Source: Corallococcus sp. 4LFB (GTDB taxonomy: Bacteria; Myxococcota; Myxococcia; Myxococcales; Myxococcaceae). Taken from it: a DNA stretch of 26,875 nucleotides. How positions within the stretch are numbered: the first letter of the stretch is position 1; the number at the start of each line of letters is the position of its first letter. The notes below the pieces were generated by a model, which ran no database searches, was not told where the DNA came from, and was given only the letters and a program-made list of their open reading frames with translations. The position numbers and the translations under genes were made by a program. Positions 1 to 26,875 of this stretch are shown here, in pieces. The stretch is from NCBI RefSeq assembly GCF_046520365.1, contig NZ_JBKGHJ010000051.1:1-26875 (forward strand). The letters are read 5' to 3'.

Positions 1-10
1 CGGCCTGGCG

Positions 11-856
11 GTGGCGCTCCGGGCGCTGGGCGTGGCGGTGATGCTGCTGGGGTGCCTTGGCGTGCAGGGCTGGGTGCGGACGTTCCAGCCCTCCAACACG
101 CGCGACTGGGCGCCGGACCTGGCGCGGGCGCCGTGGGCGGAGGTGGCGGGTTCGAAGGTGACGCTGCACGAGGTGCGCGACTTCCGCTACCGCAGCACCA
201 CGGACTGGGACCCCGCCTGGTACACGGCCACCTACGACACGGACGCGCTCACGGAGGCGTCGTTCATCGTGGAGCCCTTCTCCGGTTTCTACGGCGCCGC
301 GCACACGATGGTGAGCTTCGGCTTCCAGGACGGCCGCCGCGTGGTGTTCTCCGTGGAGGTGCGGCGGGAGCAGGGCGAGACGTTCTCCGCGCTGGGCGGG
401 CTGTTCCGCCGCTTCGAAATCGCCTACGTCGTGGGCGACGAGCGGGACCTGGTGCAGCTGCGGTCCAACTTCCGCCACGACGTCGTGTATGTGTATCCGG
501 TGAACGCGTCCCGGGAGCGCATCACCGCGTTCTTCCTGGACATGGTGCGGCGGATGAACGGGCTGCACACGCAGCCGGAGTTCTACGACACGCTCACCAG
601 CAACTGCACCACCAACCTGGTGCGCCACTTCGAGAAGGTGGCCACGAAGGACGTGCCGTACGACCACCGCACGCTGATGCCGGCGTTCGCGGACGAGCTC
701 GCCTACGAGCTGGGCATCATCGACACGGACGTGCCGCTGCCGCAGGTCCGCCAGCGCTACCACATCAACGCGCGCGCCCTGGCCGCGCAGGGGCGGGACG
801 ACTTCTCCGCCCGCATCCGCGCGCCGCTCCAGACCGCCACCGCGCCCGCGCCCTGA
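11..856 (+). CDS. DUF4105 (Lnb N-terminal periplasmic domain-like) protein. It starts at a GTG at 11, and the frame stays open to the window edge, so the N-terminus may be truncated.
   Basis: 281-aa ORF with an N-terminal hydrophobic signal/TM segment (MALRALGVAVMLLGCLG). Its composition and motifs are typical of DUF4105 proteins (…FSVEVRREQGETFSALGGLFRRFEIAYVVGDERDLV…). The codon bias is GC3-rich, as in the rest of the window. Confidence 0.55.
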   Translation: MALRALGVAVMLLGCLGVQGWVRTFQPSNTRDWAPDLARAPWAEVAGSKVTLHEVRDFRYRSTTDWDPAWYTATYDTDALTEASFIVEPFSGFYGAAHTMVSFGFQDGRRVVFSVEVRREQGETFSALGGLFRRFEIAYVVGDERDLVQLRSNFRHDVVYVYPVNASRERITAFFLDMVRRMNGLHTQPEFYDTLTSNCTTNLVRHFEKVATKDVPYDHRTLMPAFADELAYELGIIDTDVPLPQVRQRYHINARALAAQGRDDFSARIRAPLQTATAPAP

Positions 857-875
857 GGTCTGGCGCCGGCCGGCC

Positions 876-1619
876 TCAGCTTCCCGTGGGGGCCGGGCCG
901 CCGCGCAGGTGCTTGTCGTAGTGCCCCTCCAGCGCGGTGAAGTAGCCGCGCTCCTCCCACAGCTCCTGGAGGAGGCGGTCCGTGAGGGACCTCACCTCCG
1001 CGCTCTCGCCCTTCGGGTCGGGCACCCGGGCGCCGCCGCGCTTCGGATCCATGAAGGCGCGGGTGGCCTCGGCCATCAGCACGTGGCTGCTCCGGAAGAG
1101 GCGGCGCAGGGCCTGGTTGATGGGGCGGGCGTCCATCTCCGCGCAGGCGGCGACGATGGCGGCCTGCACCTTCCGGGGGGCGTCCCCCTGGAGCGAGGCC
1201 GCGTCCAGGTCTCCGCGCTGGAGCGCGTGGTGCAGCAGGTAGCCGTGGTGCAGGCACGCGCTCGTCAGGTCCACGCAGTCCTTCACCCAGAGGACGAAGA
1301 AGACCTTGCGGAACACCTTGCGCACCGGGAAGAGGGCCACGGCCTTGAGATAGGACACCAGCCGTCCGCCCAGGCCGCGCGCGTCGTCCGAGCCGGCGAG
1401 CACCGCCACGGCCTTGTCCGGCGCCTTCAGGCCCTTCTCCTTGAGCTGGTCGCGCACGGCCTGCTCGCGCACCTGGCGCAGGGCGTAGTCGTCCAGGAAG
1501 GGCACGGGGATGAGCGGGGTGAGCCCGGCCGCCACGGCGTGGAAGGCCACGCGGGCGAGCGAGGGCGGCACGGCGCCGGGCGGTGGAGCGGTGTTGGAAT
1601 CAGCCATGGCGTGTTTCAT
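876..1619 (-). CDS. Hypothetical protein of about 247 aa. Alternative starts are at 1608 and 1667.
   Basis: The lower half of the 876..2300 minus ORF has protein-like composition (MKHAMADSNTAPPPG…EERGYFTALEGHYDKHLRGG). GGAAG sits 6–7 nt upstream of the ATG at 1619. The upper part of that long ORF overlaps the well-supported YdeI gene and is a shadow ORF. Confidence 0.4.
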   Translation of the reverse strand: MKHAMADSNTAPPPGAVPPSLARVAFHAVAAGLTPLIPVPFLDDYALRQVREQAVRDQLKEKGLKAPDKAVAVLAGSDDARGLGGRLVSYLKAVALFPVRKVFRKVFFVLWVKDCVDLTSACLHHGYLLHHALQRGDLDAASLQGDAPRKVQAAIVAACAEMDARPINQALRRLFRSSHVLMAEATRAFMDPKRGGARVPDPKGESAEVRSLTDRLLQELWEERGYFTALEGHYDKHLRGGPAPTGS

Positions 1620-1712
1620 AACCGCTTCCGCGCCCGCCGCCTTCCGCCGGTAGAGTGGGATTGTCATGAACCCGTCGCGCGAGCGCGGGACAGGGAAAGG
1701 CGTGGCCCCCGG

Positions 1713-2306
1713 ATGAAGGCGAAGGCGAAGGTGAAGCAGGAGCTCCCGGTCGTGCCATTCGCGTCGGAGAAGGCGTGGGAGCAGTGGCTGGAGAAGCATC
1801 ACGCCGACGCGCCGGGCGTCTGGGTGAAGCTCGCGAAGCTGGAGTCCGGCATCCCGTCCGTGACGTATGCCCAGGCGCTGGAGGTGGCGCTCTGCTACGG
1901 CTGGATTGACGGGCAGAAGGGCGCGCTCGACGCGGAGTACTGGCTCCAGCGCTTCACGCCGCGCGGCCCGCGCAGCAAGTGGTCCAAGATCAACCGCGGC
2001 AAGGTGGAGGCCCTGGTCGCCGCCGGACGCATGAAGGCCGCGGGCCTGCGCGAGGTGGAGGCGGCCCGCGCGGATGGCCGCTGGGAGGCCGCGTACGCGG
2101 GGGCGAAGACCATCGAGGTGCCGGCGGACCTGACGCTCGCGCTGGAGAAGCGCCCGAAGGCGCAGGCGTTCTTCGCCACGCTCAAGAGCGCCAACCGCTA
2201 CGCCATCCTCTACCGGCTCCACGAGGCGAAGAAGCCGGAGACGCGGGCGCGGCGGCTGGAGAAGTTCGTCGCCATGCTGGAGGCCGGGGAGACGCTCCAC
2301 GGCTGA
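1713..2306 (+). CDS. YdeI/OmpD-associated family protein (DUF1801-like).
   Basis: 197 aa, MKAKAKVKQELPVVPFASEKAWEQWLEKHHADAPGVWVKLAKL…RYAILYRLHEAKKPETRARRLEKFVAMLEAG. The Lys-rich N-terminus and C-terminal motif are characteristic of the YdeI family. The 909..1712 upstream extension of the same frame is Arg/Gly junk. Confidence 0.7.
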   Translation: MKAKAKVKQELPVVPFASEKAWEQWLEKHHADAPGVWVKLAKLESGIPSVTYAQALEVALCYGWIDGQKGALDAEYWLQRFTPRGPRSKWSKINRGKVEALVAAGRMKAAGLREVEAARADGRWEAAYAGAKTIEVPADLTLALEKRPKAQAFFATLKSANRYAILYRLHEAKKPETRARRLEKFVAMLEAGETLHG

Positions 2307-2307
2307 G

Positions 2308-2326
2308 GCCGCGGGAGGCTCCGCGG
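2308..2326. terminator. Short GC-rich palindrome (CCGCGGGAGGCTCCGCGG) between convergent genes. It may act as a weak bidirectional terminator.
   Basis: A 6–7 bp stem with a 6-nt loop lies exactly between the YdeI stop at 2306 and the stop of the cNMP-binding gene at 2328. There is no U-tract. Confidence 0.2.
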
Positions 2327-2327
2327 A

Positions 2328-3221
2328 CTACTTCGGCTCGCCCATGACCTCCATCGTGTGCTTGAGCCGCTCCAGGCCCAGCCGCACCAGGGCGCCGCGC
2401 AGGTCGGGCTGGCCCAGGAAGGCCTTCTTGAACACGTCGCGCTCCAGCTTGAGGAGCGTGCAGGGCGTCACGGTGCGTACGGTGGCGGTGGCCAGCCGGC
2501 TGCGCAAGAGGGAGATCTCCCCGAACAGGGCGCCTTCCTCCAGCGTGGGGTAGGGGGACTGGCGGCCGTCGCCGTGCGTGTGGAAGACCTCGCACTGGCC
2601 CCGGATGAGGACGTAGAGCGCGTCGCCCGGCTGGCCCCGGGTGAGCAGCGTCTCTCCGGCGGGGACGGTGCAGGGGACGAAGGCGTCACCCAGCTCGTGC
2701 TGCACCTCCGGGGGCAGGGCGGCGATGAGCGGGTTGCTGCGCAGCGCGTCCGCGAGCAGGCGCTCCCGGGCGGTGACCTGCATCTGCTCGCCCTTGACGC
2801 CGTAGTCCTTGCCCAGCTCCCGGACGCCCGCCTGGGTGAGCTCCAGCAGCACGGCGTCCTCCACCGTCACGATGGTGGCGGTGCGCTGCGTGCCGGTGAG
2901 CAGCGCCAGCTCGCCGAAGAACTCGCCGGCGCCCAGGCGGCCGACCTCCGTGTTGGCGCCGTTGTCGCCGCCGCGCAGCACCGCGACGCGGCCCTCCAGC
3001 ACGACGAACATCGAATGGCCCGGGTCGCCCTCGCGCACGACGATCTGTCCCGCGGGCAGGTAGCGCGTGCACACAGGAGGCGGCGTGGCGGCGCCTTCCG
3101 CATCCGTCGGAGCGCCTGCCGCCGTGGGCGCGGCGGAGGTCGCGGGCGTCTGTCCGGCGGAGGCGGCCGGGGCGGACGGGTGGGCGGACAGCAGGGCCTG
3201 CAGGCGCGCGAACAGGGACAT
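2328..3221 (-). CDS. Protein with two tandem cyclic-nucleotide-binding (CAP effector) domains. A TTG alternative start is at 3230.
   Basis: Two repeats of the cNMP-binding signature appear (…GEFFGELALLTG.QRTATIVTVEDAVLLEL… and …GALFGEISLLRSRLATATVRTVTPCTLLKLER…). The N-terminus is Ala/Pro-rich and low-complexity. There is no DNA-binding HTH. Confidence 0.7.
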   Translation of the reverse strand: MSLFARLQALLSAHPSAPAASAGQTPATSAAPTAAGAPTDAEGAATPPPVCTRYLPAGQIVVREGDPGHSMFVVLEGRVAVLRGGDNGANTEVGRLGAGEFFGELALLTGTQRTATIVTVEDAVLLELTQAGVRELGKDYGVKGEQMQVTARERLLADALRSNPLIAALPPEVQHELGDAFVPCTVPAGETLLTRGQPGDALYVLIRGQCEVFHTHGDGRQSPYPTLEEGALFGEISLLRSRLATATVRTVTPCTLLKLERDVFKKAFLGQPDLRGALVRLGLERLKHTMEVMGEPK

Positions 3222-3433
3222 GGTGCCCAAATGCTACCGGGGCGCCCGGCCGGAACTGTGAAGCGCTTCACAGGCGGTGCGGAGGTGGCCTGAAAGACAG
3301 CCAGGCAGGCGCAAGAGCATCATTGAACAGGGATTGGCCGCTGCTGTCACGTCTGGGTTTTGCCCTCCTGACGCACGGCGACGGGCGCCGGGGATGGCGT
3401 GGGCGGACCGGGACGCCCTACAGTCCCCGGCCC

Positions 3434-4429
3434 ATGGGAGACACGCTGGACGTCGTGGTGGACCTGGGAGACGTGGGGGAGACGCCCGCGGATGCCGTGC
3501 TGCTGAAGTACGCGCAGGGCTTCCACGGGGCGGACGGCGCGGTGTCGCGCCGGCTGGAGGCGGCGGGCGTGGCCATGGACGCCTTCGACCTGCTCCCCGG
3601 GGACCACCGCTTCATCGACACGCGCAGGAGCCTGGGGGCTCCGCTGGTGCTCTTCCTGGGCACGGTGCGCCTGCGGCAGTTCGGCTACCACGAGATCCGC
3701 CAGTTCTCCGTGCGCGCGCTCCAGCTCCTGGAGCCCCGGCACGAGGTGCGTCACCTCGCGTGCACGGTGCACGGCCCCAACTACGGGTTGGACGAGGACG
3801 AGGCCGTGCTGGCCCTGGTGGGCGGCTTCGTGGACGCGTTCCAGCGCGGCAGCGGGCCGCGCGACCTCACGCGCATCACGGTGGTGGAGCTGAACCCCAA
3901 GCGCGTGGAGCGGCTGCGCAAGGCCATCGCGCTTGGGCTGGGGCTCACGCCGGGCGTGGAGCCGCTGATGGGGGCCACGGGCTTCCGCGTGCGGCGGACC
4001 TCCCGCTTCGTCCAGGCGCCGCCCATGGCGAGCGCGGGCGCGAACTCGAACGAGAAGCCCCACGCCTTCGTGGCGATGCCCTTCGCCCCGGAGCTGGAGG
4101 ACACCTACCACTACGGCATCCTGAACCCCGTGAAGGCAGCCGGCCTGCTGTGCGAGCGCGTGGACCAGGCCGTCTTCGATGGTCCCATCATCCAGCGCAT
4201 CCGGGACCGCATCGACACGGCGAAGGTCGTCATCGCGGACCTGTCATTGGCGAACCCCAATGTCTATCTGGAGGTGGGCTATGCCTGGGGACGCGGCAAG
4301 CCCACCCTGATGCTGGTGCGCGACGTGAAGGAGCTGCGCTTCGATGTCTCCAGCTACCGGTGCCTCGTCTACCGGAACATCCGGCACCTGGAGGAGCTGC
4401 TGACGCAGGAGCTGCAGCGCATCGCCTGA
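3434..4429 (+). CDS. Two-domain protein. The N-terminal half is Macro-like (ADP-ribose-binding) and the C-terminal half is nucleoside 2-deoxyribosyltransferase/DNPH1(Rcl)-like. An alternative TTG start at 3323 would add 37 aa.
   Basis: The N-terminus reads VVVDLGDVGETPADAVLLKYAQGFHGADGAVSRRLEAAG, which follows the macro-domain pattern GDIT…DAIVNAAN…GGGV.GAI..AAG. Further on, …TVHGPNYGLDEDEAVLALV… resembles the macro distal motif. The C-terminus reads AFVAMPF…AKVVIADLSLANPNVYLEVGYAWGRGKPTLMLV. This closely parallels DNPH1/Rcl (YFCGSIRGG… ADVVVAEVTQPSLGVGYELGRAVAFNKRILCLF). Confidence 0.55.
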   Translation: MGDTLDVVVDLGDVGETPADAVLLKYAQGFHGADGAVSRRLEAAGVAMDAFDLLPGDHRFIDTRRSLGAPLVLFLGTVRLRQFGYHEIRQFSVRALQLLEPRHEVRHLACTVHGPNYGLDEDEAVLALVGGFVDAFQRGSGPRDLTRITVVELNPKRVERLRKAIALGLGLTPGVEPLMGATGFRVRRTSRFVQAPPMASAGANSNEKPHAFVAMPFAPELEDTYHYGILNPVKAAGLLCERVDQAVFDGPIIQRIRDRIDTAKVVIADLSLANPNVYLEVGYAWGRGKPTLMLVRDVKELRFDVSSYRCLVYRNIRHLEELLTQELQRIA

Positions 4430-4438
4430 AGCCTGGGC

Positions 4439-5533
4439 TCACCAGCCGCGCGCGGCGACCTCCCACGTCGCCACGTGCGTGTCGCCGCGCACGACATGCA
4501 GCCGGGGATGCTGCGGGACGGAAACACAGACATGGTTGGGGACCACGCGCACCCGCTCGCCGATGCGGGGGCGCCACGCCGTGCCGGACACGTCCAGCAG
4601 GCCGTGCTCTTCCGACAGGTTCTTCACCACGACCTCCGGCCGGTCCAGCAGGGCGCCATAGCCCGGCGCGAGCCCTTCCTCCTTCACCAGCGTCTTGGAG
4701 CCCGCGTCGATGACCACCTGGCCGGGCACGGCCGTGCTCACCACCGTGGCCAGGACCGAATAGGCACACTCCGTCCAATCACAGGCGCCGATGACGGCCG
4801 CGTTGCGGTCGTTGAGCACGTTGAGGCCGGGACGGATCTCCGTGAGGCCCTTCACGGTATGGGATTGCCAGAGCGTCGGGGTGGAGCCGCCGCTGACCAC
4901 CTCCGGCGGCAGGCCCGCGTGGCTCAAGGCGCCCACGAACGTCGCCAGCGCTTCGGACTGGGCCTGCATCGCGGCGGACAGCTCCGCCTGGGGAACGCGG
5001 ATGTGGCCCGCGTAGAACGTCACCCCGCGAAACGCCACACCGGCCGTGGACGCCGCCGCGCGCGCCAGCGCCACCGTCTCCTCCGGTGTGCGCAGCCCCA
5101 CGCGGCGCATGCCCAGGTCCACCTCCACGAGCACGCCCACGGTGCGCCCCGCGTCCCGGGCCGCTCGCGCCAGCCCCTCCAGCACCTCATGCGAGTCGAG
5201 CGCCACGGTGAGCCGCACGCGCGAGGGCAGGGCCATCAACCGCGCCAGCTTGTGCGCGCCCACCGGCGGGTACGCGAGCAGCACGTCATCGGACACGGCG
5301 GCCATGACCTCGGCTTCCAGGACGGTGGCCACCGTGACGCCGGAGGCTCCCGCCGCGACCTGCATCGCGCCCAGCTCCGCCGTCTTGTGCGTCTTCGTAT
5401 GGGGCCGCCAGCGCAGGCCGTGCTCGCGGGCGTAGGTCGCGACGCGCTGGAGGTTCCGCTCGACGCGGTCCAGGTCCACGATGGCGGCCGGCGTGTCGAG
5501 CGTATCGAGGAAGGTCGAGGACATGCGGCGCAT
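4439..5533 (-). CDS. PLP-dependent enzyme with an alanine racemase N-terminal domain (D-serine dehydratase-like / D-threonine aldolase, DSD1 family).
   Basis: 364 aa. It has the PHTKTHK PLP-lysine motif, a TIM-barrel-like N-terminus and a C-terminal β-domain (…RVVPNHVCVSV…), typical of the DSD1/YGL196W family. Confidence 0.7.
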   Translation of the reverse strand: MRRMSSTFLDTLDTPAAIVDLDRVERNLQRVATYAREHGLRWRPHTKTHKTAELGAMQVAAGASGVTVATVLEAEVMAAVSDDVLLAYPPVGAHKLARLMALPSRVRLTVALDSHEVLEGLARAARDAGRTVGVLVEVDLGMRRVGLRTPEETVALARAAASTAGVAFRGVTFYAGHIRVPQAELSAAMQAQSEALATFVGALSHAGLPPEVVSGGSTPTLWQSHTVKGLTEIRPGLNVLNDRNAAVIGACDWTECAYSVLATVVSTAVPGQVVIDAGSKTLVKEEGLAPGYGALLDRPEVVVKNLSEEHGLLDVSGTAWRPRIGERVRVVPNHVCVSVPQHPRLHVVRGDTHVATWEVAARGW

Positions 5534-5604
5534 GGTGGCACCGCGCTCCTCGACCCGTCACCGGAATCCCGCCAGGCGTGCGGCAGGCAACGCCATTACC
5601 ATCG

Positions 5605-6036
5605 CTACCGCGGCGGCGGCGCCGGCTCGAAGCTCACCGTGGGCCGCTGCCAGCTCCAGCCGCCGGACTTCAGGGCCTCCGTCGCCTGCGCATCCAGCAC
5701 GCGCAGCGCCGCGAGCACGTCCGCGGGAGGGCGGGGCGCTCCCGGCGCGCTCTCCACCTCGAAGCTCGGGGGGATGGTGCCGGCGTCCTGGCCGCCCATC
5801 ATCACGCGGATGCGGCAGTTCTGCGGCGACAGCTCCGTCTCCCCGGACCAGGACACGTCCTGGACGAAGAGGTCCACCGTCCCCGTGGCCTTCTGCCCTT
5901 GCAGCCGCGTCACCACCGCGTCCAGCGAACCCTTCGCGCGCGCGTTCCGCCTCTTTCCAAGACGGGTGAGCGTCCACCAGGCCAGGCCGCCCGCGACCAC
6001 GGGCGAAAGGATGAAGTAGGGGATGAGCGGGCTCAT
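5605..6036 (-). CDS. Small membrane-anchored protein with an N-terminal TM helix. Function unknown.
   Basis: MSPLIPYFILSPVVAGGLAWWTLTRLGKRRNARAK… The start is an ATG at 6036 (the longer ORF begins with GTG at 6054). The gene lies just downstream of an intrinsic terminator and upstream of the DSD1 gene on the same strand. Confidence 0.4.
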   Translation of the reverse strand: MSPLIPYFILSPVVAGGLAWWTLTRLGKRRNARAKGSLDAVVTRLQGQKATGTVDLFVQDVSWSGETELSPQNCRIRVMMGGQDAGTIPPSFEVESAPGAPRPPADVLAALRVLDAQATEALKSGGWSWQRPTVSFEPAPPPR

Positions 6037-6071
6037 GGGCCGGCAGGCTGCCACGAAATCCGGAAGAAGAA

Positions 6072-6110
6072 ACGCCCGTCTCCAAGCCCTGGGGCTCGGG
6101 AGACGGGCGT
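6072..6110 (-). terminator. Rho-independent terminator downstream of the prolyl oligopeptidase gene.
   Basis: A perfect 12-bp inverted repeat (ACGCCCGTCTCC…GGAGACGGGCGT) with a 15-nt loop. On the minus-strand RNA it is followed by UUCUUCUUCC, 14 nt after the stop at 6125. Confidence 0.55.
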
Positions 6111-6124
6111 GAAGAGAAGCAAGG

Positions 6125-8308
6125 CTACTTCGGCGCGGGCGCGGAGACCTTCTTCGTCGCGTTGGGCTTGTACGTCATGCCCAGCTCGTTGAAGACGAAG
6201 GAGTAGACGTCCACCTCCTCCTCGATGCGCGCGGACAGCGGCGTGCCCATGCCGTGGCCCGTCTCCGCGTTGGCGCGCAGCAGGATGGGCTTGGGGGACG
6301 CCGTCGCGGACTGCATCCGGGCCACCATCTTGCGCGAGTGGAACGGATCCACGCGCGGGTCATTGGCCCCGGACGTGAAGAGCACCGGCGGGTACTTCGT
6401 CCCGTCCTTCACCTGGTGCACCGGCGAGTAGTTGTACAGCGCCTTGAACTGCTCCGGGTCCTTCACCGAGCCGTACTCCGTCACGTTGAACTGGCCGTTG
6501 GGCGTCAGCTCCGTGCGCAGCATGTCGTAGATGCCCACGCGCGCCACCACCGCGCCGTACTGCTCCGGGTGCTGCGTCAGGGCCGCGCCCATCAGCAGGC
6601 CGCCGTTGCTGCCGCCCTGGATGGCCAGCTTCTTCGGCTTCGTGTACTTCTGGTCCACCAGCAGCTTCGCGCACGCGTAGAAGTCGTCGAACACGTTCTG
6701 CTTCTTCGTGAGCGAGCCGGCCTTGTGCCACTCCTCGCCGAACTCCGAACCGCCGCGCAGGTTCGCCACCGCGAACACGCCGCCCTGCTCCAGCCACATG
6801 CCGGTGACCGGGTTGTAGCCCGGGCTGATGGAGACGTTGAAGCCGCCGTAGCCCGTGAGCAGCGTGGGGTTGTTCCCGTTCAGCTTCGTGCCCTTCTTCT
6901 TCAGGATGGTGAGCGGCACCTTGGTGCCGTCCTTGGACGTGGCCTCCGTGCGCACCACCTCCACGTCGCTCATGTCGACGGGGGCCGTGCGCGCCAGCGC
7001 CGTCTTCGTGAGCTTGTTGTCCGCCGCCGAGTAGCGGAACCACGCGGCCGGCTGGGTGAAGCTGCCGTTGATGACGAGCAGGTCGTCCGCGCCCTGGCGC
7101 ACCAGGCCGCCCACCGACGACACCGGCAGCGTGGGCACCAGCCCCAGCGCCTTGCCCGTCAGGTCCACCATGCGCAGCTGCGACGGACCGCCCAGCTGCT
7201 CCAGCAGGTACAGCCGGCTCTTCGTCGGCACCACGGCCTGCACCGTCGCCTCGCCCTCCGGCACGATGACGGCGGCCTTGTCCAGCGTGGGCGTGGCCAG
7301 GGGCAGCCGAAGCACCTTGCCCTTCGGCGCGTCCTTGCGGCTGATCAGGTACGCCGCGCCGTCGCTGCCAAAGCGCGCGGACACCACCTTGTCCGCGTAC
7401 TTCGCCACCTGCGTCCAGGTGCCCTTGGGACCGTGCAGGAACAGGTCGTACTCGCCGCCGTCGCCGTTGGCCACGCGCGCGAAGGTGTACTGGCCGTCGT
7501 CGCTGGACTCCAGCTCCGTCATCGCGATGCGCGGGAAGTCCTTGCCCAGCGCGTACGAGTCCTTCTCCGTGGGCGTGCCCAGCGCGTGGAAGTACACCTG
7601 CTGGTAGACGTTGCGGTCCTCGGGCGGGCGCTCCTCGCCCCGCGGATGGCGCGTGTAGAAGAAGCCCGTGCCCTGCGCGTTCCACGCGAGGCTGCCGCCC
7701 GCCGTTCCGCTGTTGACGCGCGGCACCCGCTCGTTGGGCATCGCCTTCGCGGAGGCCACGTCCCACACGGACACGTCACCGCTCTCCGTGCCCGCCTTGG
7801 ACATGGAGACGGCGACCTTCTTGCCGTCGTGCGACAGCTGGAACCAGTCGATGGTCGTCTTGCCGGAGGTGTCCACGACCGTGGGGTCCACCAGCACGCG
7901 CTCCTTCGACGTGTCGTCCAGCGAGCCCACCACGATGAGCGTGGGCTGCTGCTTGGGCGGCTGGTACTTCAGCGCCAGCAGCGTGCCGCCCTGTTCGTCC
8001 AGGCCGCCGTAGCCGGGCGACTTCCAGGAGAGGATCTCCGTGATGCGCTGGCGCAGCGGCTCGCGGCCCGGGAGCCTGTCCAGGTACGCGCGCGTGTACG
8101 CGTTCTGCGAGTCCGTCCACTGCCGCACCTTCGGATCCGTCGCGGACTCCATCCACTGGTACGGGTCCGTCACGGTGGTGCCGTGGTAGGCGGTCTCCAC
8201 GGGCTGCTTCTGCGCGGCGGCGGGCTTCTTCGCGGGCGCCTTGCCGGCGGCCCCCACCACCAGCGGCAGCAGCAGCGCGGCGGTGGTCACTGCGATTCTG
8301 GACTTCAT
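6125..8308 (-). CDS. S9A-family prolyl oligopeptidase (prolyl endopeptidase), secreted.
   Basis: 727 aa with a signal peptide (MKSRIAVTTAALLLPLVVGAAG). It has an N-terminal β-propeller and a C-terminal α/β hydrolase domain carrying the GGSNGGLLMGA catalytic-serine motif. A GAGGTGA ribosome-binding site precedes the ATG. Confidence 0.8.
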   Translation of the reverse strand: MKSRIAVTTAALLLPLVVGAAGKAPAKKPAAAQKQPVETAYHGTTVTDPYQWMESATDPKVRQWTDSQNAYTRAYLDRLPGREPLRQRITEILSWKSPGYGGLDEQGGTLLALKYQPPKQQPTLIVVGSLDDTSKERVLVDPTVVDTSGKTTIDWFQLSHDGKKVAVSMSKAGTESGDVSVWDVASAKAMPNERVPRVNSGTAGGSLAWNAQGTGFFYTRHPRGEERPPEDRNVYQQVYFHALGTPTEKDSYALGKDFPRIAMTELESSDDGQYTFARVANGDGGEYDLFLHGPKGTWTQVAKYADKVVSARFGSDGAAYLISRKDAPKGKVLRLPLATPTLDKAAVIVPEGEATVQAVVPTKSRLYLLEQLGGPSQLRMVDLTGKALGLVPTLPVSSVGGLVRQGADDLLVINGSFTQPAAWFRYSAADNKLTKTALARTAPVDMSDVEVVRTEATSKDGTKVPLTILKKKGTKLNGNNPTLLTGYGGFNVSISPGYNPVTGMWLEQGGVFAVANLRGGSEFGEEWHKAGSLTKKQNVFDDFYACAKLLVDQKYTKPKKLAIQGGSNGGLLMGAALTQHPEQYGAVVARVGIYDMLRTELTPNGQFNVTEYGSVKDPEQFKALYNYSPVHQVKDGTKYPPVLFTSGANDPRVDPFHSRKMVARMQSATASPKPILLRANAETGHGMGTPLSARIEEEVDVYSFVFNELGMTYKPNATKKVSAPAPK

Positions 8309-8345
8309 GGTTCACCTCGCATGCGGGTGGTCCCCCGCGGGACGC

Positions 8346-9830
8346 TCATCGCAGGGGCAGCTCCACCAGGGCGGTGGAGAAGGTGTCGAAGGTCTCGTTG
8401 GCGTTGGGCTTCGTGCCCTCGTCCATGTTGCCGAGCATCAGCGCGAAGACGACGCGCGGGTGCTCCGGGTCGTTGGGCCGCTCCGCCACGCCCACGAAGC
8501 ACTTCTGGCCCGTGAGCGTGCCCGTCTTCGCGCGGATGCGGCCCGCGGTGGACTGCGTCGTCTTGCGGCCCGCCAGCGTCCCGTCCACGCCCAGCACCGG
8601 CAGGCTGTCCACCAGCGCGGCGCCGTAGGGCTCCTGGAGGCTGGTGAGCAGCACCCGCGCCATGCCCCGGGGCGTGGCCAGGTTGTAGCGGGACAGGCCG
8701 CTGCCATCCACCGGGCGCAGGTCCTTGGACGGCACGCCCCGGCGCGTCAGCTCCGCGACCAGGGCGGTGCGCAGCGCGGCGTAGCCTTCATTGCCGGTGC
8801 GCTCGCGCGCGAAGCGCATGCCCAGCCGCTCCGCGTACAGGTTGAGGCTCTCCTTGTTCGTCGCGCGCACCAGCTCCGACAGCGGCGGGCTGGTCAGCTC
8901 CACCAGCGGCACCGGCACCGGCGGCATGGGCGGGGTGGGGGCCTCCAGCGACATCGGCAGCCGCGTCACCCCGTGGCGTGCCAGCGCGTCGTCCACGCAC
9001 GCGGCGAAGAGGGCCTCCGGCGCGTCCACGGACAGCTTCACCGCGGCGGCCTGGGGACACGGCCCCCCCGAAGGCGAGCGCCACGTGCACCGCACTCCAC
9101 CGCCCCCGCGCACGCAGGCCAGGTTCGCGCGCTCCGCGTTGACGTCCACGTTCACCACCGCGGACAGCGTGGCGAAGGTGGGGGTCCACTGGACGGAGGG
9201 CGCGTCCGCGCAGGTGGCGCCGGGAGCGCGGGTGAGCGCCAGGTCCACCACGTTCTCGCGGAAGACGAAGGGCGTGGGCGCCGCGCTGTAGGCATACGCC
9301 GCGTCGTCCCAGGCCCAGCCGGGGCCCAGGGCGCCATCCACACCGTCCGTGCCGGCGATGCGCACGTTGCCGCGCCACTGGTGGATGCCGCGCGCCTGGA
9401 AGGCCTCCGCGATGCGTTCACACGCGAGCGCCGTCTCCGGGAAGCGCCACGAGCCCAGCGACGGGTCCCCGGACGCCTGCGCCACCACGTCGCCCAGGAA
9501 CAGGCCTCCCGTCTGCGAGCCCTCCAGGGACACCGGCGTCACGAAGCGGAAGTCCGCCCCCAGCGCGGACAGCACGGCGGAGGTGGACACCACCTTCATC
9601 GTGGACGCGGGCAACAGCCGCACGTTCTCCCGGTGCCTGAAGAGGGGCACCCCGGTGCGAGCGTCCACCACATACGCGCCCGTGATGGCGCCGTCCGCCT
9701 CCAGGGTCTCCAGCAGGGCGTTCGTCACCCCGGGCAGGGTGTTCCGCGGGGCGCCGTCCGGCGTGGCGGGCGCGTGGGTGCAGGCGGACAGGAAGAGGGC
9801 AACGCTGGCGGGCAAGAGGGCGCGGCGCAT
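8346..9830 (-). CDS. dacB: D-alanyl-D-alanine carboxypeptidase/endopeptidase (PBP4, S13 family), a lipoprotein. Longer alternative starts are at 9869 and 9920.
   Basis: It has the SxxK motif (STMKV) and a KTG motif (RAKTGTLTG). The lipoprotein signal is MRRALLPASVALFLSAC. It sits 37 nt upstream of the prolyl oligopeptidase gene on the same strand, so the two are probably an operon. Confidence 0.7.
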   Translation of the reverse strand: MRRALLPASVALFLSACTHAPATPDGAPRNTLPGVTNALLETLEADGAITGAYVVDARTGVPLFRHRENVRLLPASTMKVVSTSAVLSALGADFRFVTPVSLEGSQTGGLFLGDVVAQASGDPSLGSWRFPETALACERIAEAFQARGIHQWRGNVRIAGTDGVDGALGPGWAWDDAAYAYSAAPTPFVFRENVVDLALTRAPGATCADAPSVQWTPTFATLSAVVNVDVNAERANLACVRGGGGVRCTWRSPSGGPCPQAAAVKLSVDAPEALFAACVDDALARHGVTRLPMSLEAPTPPMPPVPVPLVELTSPPLSELVRATNKESLNLYAERLGMRFARERTGNEGYAALRTALVAELTRRGVPSKDLRPVDGSGLSRYNLATPRGMARVLLTSLQEPYGAALVDSLPVLGVDGTLAGRKTTQSTAGRIRAKTGTLTGQKCFVGVAERPNDPEHPRVVFALMLGNMDEGTKPNANETFDTFSTALVELPLR

Positions 9831-10020
9831 GGCGGCGGCCACCGTATGTCGCGTGCCTGGGAGTGTCATGGTTTCCCGCCGGCGGGGTGGGGCGGAGGCG
9901 TGCACGGTTGGACGGAGCACGGGCTAACGGCTTCGCGCGCGGGCTATTCCCGGGCCTGTCCGTCCAGCCACACCGAGTGCCTTGACGCGGCGCCACGCGA
10001 CCCCCATCCTGCCGCGCCCC

Positions 10021-10671
10021 ATGCCTGTCCTACGTGGTGCCGTGACCTTTTCGCGCTTCCGGACCGAGCCGGCCAAGGATGCGCCGTCCGACGTCAAGCG
10101 CTGGCTGACCAAGGGACTCAAGTCCCATGCGTTCGAGCCCATCGACCGCCGCTCCGAGGAGGAGCGCGCCGCCGGTTTCGTGGAGCTGGAGGACCCGGAG
10201 TCCTCCGAGTTCGCCACCGGAAACCTCTTCTATGGCGAGTACGCCCTGTTCGGCTTCCGCATCGACACGCTGAAGGTGCCCGCGTCGATGATGAAGTCGG
10301 AGCTGGACAAGTGGTCCGCCGCCTTCGCCAGGGAGAACGGCCGGCCGCCCGCGCGCGCGGAGAAGAACAAGCAGCGCGCGGAGCTCAAGCAGCTCCTGCG
10401 TCAGCGCGCGGTGCCGCGCACCAGCGTGCTGGACGTGACGTGGAACCTCAAGACGCAGACGGTGCAGGTCTGGGCCGCGTCGCGCAAGACGGTGGATGAG
10501 ATCTGCGTGGCGCTGGAAGGCGCCCTGGCGGTGAAGGTGATTGGCATCACGCCCGCGTCCATGGCGCAGCGCGCGGGCATCGACGAGAAGGCCCTGGGCC
10601 CCACGGCGGAGCTCATTGGCCTGGACCTGCCGGCGACGGCTTCGGTGGAGGACACCCATGGCGAGGCGTGA
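10021..10671 (+). CDS. RdgC-like recombination-associated protein, N-terminal half.
   Basis: MPVLRGAVTFSRFRTEP… parallels the E. coli RdgC N-terminus (MLWFKNLMVYRLSRE). The downstream pattern also parallels RdgC residues 1–~165: …FEPID…GEYALFGFRIDTLKVPASMMKSELDKW… …RAVPRTSVLDVTWNLKTQTVQVWAASRKTVDEICVALEGAL. The upstream TTG at 9982 looks more like a −35 element than a start. Confidence 0.5.
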   Translation: MPVLRGAVTFSRFRTEPAKDAPSDVKRWLTKGLKSHAFEPIDRRSEEERAAGFVELEDPESSEFATGNLFYGEYALFGFRIDTLKVPASMMKSELDKWSAAFARENGRPPARAEKNKQRAELKQLLRQRAVPRTSVLDVTWNLKTQTVQVWAASRKTVDEICVALEGALAVKVIGITPASMAQRAGIDEKALGPTAELIGLDLPATASVEDTHGEA

Positions 10672-11347
10672 GCAGGCGAGGGAAGAGGCGGCGTTCGCCC
10701 GGGGCGATGTCGGCGTGGACGGCGTCGCCACCGAGGAGGAGAAGGACGAAGCCGAGGTCGAAAAGGGCAAGGCGCGCGAACAGCTGCTGCGCGGCCGCGC
10801 CTACCTGGGCCGCGAGTTCATGACGTGGCTGCTGTGGCGCTCGGAGTCGGGCGACCCGCTGGTGGAGTTCGACGGCGCGGGCGTCGTGGTCCTCTTCCTG
10901 GGCAAGGTGGTGCTGCGCGGCGTGGCGGGCGACGTCACGGAGATGAGCGCCAAGGGCACGCTGGCGCCGTATTCGGAGAACGTGCGCCACTCGCTGGACC
11001 GGGGCCTGCTGGTGTCCCAGGCGCGGCTGCGCATCTCCCACGGCGAGCGCGAATACGAAGTCACCCTCGATTCCGAGTTCCTGGACATCCGCGCCGCCAA
11101 GCTGCCCGCGCTCATGACCGAGGAAGAGGATGATCAGCTCTCCGAGCGGCTGGAGCTGACCGAGCAGCTCTCCGGGCTCGTGGACGCGCTGGTGCAGGAC
11201 TTCCTGCCCATGCGCGCCGGCCGCGCCTGGAGCAAGCAGGTGGTGCCCGCGATGAAGGCGTGGATGAAGGGCGAGGAGAAGGGCAGCGACGTGCTCTCCA
11301 AGGCCGCCCGCGCCCGGGGCCGCGACGCCCGGGCCGCCCGGGGCTGA
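10658..11347 (+). CDS. RdgC-like recombination-associated protein, C-terminal half. It overlaps the previous ORF by 14 nt in another frame.
   Basis: An acidic N-terminal stretch is followed by FMTWLLWRSESGDPLVEFDGAGVVVLFLGKVVLRG… and …ARLRISHGEREYEVTLDSEFLDIRAAKLPALMTEEEDDQLSERLELTEQLSGLVDALVQDFL. This parallels the RdgC C-terminal region (…LTEWVRSG… …[60 protein letters not shown]). Confidence 0.45.
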   Translation: MARREQAREEAAFARGDVGVDGVATEEEKDEAEVEKGKAREQLLRGRAYLGREFMTWLLWRSESGDPLVEFDGAGVVVLFLGKVVLRGVAGDVTEMSAKGTLAPYSENVRHSLDRGLLVSQARLRISHGEREYEVTLDSEFLDIRAAKLPALMTEEEDDQLSERLELTEQLSGLVDALVQDFLPMRAGRAWSKQVVPAMKAWMKGEEKGSDVLSKAARARGRDARAARG

Positions 11348-11348
11348 A

Positions 11349-12110
11349 TCACGGTCCAGGCGCTGTACGTCCGCCAATCACCGGGAAGCGCTCGTAGACC
11401 CGCTTGAGCGCTTCCAGGTGGGCGGGATTGTCGTAATCGAGCGGTGCCTCCGTGAGCCGCACGATCCACCCGCCTGACGGCGTGCGCCGCGCCCGCGTGA
11501 GCAGTTCGGCATCGCGAGCCGGCTCCGGGAACCCGATGACCTCCGCGGCAGCCGCGGACCAGTAATTCAGCCACCCGAGGAAAGAGGGAGTCTCCGCCCT
11601 GGGGCTCTTCTCCGGAAGGTTGAGCATGGGAAGCCCCCGGGGTGAACGCTCGGGGTCGTCTGGCGAGCGGCGGAACTGCTGCGCGACCTCTGCGCCGTAG
11701 CCATACGGCGACGCGTGACCCCAGAACGAACGTGCCCCCTCCGCCACGGCCTCGAGCAGCGCCGCCGCTGCCGCGACCGCGGGCCCATCCAGTGGCAGTT
11801 TTGCGTGCACTTCAAGTTGGGGCTGTCCGCCTGGACTGGAGCGCCCTGAGCTTTCAATTCCCCAGACCGTCACGGGGTGACGTTCGTCCCCGTTGCATAC
11901 GACCGGGAATCCACCGTCCTCGATTCTTTCCACGAGCCAGGTGTCCCGCTGTGGCAACGCGATGGGGCGCCCACTTTCGCCAACTTCCCACTCCAGGCGT
12001 AAGCCAGGGAGCGCATTCTCCATCCCATGGATGATATTGAGCGTGCGGCTGTCTTTGCCCGCGAGGGCAGGGGCATAGGTGATGAGTGTCAGTTTTTTTT
12101 GCGTGCTCAT
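11349..12110 (-). CDS. Putative cognate immunity protein for the upstream lipoprotein nuclease toxin. Its ATG overlaps the toxin stop as ATGA.
   Basis: 253 aa with no signal peptide. Its start codon is 4-nt-coupled (ATGA) to the toxin stop. Its 5' end lies in the same low-GC island as the toxin C-terminal domain. The family is not recognised with certainty (possibly Imm52/DUF5953-like). Confidence 0.5.
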   Translation of the reverse strand: MSTQKKLTLITYAPALAGKDSRTLNIIHGMENALPGLRLEWEVGESGRPIALPQRDTWLVERIEDGGFPVVCNGDERHPVTVWGIESSGRSSPGGQPQLEVHAKLPLDGPAVAAAAALLEAVAEGARSFWGHASPYGYGAEVAQQFRRSPDDPERSPRGLPMLNLPEKSPRAETPSFLGWLNYWSAAAAEVIGFPEPARDAELLTRARRTPSGGWIVRLTEAPLDYDNPAHLEALKRVYERFPVIGGRTAPGP

Positions 12111-13036
12111 CGTTTACATTCTGTGACGACGACATCGAGATTGGGAAGTTCTTCGAGCAGCGCGGTTTTATGCGCCTGGGTGCTCACTCCCACGACGAAG
12201 CCATATCCGCATGCCTCTGCGACGTCTCGCTCCTGCTTCAATTGTTTCACTTCCTTCCTGATCTCCTGTTCCTGGACAAAATCATTGTACGAATCAAATT
12301 GATGCGTCTTGATCTCCCACAGTTTGCGGACACCGATTTGCAGTGCATCGAAGCGCACGCCACCCACGAGCACGTCCATCCCGGGATAACGGTTTGGTGG
12401 GAACTTGTCGGCGCACTCGTTATGCGAGTCATCCTCGCCCGCGTGTGGCACGGGAACAGGCTCGCAACTGGCACGGCCCGTCCGGCCCACAAGGACAGGG
12501 GGCACCGGGGGCTGCCTGCCCTGGCCTGCTGGCTCCGGTTCCAGCCTGGGCTTCGGCTTCGCTACAGTATCCCGGGACGCGACCCTCGCCCCTCGTGAGG
12601 TCCCTGCTTCCTCCGGGTAGAGGTGGCGCAGTTCATACGCATCCAGTTCCTCCTTGATGGCGACGGCGACCACCACCGCTCCCAGCACGATGACGGCTCC
12701 CACGGCGATCTCAGGCGCCGCCAGCACGCAGAACCCGAGCCCCACGGTCGCGGCATCGACGGAGGCGACGGTGCATCTTCCCGTGGTGTCGTGGAACTCG
12801 ACCCGGTCGTGGTCGAGTGCTCGATAGCACCGCTCCACCAGCGCGGGCCAAGGCTGGGACGCTTCGCGGACAACGCACCGTCCATCATCCCTCCAGGGGA
12901 GCGCCGCCGCTCGTCGCAGGTTTGCATTCCTCGTATTGCGGACCGTTGACGCTCTGGGACGCGGCTCCGTCGTGGCGCAGGCCGAGAAAACGAGCAGAAG
13001 CCAAAGCGCGGTGCATGTCCGGAGACTCATGGTCAT
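12107..13036 (-). CDS. Polymorphic-toxin-like lipoprotein with a C-terminal PD-(D/E)xK nuclease domain (SitA-like). An alternative ATG is at 13030; the ORF track extends it to 13150.
   Basis: The type II signal peptide is MTMSLRTCTALWLLLVFSAC|ATTE (lipobox Cys, no Asp at +2). A central hydrophobic segment follows. The C-terminal ~110 aa carry GMDVLVGGVRFDALQIGVRKLWEIKTHQFD, a D…(D/E)xK nuclease signature. This domain is encoded by DNA that is clearly lower in GC than the rest of the window. Confidence 0.55.
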   Translation of the reverse strand: MTMSLRTCTALWLLLVFSACATTEPRPRASTVRNTRNANLRRAAALPWRDDGRCVVREASQPWPALVERCYRALDHDRVEFHDTTGRCTVASVDAATVGLGFCVLAAPEIAVGAVIVLGAVVVAVAIKEELDAYELRHLYPEEAGTSRGARVASRDTVAKPKPRLEPEPAGQGRQPPVPPVLVGRTGRASCEPVPVPHAGEDDSHNECADKFPPNRYPGMDVLVGGVRFDALQIGVRKLWEIKTHQFDSYNDFVQEQEIRKEVKQLKQERDVAEACGYGFVVGVSTQAHKTALLEELPNLDVVVTECKR

Positions 13037-13039
13037 CTC

Positions 13040-13083
13040 TTCACAACAAGCAAAAGCCTCCAGGGCCTTGGACCCGGAGGCTT
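13040..13083 (-). terminator. Rho-independent terminator between the Cys-rich peptide gene and the toxin gene.
   Basis: The minus-strand RNA reads GCCUCCGGGUCCAAGGCCCUGGAGGC, a 9–10 bp GC stem with one bulge. It is followed directly by UUUUGCUUGUUGU, and then by the toxin RBS and ATG. Confidence 0.5.
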
Positions 13084-13094
13084 CTGGATGCGCT

Positions 13095-13316
13095 CTACGG
13101 GTTGATGCAACGCCAGACGCCGCAGGAGCCCTCGCCGTCGCCACAGTCATACTGGCTGTAGCACGGCTTGCAGCTGGCCGAGCAGATCATCCGGACCGCC
13201 TGGGTGTCGCTCGTCTCCGACGCCGGGCCGGGAACCATGGCCAGGGCCGAGCCCGCCATGGCGCCGATGATCAGGGCAAGGTCGGGAACGGACCGCTTCA
13301 GTCGCGACGGCTTCAT
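13095..13316 (-). CDS. Small secreted cysteine-rich peptide. It is a 73-aa precursor with a signal peptide and a six-Cys C-terminal core.
   Basis: MKPSRLKRSVPDLALIIGAMAGSALA|MVPGPASETSDTQAVRMICSASCKPCYSQYDCGDGEGSCGVWRCINP. A GGAGGAAGC ribosome-binding site lies 4 nt before the ATG at 13316. The signal peptide has an AxA cleavage site. Six Cys fall within the last 26 residues. Confidence 0.45.
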   Translation of the reverse strand: MKPSRLKRSVPDLALIIGAMAGSALAMVPGPASETSDTQAVRMICSASCKPCYSQYDCGDGEGSCGVWRCINP

Positions 13317-13553
13317 GCTTCCTCCGGGGGGAATGGGGCCGGAGCATCCGGGCCCACACAGCGAGGGCATTCGACCAGACGCGCAGAGGCGATCCAAGTT
13401 CGACGCTGCTCCAGTCTGGCGCGCTGTCCGAACCGCAATGGAGCAAGCGGCCGCGCCAGTCCGGCGCGGTGCCTGTCTGTCCCAGGGCGGAAGGCAGAGG
13501 CACGGGACTCGCAATGACTCGCGGCCAATCCCTCCCGCCCGAGCAGGTGTCCC

Positions 13554-15832
13554 GTGCCGTCCGCCCCCAGCACCGAAGCCATCCAGCGCATCTCCCTGAA
13601 GAACCGCGAGTACGCCTACATCGAGGACGCCAACCGCGGCGTCGTGCTGATGGAGGTGGGCCCGCGCGTGCTGACGCTGGAGGCGCACCTGACGCTCGTG
13701 GCGAAGGAGCGGATGGTGGAGGTGGGCGCCGGCAGCTGGTGCGTGGTGCGCAACCCCGTGGTGCGCGTGGACGGGCAGGTGGCGCTGGACGACTTCGGCC
13801 AGGCCCGCGTCGCGGTGGGCGACCGCGAGGTCCGCGTGGGCCCGAAGGTGTTCCCGCTGTACCCCGGCGAGGAGCTGGAGGGCGACATCGTCCCGGAGTA
13901 CGTCCTGGGCGTGTCGGAGGCGCTGCGGCTGCGCGCGCTCACCGCCTTCATGGACACCAGCGCCCCGGACGCGCCCGCCGCCGCGAGGCCGGTGACGAGT
14001 GGCTGGTGCGCGGCCCCGGCCGCTACGTGCCAGGCGAGGCCGTCACCGTCGTGTCGCTGGAGAAGGCTCGCGTCCTCAAGGAGACCGAGTACTGCGTCAT
14101 CCTCAATCCCGTGGACCGCGCCACCGGCCGCGTCCAGGAGGGCCGCCGCAAGGTCGTCTCCGGGCCGGACGTCTTCTTCCTGGAGCCCGGCGAAGCGCTG
14201 GAAGGGGACGTGCGCCGCAAGCACGTCCTGTCGGAGCTCCAGGGGCTGAAGCTCCAGGCGCTGGATGACCTCTCCGAGAACGAGGGCGGCGAGCCCCGCG
14301 CGCGCAAGGCCGGTGACACGTGGATCGTCCGCGGCCCGCGCACCTACGTGCCCAGCGAGAAGGTCCTCATCCACCGGGAGATCTCCGCGCTGTCGCTGGG
14401 GCAGGGGGAGGGCCTCTACGTGCGCGATTTGCGCTCGGGCAAGGTGTCGCTCGTCCAGGGGCCGTGCCAGTTCATGCCGGAGGCGCACCAGGAGCTGCAC
14501 GAGAAGCGCCTGTCCCCGGACGCGGAGGCGCTGCTGGGCCTTGCTTCGCCGCTGCCGGCTTCGGCGGACGCGAAGGACGTCCGCGCGCCGCGCCCCGCGA
14601 CCCAGGCGGAGAAGGGGGACCGCACGCGCGCCATCGTGCTGCGCATCGAGGACAACACGGCGGTCCTCATCAACGACTTCGAGACCAACCACGCGCGCGT
14701 GGAGTTCGGCCCCGCGAAGGTGATGCTGCGTCCGTACGAGGACGTCACCGTGTTGGACCTGTCCGGCAGCACGCCCAAGCGCCCGCGCCAGCTCAAGGTG
14801 TTGATGCTGCGGCTGGGGCCGGACTTCGCCACGGACCTCTTCGAGGTGGCCACGCGCGACCACGCGCGGCTGCGCATCAAGCTCTCCTACAAGTGGCAGT
14901 TCGACGTGCAGGGCGACCCGGAGAAGGACAAGGCCATCTTCCGGGTGAACGACTTCATCGGGTACGTGTGTGAGAACCTCGCGTCGCGCATCCGCCAGGT
15001 CGCCGCGGAGAACGAGTTCGAGACCTTCCACAAGAACGCCAGCGTGCTCATCCGCCGCGCCATCTTCGGCATGGACGACGCGGGCCGCGCGCGCAAGGAC
15101 CGCCTCTTCTCCGAGAACCAGCTGCGCATCATCGACATCGACATCAAGGACATCGCCCCCGTCGACGAGAAGACGGCCCTGAAGCTGCGCGAGGCCATCG
15201 ACACCAACATCCAGATCCAACTGGACGCCTCACGCCAGGAGGCCCAGGCCGCCGCGGAGCTCAAGCGCATCCGCAGCGAGGAGGAGAAGCAGCTCGCGGA
15301 CATCGCCAGCCACCGCAAGTCGGAAGCCGAACGCCAATCCCTCATCGAACTGCAGAATCGCAATCACCAGCTGGAGACGCTCAGCCGCGCCAAGGTGGAG
15401 GCGGAGGCGCAGCTGGAGCGGGCCCGCGTGGAGAGCGAGGAGGCCCTGGCCCGCGCCGAGTCCGACGCCCGCGCCTCCCGCATCCGCGCCGAGGCGGAGG
15501 CCGAGCGTGAACGGCTCACCACCCAGGTGACGCTGGAGCGCCAGCAGCGCCTCAACGACCTGGAGGTGGAGCGCCAGTCCCGGCTCGCGGAGGTGGAGGC
15601 CTCGCAGTTCCGCCAGCGCGTGGAGTCCCTGGGCGGCGGGGAGAACTTCGTGAAGGCCGTGGCCGCGCAGGCCCAGGCCGCAGTCGTCGGAGGCCTGGAC
15701 AAGGTCGTCTTCCTGCCCAGCGGCTCCAACCTCAACCTCTTCGACGCCATGCAGGGGCTCCTGGGCCCCGGAGGCCAGCCGCGCCTGTCCGCCCACCACA
15801 CCCCGACACCGCCCGGAGACACCTCCGCCTGA
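13554..15832 (+). CDS. Major vault protein (MVP) homologue of about 760 aa. It is interrupted by a single-base frameshift near 13975–13990: 13554–13986 reads in one frame and 13987–15832 in the frame of the ORF 13469..15832.
   Basis: Direct residue-level similarity to vertebrate MVP runs along the whole length. MVP repeat domains: ISLKNREYAYIEDANRGVVLMEVGP…, then …VFPLYPGEELEGDIVPEYVL… (compare human FPLYPGEVLEKDITPLQVV), then AGDEWLVRGPGRYVP (human AGDEWLFEGPGTYIP). Further matches include EYCVILNPV…FFLEPGEALEG…, …AGDTWIVRGPRTYVPSEKV…, and GEGLYVRDLRSGKVSLVQGP (human EGIYVQDVKTGKVRAV). The shoulder domain reads VLMLRLGPDFATDLFEVATRDHARLRIKLSYKWQFDV (human [36 protein letters not shown]). A long coiled-coil cap helix follows. 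The C-terminal cap-ring motif is GSNLNLFDAMQGLLGPGGQP (human [22 protein letters not shown]). Confidence 0.75.
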
Positions 15833-15924
15833 AGCCGACCAGGCGATGCCGCGCATCGGCGGGGCTCGCGGGGCCGGTGGCGCTCACGGGCGCGTCAGAC
15901 GTCTGCCTTTCGGGGCGACGGGCC

Positions 15925-17520
15925 CTACGCGTGCGCCGTCTCGCGCCGCGGGGGCACCTCGCCGCGCAGCTCCGCTACCTCCGCGCGCAGGAGCCAGTCG
16001 GTGGGGAAGTCCGTGGACGCGCGGGCGATCTGCTCCAGCCGCTCGGGGGCCAGCTGCCCCGTCTCGCGGAGGCGGCGCACCTCCGTGTAGAGGGCGGCCA
16101 GCGACGGGTGCAGGGCCTGCGCCTTGCGCTCGCGCGCCTGGGCCTCGCCGTCGCCCGCGGTGAAGGCGTCCAGCTCCCCGAACCACTTGTCCCAGGTGCC
16201 CGGGTCGGCGGGCCCGCCCGCCACGGACGGCAGCCGCTCCGTCAGGTACAGGCGCGCCATGGACGGCAGCGTCAGCTCGCGGTCCGCCAGCTTTCCGCTC
16301 AGGGCAATCACCTCGCCGCCGCCCACCGCGAAGCCCTCCAGCACCAGCCCGCTGTCCAGCGCGAGGCGGAAGCTCCCGCGCTCCGGCAGGGTGCCCTCGC
16401 CAAAGGCGACCAGCGCCGCGCCGGTGAACGGCTTGTCCAGGGCGTGCCCGTCCCGCGACGTGAGGATGGGGCCCTCCAGCCGGGCCAGCGCGGTGGACAG
16501 GCCCGGGGCCACGTCCTTCGGGGCCGGCAGCAGCTCCACCACCTTGCCCGTCACCTCCCGGCCGTCCGCGAGCACCAGGTGGTTGACCGTGCGGGCGCGC
16601 AGCGCCTCGTTGAGGCCCAGGTCCCCGCCGCGCTTCCACGCGAGCGTGGCCTCGAACTCGGCCAGGACCTCGAAGAGGTGTTCAAAGTCGCGCGCCACGA
16701 AGAGCTGCGGCTGCATGCGGGTGATGTCGTAGTCCGTGTCCGCGCACGCCACGCCCAGCGGCAGCTTGTGCACCGCGGACGTCAGGCAGTGCTTCGCCTC
16801 GCCGATGCTGGACAGCAGGCCCGCGCCGTAGATGCGCGGGTGCTTCAGGTCGCCAATCAGCCCGTACTCCGCCGTCCACCAGTACAGGCGGCTCGCGCGG
16901 GTGCTCTCGCTGATGTAGCGGTGGCTGGCGTTGGCGGCCTCCAGGCGGGCCTGGGCGTGGGCAATCTCCTCCTCGGTGGCGGTGGGGTCCTCCTTCACCA
17001 CGGAGAGGTTGCGGATGGCCTCGAAGACGGCCTGGTCCTCCACGCTGGCGATGGCCTTGAACCCCACCAGCCCCACGGCCTTGAGGTACTGCGCGTAGCG
17101 CGCGTTCGCGATGATGGGCGCGTGCCCCGCGCTCTCATGGACGATGTCCGGCGCGGGCGTGTACTGGATGTGCTCGTGCGTGCGGATGTCCGCCGCGATG
17201 GCCAGCACGCCCAGCGCCTGCAGCTCCGTGAAGACGGCCGGCGGGATGAAGCCGCGCACCGCCACGCAGGACCAGCCCAGCTTGGACAGCTTCTCGTTCA
17301 TCTCATCCAGGCTGGGGATGGCCTCCGCGCCAATGCCCGTGGCCTCCAGGCCCTCCAGGTAGACGGGGTGCGCCTTGTCGCTCAGGTGCTCCCGCAGCTG
17401 CCCCAGGATGTGCCGCCACACCGCCTGGTCGCGAGGCGTGTACGCCGCGTAGTCCTGCGACACGACGTAGCGGCGCAGGTGCGCGGGAAGGCGGGCAATG
17501 GTCCGTTCCGTGGGGGTCAT
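15925..17520 (-). CDS. Biopterin-dependent aromatic amino acid hydroxylase (phenylalanine-4-hydroxylase-like) with a long C-terminal extension.
   Basis: 532 aa. The catalytic-domain iron-binding motif is …PDIVHESAGHAPIIAN… (compare EPDICHELLGHVPLF in PAH). A GAAGGAG ribosome-binding site lies 9 nt upstream of the ATG at 17520. Confidence 0.7.
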   Translation of the reverse strand: MTPTERTIARLPAHLRRYVVSQDYAAYTPRDQAVWRHILGQLREHLSDKAHPVYLEGLEATGIGAEAIPSLDEMNEKLSKLGWSCVAVRGFIPPAVFTELQALGVLAIAADIRTHEHIQYTPAPDIVHESAGHAPIIANARYAQYLKAVGLVGFKAIASVEDQAVFEAIRNLSVVKEDPTATEEEIAHAQARLEAANASHRYISESTRASRLYWWTAEYGLIGDLKHPRIYGAGLLSSIGEAKHCLTSAVHKLPLGVACADTDYDITRMQPQLFVARDFEHLFEVLAEFEATLAWKRGGDLGLNEALRARTVNHLVLADGREVTGKVVELLPAPKDVAPGLSTALARLEGPILTSRDGHALDKPFTGAALVAFGEGTLPERGSFRLALDSGLVLEGFAVGGGEVIALSGKLADRELTLPSMARLYLTERLPSVAGGPADPGTWDKWFGELDAFTAGDGEAQARERKAQALHPSLAALYTEVRRLRETGQLAPERLEQIARASTDFPTDWLLRAEVAELRGEVPPRRETAHA

Positions 17521-17612
17521 CGCGGCGGCTCCTTCAAGAGAAACAGGACTCCTGAAGAATACGCATCCCACTGGAAGACGGAAATCCGGCAGAATTCGAC
17601 GTCTTCGTCGGA

Positions 17613-18533
17613 TTATCGTCGCTTGTTCAGGCGACGACGCAGCCCGTCAAGGATGCTCTGGCCCCCGGGGCTGAGGCCGCCGGAGGGCCACAGGGCCACC
17701 ACCTCCACGACCTGGGGCTCCTGTTCGCGCAGGGGCCAGACGTGGAGGTCGGGCGGGAAGGGCTGGGTGGGGCGCACGTCGGGGGCGATGGTGCAGGCCT
17801 TGTAGGCGCGCAGCAGCTCGTAGAGGTGGAGGAAGCTCTCCACGCGGCCGACCTCCGTGACGGAGACGCCGTGGGCGGCGAAGCGCGCGCTGTTGGCGCC
17901 GCCGTAGGGGTCGTCCCGCAGCCAGTCCACGAAGCGCTGGCACCGGAGGTCCTTCACGTCCAGGGAGCGCCGGGAGGGGTGCGCCTTCGCGAGCGCGCAG
18001 TCGGGGCCGGCGATGACCACGAAGGACATGCGCAGCAGGGACTCGGTGTCCACGCCCTCGTGCGGGGGCAGCGGGGTGAAGTCGAGCACCAGGTCCTGCT
18101 GCCGCGTCTGCACCTGCCGCATGAGCTCGTGCGAGCCGCCGAAGCCCACCACCAGCTTGAGGTCGGTGGCGGCGGCGTCCTGCGCGATGCCGCCCAGCAG
18201 GGACATGGAGAGGGTGGGGTTGAGGCCCAGGCGCAGGGTGGGCTCCACGCGGGCCAGGTCCATCAGCCGCTTCACGTCCAGCTGGTGCAGCGGCGTCTGG
18301 GTGCCCGCGTAGAGGCGCTCGCCGCGCGCGGACAGTTGCAGGCGCCGGCCCGGCCCCCGCTCCAGCAGGGCGGCGCCGTCCGCGAGCACCTCCTCCAGGG
18401 CGCGGATGTGCTCGCTCACGACGGAGCGCGCGACGCCCAGGTGCTCCGCGGCGGCGTCGATGCTGCCGGCCTCCACCGCGGCGGTGAAGGACTCGAGCCA
18501 GACCAGGTGTCGCTGGAGCTTGCGCGGGGGCAT
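17613..18533 (-). CDS. LysR-family transcriptional regulator.
   Basis: The N-terminal LysR HTH reads MPPRKLQRHLVWLESFTAAVEAGSIDAAAEHLGVARSVVSEHIRALEEVLADGAALLERG. A C-terminal substrate-binding domain follows. The longer ORF extension (to 18989) overlaps the SDR gene and is rejected. Confidence 0.75.
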   Translation of the reverse strand: MPPRKLQRHLVWLESFTAAVEAGSIDAAAEHLGVARSVVSEHIRALEEVLADGAALLERGPGRRLQLSARGERLYAGTQTPLHQLDVKRLMDLARVEPTLRLGLNPTLSMSLLGGIAQDAAATDLKLVVGFGGSHELMRQVQTRQQDLVLDFTPLPPHEGVDTESLLRMSFVVIAGPDCALAKAHPSRRSLDVKDLRCQRFVDWLRDDPYGGANSARFAAHGVSVTEVGRVESFLHLYELLRAYKACTIAPDVRPTQPFPPDLHVWPLREQEPQVVEVVALWPSGGLSPGGQSILDGLRRRLNKRR

Positions 18534-18547
18534 GGGCGCGGGACGCG

Positions 18548-19369
18548 CTACAGGAAGAAGTCCGGCAGCAGCTCCGCGCCGGGCACGGACTGGTACTTGT
18601 CGAAGTGGGTGACGCCCGCGGCGCGCAGCACCTCGTCGTCGATGCAGAAGTTGCCGGTGAAGGAGCGGCTGGGCTTGGTGAGGATGGCGTAGGCGGCGTC
18701 CGCCATGATCTCCGGGGTGCGGCTGCCCTTGATGGTGTCGTCGCCGCCCAGCAGGTTCTGCACGGCGGCGGTGGCGATGACGGTGCGGGGCCAGAGCGTG
18801 TTGACGGCGATGCCGTCGTCCTTGAGCTCCTCCGCCATGCCCAGGGCGCACAGGCTCATGCCGTACTTCGCGATGGTGTAGGCCACGTGGGGGCCGAACC
18901 AGCGCGGCTCCATGTTGAGCGGCGGCGAGTTGTTGAGGATGTGCGGGTTGGAGGACTTCTTGAGGTACGGGATGCACGCCTGCGAGCACGCGAACGTGCC
19001 GCGCGTGTTGATGCCGTGCATGAGGTCGAAGCGCTTGAGCGGCGTCTCCAGCGTGCCGGTGAGGCTGATGGCGCTGGCGTTGTTCACCAGGATGTCGATG
19101 CCGCCGAAGGTCTCCACGGCCTTGGCGACGGCGGCGTGGATCTGCGCCTCGTCGCGGATGTCCACCACGCAGGGGAGGGCCTTGCCGCCGGCCTCTTCAA
19201 TCTCCTTCGCCGCCGAGTAGATGGTCCCGGGCAGCTTGGGATGCGGGTCGGTCGTCTTGGCCGCGATGACGATGTTGGCGCCGTCGCGGGCCGCGCGCAG
19301 CGCGATGGCCTTGCCGATGCCGCGGCTGGCGCCGGTGATGAAGAGGGTCTTGCCTTGGAGGTTGGACAT
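18548..19369 (-). CDS. SDR-family short-chain dehydrogenase/reductase.
   Basis: It has the TGASRGIGKAIA Rossmann motif, NNAS, and a Y…K catalytic pair (YTIAK). It sits 15 nt upstream of the LysR gene on the same strand. Confidence 0.75.
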   Translation of the reverse strand: MSNLQGKTLFITGASRGIGKAIALRAARDGANIVIAAKTTDPHPKLPGTIYSAAKEIEEAGGKALPCVVDIRDEAQIHAAVAKAVETFGGIDILVNNASAISLTGTLETPLKRFDLMHGINTRGTFACSQACIPYLKKSSNPHILNNSPPLNMEPRWFGPHVAYTIAKYGMSLCALGMAEELKDDGIAVNTLWPRTVIATAAVQNLLGGDDTIKGSRTPEIMADAAYAILTKPSRSFTGNFCIDDEVLRAAGVTHFDKYQSVPGAELLPDFFL

Positions 19370-19459
19370 GGGGCGCATCCTCGCCCAGTCCTCCACCGCG
19401 TGCATCAGGAAGCCACCCGGGACGCGGGGGCCGCGAGGGCCCCCGGCCCGGATTGTCGG

Positions 19460-20083
19460 CTACTGCGTGATGCAGGTGATGGTCTCGAGCATCGTCACGT
19501 TGGCGTTACCCGTGGTGTTCCAGGGGCCCACGCCATTGGTGCCAACGATGTACGTGTACGCGGAGCCCCGGATGGCGGTGGTGAAGCTGCGAGCGCCGAG
19601 GTGGCCCAGGTCCTGGCAGAAGCGGCGGGCGGTATCGGAGGCAGTGCTGAAGTTCCCGGTGGGGTAGTTCGGCTGGATGGTGCCCACCTGGTAGCCATTC
19701 TTCGTCGGCGTCGTGTACGTGACGTCCGAATCGGAGGTGATGCAGGTGATGGTTTCAAGCATCGTCACGTTCGCGTTGCCGGTGGTGTTCCACGGCCCCA
19801 CGCCACTCGCTCCGACGATGTATGTGTACGCGGAGCCCCGGATGGCGGTGGTGAAGCTCTGCGCGCCGCCGTAGCCCTGGTCCTGACAGAAGCGGCGGGC
19901 GGTATCGGCGGCAGTGCTGAAGTTCCCGGTGGGGTAGTTCGGCTGGATGGTGCCAATCTGATAGCCATTGACCTTGGGCGTCACATAGGTCTGGTACGTG
20001 TCAGCGCTGGCTGACGACGCGAAGCCCACGACGAAGAGCACGGACACGAAGAGGGAGGGGAGACCGCTGCCGCGACGAAGCAT
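19460..20083 (-). CDS. Secreted protein made of two tandem ~88-aa repeats. Function unknown.
   Basis: The signal peptide is MLRRGSGLPSLFVSVLFVVGFASSASA. It is followed by two near-identical modules (Y.TY.TP.KNGYQ.GTIQPNYPTGNFSTA.DTARRFCQD.G..GA.SFTTAIRGSAYTYIVG..GVGPWNTTGNANVTMLETITCIT). A GAGGA ribosome-binding site lies 4 nt before the ATG at 20083. The ORF extension to 21541 overlaps the aminopeptidase gene and is rejected. Confidence 0.5.
   Translation of the reverse strand: MLRRGSGLPSLFVSVLFVVGFASSASADTYQTYVTPKVNGYQIGTIQPNYPTGNFSTAADTARRFCQDQGYGGAQSFTTAIRGSAYTYIVGASGVGPWNTTGNANVTMLETITCITSDSDVTYTTPTKNGYQVGTIQPNYPTGNFSTASDTARRFCQDLGHLGARSFTTAIRGSAYTYIVGTNGVGPWNTTGNANVTMLETITCITQ
19466..19993. 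repeat. Tandem direct DNA repeat, 2 × ~264 bp at about 85–90% identity, inside the secreted repeat-protein gene.
   Basis: By eye, 19466–19729 aligns with 19730–19993. For example, ggtgatgcaggtgatggtctcgagcatcgtcacgttggcgtt aligns with ggtgatgcaggtgatggtttcaagcatcgtcacgttcgcgtt. Confidence 0.6.
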
Positions 20084-20188
20084 GTATTCCTCGGTTTGTA
20101 GCTGAAACGGGGGGGGCGGGACCGTAGCGGCTCCCCTGGCTGAATGCATCCCGCGTGAGACGTAGGCGCCTGGTCTAGGCTGCGGCCC

Positions 20189-22873
20189 ATGCGACTGCTC
20201 CCACTCCTGGTCCTGGTGGTGTTGACCGTCCGCTGTGCTCACGCGCCAGAGGCCGCACCTCCCGCCTCCGCGCCGCCCGCCGTGTCGTGGCCGCAGGCCC
20301 TGCCCCCCGCGCTGCGGCTGCCGGACACCGTGCGGCCCGTGCACTACGCGCTGGACCTGAAGCTCGTGCCCACGGAGGACACGTATCCCGGCAGCGTCAC
20401 CATCGACGTGGAGGTCCGCGAGCCGGTGCGCCAGGTGTGGCTGCACGCGCAGGACCTGGACGTCACGCTGGCGCGCGTCACCGTGAAGGGCCGCACGTTC
20501 GACGCGAAGCCCGTCACCGCGAACGAGGGACGTCTGGGATTGCTGTTGCCGGAGGAGCTGCCCGTGGGCAAGGCGCAGCTGCTGCTGGACTTCACCGGCA
20601 AGGTGGACCGTGAGCGCAGCCAGGGGCTCTACGGGGTGGCGGAGGGCGGTGAGTCCTACCTCTACACGTTCTTCGAGCCCATCGACGCGCGCCGCGCCTT
20701 CCCGTGCTTCGACGAGCCGACCTTCAAGGTGCCGTGGCGCCTGCGCTTCACCGTGAAGGCCGGACACGTGGCGCTGGCCAACCATCCGGTCGTGTCGCGC
20801 GAGCCGCTGGCGGACGGGCTGGAGCGCGTCACCTTCGCGGAGAGCAAGCCGATGCCCAGCTACCTCGTGGCCTTCATGGTGGGGCCGTTCGACGTGGTGG
20901 AGGCGGGCACCGTGGGCCGCACGAACGTGCCGCTGCGCTTCGTCGTCCCGAAGGGCCGGGGCGCGGAGACGCGCTACGCCGCCAGCATCACGCCGCGCAT
21001 CGTGAAGGGCCTGGAGGACTTCTTCGACCAGCCGTATCCCTACGAGAAGCTGGATGTGGCCGTGGTGCCCCGGTACTGGGGCACCATGGAGCACCCGGGC
21101 ATCGTCGCGCTCGGGCAGCCGCTCACGCTCATCCGGCCCGAGGAGGAGACGCTGGCCCGCCGCAAGTCCTACGCGGTCATCGCCAACCATGAGCTGGGGC
21201 ACTACTGGTTCGGCGACGTCGTCACCTGCGCGTGGTGGAACGACATCTGGCTGAACGAGTCCTTCACCGCGTGGCTGGACCGGCAGACGGTGGACCGGCT
21301 GGAGCCGTCCTGGGACTACCAGCAGGAGCGCGCCATGTCCGCGACGCGGTCCGCGCTGGCGTCGGATGCGCTGGAGGCGGCGTTGCCCGTGCGCAAGCCG
21401 GTGGAGAGCAATGACGACATCGTGGGCTCGTTCGACAACGGGACGACCTATGACAAGGGCTCGTCCGTCATCGCCATGTACGAGGCCTGGCTGGGGCCGG
21501 AGCGCTTCCGTGACGTGCTGCGGGGCTATGTCCGCGAGCACGCGTGGAAGGTCGCGACGCTGGAGGACTTCCTCGCGGACCTGTCCCAGGCGGCGGGGCC
21601 GGAGGTGGCGCGGTCCTTCGGTGGGTTCATCGTCCAGAAAGGGGCGCCGCGAATCAGCGCGCAGCTGTCGTGCCCCGCGGGCGGCGCGCCGACGGTGAAG
21701 CTGTCGCAGGAGCGCTACCTGCCCGTGGGCTCCAAGGCGGACGCAAAGCAGGAGTGGCAGGTGCCCGTGTGCCTTCGCGTGGGGACGGGCACGCAGTCGT
21801 CGCGGGTGTGCTCGATGTTGCAGGGGGCCACGGCGGAGGTGGCGCTGCCCACGAAGCAGTGCCCGGCGTGGGTGCTGCTCAACGCGGGCGGCACGGGCTA
21901 CTACCGCAGCGGCTACACGCGCGAGCAGTTGACGAAGCTGCTCGCGACCCCGGTCGCCGCCTTCACTCCGGCGGAGCAGGTGGCGCTCTGGGCGGACGTG
22001 GACGCGGCGGTGGAGCGGGGCGACCTGCCGCTGGGCGAGGCGCTGAAGGCGGTGCCTGCCTCCGCGAAATCACCGAACCGGCTGGTGGTGCAGAGCGGCG
22101 CTTCGCTGCTCGCTCACGTGCGCGTGGATCAGCTCACCCCGGAGGAGCGCCAGCGCTTCCGAGCGTGGGTGGCGTCGCTCTACTCCGCACGCGCGAGGGC
22201 CATGGGCTGGGTGCCGAAGCCGGGCGAGGACGACTCGGTGAAGGAGTCGCGCTCGCTGTTCCTCCGGCTGGCTGGCGGGACCGGGGAGGATCCGCGGCTG
22301 GTGAAGGAAGCGCTGCCCCTGGTGCGCGCATGGCTGGCGGACCGCAAGTCGGTGGACCCGGAGGCGTTCGGCAGCGCGCTGCCCCGGGCGGCGACGCATG
22401 GCGATGCGGCGCTGTTCGACGCGCTCTTGGAGGCGGCGAAGAAGGAGCAGGACCGCGGCGAGCGGACCCGGCTGCTGGCGTCCCTGTCGTACTTCCGGAA
22501 CCCGGACCTGCTGTGGCGAGCGCTGGGGGTCGTGGTCTCGCCGGACTTCGATGTGCGGGACTCGCAGGGCATCCTGGGGATGGCGTTGATGATGCCGGAG
22601 TCGCAGTCACTGGCCTGGAACTTCTACCAGACGCACTTCGATGCACTGACCCAGCGGCTGCGCTCGGATGAACTGGGCAGGCTGATTGGACAGACGGGGA
22701 ACCTCTGCAACGACATCGACCTGGCGCAGGTGGAGACGTTCCTCAAGCCTCGCGTGGACAAGATTGAAGGCGGTCCGCGCGCGCTCGCCCGGGCCCTGGA
22801 GTCCATCCGGCTGTGCATCGAGTCCCAGAAGGTCCAGGCCCCGAGCGTCAAGGCGTTCCTCCGCGCCCGGTGA
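20189..22873 (+). CDS. M1-family zinc aminopeptidase (aminopeptidase N-like), secreted.
   Basis: 894 aa with a signal peptide (MRLLPLLVLVVLTVRCAHA). It has an exopeptidase GAMEN variant (GTMEHPG), the HEXXH zinc motif (HELGHYWFGD), and the downstream Glu motif WLNESFTAW. Confidence 0.8.
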   Translation: MRLLPLLVLVVLTVRCAHAPEAAPPASAPPAVSWPQALPPALRLPDTVRPVHYALDLKLVPTEDTYPGSVTIDVEVREPVRQVWLHAQDLDVTLARVTVKGRTFDAKPVTANEGRLGLLLPEELPVGKAQLLLDFTGKVDRERSQGLYGVAEGGESYLYTFFEPIDARRAFPCFDEPTFKVPWRLRFTVKAGHVALANHPVVSREPLADGLERVTFAESKPMPSYLVAFMVGPFDVVEAGTVGRTNVPLRFVVPKGRGAETRYAASITPRIVKGLEDFFDQPYPYEKLDVAVVPRYWGTMEHPGIVALGQPLTLIRPEEETLARRKSYAVIANHELGHYWFGDVVTCAWWNDIWLNESFTAWLDRQTVDRLEPSWDYQQERAMSATRSALASDALEAALPVRKPVESNDDIVGSFDNGTTYDKGSSVIAMYEAWLGPERFRDVLRGYVREHAWKVATLEDFLADLSQAAGPEVARSFGGFIVQKGAPRISAQLSCPAGGAPTVKLSQERYLPVGSKADAKQEWQVPVCLRVGTGTQSSRVCSMLQGATAEVALPTKQCPAWVLLNAGGTGYYRSGYTREQLTKLLATPVAAFTPAEQVALWADVDAAVERGDLPLGEALKAVPASAKSPNRLVVQSGASLLAHVRVDQLTPEERQRFRAWVASLYSARARAMGWVPKPGEDDSVKESRSLFLRLAGGTGEDPRLVKEALPLVRAWLADRKSVDPEAFGSALPRAATHGDAALFDALLEAAKKEQDRGERTRLLASLSYFRNPDLLWRALGVVVSPDFDVRDSQGILGMALMMPESQSLAWNFYQTHFDALTQRLRSDELGRLIGQTGNLCNDIDLAQVETFLKPRVDKIEGGPRALARALESIRLCIESQKVQAPSVKAFLRAR

Positions 22874-22895
22874 GTGCCCCGCGTCCGGCCCGGCT

Positions 22896-24322
22896 TCAGG
22901 CGGGGACGAACGTGCCGTGGAACGTGGGGGGCAGGGCGTGCTCGAAGTGGCAGCGCGCCACGGGACCCGCGTCCAGCCGCTCGGCGTCCAGCACGGCCAC
23001 GTGGGTGGTGTCCGTCTTCGTGTCGAAGACCTGGGTGAGCAGCCAGCCGTCGTCCTCGGTCCGCGAGCCGGGGCGGGGCACGAAGACGGGCTCGGAGGGG
23101 TACTGGCCTGCTTCCAGCGCGGCCCGCGTCACGCGGCGCTGCCCAGGTCCAGACGCACCAGCGCGTCATAGAGGCCGCGCCGGGCCTCCTGGGTGCCGTG
23201 CGCGCCCAGGTAGACCGCCTGGTACGGCCGGCACTCCACGCTGGGGGCGACGCGGGGGAACTCGCAGCTCAGGTCCAGCAGGGGCTCGCTGCGGAACGTG
23301 CGGGCCTTCAGGTCGATGCGCGCGCGGTGGAGCATGCCGTCGGCGTCGGTGGAGGGATTGCCGCGCAGCAGGTCCCCCAGCCACTGGTTGGACGCGAAGT
23401 CGGGGTAGCGCACGTAGTCCACCACCAGCGTGTCGCCGTCCTCGTAGGCGTTGGAGAAGTGCCAGTTGAAGAAGGAGTCGGCGGGGATGCGGATGGGGTG
23501 CGCCACGTCGTCGATGGGCACCACCACCACCTCCGACGCCGCGCCCGGCCGGAAGGAGACGTTGTCCGCGAACGCGCCGATGCGCAGCAGCATCTTCAAG
23601 ACGTTGATGCTCATCGCCGGCAGGAAGAAGACGAGGTAGCGGTCCGTGACCGTGAAGTCATGGACCATGGTCGCGCCGGGCAGCGGCACGGACCCCAGGT
23701 GCCGCGCCTTGTCGTCGTCCGGCAGGGCATACAGCTCCAGCGTGTTCACCCGGCCGTGGTGCTGGCCGAAGTTGTAGCGCGTCTTTCGCGACGGGACGCG
23801 GTGGGGGTGCGCGGAGAACGACTTCAGCACGGCGCCGTCGAGGTTCGTCTCGCCCAGGGTGGTCAGGTCCTCCGGGGACAGCTCCACGGGGAGGTTCGGC
23901 TCGTGCAGCGCGTACAGCCGGCCGTTCCACGGCAAGAGCGCCGTGTTCGCGTTGTTCTTCTGGGGGTTGAGCAGCTTGTTGCGCAGCGGCGTGGGCATGG
24001 CGTAGCTGCCGTACAGCTGCCGGCCCGCCTTGCGCTCCGTGACCATGGTGCGCGAGTCCACGAGCCGGGCCGCGCCCTGGACGCCGTCCGGCCCGAAGCG
24101 CACGCCCATCACGCCGCCGTCACCGTCGAACCAGTGCTGGAGCGGCGCCCCGTGCACGTCGAACGTCCACGCGCCCAGGCGGAACAGCGTCCCGCGGAGG
24201 CCCTCGGGGAGGTGTCCCTCCACCCGCAGGGGTTGGAAGCCGTGCTGGTGGGAGATGTTGCGGAAGGCCCGATTCCAGGCCGGAGGGGGAGGGGAGGCCG
24301 GCAGCGGCGTCGCGGTGGTCAT
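22896..24322 (-). CDS. Carotenoid cleavage oxygenase (RPE65/CCD family). It is split by a frameshift near 23129–23135: 23129..24322 encodes 397 aa and 22896..23132 the C-terminal 78 aa.
   Basis: The N-terminal ORF has CCD-like composition (…FDGDGGVMGVRF…, HDFTVTDRYLVFF). The downstream ORF (MTRAALEAGQYPSEPVFVPRPG…VAVLDAERLDAGPVARCHFEHALPPTFHGTFVPA) matches the conserved CCD C-terminus (…EPvFVPR… …L.AGP.A…P.GFHG.W). The two sum to about 475 aa, a normal CCD length. Confidence 0.65.
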
Positions 24323-24364
24323 GGCGGGTTCGAGAGGGCGCGCGTGGAGAGAAGTCGTCTGGAA

Positions 24365-24820
24365 TCAGGGCGTGGGCTGGGCGATGACCGCCTGCTGCCC
24401 GCGCGCCTCGGCCTCGTCGCGGCGAATCCCCATGAGCGTCCACATCGCGCCGCTGAAGTCGATGCAGCCGAAGAAGGTGACGATGGGATTGCACAGGCCC
24501 AGCGCCGTGCAGACGATGAGCACTCCCACGATGAACGTGCGCCCCATCACCGCCCAGACAAAGAACTGGCGCATGTCCAGGATGGCCGCCTGATGGGACA
24601 TGAACGACATGGACACCAGCAGCGCGCCCGCGAGCCGCATGAAGAACAGGTCCCCGTCCGCGGCCCCGGGTGAGATGCCCATCACCTTGAGGAACAGCCC
24701 GGGCACCAGCAGCAGCGTGAAGGCGAGCGGGATGGTGTAGTAGACCCAGATGTACATCGAGCGTCCCGCGTGGCTCAGCGTGGACAGCTTGGGGAACACC
24801 TTCGGTGCGAAGAGCATCAT
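24365..24820 (-). CDS. Small integral membrane protein of about 151 aa with 3–4 predicted TM helices. Function unknown.
   Basis: MMLFAPKVFPKL…IWVYYTIPLAFTLLLVPGLFLKVMG… …FIVGVLIVCTALGLC… GGAG lies 7 nt before the ATG at 24820. The gene is immediately downstream of the carotenoid oxygenase on the same strand. Confidence 0.4.
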   Translation of the reverse strand: MMLFAPKVFPKLSTLSHAGRSMYIWVYYTIPLAFTLLLVPGLFLKVMGISPGAADGDLFFMRLAGALLVSMSFMSHQAAILDMRQFFVWAVMGRTFIVGVLIVCTALGLCNPIVTFFGCIDFSGAMWTLMGIRRDEAEARGQQAVIAQPTP

Positions 24821-25025
24821 GCGGACTCCAGGGGCGCGGGCTTGAGGCGGTGCCTGGAGTGTAGTGGAAGTCCCAGGTCCCGACGATGGACGGGCTGGAC
24901 TGGGCGCCAAAGGAAGCGCAGTTCGCTCTGGAAGGCGTCGGAGGTGTAGGCGCTGGCGGTGCCTCCGGCGACGCGCACCTTGCCGCTGCCCGGCCGCGTC
25001 GCCGTGGGGCCCGCCCGCTGTTGCC

Positions 25026-26087
25026 CTAGAAGCCGATGCGGCTGCGGATGCCCTGGATGAGCTCCAGGCCCCAGCGAACCGGCATGCCCAGGGCGTTCCC
25101 CAGGTGGGAGGCGAACTGGGCCACCACGCCCATGTCGCCGTTCATCGCGCGCTCGCTGAAGTCGGCCATCTTCGCCGGGTCGCCCAGGGTGGAGAGCGCC
25201 TCGGAGACGTGGGCCGCCGCCTGGATGAGCGCGCCGTTGCCTCCCGTGCGGTTCTTGTCGTTGAGGCCCCCGGCCGCGTCCAGCCGCCCCGTCATGGCCA
25301 CGTCCAGCAGCGCCGCGGCCGAATTCGTGGCGCTCGTCATCGAGCCGGACATGTTGCCGCCCGTCACGCCATCGAGCGCCACCAGCACCGCGCCCGGCGG
25401 AGTCGAACCCATGAGGGTGGCCAACCCGTAGTTGCCGGCCCCCGACAGCAGCCCGTCCACCGCGCGGCCCACGTCGGTGGTGGCGGGGCTGGACTGGTAG
25501 GCGCTCACCCCGGTGGCGCCGGCGCCGACGATGTTGATGGCGGTGCCCAGCCGCGCCAGGCCGGTGGCCAGCGGGCCATTGACGAGCGAGGCGTTGTTGC
25601 CCAGGAAGCGCTGCACGTTGCCGATGCGGGAGTTGAAGCCCGCCAGCTCCCGGGCCTTGATGTTCTGCGCCGTCTGGAGCTGGGTCTTCACCTTGTTCAG
25701 CAAGGCCGGGTTGTTGCGCACCGAGGGCTGCTGCATCAGCCACTTGGACTGGTTGATGGTGACGTCCATCGCCCGGGCGAAGTTCTGGCGCTGGGCCACC
25801 ATCCGCGGCAGCACCTTGAGCGCCGTCTCCACGCCCCGCTGGGACGGCGTCAACAGCGACTTGACGCTCTGGTCGATGACGGTGTGGCCCACGGTGGCCC
25901 ACGCGGCGAGCTCCGCCACCTTCGCGTTCACCGTGTTGATGCGCGCGTTGAGGTCCACCGGCGCCGCGTTGCCCTTCGGGGCCGCCTGGGCCACCTGGGT
26001 GCTCGTGGGAGCCGGCTTCCCGGGGGGCGCGGCGGCAGGACGGGGGGCCGGAAGGTTCGGGCTGTTCGGACGCACGTTGATGCTCAT
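25026..26087 (-). CDS. Hypothetical 353-aa protein that is Pro/Ala-rich at the N-terminus and Gly/Ala/Thr-rich at the C-terminus, with no signal peptide or TM. It lies immediately downstream of the ECF sigma factor gene.
   Basis: Long ORF with a consistent GC3 codon bias. I recognise no family. It is 109 nt downstream of the sigma gene stop on the same strand. Confidence 0.4.
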   Translation of the reverse strand: MSINVRPNSPNLPAPRPAAAPPGKPAPTSTQVAQAAPKGNAAPVDLNARINTVNAKVAELAAWATVGHTVIDQSVKSLLTPSQRGVETALKVLPRMVAQRQNFARAMDVTINQSKWLMQQPSVRNNPALLNKVKTQLQTAQNIKARELAGFNSRIGNVQRFLGNNASLVNGPLATGLARLGTAINIVGAGATGVSAYQSSPATTDVGRAVDGLLSGAGNYGLATLMGSTPPGAVLVALDGVTGGNMSGSMTSATNSAAALLDVAMTGRLDAAGGLNDKNRTGGNGALIQAAAHVSEALSTLGDPAKMADFSERAMNGDMGVVAQFASHLGNALGMPVRWGLELIQGIRSRIGF

Positions 26088-26179
26088 GGGCGATCTCCAG
26101 GAAGACGGCTGATGTCCTGGAGGACGCGCCCCGGAATTTCCGGTTGCATTCCGGGGTGCACGAAACCGGCGCGCCAGAG

Positions 26180-26207
26180 GGGCTACTCGGGTGGGGCTAC
26201 TCGGGTG
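26180..26207. repeat. Perfect tandem duplication of the 14-bp unit GGGCTACTCGGGTG, overlapping the ECF sigma stop codon.
   Basis: aggGGCTACTCGGGTGGGGCTACTCGGGTGgga. The second copy contains the TAG stop (26197–26199 on the minus strand). Confidence 0.4.
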
Positions 26208-26875
26208 GGAGCAGGCGCTCCAGGCTCACGTCCAGGTGGCTGCGGATGAGCCGGTCGAGGCTCGCCAGCTCCCGCTCGGTCACCGGCAGCCGCTCCAGCA
26301 GCCGCTGCCGCGTGCGCTCCACCAGCGCGTCGCACGTCTGGCGCAGCCGCCGGAACAGCGTCACCCGGTGGACGCCCTGGAGCGCCGCCAACTGGGGCGT
26401 GGTGAGCCCGTCGATGAAGTGCCGCCGGAGCAGGTTGCGCTCCGCGGGCTCCAGGGTGCGCAGCGCGTCCTCGAAGGCGCGCTTGAACTCCACCTGGTAC
26501 TCGCGCCGGGCCTGCTGCAGCTCCACGTCCTCCGCGGCCGAGGGGAAGGCGTCGAAGAACTCCTGCTCCATGCCCGCCTCGGGCGTGTGGGTGCGCAGCC
26601 GCACCAGCCCCTCGCGGGTCGCCACCGAGCGCACCCACCGCCGCAGCTCGCCCTTGCCCCGGTACAGGCTGATGCGCGGCTCGGCGCCGTTCTCCGCCAC
26701 CAGCAGCTTCCGCCGCAGCTCCTGGATCAGCTCGTCCTGCTCGCCGCGCGACAGGCGCAGGCGCGCCAGCGCGGCCTCCAGCTCCGGTACGCAGTGCTGC
26801 TCAAAGCCCCCTCAGCGCCTTCGCGTCCCCCCCGGGCGCACGCGAAGGCCAGGTAGAGGTCCGCCGCCTTCAGCG
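26197..26875 (-). CDS. ECF (group IV sigma-70) RNA polymerase sigma factor. Its 5' end is cut by the window edge, and a frameshift sits at a C5/G5 homopolymer near 26808–26812.
   Basis: Region 4.2 reads FIDGLTTPQLAALQGVHRVTLFRRLRQ. Upstream in a second frame, the conserved region-2 motif LKAADLYLAFACARGG… is read from 26875 downward. It would join to …GGFEQHCVPELEAALARLRL… if the G5 run were G6. The annotated ORF itself begins with GTG at 26700. Confidence 0.6.

Follow-up and report, generated by a model that had tools for sequence, protein, structure and literature searches.

A macro-like domain joined to an NDT/DNPH1-like domain in Corallococcus: a candidate macro-gated nucleotide N-glycosidase

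What kind of protein results when a macro-like domain and a domain of the nucleoside 2-deoxyribosyltransferase (NDT)/DNPH1 superfamily are joined in one polypeptide, and does such a protein belong to bacterial conflict or to metabolism? The question is raised by a gene of Corallococcus sp. 4LFB that lies within a 26,875-nucleotide stretch of DNA, referred to here as the window. A first-pass annotation, made from the sequence alone, had recognized both domains in one gene, interpreted them as a ligand sensor paired with a nucleotide-cleaving effector, and pointed to defence systems as a setting in which such pairings recur.

The gene call itself is correct. An ATG at position 3434 and a stop codon at 4427–4429 delimit a single translated product, as the ORF list has it, and the orthologues, almost all of which are 328–336 aa long, begin at the same Met. 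Since these starts coincide with the Met at 3434, a longer ORF opening with TTG at 3323 was discarded. Full-length homologues share 56–95% identity with the window protein, and those of Corallococcus exercitus and C. carmarthensis share 98%. Judged by sequence, the gene is the orthologue of MXAN_3123 of Myxococcus xanthus. Scans for RNA elements, promoters and terminators yielded nothing informative. A literature search found no description of the Macro-NDT architecture, of TIR-Macro proteins or of MXAN_3123, which agrees with the annotation's remark that the architecture is not a characterized system. Coordinates of the features discussed below are collected in Table 1.

Table 1. Features of the Macro-NDT gene and its product, in window coordinates.
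Feature	Residues	Position	Strand	Basis or conservation
Complete gene, Macro-like + NDT/DrHyd-like protein	331 aa	3434..4429	+	ORF list and translation
Macro-fold domain	1–188	3434..3997	+	
Asp13 of the GD(V/I) motif, candidate adenine-contacting Asp	13	3470..3472	+	Conserved in at least 90% of the diverse family
Macro loop 1 position, LKYAQGFHGAD	24–34	3503..3535	+	Manual gapless mapping
Macro loop 2 position, TVHGPNYGLDEDE	111–123	3764..3802	+	Manual mapping to Af1521 138–150
Inter-domain linker	189–207	3998..4054	+	10% mean pairwise identity in the diverse set
NDT/DNPH1 (DrHyd)-superfamily domain	208–331	4055..4426	+	
Beta-1 motif, HAFVAMPF	210–217	4061..4084	+	F212, A214, M215, P216 and F217 at least 90% conserved
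Loop ERVDQAVFDG, after C-domain strand 2	241–250	4154..4183	+	E241, R242, D244, F248 and G250 at least 90% conserved
Putative catalytic motif, NPNVYLEVGYAWG; Glu280 codon at 4271–4273	274–286	4253..4291	+	Conservation and MilB alignment

Both AlphaFold2 models of the 331-aa protein are compact and two-domained (pLDDT 87.9 and 94.4; pTM 0.87 and 0.92). The linker scores low in the first model and reaches a pLDDT of 86–94 in the second; its order there, together with the pTM of 0.92, indicates that the modelled protein is one rigid unit. Nearly all of the best 150 representatives cover query residues ~5–330, and both domains occur in ~390 representatives at 50% clustering (392 at E ≤ 1e-30). Because hundreds of proteins keep the two-domain arrangement over its full length, it is more than a chance association, and on these alignments the macro and NDT-like domains always travel together.

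The C-terminal domain has the flavodoxin-like NDT fold. Its Pfam match to PF05014 (E = 3.3e-5) scores 24.4 bits against a gathering score of 28.8, and 62 of 62 myxobacterial homologues match the same profile weakly (best E = 3.7e-6). A score below the gathering threshold marks the domain as a divergent member of the superfamily, not a member of the PF05014 family. A profile built from the domain reaches MilB (E = 0.0036) and, with weaker matches, BcmB, BlsM and Rcl. The beta-1 motif bears a weak resemblance to VFLAAPF of the CMP N-glycosidase 4jen. The TIR profiles PF13676, PF01582 and PF10137 found no match in the window protein.

The catalytic Glu, on which the first-pass annotation had staked its assignment beforehand, is present and invariant. 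E280 is the Glu of the E-x-G that follows strand 4, and it aligns with the MilB Glu that is replaced by Ala in the otherwise identical chain 4ohb. N276, V277, L279, G282 and A284 are likewise invariant in 52 diverse sequences. Other parts of the site have diverged. By manual mapping, the position of the beta-1 Tyr (NDT Y7/Rcl Y13) is taken by the nearly invariant F212, and the phosphate-binding Ser and GSIRGG of DNPH1 are not evident, the domain reading AMPF at this point. With this DNPH1-specific motif not evident, dNMP is not a favoured substrate. The loop at residues 241–250, the sole lower-confidence stretch in the best model (pLDDT 74), may correspond topologically to the BB loop position of TIR domains.

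The N-terminal domain adopts, in the predicted model, the three-layer alpha/beta/alpha macro fold. Pfam, NCBIfam, PDB phmmer and hmmsearch supplied no sequence evidence for a macro domain. For instance, PF01661 matched neither the window protein nor any of the 62 myxobacterial homologues, permissive E-value cut-off included; Pfam Macro matched none of 114 family members scanned and is not listed for any of 33 relatives. Sub-threshold matches to Peptidase_M17_N are the only related Pfam signal for this domain. An hhalign comparison with Af1521 gave a probability of 6.6% and aligned one short segment, and a pairwise alignment aimed at a macro relationship was misaligned at z = 2. A homologue search with the N-terminal domain by itself, constrained by its word filter, recovered 12 proteins, all from the family. 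As the sequence-level searches failed, the macro assignment rests on the fold. Of the two Pfam families that the annotation had named, PF05014 is thus found, at its sub-gathering score, and PF01661 is not; the assignments of both domains hold on the fold models, with the weak PF05014 match beside them.

Conservation in the macro domain clusters at the positions of canonical ligand-contact loops, namely D13, K25–Q28, G32, G76 and T111–E123. Asp13 falls on Asp20 of Af1521 within the only segment that hhalign aligned; we take Asp20 to be the adenine-contacting Asp, hence the candidate role for Asp13. In canonical macro domains, loop 1 reads NAAN...GGG. At the corresponding position of this family, K25, A27 and G32 are at least 90% conserved, and a manual mapping to Af1521 31–41, inferred and not derived from a tool alignment, would place Ala27 at the catalytic MacroD Asn34 and G32-x-D34 at the GGG loop. 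Loop 2 of Af1521 is the phosphate-binding SAGIYG. Its length and Gly residues are kept by manual mapping, a family-specific acidic D-E-x-E cluster follows directly after the loop 2 position, and conservation across phyla reaches at least 90% at T111, H113, G114, G118, L119, D120, E121 and E123. On the same mapping, other residues stand in place of the MacroD Asn and the distal-ribose Tyr, and the GGG loop is likewise replaced. With the MacroD Asn and GGG loop missing by this mapping, the (O-acyl-)ADP-ribose proposed as ligand in the annotation is only a guess.

Such replacements could mean that both domains are catalytically dead and that the protein is a non-enzymatic adaptor or scaffold, built of nucleotide-binding or oligomerization modules. 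Many TIR and macroH2A-type domains do act as non-catalytic modules, and the apparent absence of the canonical MacroD catalytic residues, the Phe in place of the Glu-tuning Tyr of NDT/Rcl (both by manual mapping) and the sub-gathering Pfam NDT score would all suit a scaffold. Against it, the Glu and the entire NPNVYLEVGYAWG motif show little or no variation between phyla, and no part of the protein is better conserved than the C-terminal domain (52% versus 33% mean identity), which marks an active site maintained by selection. A non-enzymatic role is therefore very improbable.

The Macro-NDT family is widespread and syntenic in Myxococcaceae and sporadic in roughly nine other phyla, with 418 loci in 185,579 species genomes. 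Outside Myxococcota its distribution is patchy, with members in Acidobacteriota, Binatia, Chloroflexota, Nostocales, Armatimonadota, Bacteroidota, Gemmatimonadota and one Methanosarcina MAG. Mobile carriage finds no support in the plasmids, phages and viral contigs searched: IMG/VR, INPHARED phages, PLSDB plasmids and BFVD yielded single-domain relatives and no full-length Macro-NDT protein.

About 25% of representatives carry an extra N-terminal domain, which may be TIR, CHAT/caspase, DUF4062, EAD1, EAD7 or HTH. These fusions, HTH aside, count in favour of the defence-type pairing proposed in the annotation. TIR is fused in at least 22 of 37 extended relatives, and EAD1/EAD7 are found only in the relatives P0154, P0177, P0200 and P0268. 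HD has also been seen among the domains fused in front of the module. One CHAT-fused member adjoins an nSTAND1-WD40 gene, and 52 of 52 diverse family members match the PADLOC profile PDLC00733. DUF4062 is a TIR-like NADase (bioRxiv 10.64898/2026.05.01.722283), while EAD1 and EAD7 mainly recruit other effectors (PMC7159879).

The genomic neighbourhood gives a different picture. Neighbours in the window and in other Myxococcaceae are ordinary (Lnb_N, YdeI, D-Ser-dehydratase-like, S9 peptidase and S13 carboxypeptidase), and neither a defence island nor a partner gene surrounds the Macro-NDT gene in the window. The gene is 70% identical to its M. xanthus counterpart, and the syntenic neighbouring housekeeping genes are 69–80% identical; this synteny and housekeeping-like divergence are unlike those of typical accessory defence genes. 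The suggestion of a defence context is thus not upheld in the Corallococcus genome, and the comparison of neighbourhoods that the annotation had recommended revealed no conserved partner either: clustering of the neighbours at 22 loci outside Myxococcaceae returned heterogeneous housekeeping genes.

Several candidate partners were considered and set aside. DUF885 and PMT_2 recur at two loci each, too rarely for partner status, and a divergent cNMP-binding gene was rejected because it adjoins Macro-NDT only in Corallococcus. A vault (MVP) homologue lies 9 kb from the gene. TEP1 and vaults bind ADPR, and a link was weighed for that reason; it was dropped for lack of evidence, the examined flank of the M. 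xanthus locus holding other genes.

Because this gene evolves as its housekeeping neighbours do and lies outside defence islands, a role in metabolism has to be taken seriously as a rival. The protein would then be a housekeeping nucleotide or ADP-ribose salvage enzyme of core myxobacterial metabolism rather than of immunity. Like MilB, BcmB and Rcl/DNPH1, its NDT-like domain would hydrolyse a metabolite of the nucleoside-5'-phosphate type, for example NMN, ADPR itself or an NMP that is damaged or modified. Its macro domain would bind the substrate or catalyse a further step on a metabolite derived from ADPR. To the synteny in Myxococcaceae, the housekeeping rate of evolution, the absence of defence genes nearby and the ordinary metabolic neighbours in other phyla may be added that, among solved structures, the sequences closest to the C-terminal domain come from CMP and dNMP N-glycosidases with metabolic or biosynthetic roles and not from TIRs, and that the conserved D120-E121-x-E123 beside macro loop 2 could be catalytic. 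Repeated fusion to TIR, caspase/CHAT, DUF4062, EAD1 and EAD7 is, however, unexpected for a purely metabolic enzyme, as is a catalytic domain common to a CBASS effector. Likewise, the family is very sparse outside Myxococcota, and neither the DNPH1/Rcl phosphate motif nor the NDT Tyr is evident by manual mapping. A salvage enzyme is accordingly doubtful, if far from negligible.

The explanation preferred here, tentatively and at somewhat less than an even chance, is that the gene encodes a single-polypeptide, macro-gated nucleotide N-glycosidase from the bacterial conflict and cell-death effector repertoire. Glu280 of the NDT/DrHyd-type domain would break the base–ribose bond of a nucleotide, most likely NAD+, with ATP/dATP or an NMP as the alternative. 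The conserved macro cleft would bind an adenine-nucleotide or ADP-ribose-type ligand. It would regulate the enzyme across the rigid contact between the domains, whether by allosteric sensing or by gripping the ADP moiety of the substrate. The minimal, unfused Macro-NDT form would have become a fixed chromosomal gene in Myxococcaceae. The two folds, the invariant Glu, the fixed two-domain unit, the fusion partners in relatives and the homology to a CBASS effector domain are results of the analysis and favour this explanation, as do the loop-centred conservation of the macro domain, the patchy distribution outside Myxococcota and the precedent of type II Thoeris; the ligand, substrate, direction of regulation and biological role in Corallococcus are inferred. 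The logic of sensor plus nucleotide-cleaving effector that the annotation had put forward gains independent backing from a CBASS homologue with a different sensor (TPALS/Cap17-like_N).

A more specific proposal, which we consider unlikely, is that fruiting myxobacteria have domesticated a conflict effector and made it one of their core genes, and that an endogenous ADPR-derived signal would there make it collapse the NAD+ or adenine-nucleotide pools. The outcome could be a one-protein, Thoeris-like immunity or developmental programmed cell death, and the family-specific K25/H113/D120-E121-x-E123 pocket would recognize a messenger other than plain ADPR.

Alternatively, the protein could handle the signal itself. 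Here the NDT-like domain would produce a messenger derived from ADPR, using base exchange on NAD+ in the manner of TIR/ThsB and ADP-ribosyl cyclases, or destroy such a messenger. The macro domain would capture product or substrate, the TIR, protease and HTH domains of relatives would be the real outputs, and the solo protein would tune or end ADPR-type signalling, as a ring nuclease does for cyclic oligoadenylates. NDT enzymes form a covalent ribosyl-Glu intermediate and are natural transglycosylases, an enzymology that favours such a role. An effector domain fused in front is the pattern of sensor domains such as SAVED and CARF, and TIR, CHAT, HD and HTH in front of the module match it. Type II Thoeris offers a further parallel: a ThsB subfamily with an NDT/DNPH-like active site partners macro-domain ThsA, its TIRs produce ADPR and IAD by base exchange, and its macro domains are sensors of ADPR derivatives (PMC11204291). 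On the other hand, the fused EAD1/EAD7 are said to belong to the adaptor classes that recruit effectors and not signalling components (PMC7159879); the CBASS homologue carries the equivalent domain in the effector position; and the solo form has no conserved adjacent effector gene. A messenger-handling role is, on balance, quite unlikely.

Innate immunity in both bacteria and eukaryotes relies centrally on sensors coupled to N-glycosidase effectors, examples being ThsA, TIR-SAVED, TIR-STING and Cap17. If the macro-gated effector reading holds, the family would add a new sensor–effector pairing (macro with NDT/DrHyd) and an NDT/DNPH1-like enzyme class for which an immune role has so far only been predicted. 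Since the syntenic gene is fixed in social bacteria that lyse during development, it bears on whether immune effectors are re-used for multicellular cell death; a metabolic function would instead make it a new activity in ADPR or nucleotide salvage. The family is tractable in either case, with a 331-aa product of a single gene, a high-confidence model and MXAN_3123 in the genetically tractable M. xanthus.

Several known systems can be compared with the protein. The CMP N-glycosidases MilB, BcmB and BlsM and the enzyme Rcl/DNPH1, of the superfamily that the Aravind laboratory names DrHyd, are single-domain proteins without a macro domain, whereas the window protein has two domains; sequence identity is only 17–20%, and by manual mapping the window protein has Phe for the NDT/Rcl Tyr and no recognizable DNPH1 phosphate motif. 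Canonical ADPR-binding or -hydrolysing macro domains (Af1521, MacroD1/2, PARP9/14 and macroH2A1.1) share the three-layer fold with identical strand order, the GD(I/V) Asp and, by manual mapping, a Gly-containing loop of equal length at the loop 2 position. In contrast, the window family has LKYAQ...G-x-D instead of the NAAN/GGG loop 1, its own invariant K25, H113, D120, E121 and E123, and no Pfam Macro match.

The EAD-coupled, NTP-dependent conflict systems (Kaur, Burroughs, Iyer and Aravind 2020, PMC7159879) are connected to the family by the EAD1/EAD7 that precede the module in relatives and by a common phyletic bias towards Myxococcota, filamentous cyanobacteria and Chloroflexota. That source lists both DRHyd and Macro as effector-side domains; its accessible text does not describe the specific Macro-DRHyd fusion. 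The window protein lacks an EAD and begins directly with its macro domain, and no vWA-MoxR, STAND or GTPase core component is found in the window. Type II Thoeris, in turn, divides its domains between two proteins (ThsB TIR and ThsA TM-macro) in a mobile operon, with TM helices on the macro protein as effector, while the window protein fuses both domains and has no TM segment. Neither an adjacent TIR gene nor a match to the PADLOC Thoeris model was found for the window gene. Relatives with a cis-fused TIR or caspase resemble a one-protein Thoeris analogue, not Thoeris operons.

Finally, the type III CBASS TPALS(Cap17-like_N)-"TIR" effector (PADLOC PDLC00733; for example WP_004181948.1, on Klebsiella plasmid NZ_CP099749.1) has a homologous C-terminal catalytic domain, whose activity has, to our knowledge, not been measured so far. 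That effector is encoded in a plasmid operon with a CD-NTase, HORMA and a TRIP13-like AAA ATPase, whereas no cyclase, HORMA or Cap gene occurs among the window ORFs or in the 22 diverse loci, and its sensor is a SLOG-type TPALS domain where the window protein has a macro domain. The homology of the C-terminal domains is evident from hhalign (probability 98.6%, E = 5.9e-16, 34% identity over 99 columns) and from the common motif ADLTG-x-PN-x-(Y/F)LE(V/L)GYA, and both proteins place an N-terminal nucleotide-binding domain, predicted as such in the window protein, before an effector domain in one polypeptide of 330–390 aa.

The gene examined here, orthologous to MXAN_3123 of Myxococcus xanthus, encodes a fusion of an N-terminal macro domain (residues 1–188) with a C-terminal NDT/DNPH1 (DrHyd) domain (residues 208–331). 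Its reading frame had been placed exactly in the first-pass annotation (see table). A longer frame from a TTG at 3323 was rejected; orthologues are almost all 328–336 aa long and share the start methionine of the shorter frame. The window has a G+C content of ~70% and originates from a Corallococcus chromosome, as judged from the 98% identity between the protein and its counterparts in C. exercitus and C. carmarthensis.

Two AlphaFold2 models, derived from alignments of 62 myxobacterial sequences (pLDDT 87.9, pTM 0.87) and of 52 cross-phylum sequences (pLDDT 94.4, pTM 0.92), agree on two alpha/beta domains and a linker at residues 189–207. The high pTM points to a protein predicted to form one rigid unit. 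In Foldseek searches macro domains were matched at a probability of 1.0 (TMt 0.63–0.72), while no sequence method gave a significant macro match. The protein is macro-like in fold, yet it does not match the Macro sequence profile. A comparison by hhalign against Af1521 (sequence checked against 1hjz) aligned the first 21 residues only, with the nearly invariant Asp13 falling on Asp20 of Af1521. A gapless mapping made by hand rather than by an alignment tool, and guided by the order of secondary structure, sets PADAVLLKYAQGFHGADGAV on Af1521 residues 25–44 and HLACTVHGPNYGLDEDE on residues 134–150. On this mapping, the length and glycines of phosphate-binding loop 2 would be kept, the NAAN/GGG loop 1 would be replaced, and the catalytic Asn of MacroD would correspond to Ala27. 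Mapping aside, the N-domain positions most conserved across phyla (G12-D13, D20, K25-Q28, G32, G76, T111, H113, G114, G118-E121, and E123) cluster at macro ligand-contact sites.

The sole Pfam match of the protein is PF05014 (Nuc_deoxyrib_tr; residues 252–301, E=3.3e-5), with a score of 24.4 bits that lies below the 28.8-bit gathering score. NCBIfam profiles gave nothing meaningful, and a phmmer search of the PDB gave weak matches to MilB and no others. The modeled domain matched the MilB CMP hydrolase (14.5), 2'-deoxyribosyltransferases (13.7, 13.1, and 12.7), Rcl (12.8), and TIR domains (10–13). A profile of the C-domain alone detected MilB (E=0.0036) and gave weaker matches to BcmB, BlsM, and Rcl, but no TIR chain at E<10. 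The catalytic Glu, whose loss the first-pass annotation had named as grounds for refutation, is present as Glu280, which is invariant in the family and aligns with the Glu of MilB; 4ohb, an otherwise identical chain, reads Ala there. By fold and catalytic Glu the protein belongs to the NDT/DNPH1 (DrHyd) superfamily, though under the Pfam family threshold, and the two-domain assignment of the first-pass annotation was correct. A role as a non-catalytic adaptor is highly improbable, as the catalytic motif is invariant. By manual mapping, the NDT Tyr and the DNPH1 phosphate motif appear to be missing. Few stretches of the family are as conserved as the loop at residues 241–250 (ERVDQAVFDG), which is nevertheless the only lower-confidence region of the best model (pLDDT 74). 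Because it would correspond in position to the TIR BB-loop, it may be a mobile gating element.

The protein is not an orphan. A homologue search returned 1816 matches, the best 120 of which are nearly all full-length, with a few truncated; the source-named entries among these 120 are from Myxococcota, including MXAN_3123, Pyxidicoccus, Archangium, Hyalangium, Vitiosangium, and Kofleriaceae. When 1.84 billion cluster representatives were scanned exhaustively with HMMER, 392 proteins reached E<=1e-30, and the 150 best of them span both domains with few exceptions. With one genome per species, 418 loci were found in 185,579 species. The gene is common across Myxococcaceae and Archangiaceae and sporadic in Acidobacteriota, Binatia, Longimicrobium, Caldilineaceae, Ktedonobacteraceae, Chloroflexia, Bacteroidota, Armatimonas, Nostocales, and a Methanosarcina MAG. 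Searches of IMG/VR, INPHARED phages, PLSDB plasmids, and BFVD found no full-length members and yielded single-domain relatives only. In a set of 52 cross-phylum sequences, mean pairwise identity was 33% in the macro domain, 10% in the linker, and 52% in the C-domain. Full-length homologues of 50–70% identity also occur in loci L027 (BNCN01000010.1, "Comamonas sp. KCTC 72670") and L052, L053, and L060 ("uncultured Enterobacterales" MAGs, G+C 69–72%). These loci look myxobacterial, which makes mislabelled taxonomy or contamination of the assemblies probable.

Features of the window around and beyond the macro–NDT gene
Feature	Position	Strand	Remarks
Lnb_N and YdeI/OmdA genes			farther upstream
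Protein with two cNMP-binding domains	2328–3230	-	upstream, divergent, ~200 bp off
Macro–NDT/DrHyd gene	ATG 3434 to stop 4427–4429	+	331 aa
Loop 241–250	4154–4183	+	within the macro–NDT gene
D-serine-dehydratase-like gene			downstream, convergent
Hypothetical gene, S9 prolyl oligopeptidase, S13 DD-carboxypeptidase, RdgC-like gene			downstream, beyond the dehydratase-like gene
DUF5953 and DUF6310 genes	11349–13150	-	adjacent; E=3e-113 and E=2e-58
Major vault protein homologue	13271–15832	+	853 aa; MVP_shoulder (E=4e-45) and Vault repeat domains
Protein with two Biopterin_H-like stretches	15925–17646	-	573 aa
M1 aminopeptidase	20159–22873	+	ERAP1-like C-domain
RPE65-type carotenoid oxygenase	23129–24364	-

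None of the genes flanking it, from Lnb_N to the RdgC-like gene, is a defence gene. The cNMP-binding gene adjoins the fusion gene in Corallococcus species only, and not in Myxococcus, Pyxidicoccus, or Citreicoccus. The block running from Lnb_N through the fusion gene and D-Ser dehydratase to S9 is syntenic in these last three genera but not in Archangium, Hyalangium, or Kofleriaceae. Between Corallococcus and M. xanthus the fusion protein is 70% identical and its neighbours 69–80%, and the gene therefore behaves as a vertically inherited one under ordinary purifying selection. Synteny, substitution rate, and neighbourhood all favour a housekeeping enzyme of nucleotide or ADPR salvage, a serious rival although less probable than the reading preferred below. 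When all ORFs around 22 non-Myxococcaceae loci were clustered, no common neighbour emerged besides the gene itself; adjacent genes there are mixed (PMT_2 glycosyltransferases, PCMT, TrpD, DUF885, molybdopterin oxidoreductase, and a Gp49-like toxin). DUF885 genes abut the gene in an Acidobacteriota MAG and an Armatimonas MAG (L066, 9236–11245; L075, 6184–7824), and PMT_2 glycosyltransferases lie directly upstream in two Chloroflexota loci (L073, 6169–7980; L077, 1584–2903). Either recurs too seldom to count as an association.

Elsewhere in the window, a bacterial major vault protein homologue lies ~9 kb from the fusion gene. Vaults have recently been tied to ADP-ribose and a TIR-like NADase (bioRxiv 10.64898/2026.05.01.722283); nothing found here connects the two genes in function. 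The DUF5953/DUF6310 pair sits in the sole low-GC patch (~0.62 versus ~0.70) and has the look of a two-gene cassette gained by horizontal transfer, possibly of the toxin/immunity type. The Biopterin_H-like, M1 aminopeptidase, and RPE65-type genes are ordinary, eukaryote-like genes typical of myxobacteria.

Relatives of the protein are frequently fused to further domains. N-terminal extensions are present in 37 of the top 150 representatives, roughly one in four, and at least 22 of these 37 include TIR (19 by local HMM and three more by Pfam). Other N-terminal fusions involve CHAT or caspase (representatives P0230 and P0198, and Methanosarcina locus L078), DUF4062 (P0175), HTH_3 (P0212), EAD1 (P0154, P0177), and EAD7 (P0200, P0268), while HD, an astacin-like peptidase, and a second NDT domain are among the additions at the C-terminus. 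DUF4062 is a TIR-like NADase (bioRxiv 10.64898/2026.05.01.722283), and EAD1/EAD7 adaptors "primarily recruit other effectors" into NTP-dependent conflict systems enriched in multicellular bacteria (PMC7159879). An nSTAND1-WD40 gene lies next to the CHAT-fused member. The archaeal fusion, from the Methanosarcina sp. UBA402 MAG, is a 626-aa caspase(Peptidase_C14)–Macro–NDT protein; a NudC-type NADH pyrophosphatase gene lies ~1.6 kb upstream (coordinates of the two genes in L078, 4653–5528 and 7146–9026), and this NAD-related neighbour may or may not matter.

The reading favoured here, and held tentatively, is a macro-domain-gated N-glycosidase. Glu280 would cleave a base–ribose bond, and binding of a ligand to the macro cleft would either switch the enzyme or position it. 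NAD+ would be the likeliest substrate because macro domains are connected with ADPR and because conflict-type DrHyd domains are predicted to act as NADases (PMC9503650); ATP or an NMP may serve instead, by analogy with the Cap17 PNP domain or with MilB and Rcl. That the protein is a module for making or degrading a signal is quite unlikely. The interpretation in the first-pass annotation is partly supported: its domains stand and its sensor–effector logic is plausible, but no defence system is evident from the local genomic context.

The strongest single clue to function is homology to a CBASS effector, which turned up in the plasmid search. Klebsiella plasmid NZ_CP099749.1 carries a type III CBASS operon comprising a CD-NTase, HORMA, a TRIP13-like AAA ATPase, a 388-aa effector, and an exonuclease, and in this effector PF18178 (Cap17-like_N) precedes a homologue of the C-domain (hhalign probability 98.6%, E=5.9e-16). 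Such effectors are evidently the protein type behind the PADLOC profile PDLC00733 ("Effector, TIR"), which clearly matches residues 245–321 of the fusion protein (E=1.8e-13) and is matched by all 52 diverse family members. The catalytic domain is therefore shared with an established immune system, but sits there behind another nucleotide sensor. Type II Thoeris offers a complementary precedent: its macro domain, likewise recognised by fold and not by sequence, responds to ADPR, IAD, or His-ADPR made by a TIR protein, and the active site of one ThsB subfamily is NDT/DNPH-like (PMC11204291). No description of a Macro–NDT/DrHyd fusion was found in the searchable literature. The components and the design principle were already known, unlike the pairing, the family, and its establishment as a core gene in myxobacteria. 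With no cyclase, ThsB, TM segment, or EAD, the protein is not a CBASS, Thoeris, or EAD-coupled effector, and it is proposed to work like a sensor–effector immune N-glycosidase, yet outside every named system.

Follow-up and report, generated by a model that had tools for sequence, protein, structure and literature searches.

The described systems closest to the locus considered here include the myxobacterial SitA/SitI toxin-immunity pairs (PMC5562445, Vassallo et al. 2017; PMC8546572, Vassallo et al. 2021) and the TseT-TsiT pair of the Pseudomonas aeruginosa type VI secretion system (T6SS) (PA3907-PA3908; PF15648/PF15579). SitA proteins are lipoproteins whose lipobox is of the outer-membrane type and is followed by a disordered tether, and in which a family-defining N-terminal carrier (the escort domain, described as ~375 aa) precedes swappable C-terminal nuclease domains; the gene for a cytoplasmic immunity protein lies next downstream in the same operon. 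These pairs occur in many diverged copies per genome, now and then within prophages, and are confined to Myxococcaceae/Archangiaceae-type genomes. Outer-membrane exchange (OME) requires outer-membrane localisation and inner-membrane lipoproteins are not exchanged; in Myxococcus, outer-membrane lipoproteins have neither Lys at +2 nor Ala at +7 (PMC5562445). Homologues of SitA1/2 and SitA3 were collected with queries of 507 and 441 aa, and most of those listed have 430-784 aa (PMC5562445). The conserved N-terminus of SitA3 alone accounts for 441 aa, most untruncated SitA3 proteins having ~430-607 aa, and sitA3 of strain DK1622 is accompanied by sitB (PMC5562445). In SitA4 and SitA6, two non-modular families, every tested allele has an AHH domain (PF14412). 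The toxin domain of one functional SitA3 allele is Tox-REase-5 (PF15648; PMC8546572, Fig. 3 legend). The family of TseT and TseTBg consists of DNases, some of which also act as RNases, and its immunity proteins are of the Imm52 type (PMC9990079; bioRxiv 10.1101/835710).

The window analysed here (the whole stretch of 26,875 nucleotides from Corallococcus sp. 4LFB) contains two minus-strand genes which very probably form a two-gene polymorphic toxin-immunity cassette, made up of a lipoprotein PD-(D/E)xK nuclease and a coupled Imm52/TsiT-like immunity protein. Fold relationships, catalytic motif, pairing, coupling, co-variation and the reuse of both halves are supported computationally; nuclease activity, neutralisation by binding, cell-to-cell delivery of the toxin and its route are what we infer. 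Gene A (12107..13036, minus strand), delimited by its open reading frame, its translation and a Pfam DUF6310 match, encodes the 309-aa lipoprotein polymorphic toxin. Gene B (11349..12110, minus strand) encodes the cytoplasmic immunity protein, a DUF5953 protein of 253 aa with an Imm52/TsiT-like fold. Each gene has about 900-1000 homologues in the database (879 for gene A), and conservation among those of gene A spans the entire length. The stop of gene A and the start of gene B share the sequence ATGA (12107..12110, minus strand), which points to translational coupling. This overlap with a 253-aa cytoplasmic protein, already read from the sequence in the preliminary description, is kept in 73 of the 80 best of 339 related loci, and a DUF5953 gene lies directly 3' of gene A in all 80.

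Gene A begins with a type II signal peptide (12977..13036, minus strand) ending in the lipobox VFSAC, whose lipidated Cys20 is followed by Ala at +2 and Arg at +7 (C20-A-T-T-E-P-R); the N-terminus thus reads MTMSLRTCTALWLLLVFSAC and then ATTE. The signal had been recognised beforehand, and its cysteine is unchanged across 41 homologues. Translation probably begins at the second ATG (M3, position 13030), since M3 is near-invariant and is preceded in many loci, at a distance of 6-9 nt, by an RBS-like GGAGG/GAAGAG. Under the Myxococcus rule the lipobox predicts sorting to the outer membrane. The preliminary description had come to the same prediction by way of the E. coli Asp+2 rule, which is not the relevant one. 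The carrier domain (aa 21-94; 12755..12976, minus strand), placed by homologue alignment and AF2, starts with a short variable or disordered tether and continues as a conserved domain in which Cys54, Cys70 and Cys88 are invariant, with Cys103 at the edge of the following helix. It is a small disulfide-type domain with four cysteines, presumed to be periplasmic, and its core is well modelled (AF2 pLDDT 76-91 for aa 30-80). The AlphaFold models were built from 41-sequence alignments, and their quality is poor for the central part of gene A.

Hydropathy then marks a strongly hydrophobic, transmembrane (TM)-like segment (aa 95-128; 12653..12754, minus strand), which includes GLGFCVLAAPEIAVGAVIVLGAVVVAVAI. 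It corresponds to a hydrophobic middle region pointed out earlier and is of TM grade; in P0245, which represents the family, the Kyte-Doolittle 19-residue mean is ~2.7. No other part of gene A is as well conserved (mean pairwise identity 0.78), with G99, G101, P108-E109, G113 and G119 invariant. The least conserved part (0.60) is the juxtamembrane helix and flexible Pro-rich linker that follow (aa 129-188; 12473..12652, minus strand), modelled by AF2 at low confidence (linker pLDDT <50).

The C-terminal toxin domain (aa 189-309; 12110..12472, minus strand) matches DUF6310 (E 1.5e-58; 196.7 bits, the cut-off being 27) and has a PD-(D/E)xK fold nearest to TseT, the D...(D/E)xK motif being intact. 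The nuclease-like motif proposed for this region, GVRFDALQIGVRKLWEIKTH, is real: its residues D230, E241 and K243 are invariant or near-invariant even in distant DUF6310 domains and intact in gene A, and the same is true of D210 and D221. The putative catalytic residues are accordingly D210/D221, D230 and E241-x-K243. The domain also contains four conserved cysteines (C191, C208, C276, C307) and a hypervariable helix (aa 246-275). Gene B in turn matches DUF5953 (E 2.6e-113, 378 bits against a cut-off of 25). In structure comparison, genes A and B each independently match one chain of the TseT-TsiT effector-immunity crystal, so that the modelled C-terminus of gene A appears distantly related in structure to TseT, a T6SS DNase (Tox-REase-5), and would be expected to have nuclease activity, and a gene with a TsiT-like fold adjoins a Tox-REase-5-like toxin gene.

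The likeness to TseT-TsiT therefore includes the PD-(D/E)xK core, the D...ExK motif and the adjoining immunity gene, but the tie to Tox-REase-5/Imm52 is structural only and the sequence-level link is negligible. Identity is ~9-13% and neither cassette protein passes the respective Pfam model: gene A has no match to PF15648 at E <= 1, nor has any of 84 DUF6310 representatives at E <= 0.01, and gene B falls below the Imm52 (PF15579) cut-off of 25 with 12.4 bits (E 0.12); only one of 41 family members matches this model, at E 0.056. Profile searches of PDB sequences were empty and did not recover TseT, and phmmer of both proteins against the same sequences gave nothing useful. The Pfam search suggested in the preliminary description for the C-terminus thus returned DUF6310, with the nuclease fold recognised by structure, but no Tox-REase-5 model. 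Neither DUF6310 nor DUF5953 is mentioned by any paper in the literature searched. The four conserved cysteines of DUF6310 also set it apart from TseT, as does the Sec/lipoprotein signal of gene A, TseT being delivered by a PAAR/chaperone-loaded T6SS. Similarity to the PD-(D/E)xK toxins of CdiA-CT/CdiI systems (EC869, Yersinia, Burkholderia) is much lower than that to TseT, and these differ further in T5SS/CDI delivery and in the folds of their immunity proteins.

The two genes have diversified together. Distances in the toxin domain correlate with those in gene B (Mantel r = 0.52, p <= 0.0005), versus 0.14 for the N-domain, 0.03 for the TM segment and 0.05 for the linker, and a sliding window agrees in placing the start of the co-variation at about residue 200. 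The stretches that co-vary are aa 201-300 of gene A and aa 1-130 of gene B. Gene B would neutralise the nuclease by allele-specific binding, the likely contact being between toxin helix 246-275 and the N-terminal half of the gene B protein. Both ends of gene A are also reused. DUF6310 is always at the extreme C-terminus, in proteins of 128 to 1130 aa, and in 84 representatives it follows N-termini as varied as eCIS_core (16), Transglut_core (6), DUF4280/PAAR-like (2), LysM and CBM_2; in one locus of the export type, an eCIS_core-DUF6310 gene is followed by DUF5953. Of 66 distant proteins, 30 have a similar hydrophobic helix ahead of DUF6310, irrespective of the N-terminus. Conversely, the module of lipobox, four cysteines and TM helix is joined elsewhere to an unrelated Cys-rich C-terminus of ~65 aa. 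Such fusions are seen in P0402, P0408 and P0410-P0416, among others; the two such loci inspected, P0412 and P0413, have a different coupled gene downstream, helical and of ~190 aa. Since conservation within the 305-aa family extends to the N-terminal as well as the C-terminal part, the polymorphism is mostly allelic, with one alternative C-terminus. Three hallmarks of a polymorphic toxin system as understood by Zhang et al. 2012 are found: varied N-termini, swapped C-termini with their own immunity gene, and co-diversification of toxin and immunity protein. Pairing, co-variation and modularity together therefore identify the cassette as a polymorphic toxin-immunity system. The arrangement had been called that of toxin and immunity gene from gene order; the TseT-TsiT fold matches, the co-variation and the recurrence in T6SS and eCIS_core contexts now bear this out.

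T6SS effectors of the PAAR-TM-toxin type (Tse6/prePAAR class) have a TM helix between the delivery module and a toxin domain that acts in the cytoplasm, and it is proposed that such helices bring about the entry of the toxin into the cytoplasm of the target. Gene A likewise has a TM helix between delivery module and toxin domain, and DUF6310 itself is found in the PAAR-TM-toxin layout, in a locus of the order vgrG - DUF4280-TM-DUF6310 - DUF5953 - DUF5953. Gene A differs from this class in that the PAAR-like head is replaced by a small Cys domain behind a lipoprotein signal and, as a consequence, its helix meets the producer's own Sec translocon. The PAAR-linked T6SS toxins of M. xanthus (MXAN_0049/0050 and homologues, PMC12077131) were considered and set aside as a different system, being PAAR-coupled and devoid of a lipobox.

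The family comprises 339 loci among species-representative genomes, and the best 80 of these all come from Myxococcaceae/Archangiaceae-type genomes; within these 80 there are up to seven diverged paralogues per genome, some in tandem arrays. The cassette is compositionally atypical, with a foreign GC3 of 0.71-0.73 (0.63 in the toxin domain) compared with 0.91-0.98 in neighbouring genes. One copy, on an IMG/VR contig, has a phage head module on one side and DUF2381-kinase genes on the other, and the order A-B-DUF2381-kinase is seen again in at least ten genome loci; PHROGs, for its part, returned no match for the cassette. In the window, the cassette is neighboured by a vault-like gene, an RdgC-like gene and a peptidase, and no secretion-system genes flank it. 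Flanking DNA, upstream or downstream, shows no conservation across non-syntenic cassettes, which share the RBS alone; some Archangiaceae subgroups have in common an upstream stretch of ~90 nt and a hairpin behind gene B. A small Cys-rich ORF upstream of gene A was rejected as a member of the cassette: it is found only in the syntenic locus of C. interemptor, has host-like GC3 and ends in its own terminator hairpin (13086..13051).

How far does the cassette resemble SitA/SitI? A bona fide pair of this kind would encode an outer-membrane lipoprotein that is exchanged by TraAB and enters the cytoplasm of a neighbour, and would belong either to one of the six published families (SitA5/SitA7) or to a compact seventh. 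Much in the architecture speaks for it: a lipobox that obeys the Myxococcus outer-membrane rule, a tether behind it that is short, variable and disordered like that of SitA proteins, a nuclease C-terminus on a carrier that is reused with a second C-terminus, a coupled cytoplasmic immunity gene, many paralogues per genome, prophage association and, for the best 80 of 339 loci, restriction to Myxococcaceae/Archangiaceae-type genomes. Tox-REase-5 is, moreover, already proven SitA3 cargo. To this extent the resemblance noted in the preliminary description stands. However, only ~165 aa precede the toxin domain of gene A, as against ~375-507 aa in the escorts. The suggestion that a protein of ~300 aa fits a SitA3-like family fails on the 441 aa of the SitA3 N-terminus alone, and the idea of such a family without sitB fails on the sitB that accompanies sitA3 in DK1622. 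The proposed comparison of the N-terminus with the SitA1/2/3 escort domains, made indirectly through protein sizes and the homologue lists of the 2017 supplement, gave no homology: the C. coralloides DSM 2259 member of the family, COCOR_05824, is absent from the published lists for SitA1/2 and SitA3, and the cassette has no sitB. Membership of SitA4 or SitA6 is not supported, as gene A has DUF6310 with a PD-(D/E)xK fold and not the AHH of the tested alleles; none of the named SitA toxin domains compared is DUF6310. NCBIfam models match neither protein. Hence, the cassette apparently lies outside SitA1/2 and SitA3, and is mismatched with SitA4 and SitA6; against SitA5/SitA7 speaks only its size (~165 aa versus escorts of ~375 aa). 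The TM-grade helix raises a further difficulty that the SitA carriers do not present: it predicts retention of the gene A protein in the inner membrane, against simple outer-membrane sorting, and lipoproteins so retained should not be exchanged. On balance, we consider a genuine SitA/SitI pair less likely than not.

The toxin may instead reach other cells without OME, through outer-membrane vesicles, release by lysis or an unrecognised contact-dependent pathway, its TM helix inserting in the target inner membrane. The strong support for a toxin-immunity nature and the TM-plus-DUF6310 module common to gene A and a PAAR-like T6SS effector are consistent with this. However, no secretion-system genes accompany the cassette in the window, T6SS and eCIS cargo is not loaded by a Sec/lipoprotein signal, and no particular route finds direct support; we consider this explanation quite unlikely. 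Equally improbable is an inner-membrane toxin-antitoxin or abortive-infection module, with a periplasmic sensor or anchor domain and with gene B restraining a cytoplasmic nuclease until envelope stress or phage attack: signal peptide, TM helix and a positively charged juxtamembrane segment would place the C-terminal domain in the cytoplasm beside its partner, tight translational coupling would be essential, CBM_2, LysM and transglutaminase domains, which are of an extracytoplasmic type, are accompanied by a TM helix in other DUF6310 proteins, and gene B has a weak PADLOC match to the candidate PDC-M17B (E 8e-4), but no PADLOC defence-system model matches gene A, DUF6310/DUF5953 are also met in export contexts, namely behind eCIS_core and in a locus (vgrG, PAAR-like) that clearly encodes a T6SS effector, and five to seven diverged paralogues per genome, co-variation and C-terminus swapping are the signature of discrimination alleles rather than of a sensor.

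Returning to the polymorphic toxin-immunity cassette, the large myxobacterial family looks suited, judging by its sequences, to the killing of non-kin cells. Toxin and immunity protein would be produced together, whereby the producer is protected. As the hydrophobic helix should act as a stop-transfer anchor in a Sec-exported protein, the producer's nuclease may remain behind the inner membrane, facing the cytoplasm. TraAB-mediated OME is the most plausible of the known routes to a recipient, although we advance it only tentatively. In the recipient, the helix would take the nuclease across the inner membrane or anchor it there, and in cells lacking the matching gene B allele nucleic acids would be cleaved in the cytoplasm. 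The diverged paralogues of each genome may then serve as alleles for discriminating kin from competitors, as in sitAI loci. It is conceivable, if somewhat speculative, that we are dealing with a compact lipoprotein toxin family, effectively a seventh SitA-like one, whose ~165-aa carrier has its own TM helix and enters the recipient inner membrane without a hijacked import pathway, or else with a new route by which lipoprotein toxins anchored in the inner membrane are delivered.

These results attach testable functions to two domains: DUF6310 would be a nuclease toxin domain of the Tox-REase-5 type and DUF5953 its Imm52-like immunity protein. The TM helix just upstream of the nuclease domain, which recurs in lipoprotein, PAAR-like and transglutaminase contexts, offers a handle on the way toxins cross the target inner membrane, and the coexistence in gene A of an outer-membrane lipobox and a stop-transfer-grade helix is a contradiction that is experimentally tractable. 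For the myxobacteria themselves, the family would represent a missing part of the self-identity repertoire.

Judged from sequence and structural models, the interpretation of the cassette as a real nuclease toxin-immunity pair of the polymorphic-toxin kind is well supported. The lipoprotein toxin gene (gene A; 13036..12107, minus strand, 309 aa) and the immunity gene (gene B; 12110..11349, minus strand, 253 aa) overlap as ATGA in the window; their Pfam matches are DUF6310 at the C-terminus of gene A (E 1.5e-58) and DUF5953 for gene B (E 2.6e-113). The gene A protein begins with MTMSLRTCTALWLLLVFSAC, directly followed by ATTE, and the lipobox Cys20 is invariant in A1, an alignment of 41 homologues. 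Each feature that the preliminary description lists is thus borne out. Since the second methionine (M3, 13030) is almost invariant in A1 and lies 6-9 nt downstream of an RBS-like GGAGG/GAAGAG motif at many loci, it is probably the true start. Codon composition is atypical in both genes: GC3 is 0.71 in gene A, 0.73 in gene B, 0.63 in the C-terminal domain of gene A and 0.91-0.98 in adjacent genes, and the GC of the window drops to about 0.62 across 11.5-13 kb.

Alignment A1 and the AlphaFold model divide gene A into a signal peptide with lipobox (residues 1-20); a short, variable, low-confidence tether (21-30); a small conserved domain (about 30-94; pLDDT 76-91 over aa 30-80) with invariant Cys54, Cys70 and Cys88, as well as Cys103; a very hydrophobic segment (95-128) with invariant G99, G101, P108-E109, G113 and G119; and a juxtamembrane helix with a Pro-rich disordered linker (129-188; pLDDT below 50), upstream of the toxin domain. 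The hydrophobic segment is the best-conserved region of the protein (mean pairwise identity 0.78).

The proposed nuclease-like C-terminus is borne out by structure comparison. As an independent result, Foldseek ranked first the same two TseT chains of the TseT-TsiT effector-immunity crystal (probability 0.99 and 0.92); gene A and gene B therefore independently match the two chains of one such crystal. TseT and its homologues in Burkholderia cleave DNA, and some of them also RNA; they require conserved D and K residues for activity and have Imm52 proteins as partners (PMC9990079; bioRxiv 10.1101/835710). Among very diverse DUF6310 domains, the residues matching G200, D221, F229-D230, K243 and C276 are invariant and C191, H205, C208, A209-D210, L239-W240-E241 and C307 nearly so; gene A retains them all, conserved D, E and K residues included. 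Neither Pfam models run on the pair and its relatives nor a profile search of PDB sequences detected a sequence-level link to Tox-REase-5 or Imm52. On the structural models, DUF6310/DUF5953 and Tox-REase-5/Imm52 are separate families with kinship by fold.

The toxin-immunity arrangement holds across relatives. A genome-collection scan returned 339 loci encoding relatives, the best 80 of which come from Corallococcus, Myxococcus, Pyxidicoccus, Archangium, Cystobacter, Vitiosangium and Citreicoccus, plus one probably mislabelled 'Comamonas' record. In these best 80, a DUF5953 gene lies directly downstream in every case (80/80), the junction is exactly ATGA in 73, and a genome holds up to seven copies, some in tandem. 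Mantel tests on pairwise divergences of 69 complete pairs correlated the toxin domain with gene B (r 0.52, p <= 0.0005), while the N-domain (r 0.14), hydrophobic segment (0.03) and linker (0.05) showed no correlation with gene B, and N-domain and toxin domain were themselves nearly uncorrelated (r 0.16). In a sliding-window analysis, co-variation starts at about residue 200 of gene A, which has a hypervariable helix at 246-275; in gene B the N-terminal half co-varies, whereas the C-terminal third is conserved without co-variation. This pattern would be expected of a toxin-domain and immunity unit recombining and co-evolving apart from its carrier.

Both halves of gene A are reused elsewhere. 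When 1.84 billion representative proteins were searched without a profile, using the toxin domain alone as query, 200 proteins of 128 to 1130 aa were returned, every one with DUF6310 at its extreme C-terminus. Among the N-termini of 84 representatives are eCIS_core/DUF4157 (16), Transglut_core (6), DUF4280/PAAR-like (2), LysM (2) and CBM_2 (1), with short lipoproteins accounting for many of the rest. In one metagenomic locus the gene order is vgrG, DUF4280-TM-DUF6310, DUF5953, DUF5953, a canonical T6SS effector-immunity layout; a DUF5953 gene also follows one eCIS_core-DUF6310 gene, and small genes of another kind follow one transglutaminase-DUF6310 protein. In L084 (3658-5212) and L085 (2048-3602) the T6SS-type DUF4280-TM-DUF6310 effector precedes two consecutive DUF5953-like genes; the second, a weak match, is perhaps a duplicated immunity gene or an orphan one. 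Conversely, residues 1-140 of gene A retrieved many 227-244-aa proteins sharing the lipobox, four-Cys domain and hydrophobic helix, whose C-terminus, about 65 aa long and Cys-rich, is unrelated and without Pfam match. This alternative C-terminus has 6-7 cysteines (...RCxDHYVxC...CQxCxxxCxRxGxWPxExNxxPCPG; P0402, P0408, P0410-P0416 and others). On two long contigs (L081, 4001-5289; L082, 4001-5295) such genes are followed by a different all-helical gene of about 190 aa, tightly coupled or overlapping, also without Pfam match, making the two a candidate new toxin/immunity pair. Four family members (P0395, P0397, P0409, P0444) have internal deletions removing the linker or parts of the toxin domain and look like the decayed or recombinant copies common at polymorphic toxin loci. 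With DUF6310 on many N-termini and the carrier bearing another C-terminus, the locus therefore qualifies, in operational terms, as a polymorphic toxin system.

The entire region is syntenic with a C. interemptor locus (L001; 87-93% nucleotide identity); in other genomes the cassette flanks otherwise differ, and no secretion-system or mobile-element genes were found adjoining the window cassette. Directly upstream of the cassette lies a bacterial gene homologous to the eukaryotic major vault protein (13469-15832, plus strand; MVP_shoulder, E 3.6e-45, and Vault repeat domains), which also flanks the cassette in C. interemptor and C. carmarthensis (L006). On one side the cassette is bordered by a 73-aa ORF (13316..13095, minus strand). 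This ORF, with a signal-peptide-like N-terminus, a six-cysteine C-terminus (CSASCKPCYSQYDCGDGEGSCGVWRCINP), host-like GC3 (0.91) and no Pfam match, is followed by a strong, GC-rich, 14-bp terminator-like hairpin (13086..13051, minus strand). It may encode a small secreted or bacteriocin-like peptide and is not part of the cassette, since its conservation (79%) is confined to the syntenic C. interemptor locus. On the other side, a convergent ORF (10541-11347, plus strand; high GC3, no Pfam match) ends 2 nt from the gene B stop; it overlaps, in another frame, an ORF with a match to the N-terminal half of RdgC (9982-10671, plus strand), and the two may belong to a single gene that a frameshift or a mis-called start has divided.

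The likeness to SitA/SitI proposed earlier stands in part. By analogy, the cassette resembles a sitAI locus in its genetic logic: gene A has an outer-membrane-type lipobox by the rule for Myxococcus (neither Lys+2 nor Ala+7; PMC5562445), a disordered tether and a carrier with exchangeable C-terminal domains, here predicted nucleases, coupled to a cytoplasmic immunity gene, and the copies are many per genome and linked to mobile elements. One copy, on an IMG/VR contig (L083), is flanked by a phage portal-protease-capsid module and by DUF2381 (a Myxococcus paralogous family) and Ser/Thr protein kinase genes, these last after the cassette (5053-7727). At least 10 genome loci (L002, L005, L015, L016, L032, L034, L041, L069, L075, L080; about 5.7-8.4 kb) share the order A-B-DUF2381-kinase, with a capsid gene upstream of the cassette in L069, which suggests a recurrent prophage-like element. 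A functional SitA3 allele carries a Tox-REase-5 toxin domain (PMC8546572). However, SitA escort domains measure about 375 aa against about 165 aa upstream of the toxin domain in gene A; the query regions were 507 aa (SitA1) and 441 aa (SitA3), most listed untruncated proteins being 430-784 aa (PMC5562445); and neither of the published homologue lists (SitA1/2, SitA3) contains COCOR_05824, the family member from C. coralloides. The suggestion of a SitA3-like protein of about 300 aa lacking sitB is thus unsupported. SitA4 and SitA6, unlike gene A, are AHH toxins, and no NCBIfam model matched the product of gene A or gene B. Gene A falls outside SitA1/2, SitA3, SitA4 and SitA6 in the membership tests run for them; it may belong to SitA5 or SitA7, against which only its size argues.

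The hydrophobic middle region, correctly noted before, is TM-grade (IAVGAVIVLGAVVVAVAI; Kyte-Doolittle 19-mer about 2.7-2.8 in family representatives). In 30 of the 66 distant proteins with enough upstream sequence, the PAAR-like T6SS effector included, DUF6310 is preceded at a distance of about 30-130 residues by a comparably hydrophobic but non-homologous helix, irrespective of N-terminus type. In PAAR-TM-toxin effectors of the Tse6 type, TM helices are proposed to enter the recipient inner membrane and bring the toxin into the cytoplasm. By analogy, our preferred reading is that the gene A helix would insert in the recipient inner membrane and take the nuclease to the cytoplasm. The same helix in a Sec-exported lipoprotein should be a stop-transfer anchor, and the nuclease would then stay in the producer cytoplasm; the positively charged juxtamembrane segment of the alternative-C-terminus group (KEELDAYERRASRERA) fits this topology. 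Outer-membrane exchange reportedly does not transfer inner-membrane lipoproteins (PMC5562445). The cassette comes from a large family of myxobacterial lipoproteins that goes under two Pfam DUF labels and of which the literature searched yielded no mention; the built-in TM helix of the cassette is unusual.

Follow-up and report, generated by a model that had tools for sequence, protein, structure and literature searches.

A sharp drop in GC content inside a gene, in a genome with 70% GC, raises the question of whether the tract is the scar of a horizontal transfer or a property of the gene itself. Such a drop is found in a predicted two-gene cassette of 1.7 kb on the minus strand of a contig of Corallococcus sp. 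4LFB (NZ_JBKGHJ010000051.1), of which positions 1 to 26,875 were analysed; this stretch of 26,875 nucleotides is referred to below as the window. A preliminary description of the same DNA, made from the sequence alone, had interpreted the low-GC tract as a horizontally exchanged toxin-CT/immunity module (CT, C-terminal toxin domain), grafted onto a resident N-terminal delivery domain. The analysis presented here indicates that the patch very probably consists of the 3′ part of a gene for a lipoprotein nuclease toxin, together with the 5′ part of its immunity gene, that the composition of the patch is intrinsic to the toxin family, and that the CT and the N-terminal part of the immunity protein are exchanged as a block independently of GC content. 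Among polymorphic-toxin cassettes this one is ordinary, and its family has no literature: a literature search returned no paper that mentions DUF6310 or DUF5953, the domains to which its two proteins are assigned.

Size and location of the low-GC patch

Between positions 12020 and 12450 the GC content is 0.543, against 0.708±0.032 for 300-bp windows in the rest of the window (z = −6.3). The lowest 300-bp window (12014-12313) has a GC content of 0.507 and the lowest 200-bp window (12104-12303) one of 0.495, with 60-bp values of 0.42 at 12250-12339; the minimum outside the dip is 0.62. A likelihood fit with two boundaries places the core of the dip at 12074-12353 (GC 0.49), and the two strings quoted in the preliminary description are located at 12088-12146 and 12278-12305. 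The sliding-window check thus confirms the low-GC island, at a depth far beyond the window variance. As follows from the coordinates of the toxin ORF, the next ORF and DUF6310, the dip covers approximately the C-terminal three quarters of DUF6310, together with ~30 codons at the start of the downstream gene. The proposed coincidence of its edges with the nuclease-domain coding region and the 5′ end of the immunity gene therefore agrees with the positions of DUF6310 (12116-12484) and of the ORF start (12110). When GC content is followed by codon phase, the anomalous tract is much broader than the dip and extends over about 11100-13200.

The dip is present at the equivalent position in all of 78 homologous loci, which come from about eight genera (Corallococcus, Myxococcus, Pyxidicoccus, Citreicoccus, Archangium, Cystobacter, Hyalangium and Vitiosangium). 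Over the final 300 nt of their toxin genes, these loci have mean GC contents of 0.60/0.52/0.56 (sd 0.03-0.05). Being common to all relatives, the dip is therefore no mark of a recent foreign graft.

Architecture of the toxin

The toxin gene (12107-13030, on the minus strand, as are the second cassette gene and all protein segments described below) encodes 307 residues from an ATG at 13030, according to the ORF listing and its translation. A longer ORF that extends to 13150 is unlikely to be translated, since the homologs begin at the position of its M41; more than 900 homologs of ~305 residues align from the methionine at 13030. The protein starts with a lipoprotein signal peptide (12977-13030), recognized by pattern match and alignment, in which an FSAC lipobox with the invariant Cys18 is followed by Ala at position +2 (FSAC/ATTEPR) and not by Lys. 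By pattern match only, 65 of 72 family members contain such a lipobox (LSAC, VSAC or FSAC), and the +2 residue is Ala in 61.

Residues 19-92 (12755-12976) form a small conserved N-terminal domain, in which C52, C68 and C86 are invariant in the alignment and AF2 predicts helices with pLDDT values of 76-86; Pfam contains no family that covers residues 19-182. This domain is followed by a Gly-rich hydrophobic segment (residues 93-126; 12653-12754) of transmembrane grade, as judged by hydropathy and alignment, with a peak 19-residue Kyte-Doolittle hydropathy of 2.7 in the window protein and of 2.77 as the family mean. It is the best-conserved piece of the N-terminal half (71% mean identity), with a conserved central Pro-Glu and with G97, G99, P106, E107, G111 and G117 invariant. 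The subsequent linker (residues 127-182; 12485-12652) is charged, Pro-rich and variable, has the lowest mean identity of all segments (0.48) and is modelled by AF2 with pLDDT values below 50.

The C-terminal DUF6310 toxin domain (12116-12484) was assigned with Pfam, and its predicted structure has a PD-(D/E)xK nuclease fold that is closest to Tox-REase-5. An alignment of 44 sequences, together with the AF2 model, points to D219...D228...E239-I-K241 (12308-12376) as the putative catalytic motif. No variation is seen at D219, D228 and K241, E239 is kept in at least 90% of the 44 sequences, and the motif residues lie on or adjoin the predicted strands 218-222, 229-231 and 236-241. The CT would act as a DNase. 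Behind the motif follows a hypervariable, K/E/Q-rich helix (residues ~245-274; 12209-12298), predicted by AF2 at residues 250-273, with a column entropy of 1.4-1.5 bits; it is encoded by the stretch with the lowest GC content.

The immunity gene and its pairing with the toxin

The stop codon of the toxin gene and the start codon of the next gene share an ATGA overlap (12107-12110), which suggests translational coupling. The downstream gene (11349-12110) encodes a protein of 253 residues that lacks a signal peptide, belongs to DUF5953 according to Pfam and has an Imm52-like fold in its predicted structure. A downstream ORF of ~254 residues is present in 76 of the 78 loci, and in 72 of these 76 it overlaps the stop codon of the toxin gene; tblastn matches these ORFs to the immunity gene of the window. 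C. exercitus SDU142 carries a syntenic copy (L063) that has lost ~193 bp equivalent to 12228-12420 of the window; this deletion shifts the reading frame of the toxin, while the immunity gene remains intact, which indirectly supports a toxic CT and its neutralisation by the immunity protein. Gene pairing and predicted folds both support the earlier proposal of a toxin/immunity pair with a nuclease-fold CT. The DUF5953 protein would neutralise the nuclease by binding to it. Searches of the window with 78 toxin and 75 immunity queries (tblastn) revealed no second cassette or remnant, and NCBIfam yielded nothing relevant.

Codon usage and amino-acid composition

The two cassette genes have GC3 values of 0.67 and 0.74, compared with 0.92-0.98 in the neighbouring host genes. 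This low GC3 (~0.7) spans the entire 1.7-kb cassette, including the supposed resident N-terminus, and is accompanied across the family by a phase GC of 0.710±0.021 in the cassette versus a flank median of 0.857, with the cassette being lower in 74 of 77 loci. Relative to host genes, the deficit of the low-GC interval amounts to −0.171, of which −0.064 is due to amino acids and −0.107, or ~60%, to codon choice. The codon deficit is −0.08 to −0.11 over nearly all of the cassette, the exception being the hydrophobic segment, with values of −0.090 for the N-domain, −0.097 for the linker and −0.112 for the CT. In codon usage, the island is thus not distinct from the rest of the toxin gene, and the N-terminal domain, which had been considered resident, is equally non-host. 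Family GC3 is likewise nearly flat along the whole cassette (0.61-0.87), with values of 0.73 for the N-terminal part, 0.73 for the immunity gene and, in 15-codon blocks, 0.61-0.74 across the CT.

With the remainder of the cassette as the reference, most of the dip is due to the first and second codon positions, i.e. to the amino acids. The GC2 of the toxin CT in the window is only 0.13-0.40, immunity codons 1-30 have a GC1 of 0.47 and a GC2 of 0.43, and in the family GC12 falls to 0.35 at toxin residues 245-259. The dip is thus built from two layers: non-host codons throughout the cassette (GC3 about 0.7) and, superimposed on these, an abundance of residues with A/T-rich codons in the nuclease domain, the K/E/Q-rich helix above all, and at the start of the immunity protein. 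The two layers are conserved across the about eight genera and are stable traits of the family, not the trace of a recent import. Copies at saturated divergence (dS >1) keep a GC3 of about 0.71±0.02, which is therefore an equilibrium value and not that of an unameliorated import. Fast evolution was considered as a cause of the low GC3 and not retained, as the correlation between variability and GC3 is weak (rho −0.11 for the toxin, −0.31 for the immunity gene).

The low GC2 and GC12 values, together with the nearly flat GC3, would also agree with a dip that is a mere by-product of amino-acid composition, without evolutionary or modular meaning. Such a reading is improbable, however, as it does not account for the larger share of codon choice in the deficit relative to host genes, nor for the fact that the low-GC domain belongs to a block with a history of its own (see below). 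A different explanation would be selection for an A/T-rich junction as a regulatory or translation-initiation feature, either a weakly structured mRNA region or an internal promoter that drives the immunity gene. The first 12 immunity codons, which overlap the toxin stop, are indeed A-rich (ATGAGCACGCAAAAAAAACTG...), and the low GC1 and GC2 of codons 1-30 point in the same direction. Nevertheless, this feature would account for no more than ~60-90 bp of the ~300-400-bp dip, the GC minimum is reached within the hypervariable helix, at a distance of 150-200 bp upstream from the immunity start codon, and no promoter-like site was detected within 11100-13600, which leaves little probability for a regulatory origin. 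Rfam yielded two sub-threshold chance matches only, and the sole terminator-like hairpin belongs to an upstream small ORF.

An exchanged block of toxin C-terminus and immunity N-terminus

DUF6310 is always located at the extreme C-terminus, in proteins of 130-1130 residues. The N-terminal partners in 20 scanned proteins include eCIS_core (nine proteins, one of them with LysM), Transglut_core (four) and CBM_2 (one). Units resembling the hydrophobic segment plus Pro-rich linker precede DUF6310 on the transglutaminase and CBM2 scaffolds too, and DUF5953 is also found downstream of an eCIS_core-DUF6310 protein (P0153). The general hallmarks of polymorphic toxins, one CT on unrelated scaffolds and a downstream partner gene, are thus present.

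The block analysis drew on 69 loci from representative genomes. In the block correlation matrix, the pairwise distances of the toxin CT and of the N-terminal half of the immunity protein correlate with a rho of 0.54-0.76. Immunity residues 1-120 (11751-12110), by rho and dS the candidate toxin-binding half, appear to co-evolve with the toxin CT (rho 0.48-0.69), as compared with values of 0.12-0.36 beyond residue 140. The dS relative to locus L001 is 0.65-1.37 for residues 1-120 and 0.23-0.47 for the C-terminal half of the immunity protein. A scan of the distance correlations places a family-wide recombination junction, between an N-half block and a CT-immunity block, at 12420-12480: toxin residues 172-191 correlate with the N block (rho 0.61) and not with the immunity block (−0.05), whereas residues 196-215 correlate weakly with the former (0.21) and more strongly with the latter (0.50). 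Individual pairs of loci are discordant in both directions, with a centre distance of 0.016 and an N-half distance of 0.209 for L046/L066, and an N-half distance of 0.06 and a centre distance of 0.35 for L003/L012. As far as these comparisons indicate, toxin residues ~191-306 and immunity residues 1-~120 are one block, with a history uncoupled from that of the toxin N-half. This specificity block would be reshuffled relative to the N-half by homologous recombination at the linker/DUF6310 boundary (~12420-12480).

Comparison of related loci thus recovers the right-hand boundary of the preliminary description as a probable breakpoint. The opposite end of the module had been placed at the 5′ start of the immunity gene; instead, the exchanged block continues for ~360-480 bp inside this gene, up to the N-terminal ~120-160 residues. 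C-terminal displacement had also been proposed, but displacement by a non-homologous CT is not what is observed: all of the best 120 matches of the N-terminal region carry DUF6310, with no other CT seen among them, and the exchange is therefore allele shuffling within one family. Of the proposed exchanged module, the modularity of DUF6310 with DUF5953 and the uncoupled block hold, but the GC dip, shared by the 78 loci, is no evidence for it.

These data also bear on the possibility that a foreign, lower-GC CT/immunity module was recently grafted onto a resident N-domain of host composition, with the dip as the scar. The sharpness of the dip, the coincidence of its right edge (about 12450) with the recombination junction, the slightly lower GC3 of the block that reaches from the CT into the immunity N-half (about 0.68-0.69 versus 0.73-0.77 in the rest of the cassette, family-wide) and its dS, which relative to L001 and L005 is 3-6 times that of the cassette ends, would all be expected from such an event. 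Yet the immunity gene past codon ~30 is not GC-poor, although it lies inside the exchanged block, and the local dip resides mainly in the first and second codon positions. In addition, the search for a donor produced no low-GC candidate: the named matches are high-GC Myxococcaceae or Archangiaceae, and tblastn of the toxin found no match in 50,697 phage and 72,556 plasmid records. The graft is largely refuted by the presence of the dip in all homologs and by the non-host codons of the N-half, and, with GC3 unchanged even at dS >1, it is very unlikely.

Comparison with known toxin/immunity systems

The closest structural neighbours are found in TseT-TsiT of Pseudomonas aeruginosa (PA3907-PA3908), a T6SS nuclease effector of the Tox-REase-5 family (PF15648) with an Imm52 (PF15579) immunity protein. 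In the predicted structures, DUF6310 shares with TseT the PD-(D/E)xK fold and the acidic...(D/E)xK motif, and the DUF5953 protein shares with TsiT the Imm52 fold, at a structure-based identity of 8-15%. The Tox-REase-5 profile of Pfam does not match any of 44 toxins, even at E-values up to 10, and the Imm52 profile matches five of 45 immunity proteins below threshold (E 0.056-0.12, about 12 bits versus a 25-bit cut-off). Single-sequence and profile searches against PDB sequences gave chance-level matches, which included neither TseT nor TsiT. The family assignment therefore rests on the predicted structures. Unlike TseT, which is delivered by a PAAR/T6SS route (bioRxiv 10.1101/835710), the toxin described here has an N-terminus that begins with a lipobox, followed by a small domain and then by a hydrophobic segment.

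The cassette also resembles SitA/SitI, the myxobacterial lipoprotein toxins (six families, SitA1/2 to SitA7) that are delivered by TraAB outer-membrane exchange. Common to both are hosts among the Myxococcaceae and Archangiaceae, a lipobox without Lys at +2, a C-terminal nuclease fold with an immunity gene that follows it in one operon, and several diverged copies per genome, some of them on prophage-like DNA. The active SitA3-Mf1 carries a PF15648 toxin domain, and SitA4, 6 and 7 are non-modular families (PMC8546572), as is the toxin family of the window. In contrast, the escort domains of SitA proteins are described as ~375 residues long (PMC8546572), and the N-terminal region of the mature protein here comprises ~165 residues (19-182), including the transmembrane-grade segment, and thus falls short of that size. 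The toxin could belong to a published SitA family, e.g. SitA7, which is described only with a predicted DNase, or to a further family. Differences from CdiA-CT/CdiI and other polymorphic toxins are the absence of a large filamentous or Rhs scaffold, the occurrence of alleles of one CT family only on the lipoprotein (among the best 120 matches), and an exchanged block that takes in the N-terminal ~120-160 immunity residues and not the whole gene.

Copy number, mobility and mode of action

Among the fetched loci there are at least 3-5 per genome, with five in C. carmarthensis CA043D, for example; published SitA totals of 25-80 per genome are sums over all families. Tandem cassette copies are found in L035 and L046, and in L025 the cassette is inserted, as a unit, at a different chromosomal site. 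In L081, which provides the one toxin match among 2.9 million viral contigs, the cassette adjoins phage portal, protease and capsid genes.

Outer-membrane lipoproteins do not usually have a transmembrane-grade segment after the lipobox, and such a segment could instead place the nuclease in the cytoplasm of the producer. The cassette might then be an intracellular toxin-antitoxin or abortive-infection module, in which, once the signal peptide is cleaved, the segment spans the inner membrane and the immunity protein restrains the nuclease until a trigger arrives. The segment is located between signal peptide and nuclease in every member, and an N-out/C-in topology would give a cytoplasmic CT; the lack of a signal peptide in the immunity protein, the tight gene overlap, and the argument that Tox-REase-5/Imm52 pairs are derived from toxin-antitoxin systems (bioRxiv 10.1101/835710) fit this arrangement as well. 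PADLOC matches the immunity protein weakly to the candidate family PDC-M17B (E 8e-4), but it does not match the toxin. Moreover, DUF6310 also occurs on scaffolds linked to export or injection (eCIS_core, secreted CBM2 proteins), the conserved lipobox has a +2 residue of the outer-membrane type according to the sorting rule cited in PMC5562445, and the diverged multiple copies, the hypervariability of the toxin and of the immunity N-terminus, and the existence of orphan immunity genes fit inter-strain conflict better. An intracellular module is for these reasons rather unlikely.

In the preferred reading, that of a polymorphic toxin, the protein would reach neighbouring cells as a lipoprotein by SitA-like outer-membrane exchange, and the hydrophobic segment may help its entry across the inner membrane of the recipient. 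A more far-reaching version is put forward only tentatively and is itself somewhat doubtful: the more than 900 members may be a large lipoprotein toxin family outside the characterised SitA families, in which a short N-terminal module (lipid anchor, small disulfide-type domain and conserved Gly-rich hydrophobic hairpin with Pro-Glu at its centre) replaces the ~375-residue escort, the hydrophobic segment carries the nuclease across the inner membrane of the recipient, and the exchangeable specificity unit consists of the CT and of no more than immunity residues 1-~120.

Implications

The locus calls for caution in genome scanning. A sharp intragenic GC dip in a 70%-GC genome looked like the scar of a horizontal transfer and proved to be a conserved domain property laid over a cassette-wide atypical codon usage; it was synonymous divergence and the distance correlations, and not GC content, that provided the true evidence of an exchange of modules. 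DUF6310 and DUF5953 gain a testable function, as a Tox-REase-5-like DNase and an Imm52-like immunity protein, respectively. The recombination joint and the sub-region of the immunity protein pinpointed here could guide specificity-swap experiments. With more than 900 members, the cassettes form a very abundant multi-copy family, which may enlarge the repertoire of kin-discrimination toxins.

Gene organization and predicted functions

The toxin and immunity genes form a 1.7-kb cassette on the minus strand. The toxin ORF ends at 12107 and is joined by an ATGA overlap to the next ORF, which runs from 12110 to 11349. The toxin (12107-13030) is taken to be 307 aa long, since its homologs begin where the methionine encoded at 13030 is located. 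Pfam places DUF6310 at the toxin C-terminus (12116-12484, minus strand) and DUF5953 over the entire downstream protein. In the AF2 model toxin residues ~190-307 are confident (pLDDT 88-97) and show an α/β nuclease-type core. The residues D219, D228 and K241 are fully conserved, E239 almost fully. The toxin shows no sequence-level match to Tox-REase-5 (PF15648), the toxin family of the Pseudomonas aeruginosa pair TseT-TsiT, and matches of the immunity protein to Imm52 are sub-threshold; some DUF5953 members carry the Imm52 label in UniRef. On the basis of the folds and of work on TseT-type effectors (bioRxiv 10.1101/835710), the toxin would act as a DNase that is neutralised by binding of the immunity protein.

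The neighbours of the cassette are ordinary chromosomal genes (S13 peptidase, RdgC-like, major-vault-protein-like, biopterin hydroxylase, SDR and M1 peptidase), and no mobility gene is found among them. The gene divergent from the cassette (13469-15832, plus strand) codes for a bacterial vault-protein homolog of 787 aa, recognised by its major-vault-protein domains (MVP_shoulder, E 4e-45, and Vault repeats). Directly upstream of the toxin gene lies a small ORF (13095-13316, minus strand) with the ribosome-binding site GGAGGAAGC, encoding a 73-aa product with a signal peptide and a six-cysteine C-terminal peptide (…CSASCKPCYSQYDCGDGEGSCGVWRCINP), for which no Pfam or PADLOC match was obtained; a terminator-like hairpin is present at its end (13051-13086). 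This ORF is located inside a ~356-bp indel (13052-13407) that is present in the relatives L063 (90% amino acid identity) and L001 (79%) and absent from L041 and L005.

Origin of the low-GC island

The overall GC content of the window is 0.705, and 300-bp windows outside the dip region have a mean of 0.708 (sd 0.032, minimum 0.62). The sharp low-GC island noticed in the preliminary description at 12020-12450 (GC 0.543) is evident in this profile, with a sliding-window minimum of 0.507 at 12014-12313 (z = -6.3), and both strings quoted for it are found in the sequence. A two-boundary likelihood fit places the core of the dip at 12074-12353 (GC 0.49). An annotation-free scan of codon-phase GC reveals that the anomalous tract spans ~11100-13200, not 400 bp. 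Over their whole lengths the two cassette genes have GC3 values of 0.67 and 0.74, versus 0.92-0.98 in host-type genes of the window. The sharp drop itself is one of GC2, which is 0.13-0.40 across toxin residues ~220-290, where GC3 is near 0.6. With the codon usage of eleven host-like window genes as reference, amino-acid composition accounts for -0.064 and codon choice for -0.107 of the GC deficit of the interval (0.542 versus 0.713). The toxin N-terminal domain, the linker and the remaining immunity gene likewise carry a codon deficit of -0.08 to -0.11, the hydrophobic segment being the only part of the cassette near the host codon level (-0.016). The contrast of the interval with the remainder of the cassette is therefore mainly one of amino-acid composition. 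The N-terminal part that had been proposed as resident shares the non-host codon usage.

The island had also been read as the signature of a graft. To compare composition across relatives, 80 loci were fetched from Corallococcus, Myxococcus, Pyxidicoccus, Citreicoccus, Archangium, Cystobacter, Hyalangium and Vitiosangium. When aligned on the toxin stop codon (n = 78), the final 300 nt of the toxin gene have mean GC values of 0.60, 0.52 and 0.56 per 100-nt bin (sd 0.03-0.05), versus about 0.68 in the flanks, so the dip is not specific to this locus. Both the toxin N-part and the immunity gene have a family-wide GC3 of 0.73, and at toxin residues 245-259 the first two codon positions reach a GC as low as 0.35. 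Cassette phase GC is 0.710±0.021 versus a flank median of 0.857, being the lower of the two in 74 of 77 loci. The low-GC composition is retained in copies with saturated synonymous sites (dS above 1), and therefore reflects a family equilibrium and not an unameliorated import. The dip is an inherent property of the nuclease domain and of cassette codon usage; it is not a recombination scar.

Typical family members also occur in two records labelled Comamonas sp. (KCTC 72670, JC664; L021, BNCN01000015.1, and protein P0385), on a 209-kb contig where the flanks have a GC of 0.71; mislabelling or contamination of myxobacterial assemblies is the probable explanation.

Exchange of the C-terminal domain and the immunity N-half

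Compared with C. interemptor (L001) and C. carmarthensis (L005) at the syntenic position, the window flanks are 94% identical. In these comparisons toxin residues ~200-307 and immunity residues 1 to ~120 have a dS of 0.7-1.6, versus 0.23-0.4 at both cassette ends, with dN/dS below 1. In the comparison with L041, the closest relative (95% identical), the pattern is inverted. Pairwise distances were correlated between segments for the 2346 pairs formed by 69 loci. Mutual rho is 0.62-0.70 among toxin segments 19-92, 93-126 and 127-190 and 0.54-0.76 between toxin 191-306 and immunity 1-120, whereas correlations between these two blocks are 0.00-0.25, adjacent segments included. In the pair L046/L066 the centre is almost identical and the N-half diverged; in L003/L012 it is the reverse. 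Exchange within the family is thus present and its junction is sharp: in a 20-codon scan the correlation switches at toxin residues ~184 to ~203, i.e. window ~12420-12480, where DUF6310 begins. On the other side the coupling between the immunity protein and the toxin C-terminal domain fades gradually and is weak past immunity residue ~160. Of the earlier interpretation, the exchangeable toxin/immunity module and its right-hand boundary are thus retained, supported by the dS mosaic and the distance correlations and not by GC, while the dip as its scar is not.

Location and integrity of the cassette in relatives

L005 has only the upstream flank in common with the window, and homology ends where the two cassette genes end. 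In C. aberystwythensis (L025) a 1795-bp DUF6310/DUF5953 cassette (3173-4968) exactly replaces window 19421-20166, between conserved flanks of 91-95% identity. Since the cassette occupies exactly that interval, 19421-20166 looks like a replacement hotspot. In the window this stretch (minus strand) has the second-lowest GC (0.65) and contains a gene for a small secreted protein, which is tandemly duplicated internally over ~270 bp and weakly matches a YecR-like lipoprotein. The single viral-contig match (L081, IMG/VR) carries the cassette (3088-4982) straight after phage portal, prohead protease and major capsid genes (74-2921) and before two Ser/Thr kinase genes, a layout resembling the prophage-like Mx-alpha units with sitBAI cassettes. 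In C. exercitus SDU142 (L063, 4585-4640) a deletion of ~193 bp, corresponding to window 12228-12420, has taken the catalytic core out of the syntenic toxin and shifted its reading frame, and the immunity gene is intact (89% identical). Tandem cassettes are possible, as two DUF6310 copies lie within 9 kb in L035 (4001-4915 and 6577-7200) and in L046 (2-802 and 4001-4960).

Modularity and possible delivery of the toxin

An exhaustive search with DUF6310 alone yielded 201 representatives; the proteins measure 130 to 1130 aa, and the domain always lies at their extreme C-terminus. Among 20 long members scanned, nine contain eCIS_core, four a transglutaminase core and one CBM_2, with nothing else recognisable in six; one eCIS_core-DUF6310 gene with a recorded neighbourhood has a DUF5953 gene after it. 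At depth the toxin end is modular. The N-terminal 176 residues alone retrieved 717 proteins, the best 120 of which all contain DUF6310 and are about 305 aa long (a few annotated shorter, 225-279 aa); within the lipoprotein family the toxin end is not modular. Three proteins with unrelated scaffolds (P0200, P0212 and P0161: transglutaminase, CBM2 and one without other recognisable domain) also have a hydrophobic transmembrane-like stretch and a Pro-rich linker before DUF6310, which hints that hydrophobic segment, linker and nuclease may act jointly.

A lipobox with Ala at +2 is conserved in the toxin family, which also has a glycine-rich hydrophobic segment of transmembrane grade. In lipobox, host range, copy number and operon layout the cassettes resemble those of SitA, the lipoprotein toxins of myxobacterial outer-membrane exchange, and one known active SitA bears a PF15648 domain (PMC8546572). 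Compared by size, the SitA escort domains (~375 aa) differ from the N-terminal region of the present toxin (only about 165 aa). SitA-like delivery is suggested tentatively; the alternative, an intracellular module anchored in the inner membrane, appears unlikely. The cassette is an ordinary polymorphic toxin/immunity cassette of a large family without literature.

Follow-up and report, generated by a model that had tools for sequence, protein, structure and literature searches.

A stand-alone gene for a predicted exported six-cysteine mini-protein beside a DUF6310/DUF5953 cassette in Corallococcus

Exported small cysteine-rich proteins have been well studied in eukaryotes, where they include defensins, knottins and fungal effectors, but are barely charted in bacteria, and myxobacteria are the main bacterial source of those described so far. 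Knottins follow the loop spacing consensus CX(3-7)CX(3-6)CX(0-5)CX(1-4)CX(4-13)C, with their disulfides paired I-IV, II-V and III-VI as a threaded knot, and the potato carboxypeptidase inhibitor is an inhibitor cystine-knot mini-protein that binds its enzyme tightly. MgrB, a membrane regulator of very small size, faces the periplasm, where its cysteines lie, and has a hydrophobic helix at its N-terminus. Bacterial cis-defensins, which conform to the pattern CX(2,18)CX(3)CX(2,12)CX(4,17)CXC, are known from Corallococcus and Myxococcus, namely the corallosins of class I and the class II member xanthusin-1; xanthusin-1 displayed no antimicrobial activity and has not been assigned a function (PMC11561630). 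SitB, which has a type I signal sequence and is predicted to be an outer-membrane beta-barrel, boosts transfer of the toxin SitA; sitB is found directly upstream of sitA and overlaps it by 11 bp in one operon (PMC5562445).

The window analysed here is a stretch of 26,875 nucleotides from Corallococcus sp. 4LFB (contig NZ_JBKGHJ010000051.1). In it, a short gene, referred to as the mini-gene, lies directly upstream of a DUF6310/DUF5953 cassette. The relevant features are the following.

13369..13398, minus strand: conserved block CTTGGAT-N17-TCGAAT, promoter-like in matching sigma-70 hexamers weakly (4/6 each)
13317..13368, minus strand: presumed 5' UTR of the mini-gene, with the GGAGG and, at 13355-13336, a GC-rich inverted repeat
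13325-13321, minus strand: GGAGG ribosome-binding site, 4 nt upstream of the ATG at 13316
13316-13095, minus strand: mini-protein ORF of 73 codons (13316-13098) plus the stop
13239..13316, minus strand: Sec-type signal peptide MKPSRLKRSVPDLALIIGAMAGSALA, codons 1-26, read from the sequence, with presumed cleavage
13188..13238, minus strand: polar, acidic linker of variable length, codons 27-43, from the alignment and AF2
13098..13187, minus strand: six-cysteine domain ICSASCKPCYSQYDCGDGEGSCGVWRCINP, codons 44-73, framework C-x3-C-x2-C-x5-C-x6-C-x4-C
13095..13097, minus strand: TAG stop codon of the mini-gene, read from the sequence
13042..13086, minus strand: the mini-gene's intrinsic terminator, made up of a hairpin (14-pair stem in the terminator scan) and a T-rich tail behind it
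12107..13030, minus strand: DUF6310 lipoprotein, putative toxin, as context (Pfam PF19829, E = 1.5e-58)
11349..12110, minus strand: DUF5953 protein, putative immunity protein, as context (Pfam PF19378, E = 2.6e-113), with a 4-nt overlap with the DUF6310 stop

A first-pass annotation of this DNA had reported the GGAGG ribosome-binding site, the 73-aa ORF and its six cysteines, and each was found at the place given there, with an identical translation. The GC content of the window is 70.5 %, and ORFs of at least 40 aa number 71 in 8 kb of it; with so many long ORFs, the length of this one is by itself uninformative. The mini-gene is a genuine protein-coding gene, as is evident from its codon bias, kept frame and purifying selection. 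GC3 of its frame is 0.905. Conservation in related genomes had been proposed as a check, and the full-length ORF is kept in at least 10 Corallococcus lineages, at 65-90 % identity. Among 10 full-length Corallococcus homologues, 40 columns are invariant, including those of the six cysteines, and indels among the 10 orthologues are in frame only. The mean pairwise dN/dS over the whole ORF is 0.37, a high value among bacterial genes that may partly be due to relaxed constraint; pN/pS in the cysteine domain is 0.31. The mini-gene has a dN of 0.14-0.20, compared to 0.022-0.026 for the flanking RdgC-like gene when identical genome pairs are used, so that the protein encoded by the mini-gene evolves approximately six to eight times (~6-8x) faster than that of this neighbouring core gene. 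The GGAGG is invariant in 11 loci. A longer ORF starting from the GTG at 13688 was considered and rejected, as the homologues all begin at M-K/N with the conserved ribosome-binding site.

Judged from its sequence and those of its relatives, the product of the mini-gene is probably a disulfide-rich mini-protein that is real, independent and exported and that belongs to a new small family. A profile search run exhaustively over 1.84 billion representatives recovered seven related clusters and one spurious repeat protein. A word-indexed profile search recovered 27 mini-proteins, the named ones being from Corallococcus, Pyxidicoccus or Myxococcaceae MAGs, and a genome scan with a narrow alignment (five species-representative loci) added Myxococcus sp. 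Y35. Wherever the source names the organism, members of the family are from Myxococcaceae. Some genomes carry two copies of the mini-gene, as in strain CA054B (P0004 and P0017), and two mini-protein copies are named C. exercitus (P0001 and P0025). The closest genome for the mini-protein is that of C. exercitus SDU142 (90 % identity), in which the other genes at the locus are 85-98 % identical to those in the window. Neither Pfam and NCBIfam nor PDB sequences gave a match: the mini-protein from the window has no match in Pfam-A or NCBIfam at E <= 0.1, a Pfam scan of 28 members at E <= 10 gave no consistent match, only scattered ones in one or two members each, and a profile search of PDB sequences returned nothing below E = 0.5. 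A tblastn search of phage and plasmid collections gave no match to the mini-gene, and hence no sign of a mobile-element origin. In the literature on DUF6310, DUF5953 or small cysteine-rich Corallococcus proteins, nothing relevant was found.

The Sec signal that had been proposed for the N-terminus is borne out by a sequence pattern conserved in 28 sequences. It consists of an n-region with a charge of +4 (K2, R5, K7, R8), a hydrophobic core LALIIGAMAGSALA (14-16 residues) and A24-L25-A26 just before M27; by inspection, this agrees with the architecture expected for Sec export and signal peptidase I, namely a positively charged n-region, an h-region of 7-15 residues and small side chains at -3/-1. 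A14, L15, G18, G22 and L25 are invariant in the 28 family members and ALAMVP is conserved. One homologue is titled 'Secreted protein' in UniRef. A Tat signal was rejected as there is no RR motif, and a lipoprotein identity as there is no lipobox cysteine. Following the sequence rules, the N-terminal 26 residues would direct Sec export and signal peptidase I would cut between A26 and M27. This would free a mature protein of ~47 aa into the periplasm, from which it might reach vesicles or the medium, and the cleaved 47-aa species would begin with the N-terminal tryptic peptide MVPGPASETSDTQAVR.

If the N-terminal segment were instead left uncleaved, it would act as an N-in, C-out anchor, holding the cysteine domain on a flexible periplasmic stalk, and the protein could be an MgrB-like regulator of a membrane sensor or transporter. 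The segment is well conserved even between paralogues at 32-50 % identity, its invariant A14, L15, G18, G22 and L25 are spaced i, i+4, i+8, i+11 and so would form a small-residue helical face, and the variable-length linker resembles a stalk. However, the hydrophobic run between P11 and P29 is only 16-17 residues, which is short for a membrane span, and the canonical A-x-A site is conserved together with G22 at -5. Among orthologues, pN/pS is 0.55 for the N-terminal segment compared to 0.31 for the cysteine domain, which indicates no extra constraint on the former, and the neighbourhoods examined share no conserved gene for a membrane-protein partner. A tethered protein is thus unlikely, and we prefer release of the mature protein.

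The mature protein would consist of a flexible acidic linker followed by a C-terminal domain of ~30 residues. When the shortest family member is compared to the longest, the linker differs in length by over 20 residues, all such changes keeping the frame, and its AF2 pLDDT is below 50 over much of its length. The cysteines are at residues 45, 49, 52, 58, 65 and 70 of the 73-aa mini-protein; all six, as well as G63, are invariant in the 28 sequences, and the framework across the family is C-x3-C-x2-C-x(4-6)-C-x6-C-x4-C. Structure prediction had been suggested as a check, and AF2 models the cysteine domain confidently (pLDDT of ~84), with values of 83-88 when the full-length protein is modelled and 83.8 for the domain by itself. 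Three disulfides would presumably hold the domain as a compact knot. An Fe-S or radical-SAM meaning of the CxxxCxxC motif was rejected, as it is implausible for a Sec-exported 47-aa peptide to be a cluster protein.

A role in predation or competition as a secreted antimicrobial peptide akin to defensins, knottins or bacteriocins would be in keeping with a small, exported, disulfide-rich protein from a predatory bacterium, with the fast evolution of the mini-gene, with the CxxxC and GxC elements in its product and with the cis-defensins known in the same genera (PMC11561630). However, neither of the two patterns is found in the family. None of the 28 members matches the cis-defensin pattern and none has the terminal CXC, and in the AF2 models, which contain no helix of four or more residues, the cysteine-stabilised alpha-helix on a beta-sheet that characterizes the cis-defensin fold is not seen. 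The knottin spacing given above is likewise matched by 0/28, the second loop being too short at two residues and the fourth being six. The charge of the cysteine domain ranges from -3 to +1 among family members, which is atypical of membrane-active peptides, and no immunity or export gene is linked to the mini-gene in any of the neighbourhoods examined. The earlier description as knottin/defensin-like is therefore not upheld, and an antimicrobial role is quite improbable.

The mini-gene appears to be a self-contained transcription unit of ~0.36 kb, made up of the promoter-like block, the GGAGG, the 73-codon ORF and its own terminator. The columns of the promoter-like block are invariant or near-invariant in 10 Corallococcus loci, including a translocated copy (L006), to which the ribosome-binding site and the terminator have also accompanied the mini-gene. 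In L003 the block is found directly after the stop of the upstream gene, and its position there makes it non-coding. A consensus promoter scan did not call the block at 13369..13398, and its role as the promoter of the mini-gene is inferred from its sequence and conservation. For the inverted repeat in the 5' UTR, covariation is unsupported, with 76 % of cells pairing, no better than controls, and no Rfam family reached threshold in a scan of 12900-13650. Sub-threshold Rfam chance matches in this region were to a microRNA family and, on the terminator, to a frameshift-element family.

The intrinsic terminator proposed to follow the stop of the mini-gene is real, and its hairpin is conserved. 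One arm is formed by GCCTCCGGG (13081-13073) and the other by CCCTGGAGGC (13065-13056), after which comes TTTTGCTTGTTGTG. Folded as RNA, it has a free energy of -29.2 kcal/mol (z = -3.3), and 0/200 shuffles fold as well. Its conservation extends over 10 loci, among them L004, which lacks the cassette, and L006, which is in another context. Across the 10 loci 96 % of cells pair, compared to 26-56 % with the partner slid, and one pair is found as AU, GC and UA. Its U-tract is not perfect (UUUUGCUUGUUGUG), and in L004 it is weak. A Rho-independent terminator is defined by a GC-rich hairpin of conserved structure that is followed by a U-tract and lies 3' of a gene, and the element at 13042..13086 agrees with this.

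The DUF6310 protein has an N-terminus that ends LLVFSAC, and its gene has two candidate ATGs, at 13036 and 13030, which are 6-12 nt past the T-rich tail of the terminator. Intact cassettes are found at the same MVP-to-RdgC site in the window and in L003, L005, L007/8 and L016. However, the mini-gene is intact regardless of the state of the cassette. In L001 the toxin gene is internally deleted and the DUF5953 gene retained beside it, in L002 both cassette genes are fragmentary, in L015 the DUF5953 gene alone is left, and in L004 neither cassette gene is present while the mini-gene and the same terminator are. The copies in L006, L009, L011, L012, L013 and L018 have no DUF6310, no DUF5953 and no neighbour in common. 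Conversely, DUF6310 proteins number more than 1,067, with several per genome, compared to 27 mini-proteins, and they are found in Stigmatella too, where no mini-protein was found. The mini-gene thus occurs independently of the cassette across genomes, and it is not part of the DUF6310/DUF5953 cassette but a stand-alone gene. As both mini-gene and terminator persist without the cassette or in unrelated contexts, the terminator is that of the mini-gene and did not come about to serve the toxin gene, and the attenuated read-through into the toxin and immunity genes that the first-pass annotation had suggested is not supported as a designed feature. The cassette is a variable insert, lodged right behind the terminator in some Corallococcus lineages. 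In cassette-bearing strains, transcription of the toxin gene may depend on read-through past the terminator, because no room remains for a promoter of its own.

The mini-gene in L006 sits in an island rich in toxin and immunity genes (AHH, Imm11, PAAR-like). This single genome leaves room for a loose ecological link of the mini-gene to competition loci.

The same distribution bears on the suggestion that the mini-protein is a chaperone or other accessory factor of the adjacent lipoprotein toxin, in the manner of SitB. The mini-gene encodes a type I-like signal sequence and is followed directly by the gene for a lipoprotein that has a nuclease-like domain, the mini-gene's synonymous divergence is nearer to that of the cassette than to that of the core flank, and SitB has been proposed to act also from unlinked loci (PMC5562445). 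However, the arrangement is not that of sitB and sitA. In place of a co-operonic 11-bp overlap, a stop-to-start gap of 64 nt with a conserved terminator parts the mini-gene from the toxin gene, and the product, at only 73 aa, stands against a predicted beta-barrel. Persistence of the mini-gene in L001, L002, L004 and L015, where the toxin gene is deleted, decayed or absent, and at the DUF6310-free loci, together with the disparity in numbers and the failure to find a mini-protein in Stigmatella, makes an accessory or chaperone role very improbable.

A further reading is that the mini-gene encodes the precursor of a RiPP, with thioether or lanthionine cross-links in its Ser/Thr/Cys-rich C-terminus introduced by a maturase encoded elsewhere. 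A C-terminal core rich in Cys, Ser and Thr does follow a conserved N-terminal 'leader', and a CxxxCxxC motif is present. However, in the more than 10 neighbourhoods covered there is no Pfam domain for LanB, LanC, LanM, radical-SAM, YcaO or a peptidase-transporter, and hence no nearby maturase or transporter gene. The N-terminus shows a complete Sec architecture (charge, hydrophobic core and AxA) and not that of a RiPP leader, and even without modification the sequence is predicted by AF2 to fold compactly. This reading is extremely improbable. That the ORF arose by chance in GC-rich DNA, which the first-pass annotation had allowed and for which it can be said that spurious long ORFs are plentiful in the window and that the exact mini-protein is absent from records as a called gene, is refuted by its conservation, namely the GC3, the kept frame, dN/dS below 1, the invariant cysteines, the conserved ribosome-binding site and terminator, and 27 homologues, many with NCBI annotation, and has virtually no chance of being correct.

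For the exported mini-protein that we prefer, the most likely mode of action would be to bind a specific target, whether as inhibitor or as ligand, and not to disrupt membranes, because a fixed scaffold is combined with fast-changing loops and linker and with a neutral-to-acidic domain. A binder or inhibitor role is a tentative suggestion drawn by reasoning from these properties; no conserved partner gene, structural neighbour or family match that would point to it was found. The rate of evolution relative to the RdgC-like gene makes the mini-protein a fair candidate for a molecule that mediates interactions during predation or competition. It is possible, at well below an even chance, that the family represents an unrecognised disulfide-rich mini-protein fold of predatory myxobacteria, acting as a fast-evolving, extracytoplasmic specific binder. 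If so, possible roles include inhibition of an enzyme of prey or competitors, shielding of the cell's own envelope from the hydrolases that it secretes, or a secreted cue. The compact cysteine scaffold may also be of interest for peptide engineering. That the mini-gene adjoins a toxin/immunity pair in this DNA is due to a site of variable insertion just past a terminator and not to a three-gene system, and the independence of the mini-gene guards against annotating it as a toxin accessory.

Compared to the known systems, the mini-gene resembles sitB of the sitBAI cassettes in its location upstream of a myxobacterial lipoprotein toxin gene and in its type I signal sequence, but differs from the description of SitB (PMC5562445, PMC8546572) in product size, in having its own terminator before the toxin gene and in its toxin-independent distribution. 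With the myxobacterial cis-defensins, which are 30-130-aa pre-proteins from the same genera, the mini-protein shares a (predicted) signal peptide, the often acidic N-terminal tail and six cysteines; it is set apart by the lack of a terminal CXC and of a predicted cysteine-stabilised helix, and by the lack of a sequence or fold match. Its very small size, N-terminal hydrophobic helix and presumably periplasmic cysteines recall MgrB, but the conserved AxA site and the short hydrophobic core favour release, and there is neither homology nor a linked sensor kinase. The loop spacing of the mini-protein falls outside the knottin consensus, and it has no homology or fold match to the potato carboxypeptidase inhibitor. 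However, both have a six-cysteine domain of ~30 residues, a rigid scaffold whose loops vary, and a C-terminal tail that is short and free, and a similar function for the mini-protein is a speculative analogy. The family adds a distinct six-cysteine framework without a Pfam, NCBIfam or PDB counterpart and, if the tentative binder reading is correct, would constitute a new class of small effector, distinct from the defensins, the knottins and the toxin accessories.

The sequence features that the first-pass annotation had described for the 73-codon ORF studied here (the mini-gene), namely a GGAGG ribosome-binding site, a 73 aa reading frame with six Cys, and a hairpin followed by a T-tract, were all confirmed in place, and the translation is exactly the peptide quoted in that annotation. 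They are listed with the DUF6310/DUF5953 gene pair (the cassette; putative toxin and immunity genes) that lies 3' of the mini-gene.

Features of the mini-gene and the cassette (window coordinates, all on the reverse strand).
13398-13369, reverse: promoter-like block, CTTGGAT-N17-TCGAAT, conserved, L006 included
13336-13355, reverse: GC-rich inverted repeat in the presumed 5' UTR, GGGCCCGG-ATGCT-CCGGCCC
13325-13321, reverse: GGAGG ribosome-binding site, 4 nt before the ATG
13316-13095, reverse: mini-gene, 73 codons (ATG at 13316, TAG stop at 13097-13095), Cys at residues 45, 49, 52, 58, 65 and 70
13081-13073 and 13065-13056, reverse: arms of the terminator hairpin, GCCTCCGGG and CCCTGGAGGC, then TTTTGCTTGTTGTG
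12107-13030, reverse: DUF6310 gene (Pfam E = 1.5e-58), candidate ATGs at 13036 and 13030
11349-12110, reverse: DUF5953 gene (Pfam E = 2.6e-113), overlapping the DUF6310 gene by 4 nt

As the window is GC-rich (70.5%) and long spurious ORFs are abundant, ORF length alone is no proof of coding. However, GC3 is 0.905 in frame, with GC at codon positions 1 and 2 of 0.55 and 0.58, and among 5.8 billion proteins searched there are 10 full-length homologues with 65-90% identity (eight named Corallococcus, two from run assemblies). Their alignment has 40 invariant columns, all six Cys among them. Orthologues are 73-78 aa long with every length difference in frame, and dN/dS is 0.37 (Nei-Gojobori, 55 pairs). 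These observations show that the mini-gene is coding and refute a chance ORF in GC-rich DNA, the alternative that the first-pass annotation had allowed, to which we give essentially no credence. Pooled pN/pS was 0.31 for the Cys domain and 0.55 for both the signal and the linker. The mini-protein evolves fast: its dN is 0.14-0.20, and in the same pairs of genomes the RdgC-like gene that flanks it has a dN of 0.022-0.026.

The hairpin begins 9 nt past the stop codon (8 nt counting the flanking C-G pair of the scanned stem) and was returned by a terminator scan as a 14-pair terminator-like site. Its RNA fold has an energy of -29.2 kcal/mol (z = -3.3), which no sequence among 200 shuffles matched. 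It is found 3' of the stop in all 10 aligned Corallococcus loci, where 96% of the cells in the hairpin columns are standard pairs, versus 26-56% with the partner columns slid, and one position is seen as A-U, G-C and U-A. The intrinsic terminator proposed earlier is thus borne out, and it belongs to the mini-gene, because it is kept both in L004 (Corallococcus macrosporus), where no cassette lies behind it, and in L006 (Corallococcus praedator), where the gene is in a different genome region. The GGAGG site is also conserved across loci, including L006. In L003 the promoter-like block lies just past the stop of the preceding gene and is therefore non-coding there; we infer that this block, a weak sigma-70-like match that a consensus scan for promoters did not call, may be a promoter. 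The GGATGC loop sequence of the 5' UTR inverted repeat is conserved, and a covariation test did not support the repeat (76% paired, not exceeding the controls). An Rfam scan around the mini-gene found no family at threshold. As a unit, the mini-gene is conserved and independently regulated.

Across Corallococcus the chromosomal site keeps its synteny, with a vault-like (MVP) gene on one side, pointing away, and two converging RdgC-like genes and then a peptidase S13 gene on the other. Gene content between the MVP and RdgC-like anchors varies. Both cassette genes are intact in the window, L003, L005, L007/L008 and L016. In L001 (C. exercitus) the DUF6310 gene lacks residues 205-268 and DUF5953 is intact, in L002 both are down to fragments, and in L015 (C. 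coralloides KYC2213) DUF5953 alone is left. L004 has neither, and the RdgC-like genes come next after the mini-gene. In all syntenic loci compared, the mini-gene is intact whatever the state of the cassette. The copies in L006, L009, L011, L012, L013 and L018 have no DUF6310, no DUF5953 and no shared neighbour; L006 has an AHH/Imm11/PAAR-like island and the neighbours are different at each of the others. DUF6310 is represented by >1,067 proteins at E <= 1e-5, versus 27 mini-proteins, and is multi-copy, with several per genome, occurring also in Stigmatella and several Myxococcus species. Because cassette states vary, the other contexts are unrelated and DUF6310 is far more numerous, we consider the adjacency in the window to be positional, not functional. 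The functional link to a toxin cassette suggested in the first-pass annotation did not hold, as the mini-gene is intact where the cassette is absent, decayed or elsewhere. Where the cassette is present, its toxin gene starts about 6-25 nt past the terminator tail, so close that there is no space for a separate cassette promoter; cassette transcripts may therefore arise by read-through or start at a promoter within the mini-gene. Read-through, as proposed in the first-pass annotation, would be a by-product of insertion, not the purpose of the terminator.

The N-terminus of the DUF6310 protein ends LLVFSAC and reads as a lipoprotein signal. The >1,067 DUF6310 lipoproteins are about 305 aa each, with full-length identities of 65-84% and several copies per Corallococcus genome, and by eye the domain includes a PD-(D/E)xK-like motif (FDALQ...LWEIKTH). 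The pair resembles a toxin/immunity cassette in decay (L001, L002, L015); an internally deleted (L001) or lost (L015) toxin gene with DUF5953 intact fits orphan immunity.

Between the MVP gene and the RdgC-like genes lies a hotspot of gene gain and loss. For the same genomes, dS was 0.29-0.37 for the mini-gene (13095-13316) and 0.44-0.66 for the cassette, versus 0.08-0.16 for the flanking RdgC-like gene (9982-10671), and the higher values suggest a variable segment of older or recombinant history. In L002 (5139-5888) and L003 (5195-5908) the MVP gene and the mini-gene are separated by a Cys-rich lipoprotein gene (237-249 aa); only its 3' remnant (...RVTFRWI[RH]D*) is found in L005 (5771-5929) and L016, and faint traces are seen in the window lineage upstream of window position 13400. 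In L006, AHH nuclease, Imm11, Imm49, DUF2169 and PAAR-like genes (2331-4379 and 6805-12228) surround the mini-gene and resemble a T6SS effector/immunity island. Here the mini-gene is in a competition-gene hotspot for the second time, with no genes common to the window. A bacterial homologue of the major vault protein is unusual in itself. Relative to L001, the window MVP gene (13554-15832, forward strand) lacks 1 nt in a C-rich run near 13971/13972, which divides it between two frames (13554-14249, then the frame of 13469-15832); this is a sequencing error, or else the gene has recently become a pseudogene. It is intact (755-771 aa) in the other Corallococcus loci for which genes were called (L001-L005, L007, L008), and in L015/L016 its alignment covers the full length.

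When 1.84 billion cluster representatives were searched exhaustively with an HMM, seven related clusters and one spurious repeat protein came up, and a second profile search collected the 27 mini-proteins (73-103 aa), from Corallococcus, Pyxidicoccus or a Myxococcaceae MAG wherever the source is named. One more member, in Myxococcus sp. Y35, came from scanning species-representative genomes. Some genomes have two copies: strain CA054B has P0004 and P0017, and P0001 and P0025 both carry the name C. exercitus. All members share an N-terminus that contains basic residues, a hydrophobic core, and A-L-A then M-V-P, with A14, L15, G18, G22 and L25 invariant. The polar, acidic linker differs in length by >20 residues. 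In the C-terminal domain, C-x3-C-x2-C-x(4-6)-C-x6-C-x4-C, the six Cys and one Gly are invariant and net charge ranges from -3 to +1. AlphaFold2 models show this domain as compact and confidently predicted (pLDDT 83-88 in the full-length model, 83.8 modelled alone), with short bridges and one helical turn only. In L013, a 77-aa lipoprotein gene (6344-6577) directly 3' of a mini-protein paralogue encodes another small Cys-rich envelope protein, with a four-Cys C-terminus (...ISCDAQGRCPVNFYCSATWTCRYIGGHP).

The reading we consider likely is a mini-protein that is independent, exported and disulfide-rich and belongs to a small family not described before. The protein would be exported by Sec and cleaved by signal peptidase I after A26, and three disulfides would form in the periplasm. 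The mature form would then have about 47 aa, made up of a flexible acidic linker and a roughly 30-residue knot. An uncleaved, MgrB-like membrane anchor is unlikely. The exported mini-protein could be an inhibitor or ligand that acts by binding specifically, a mode favoured over membrane damage by the neutral-to-acidic charge and the fixed scaffold with variable loops; we propose it only tentatively. From the first-pass annotation, the real gene and putatively secreted six-Cys mini-protein are retained, and the toxin-cassette link and the defensin/knottin label are not.

Many of the 74 bacterial cis-defensins in a published survey are from Corallococcus and Myxococcus (PMC11561630). However, none of the 28 mini-protein family members fits the selection pattern used there, CX(2,18)CX(3)CX(2,12)CX(4,17)CXC, and no Cys-stabilised helix is predicted in the models, making a defensin-like antimicrobial peptide improbable. 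Nor does the loop spacing fit the usual knottin consensus. The sitA toxin genes of M. xanthus often have sitB directly before them, which overlaps sitA by 11 bp and encodes a predicted beta-barrel protein that has a type I signal sequence and raises transfer efficiency (PMC5562445; PMC8546572). Compared by description, the mini-protein has position and a signal sequence in common with SitB and nothing else, differing in operon architecture, size and its toxin-independent distribution, and a SitB-like toxin accessory is very doubtful. The 'sitA-like' label of the DUF6310 neighbour is itself unproven, because this lipoprotein is 307 aa in all, whereas in SitA toxins the toxin domain is preceded by an escort domain of about 375 aa (PMC8546572). 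A RiPP precursor is still harder to sustain, as no neighbourhood examined includes a maturase-type Pfam domain. The family has no match in Pfam or NCBIfam, a profile search of PDB sequences gave nothing under E = 0.5, and nothing on it was found in the literature. Small exported Cys-rich bacterial proteins are known as a kind, but the six-Cys framework, belonging to no curated family, is new, and the family is an uncharacterised candidate for myxobacterial predation or competition biology.
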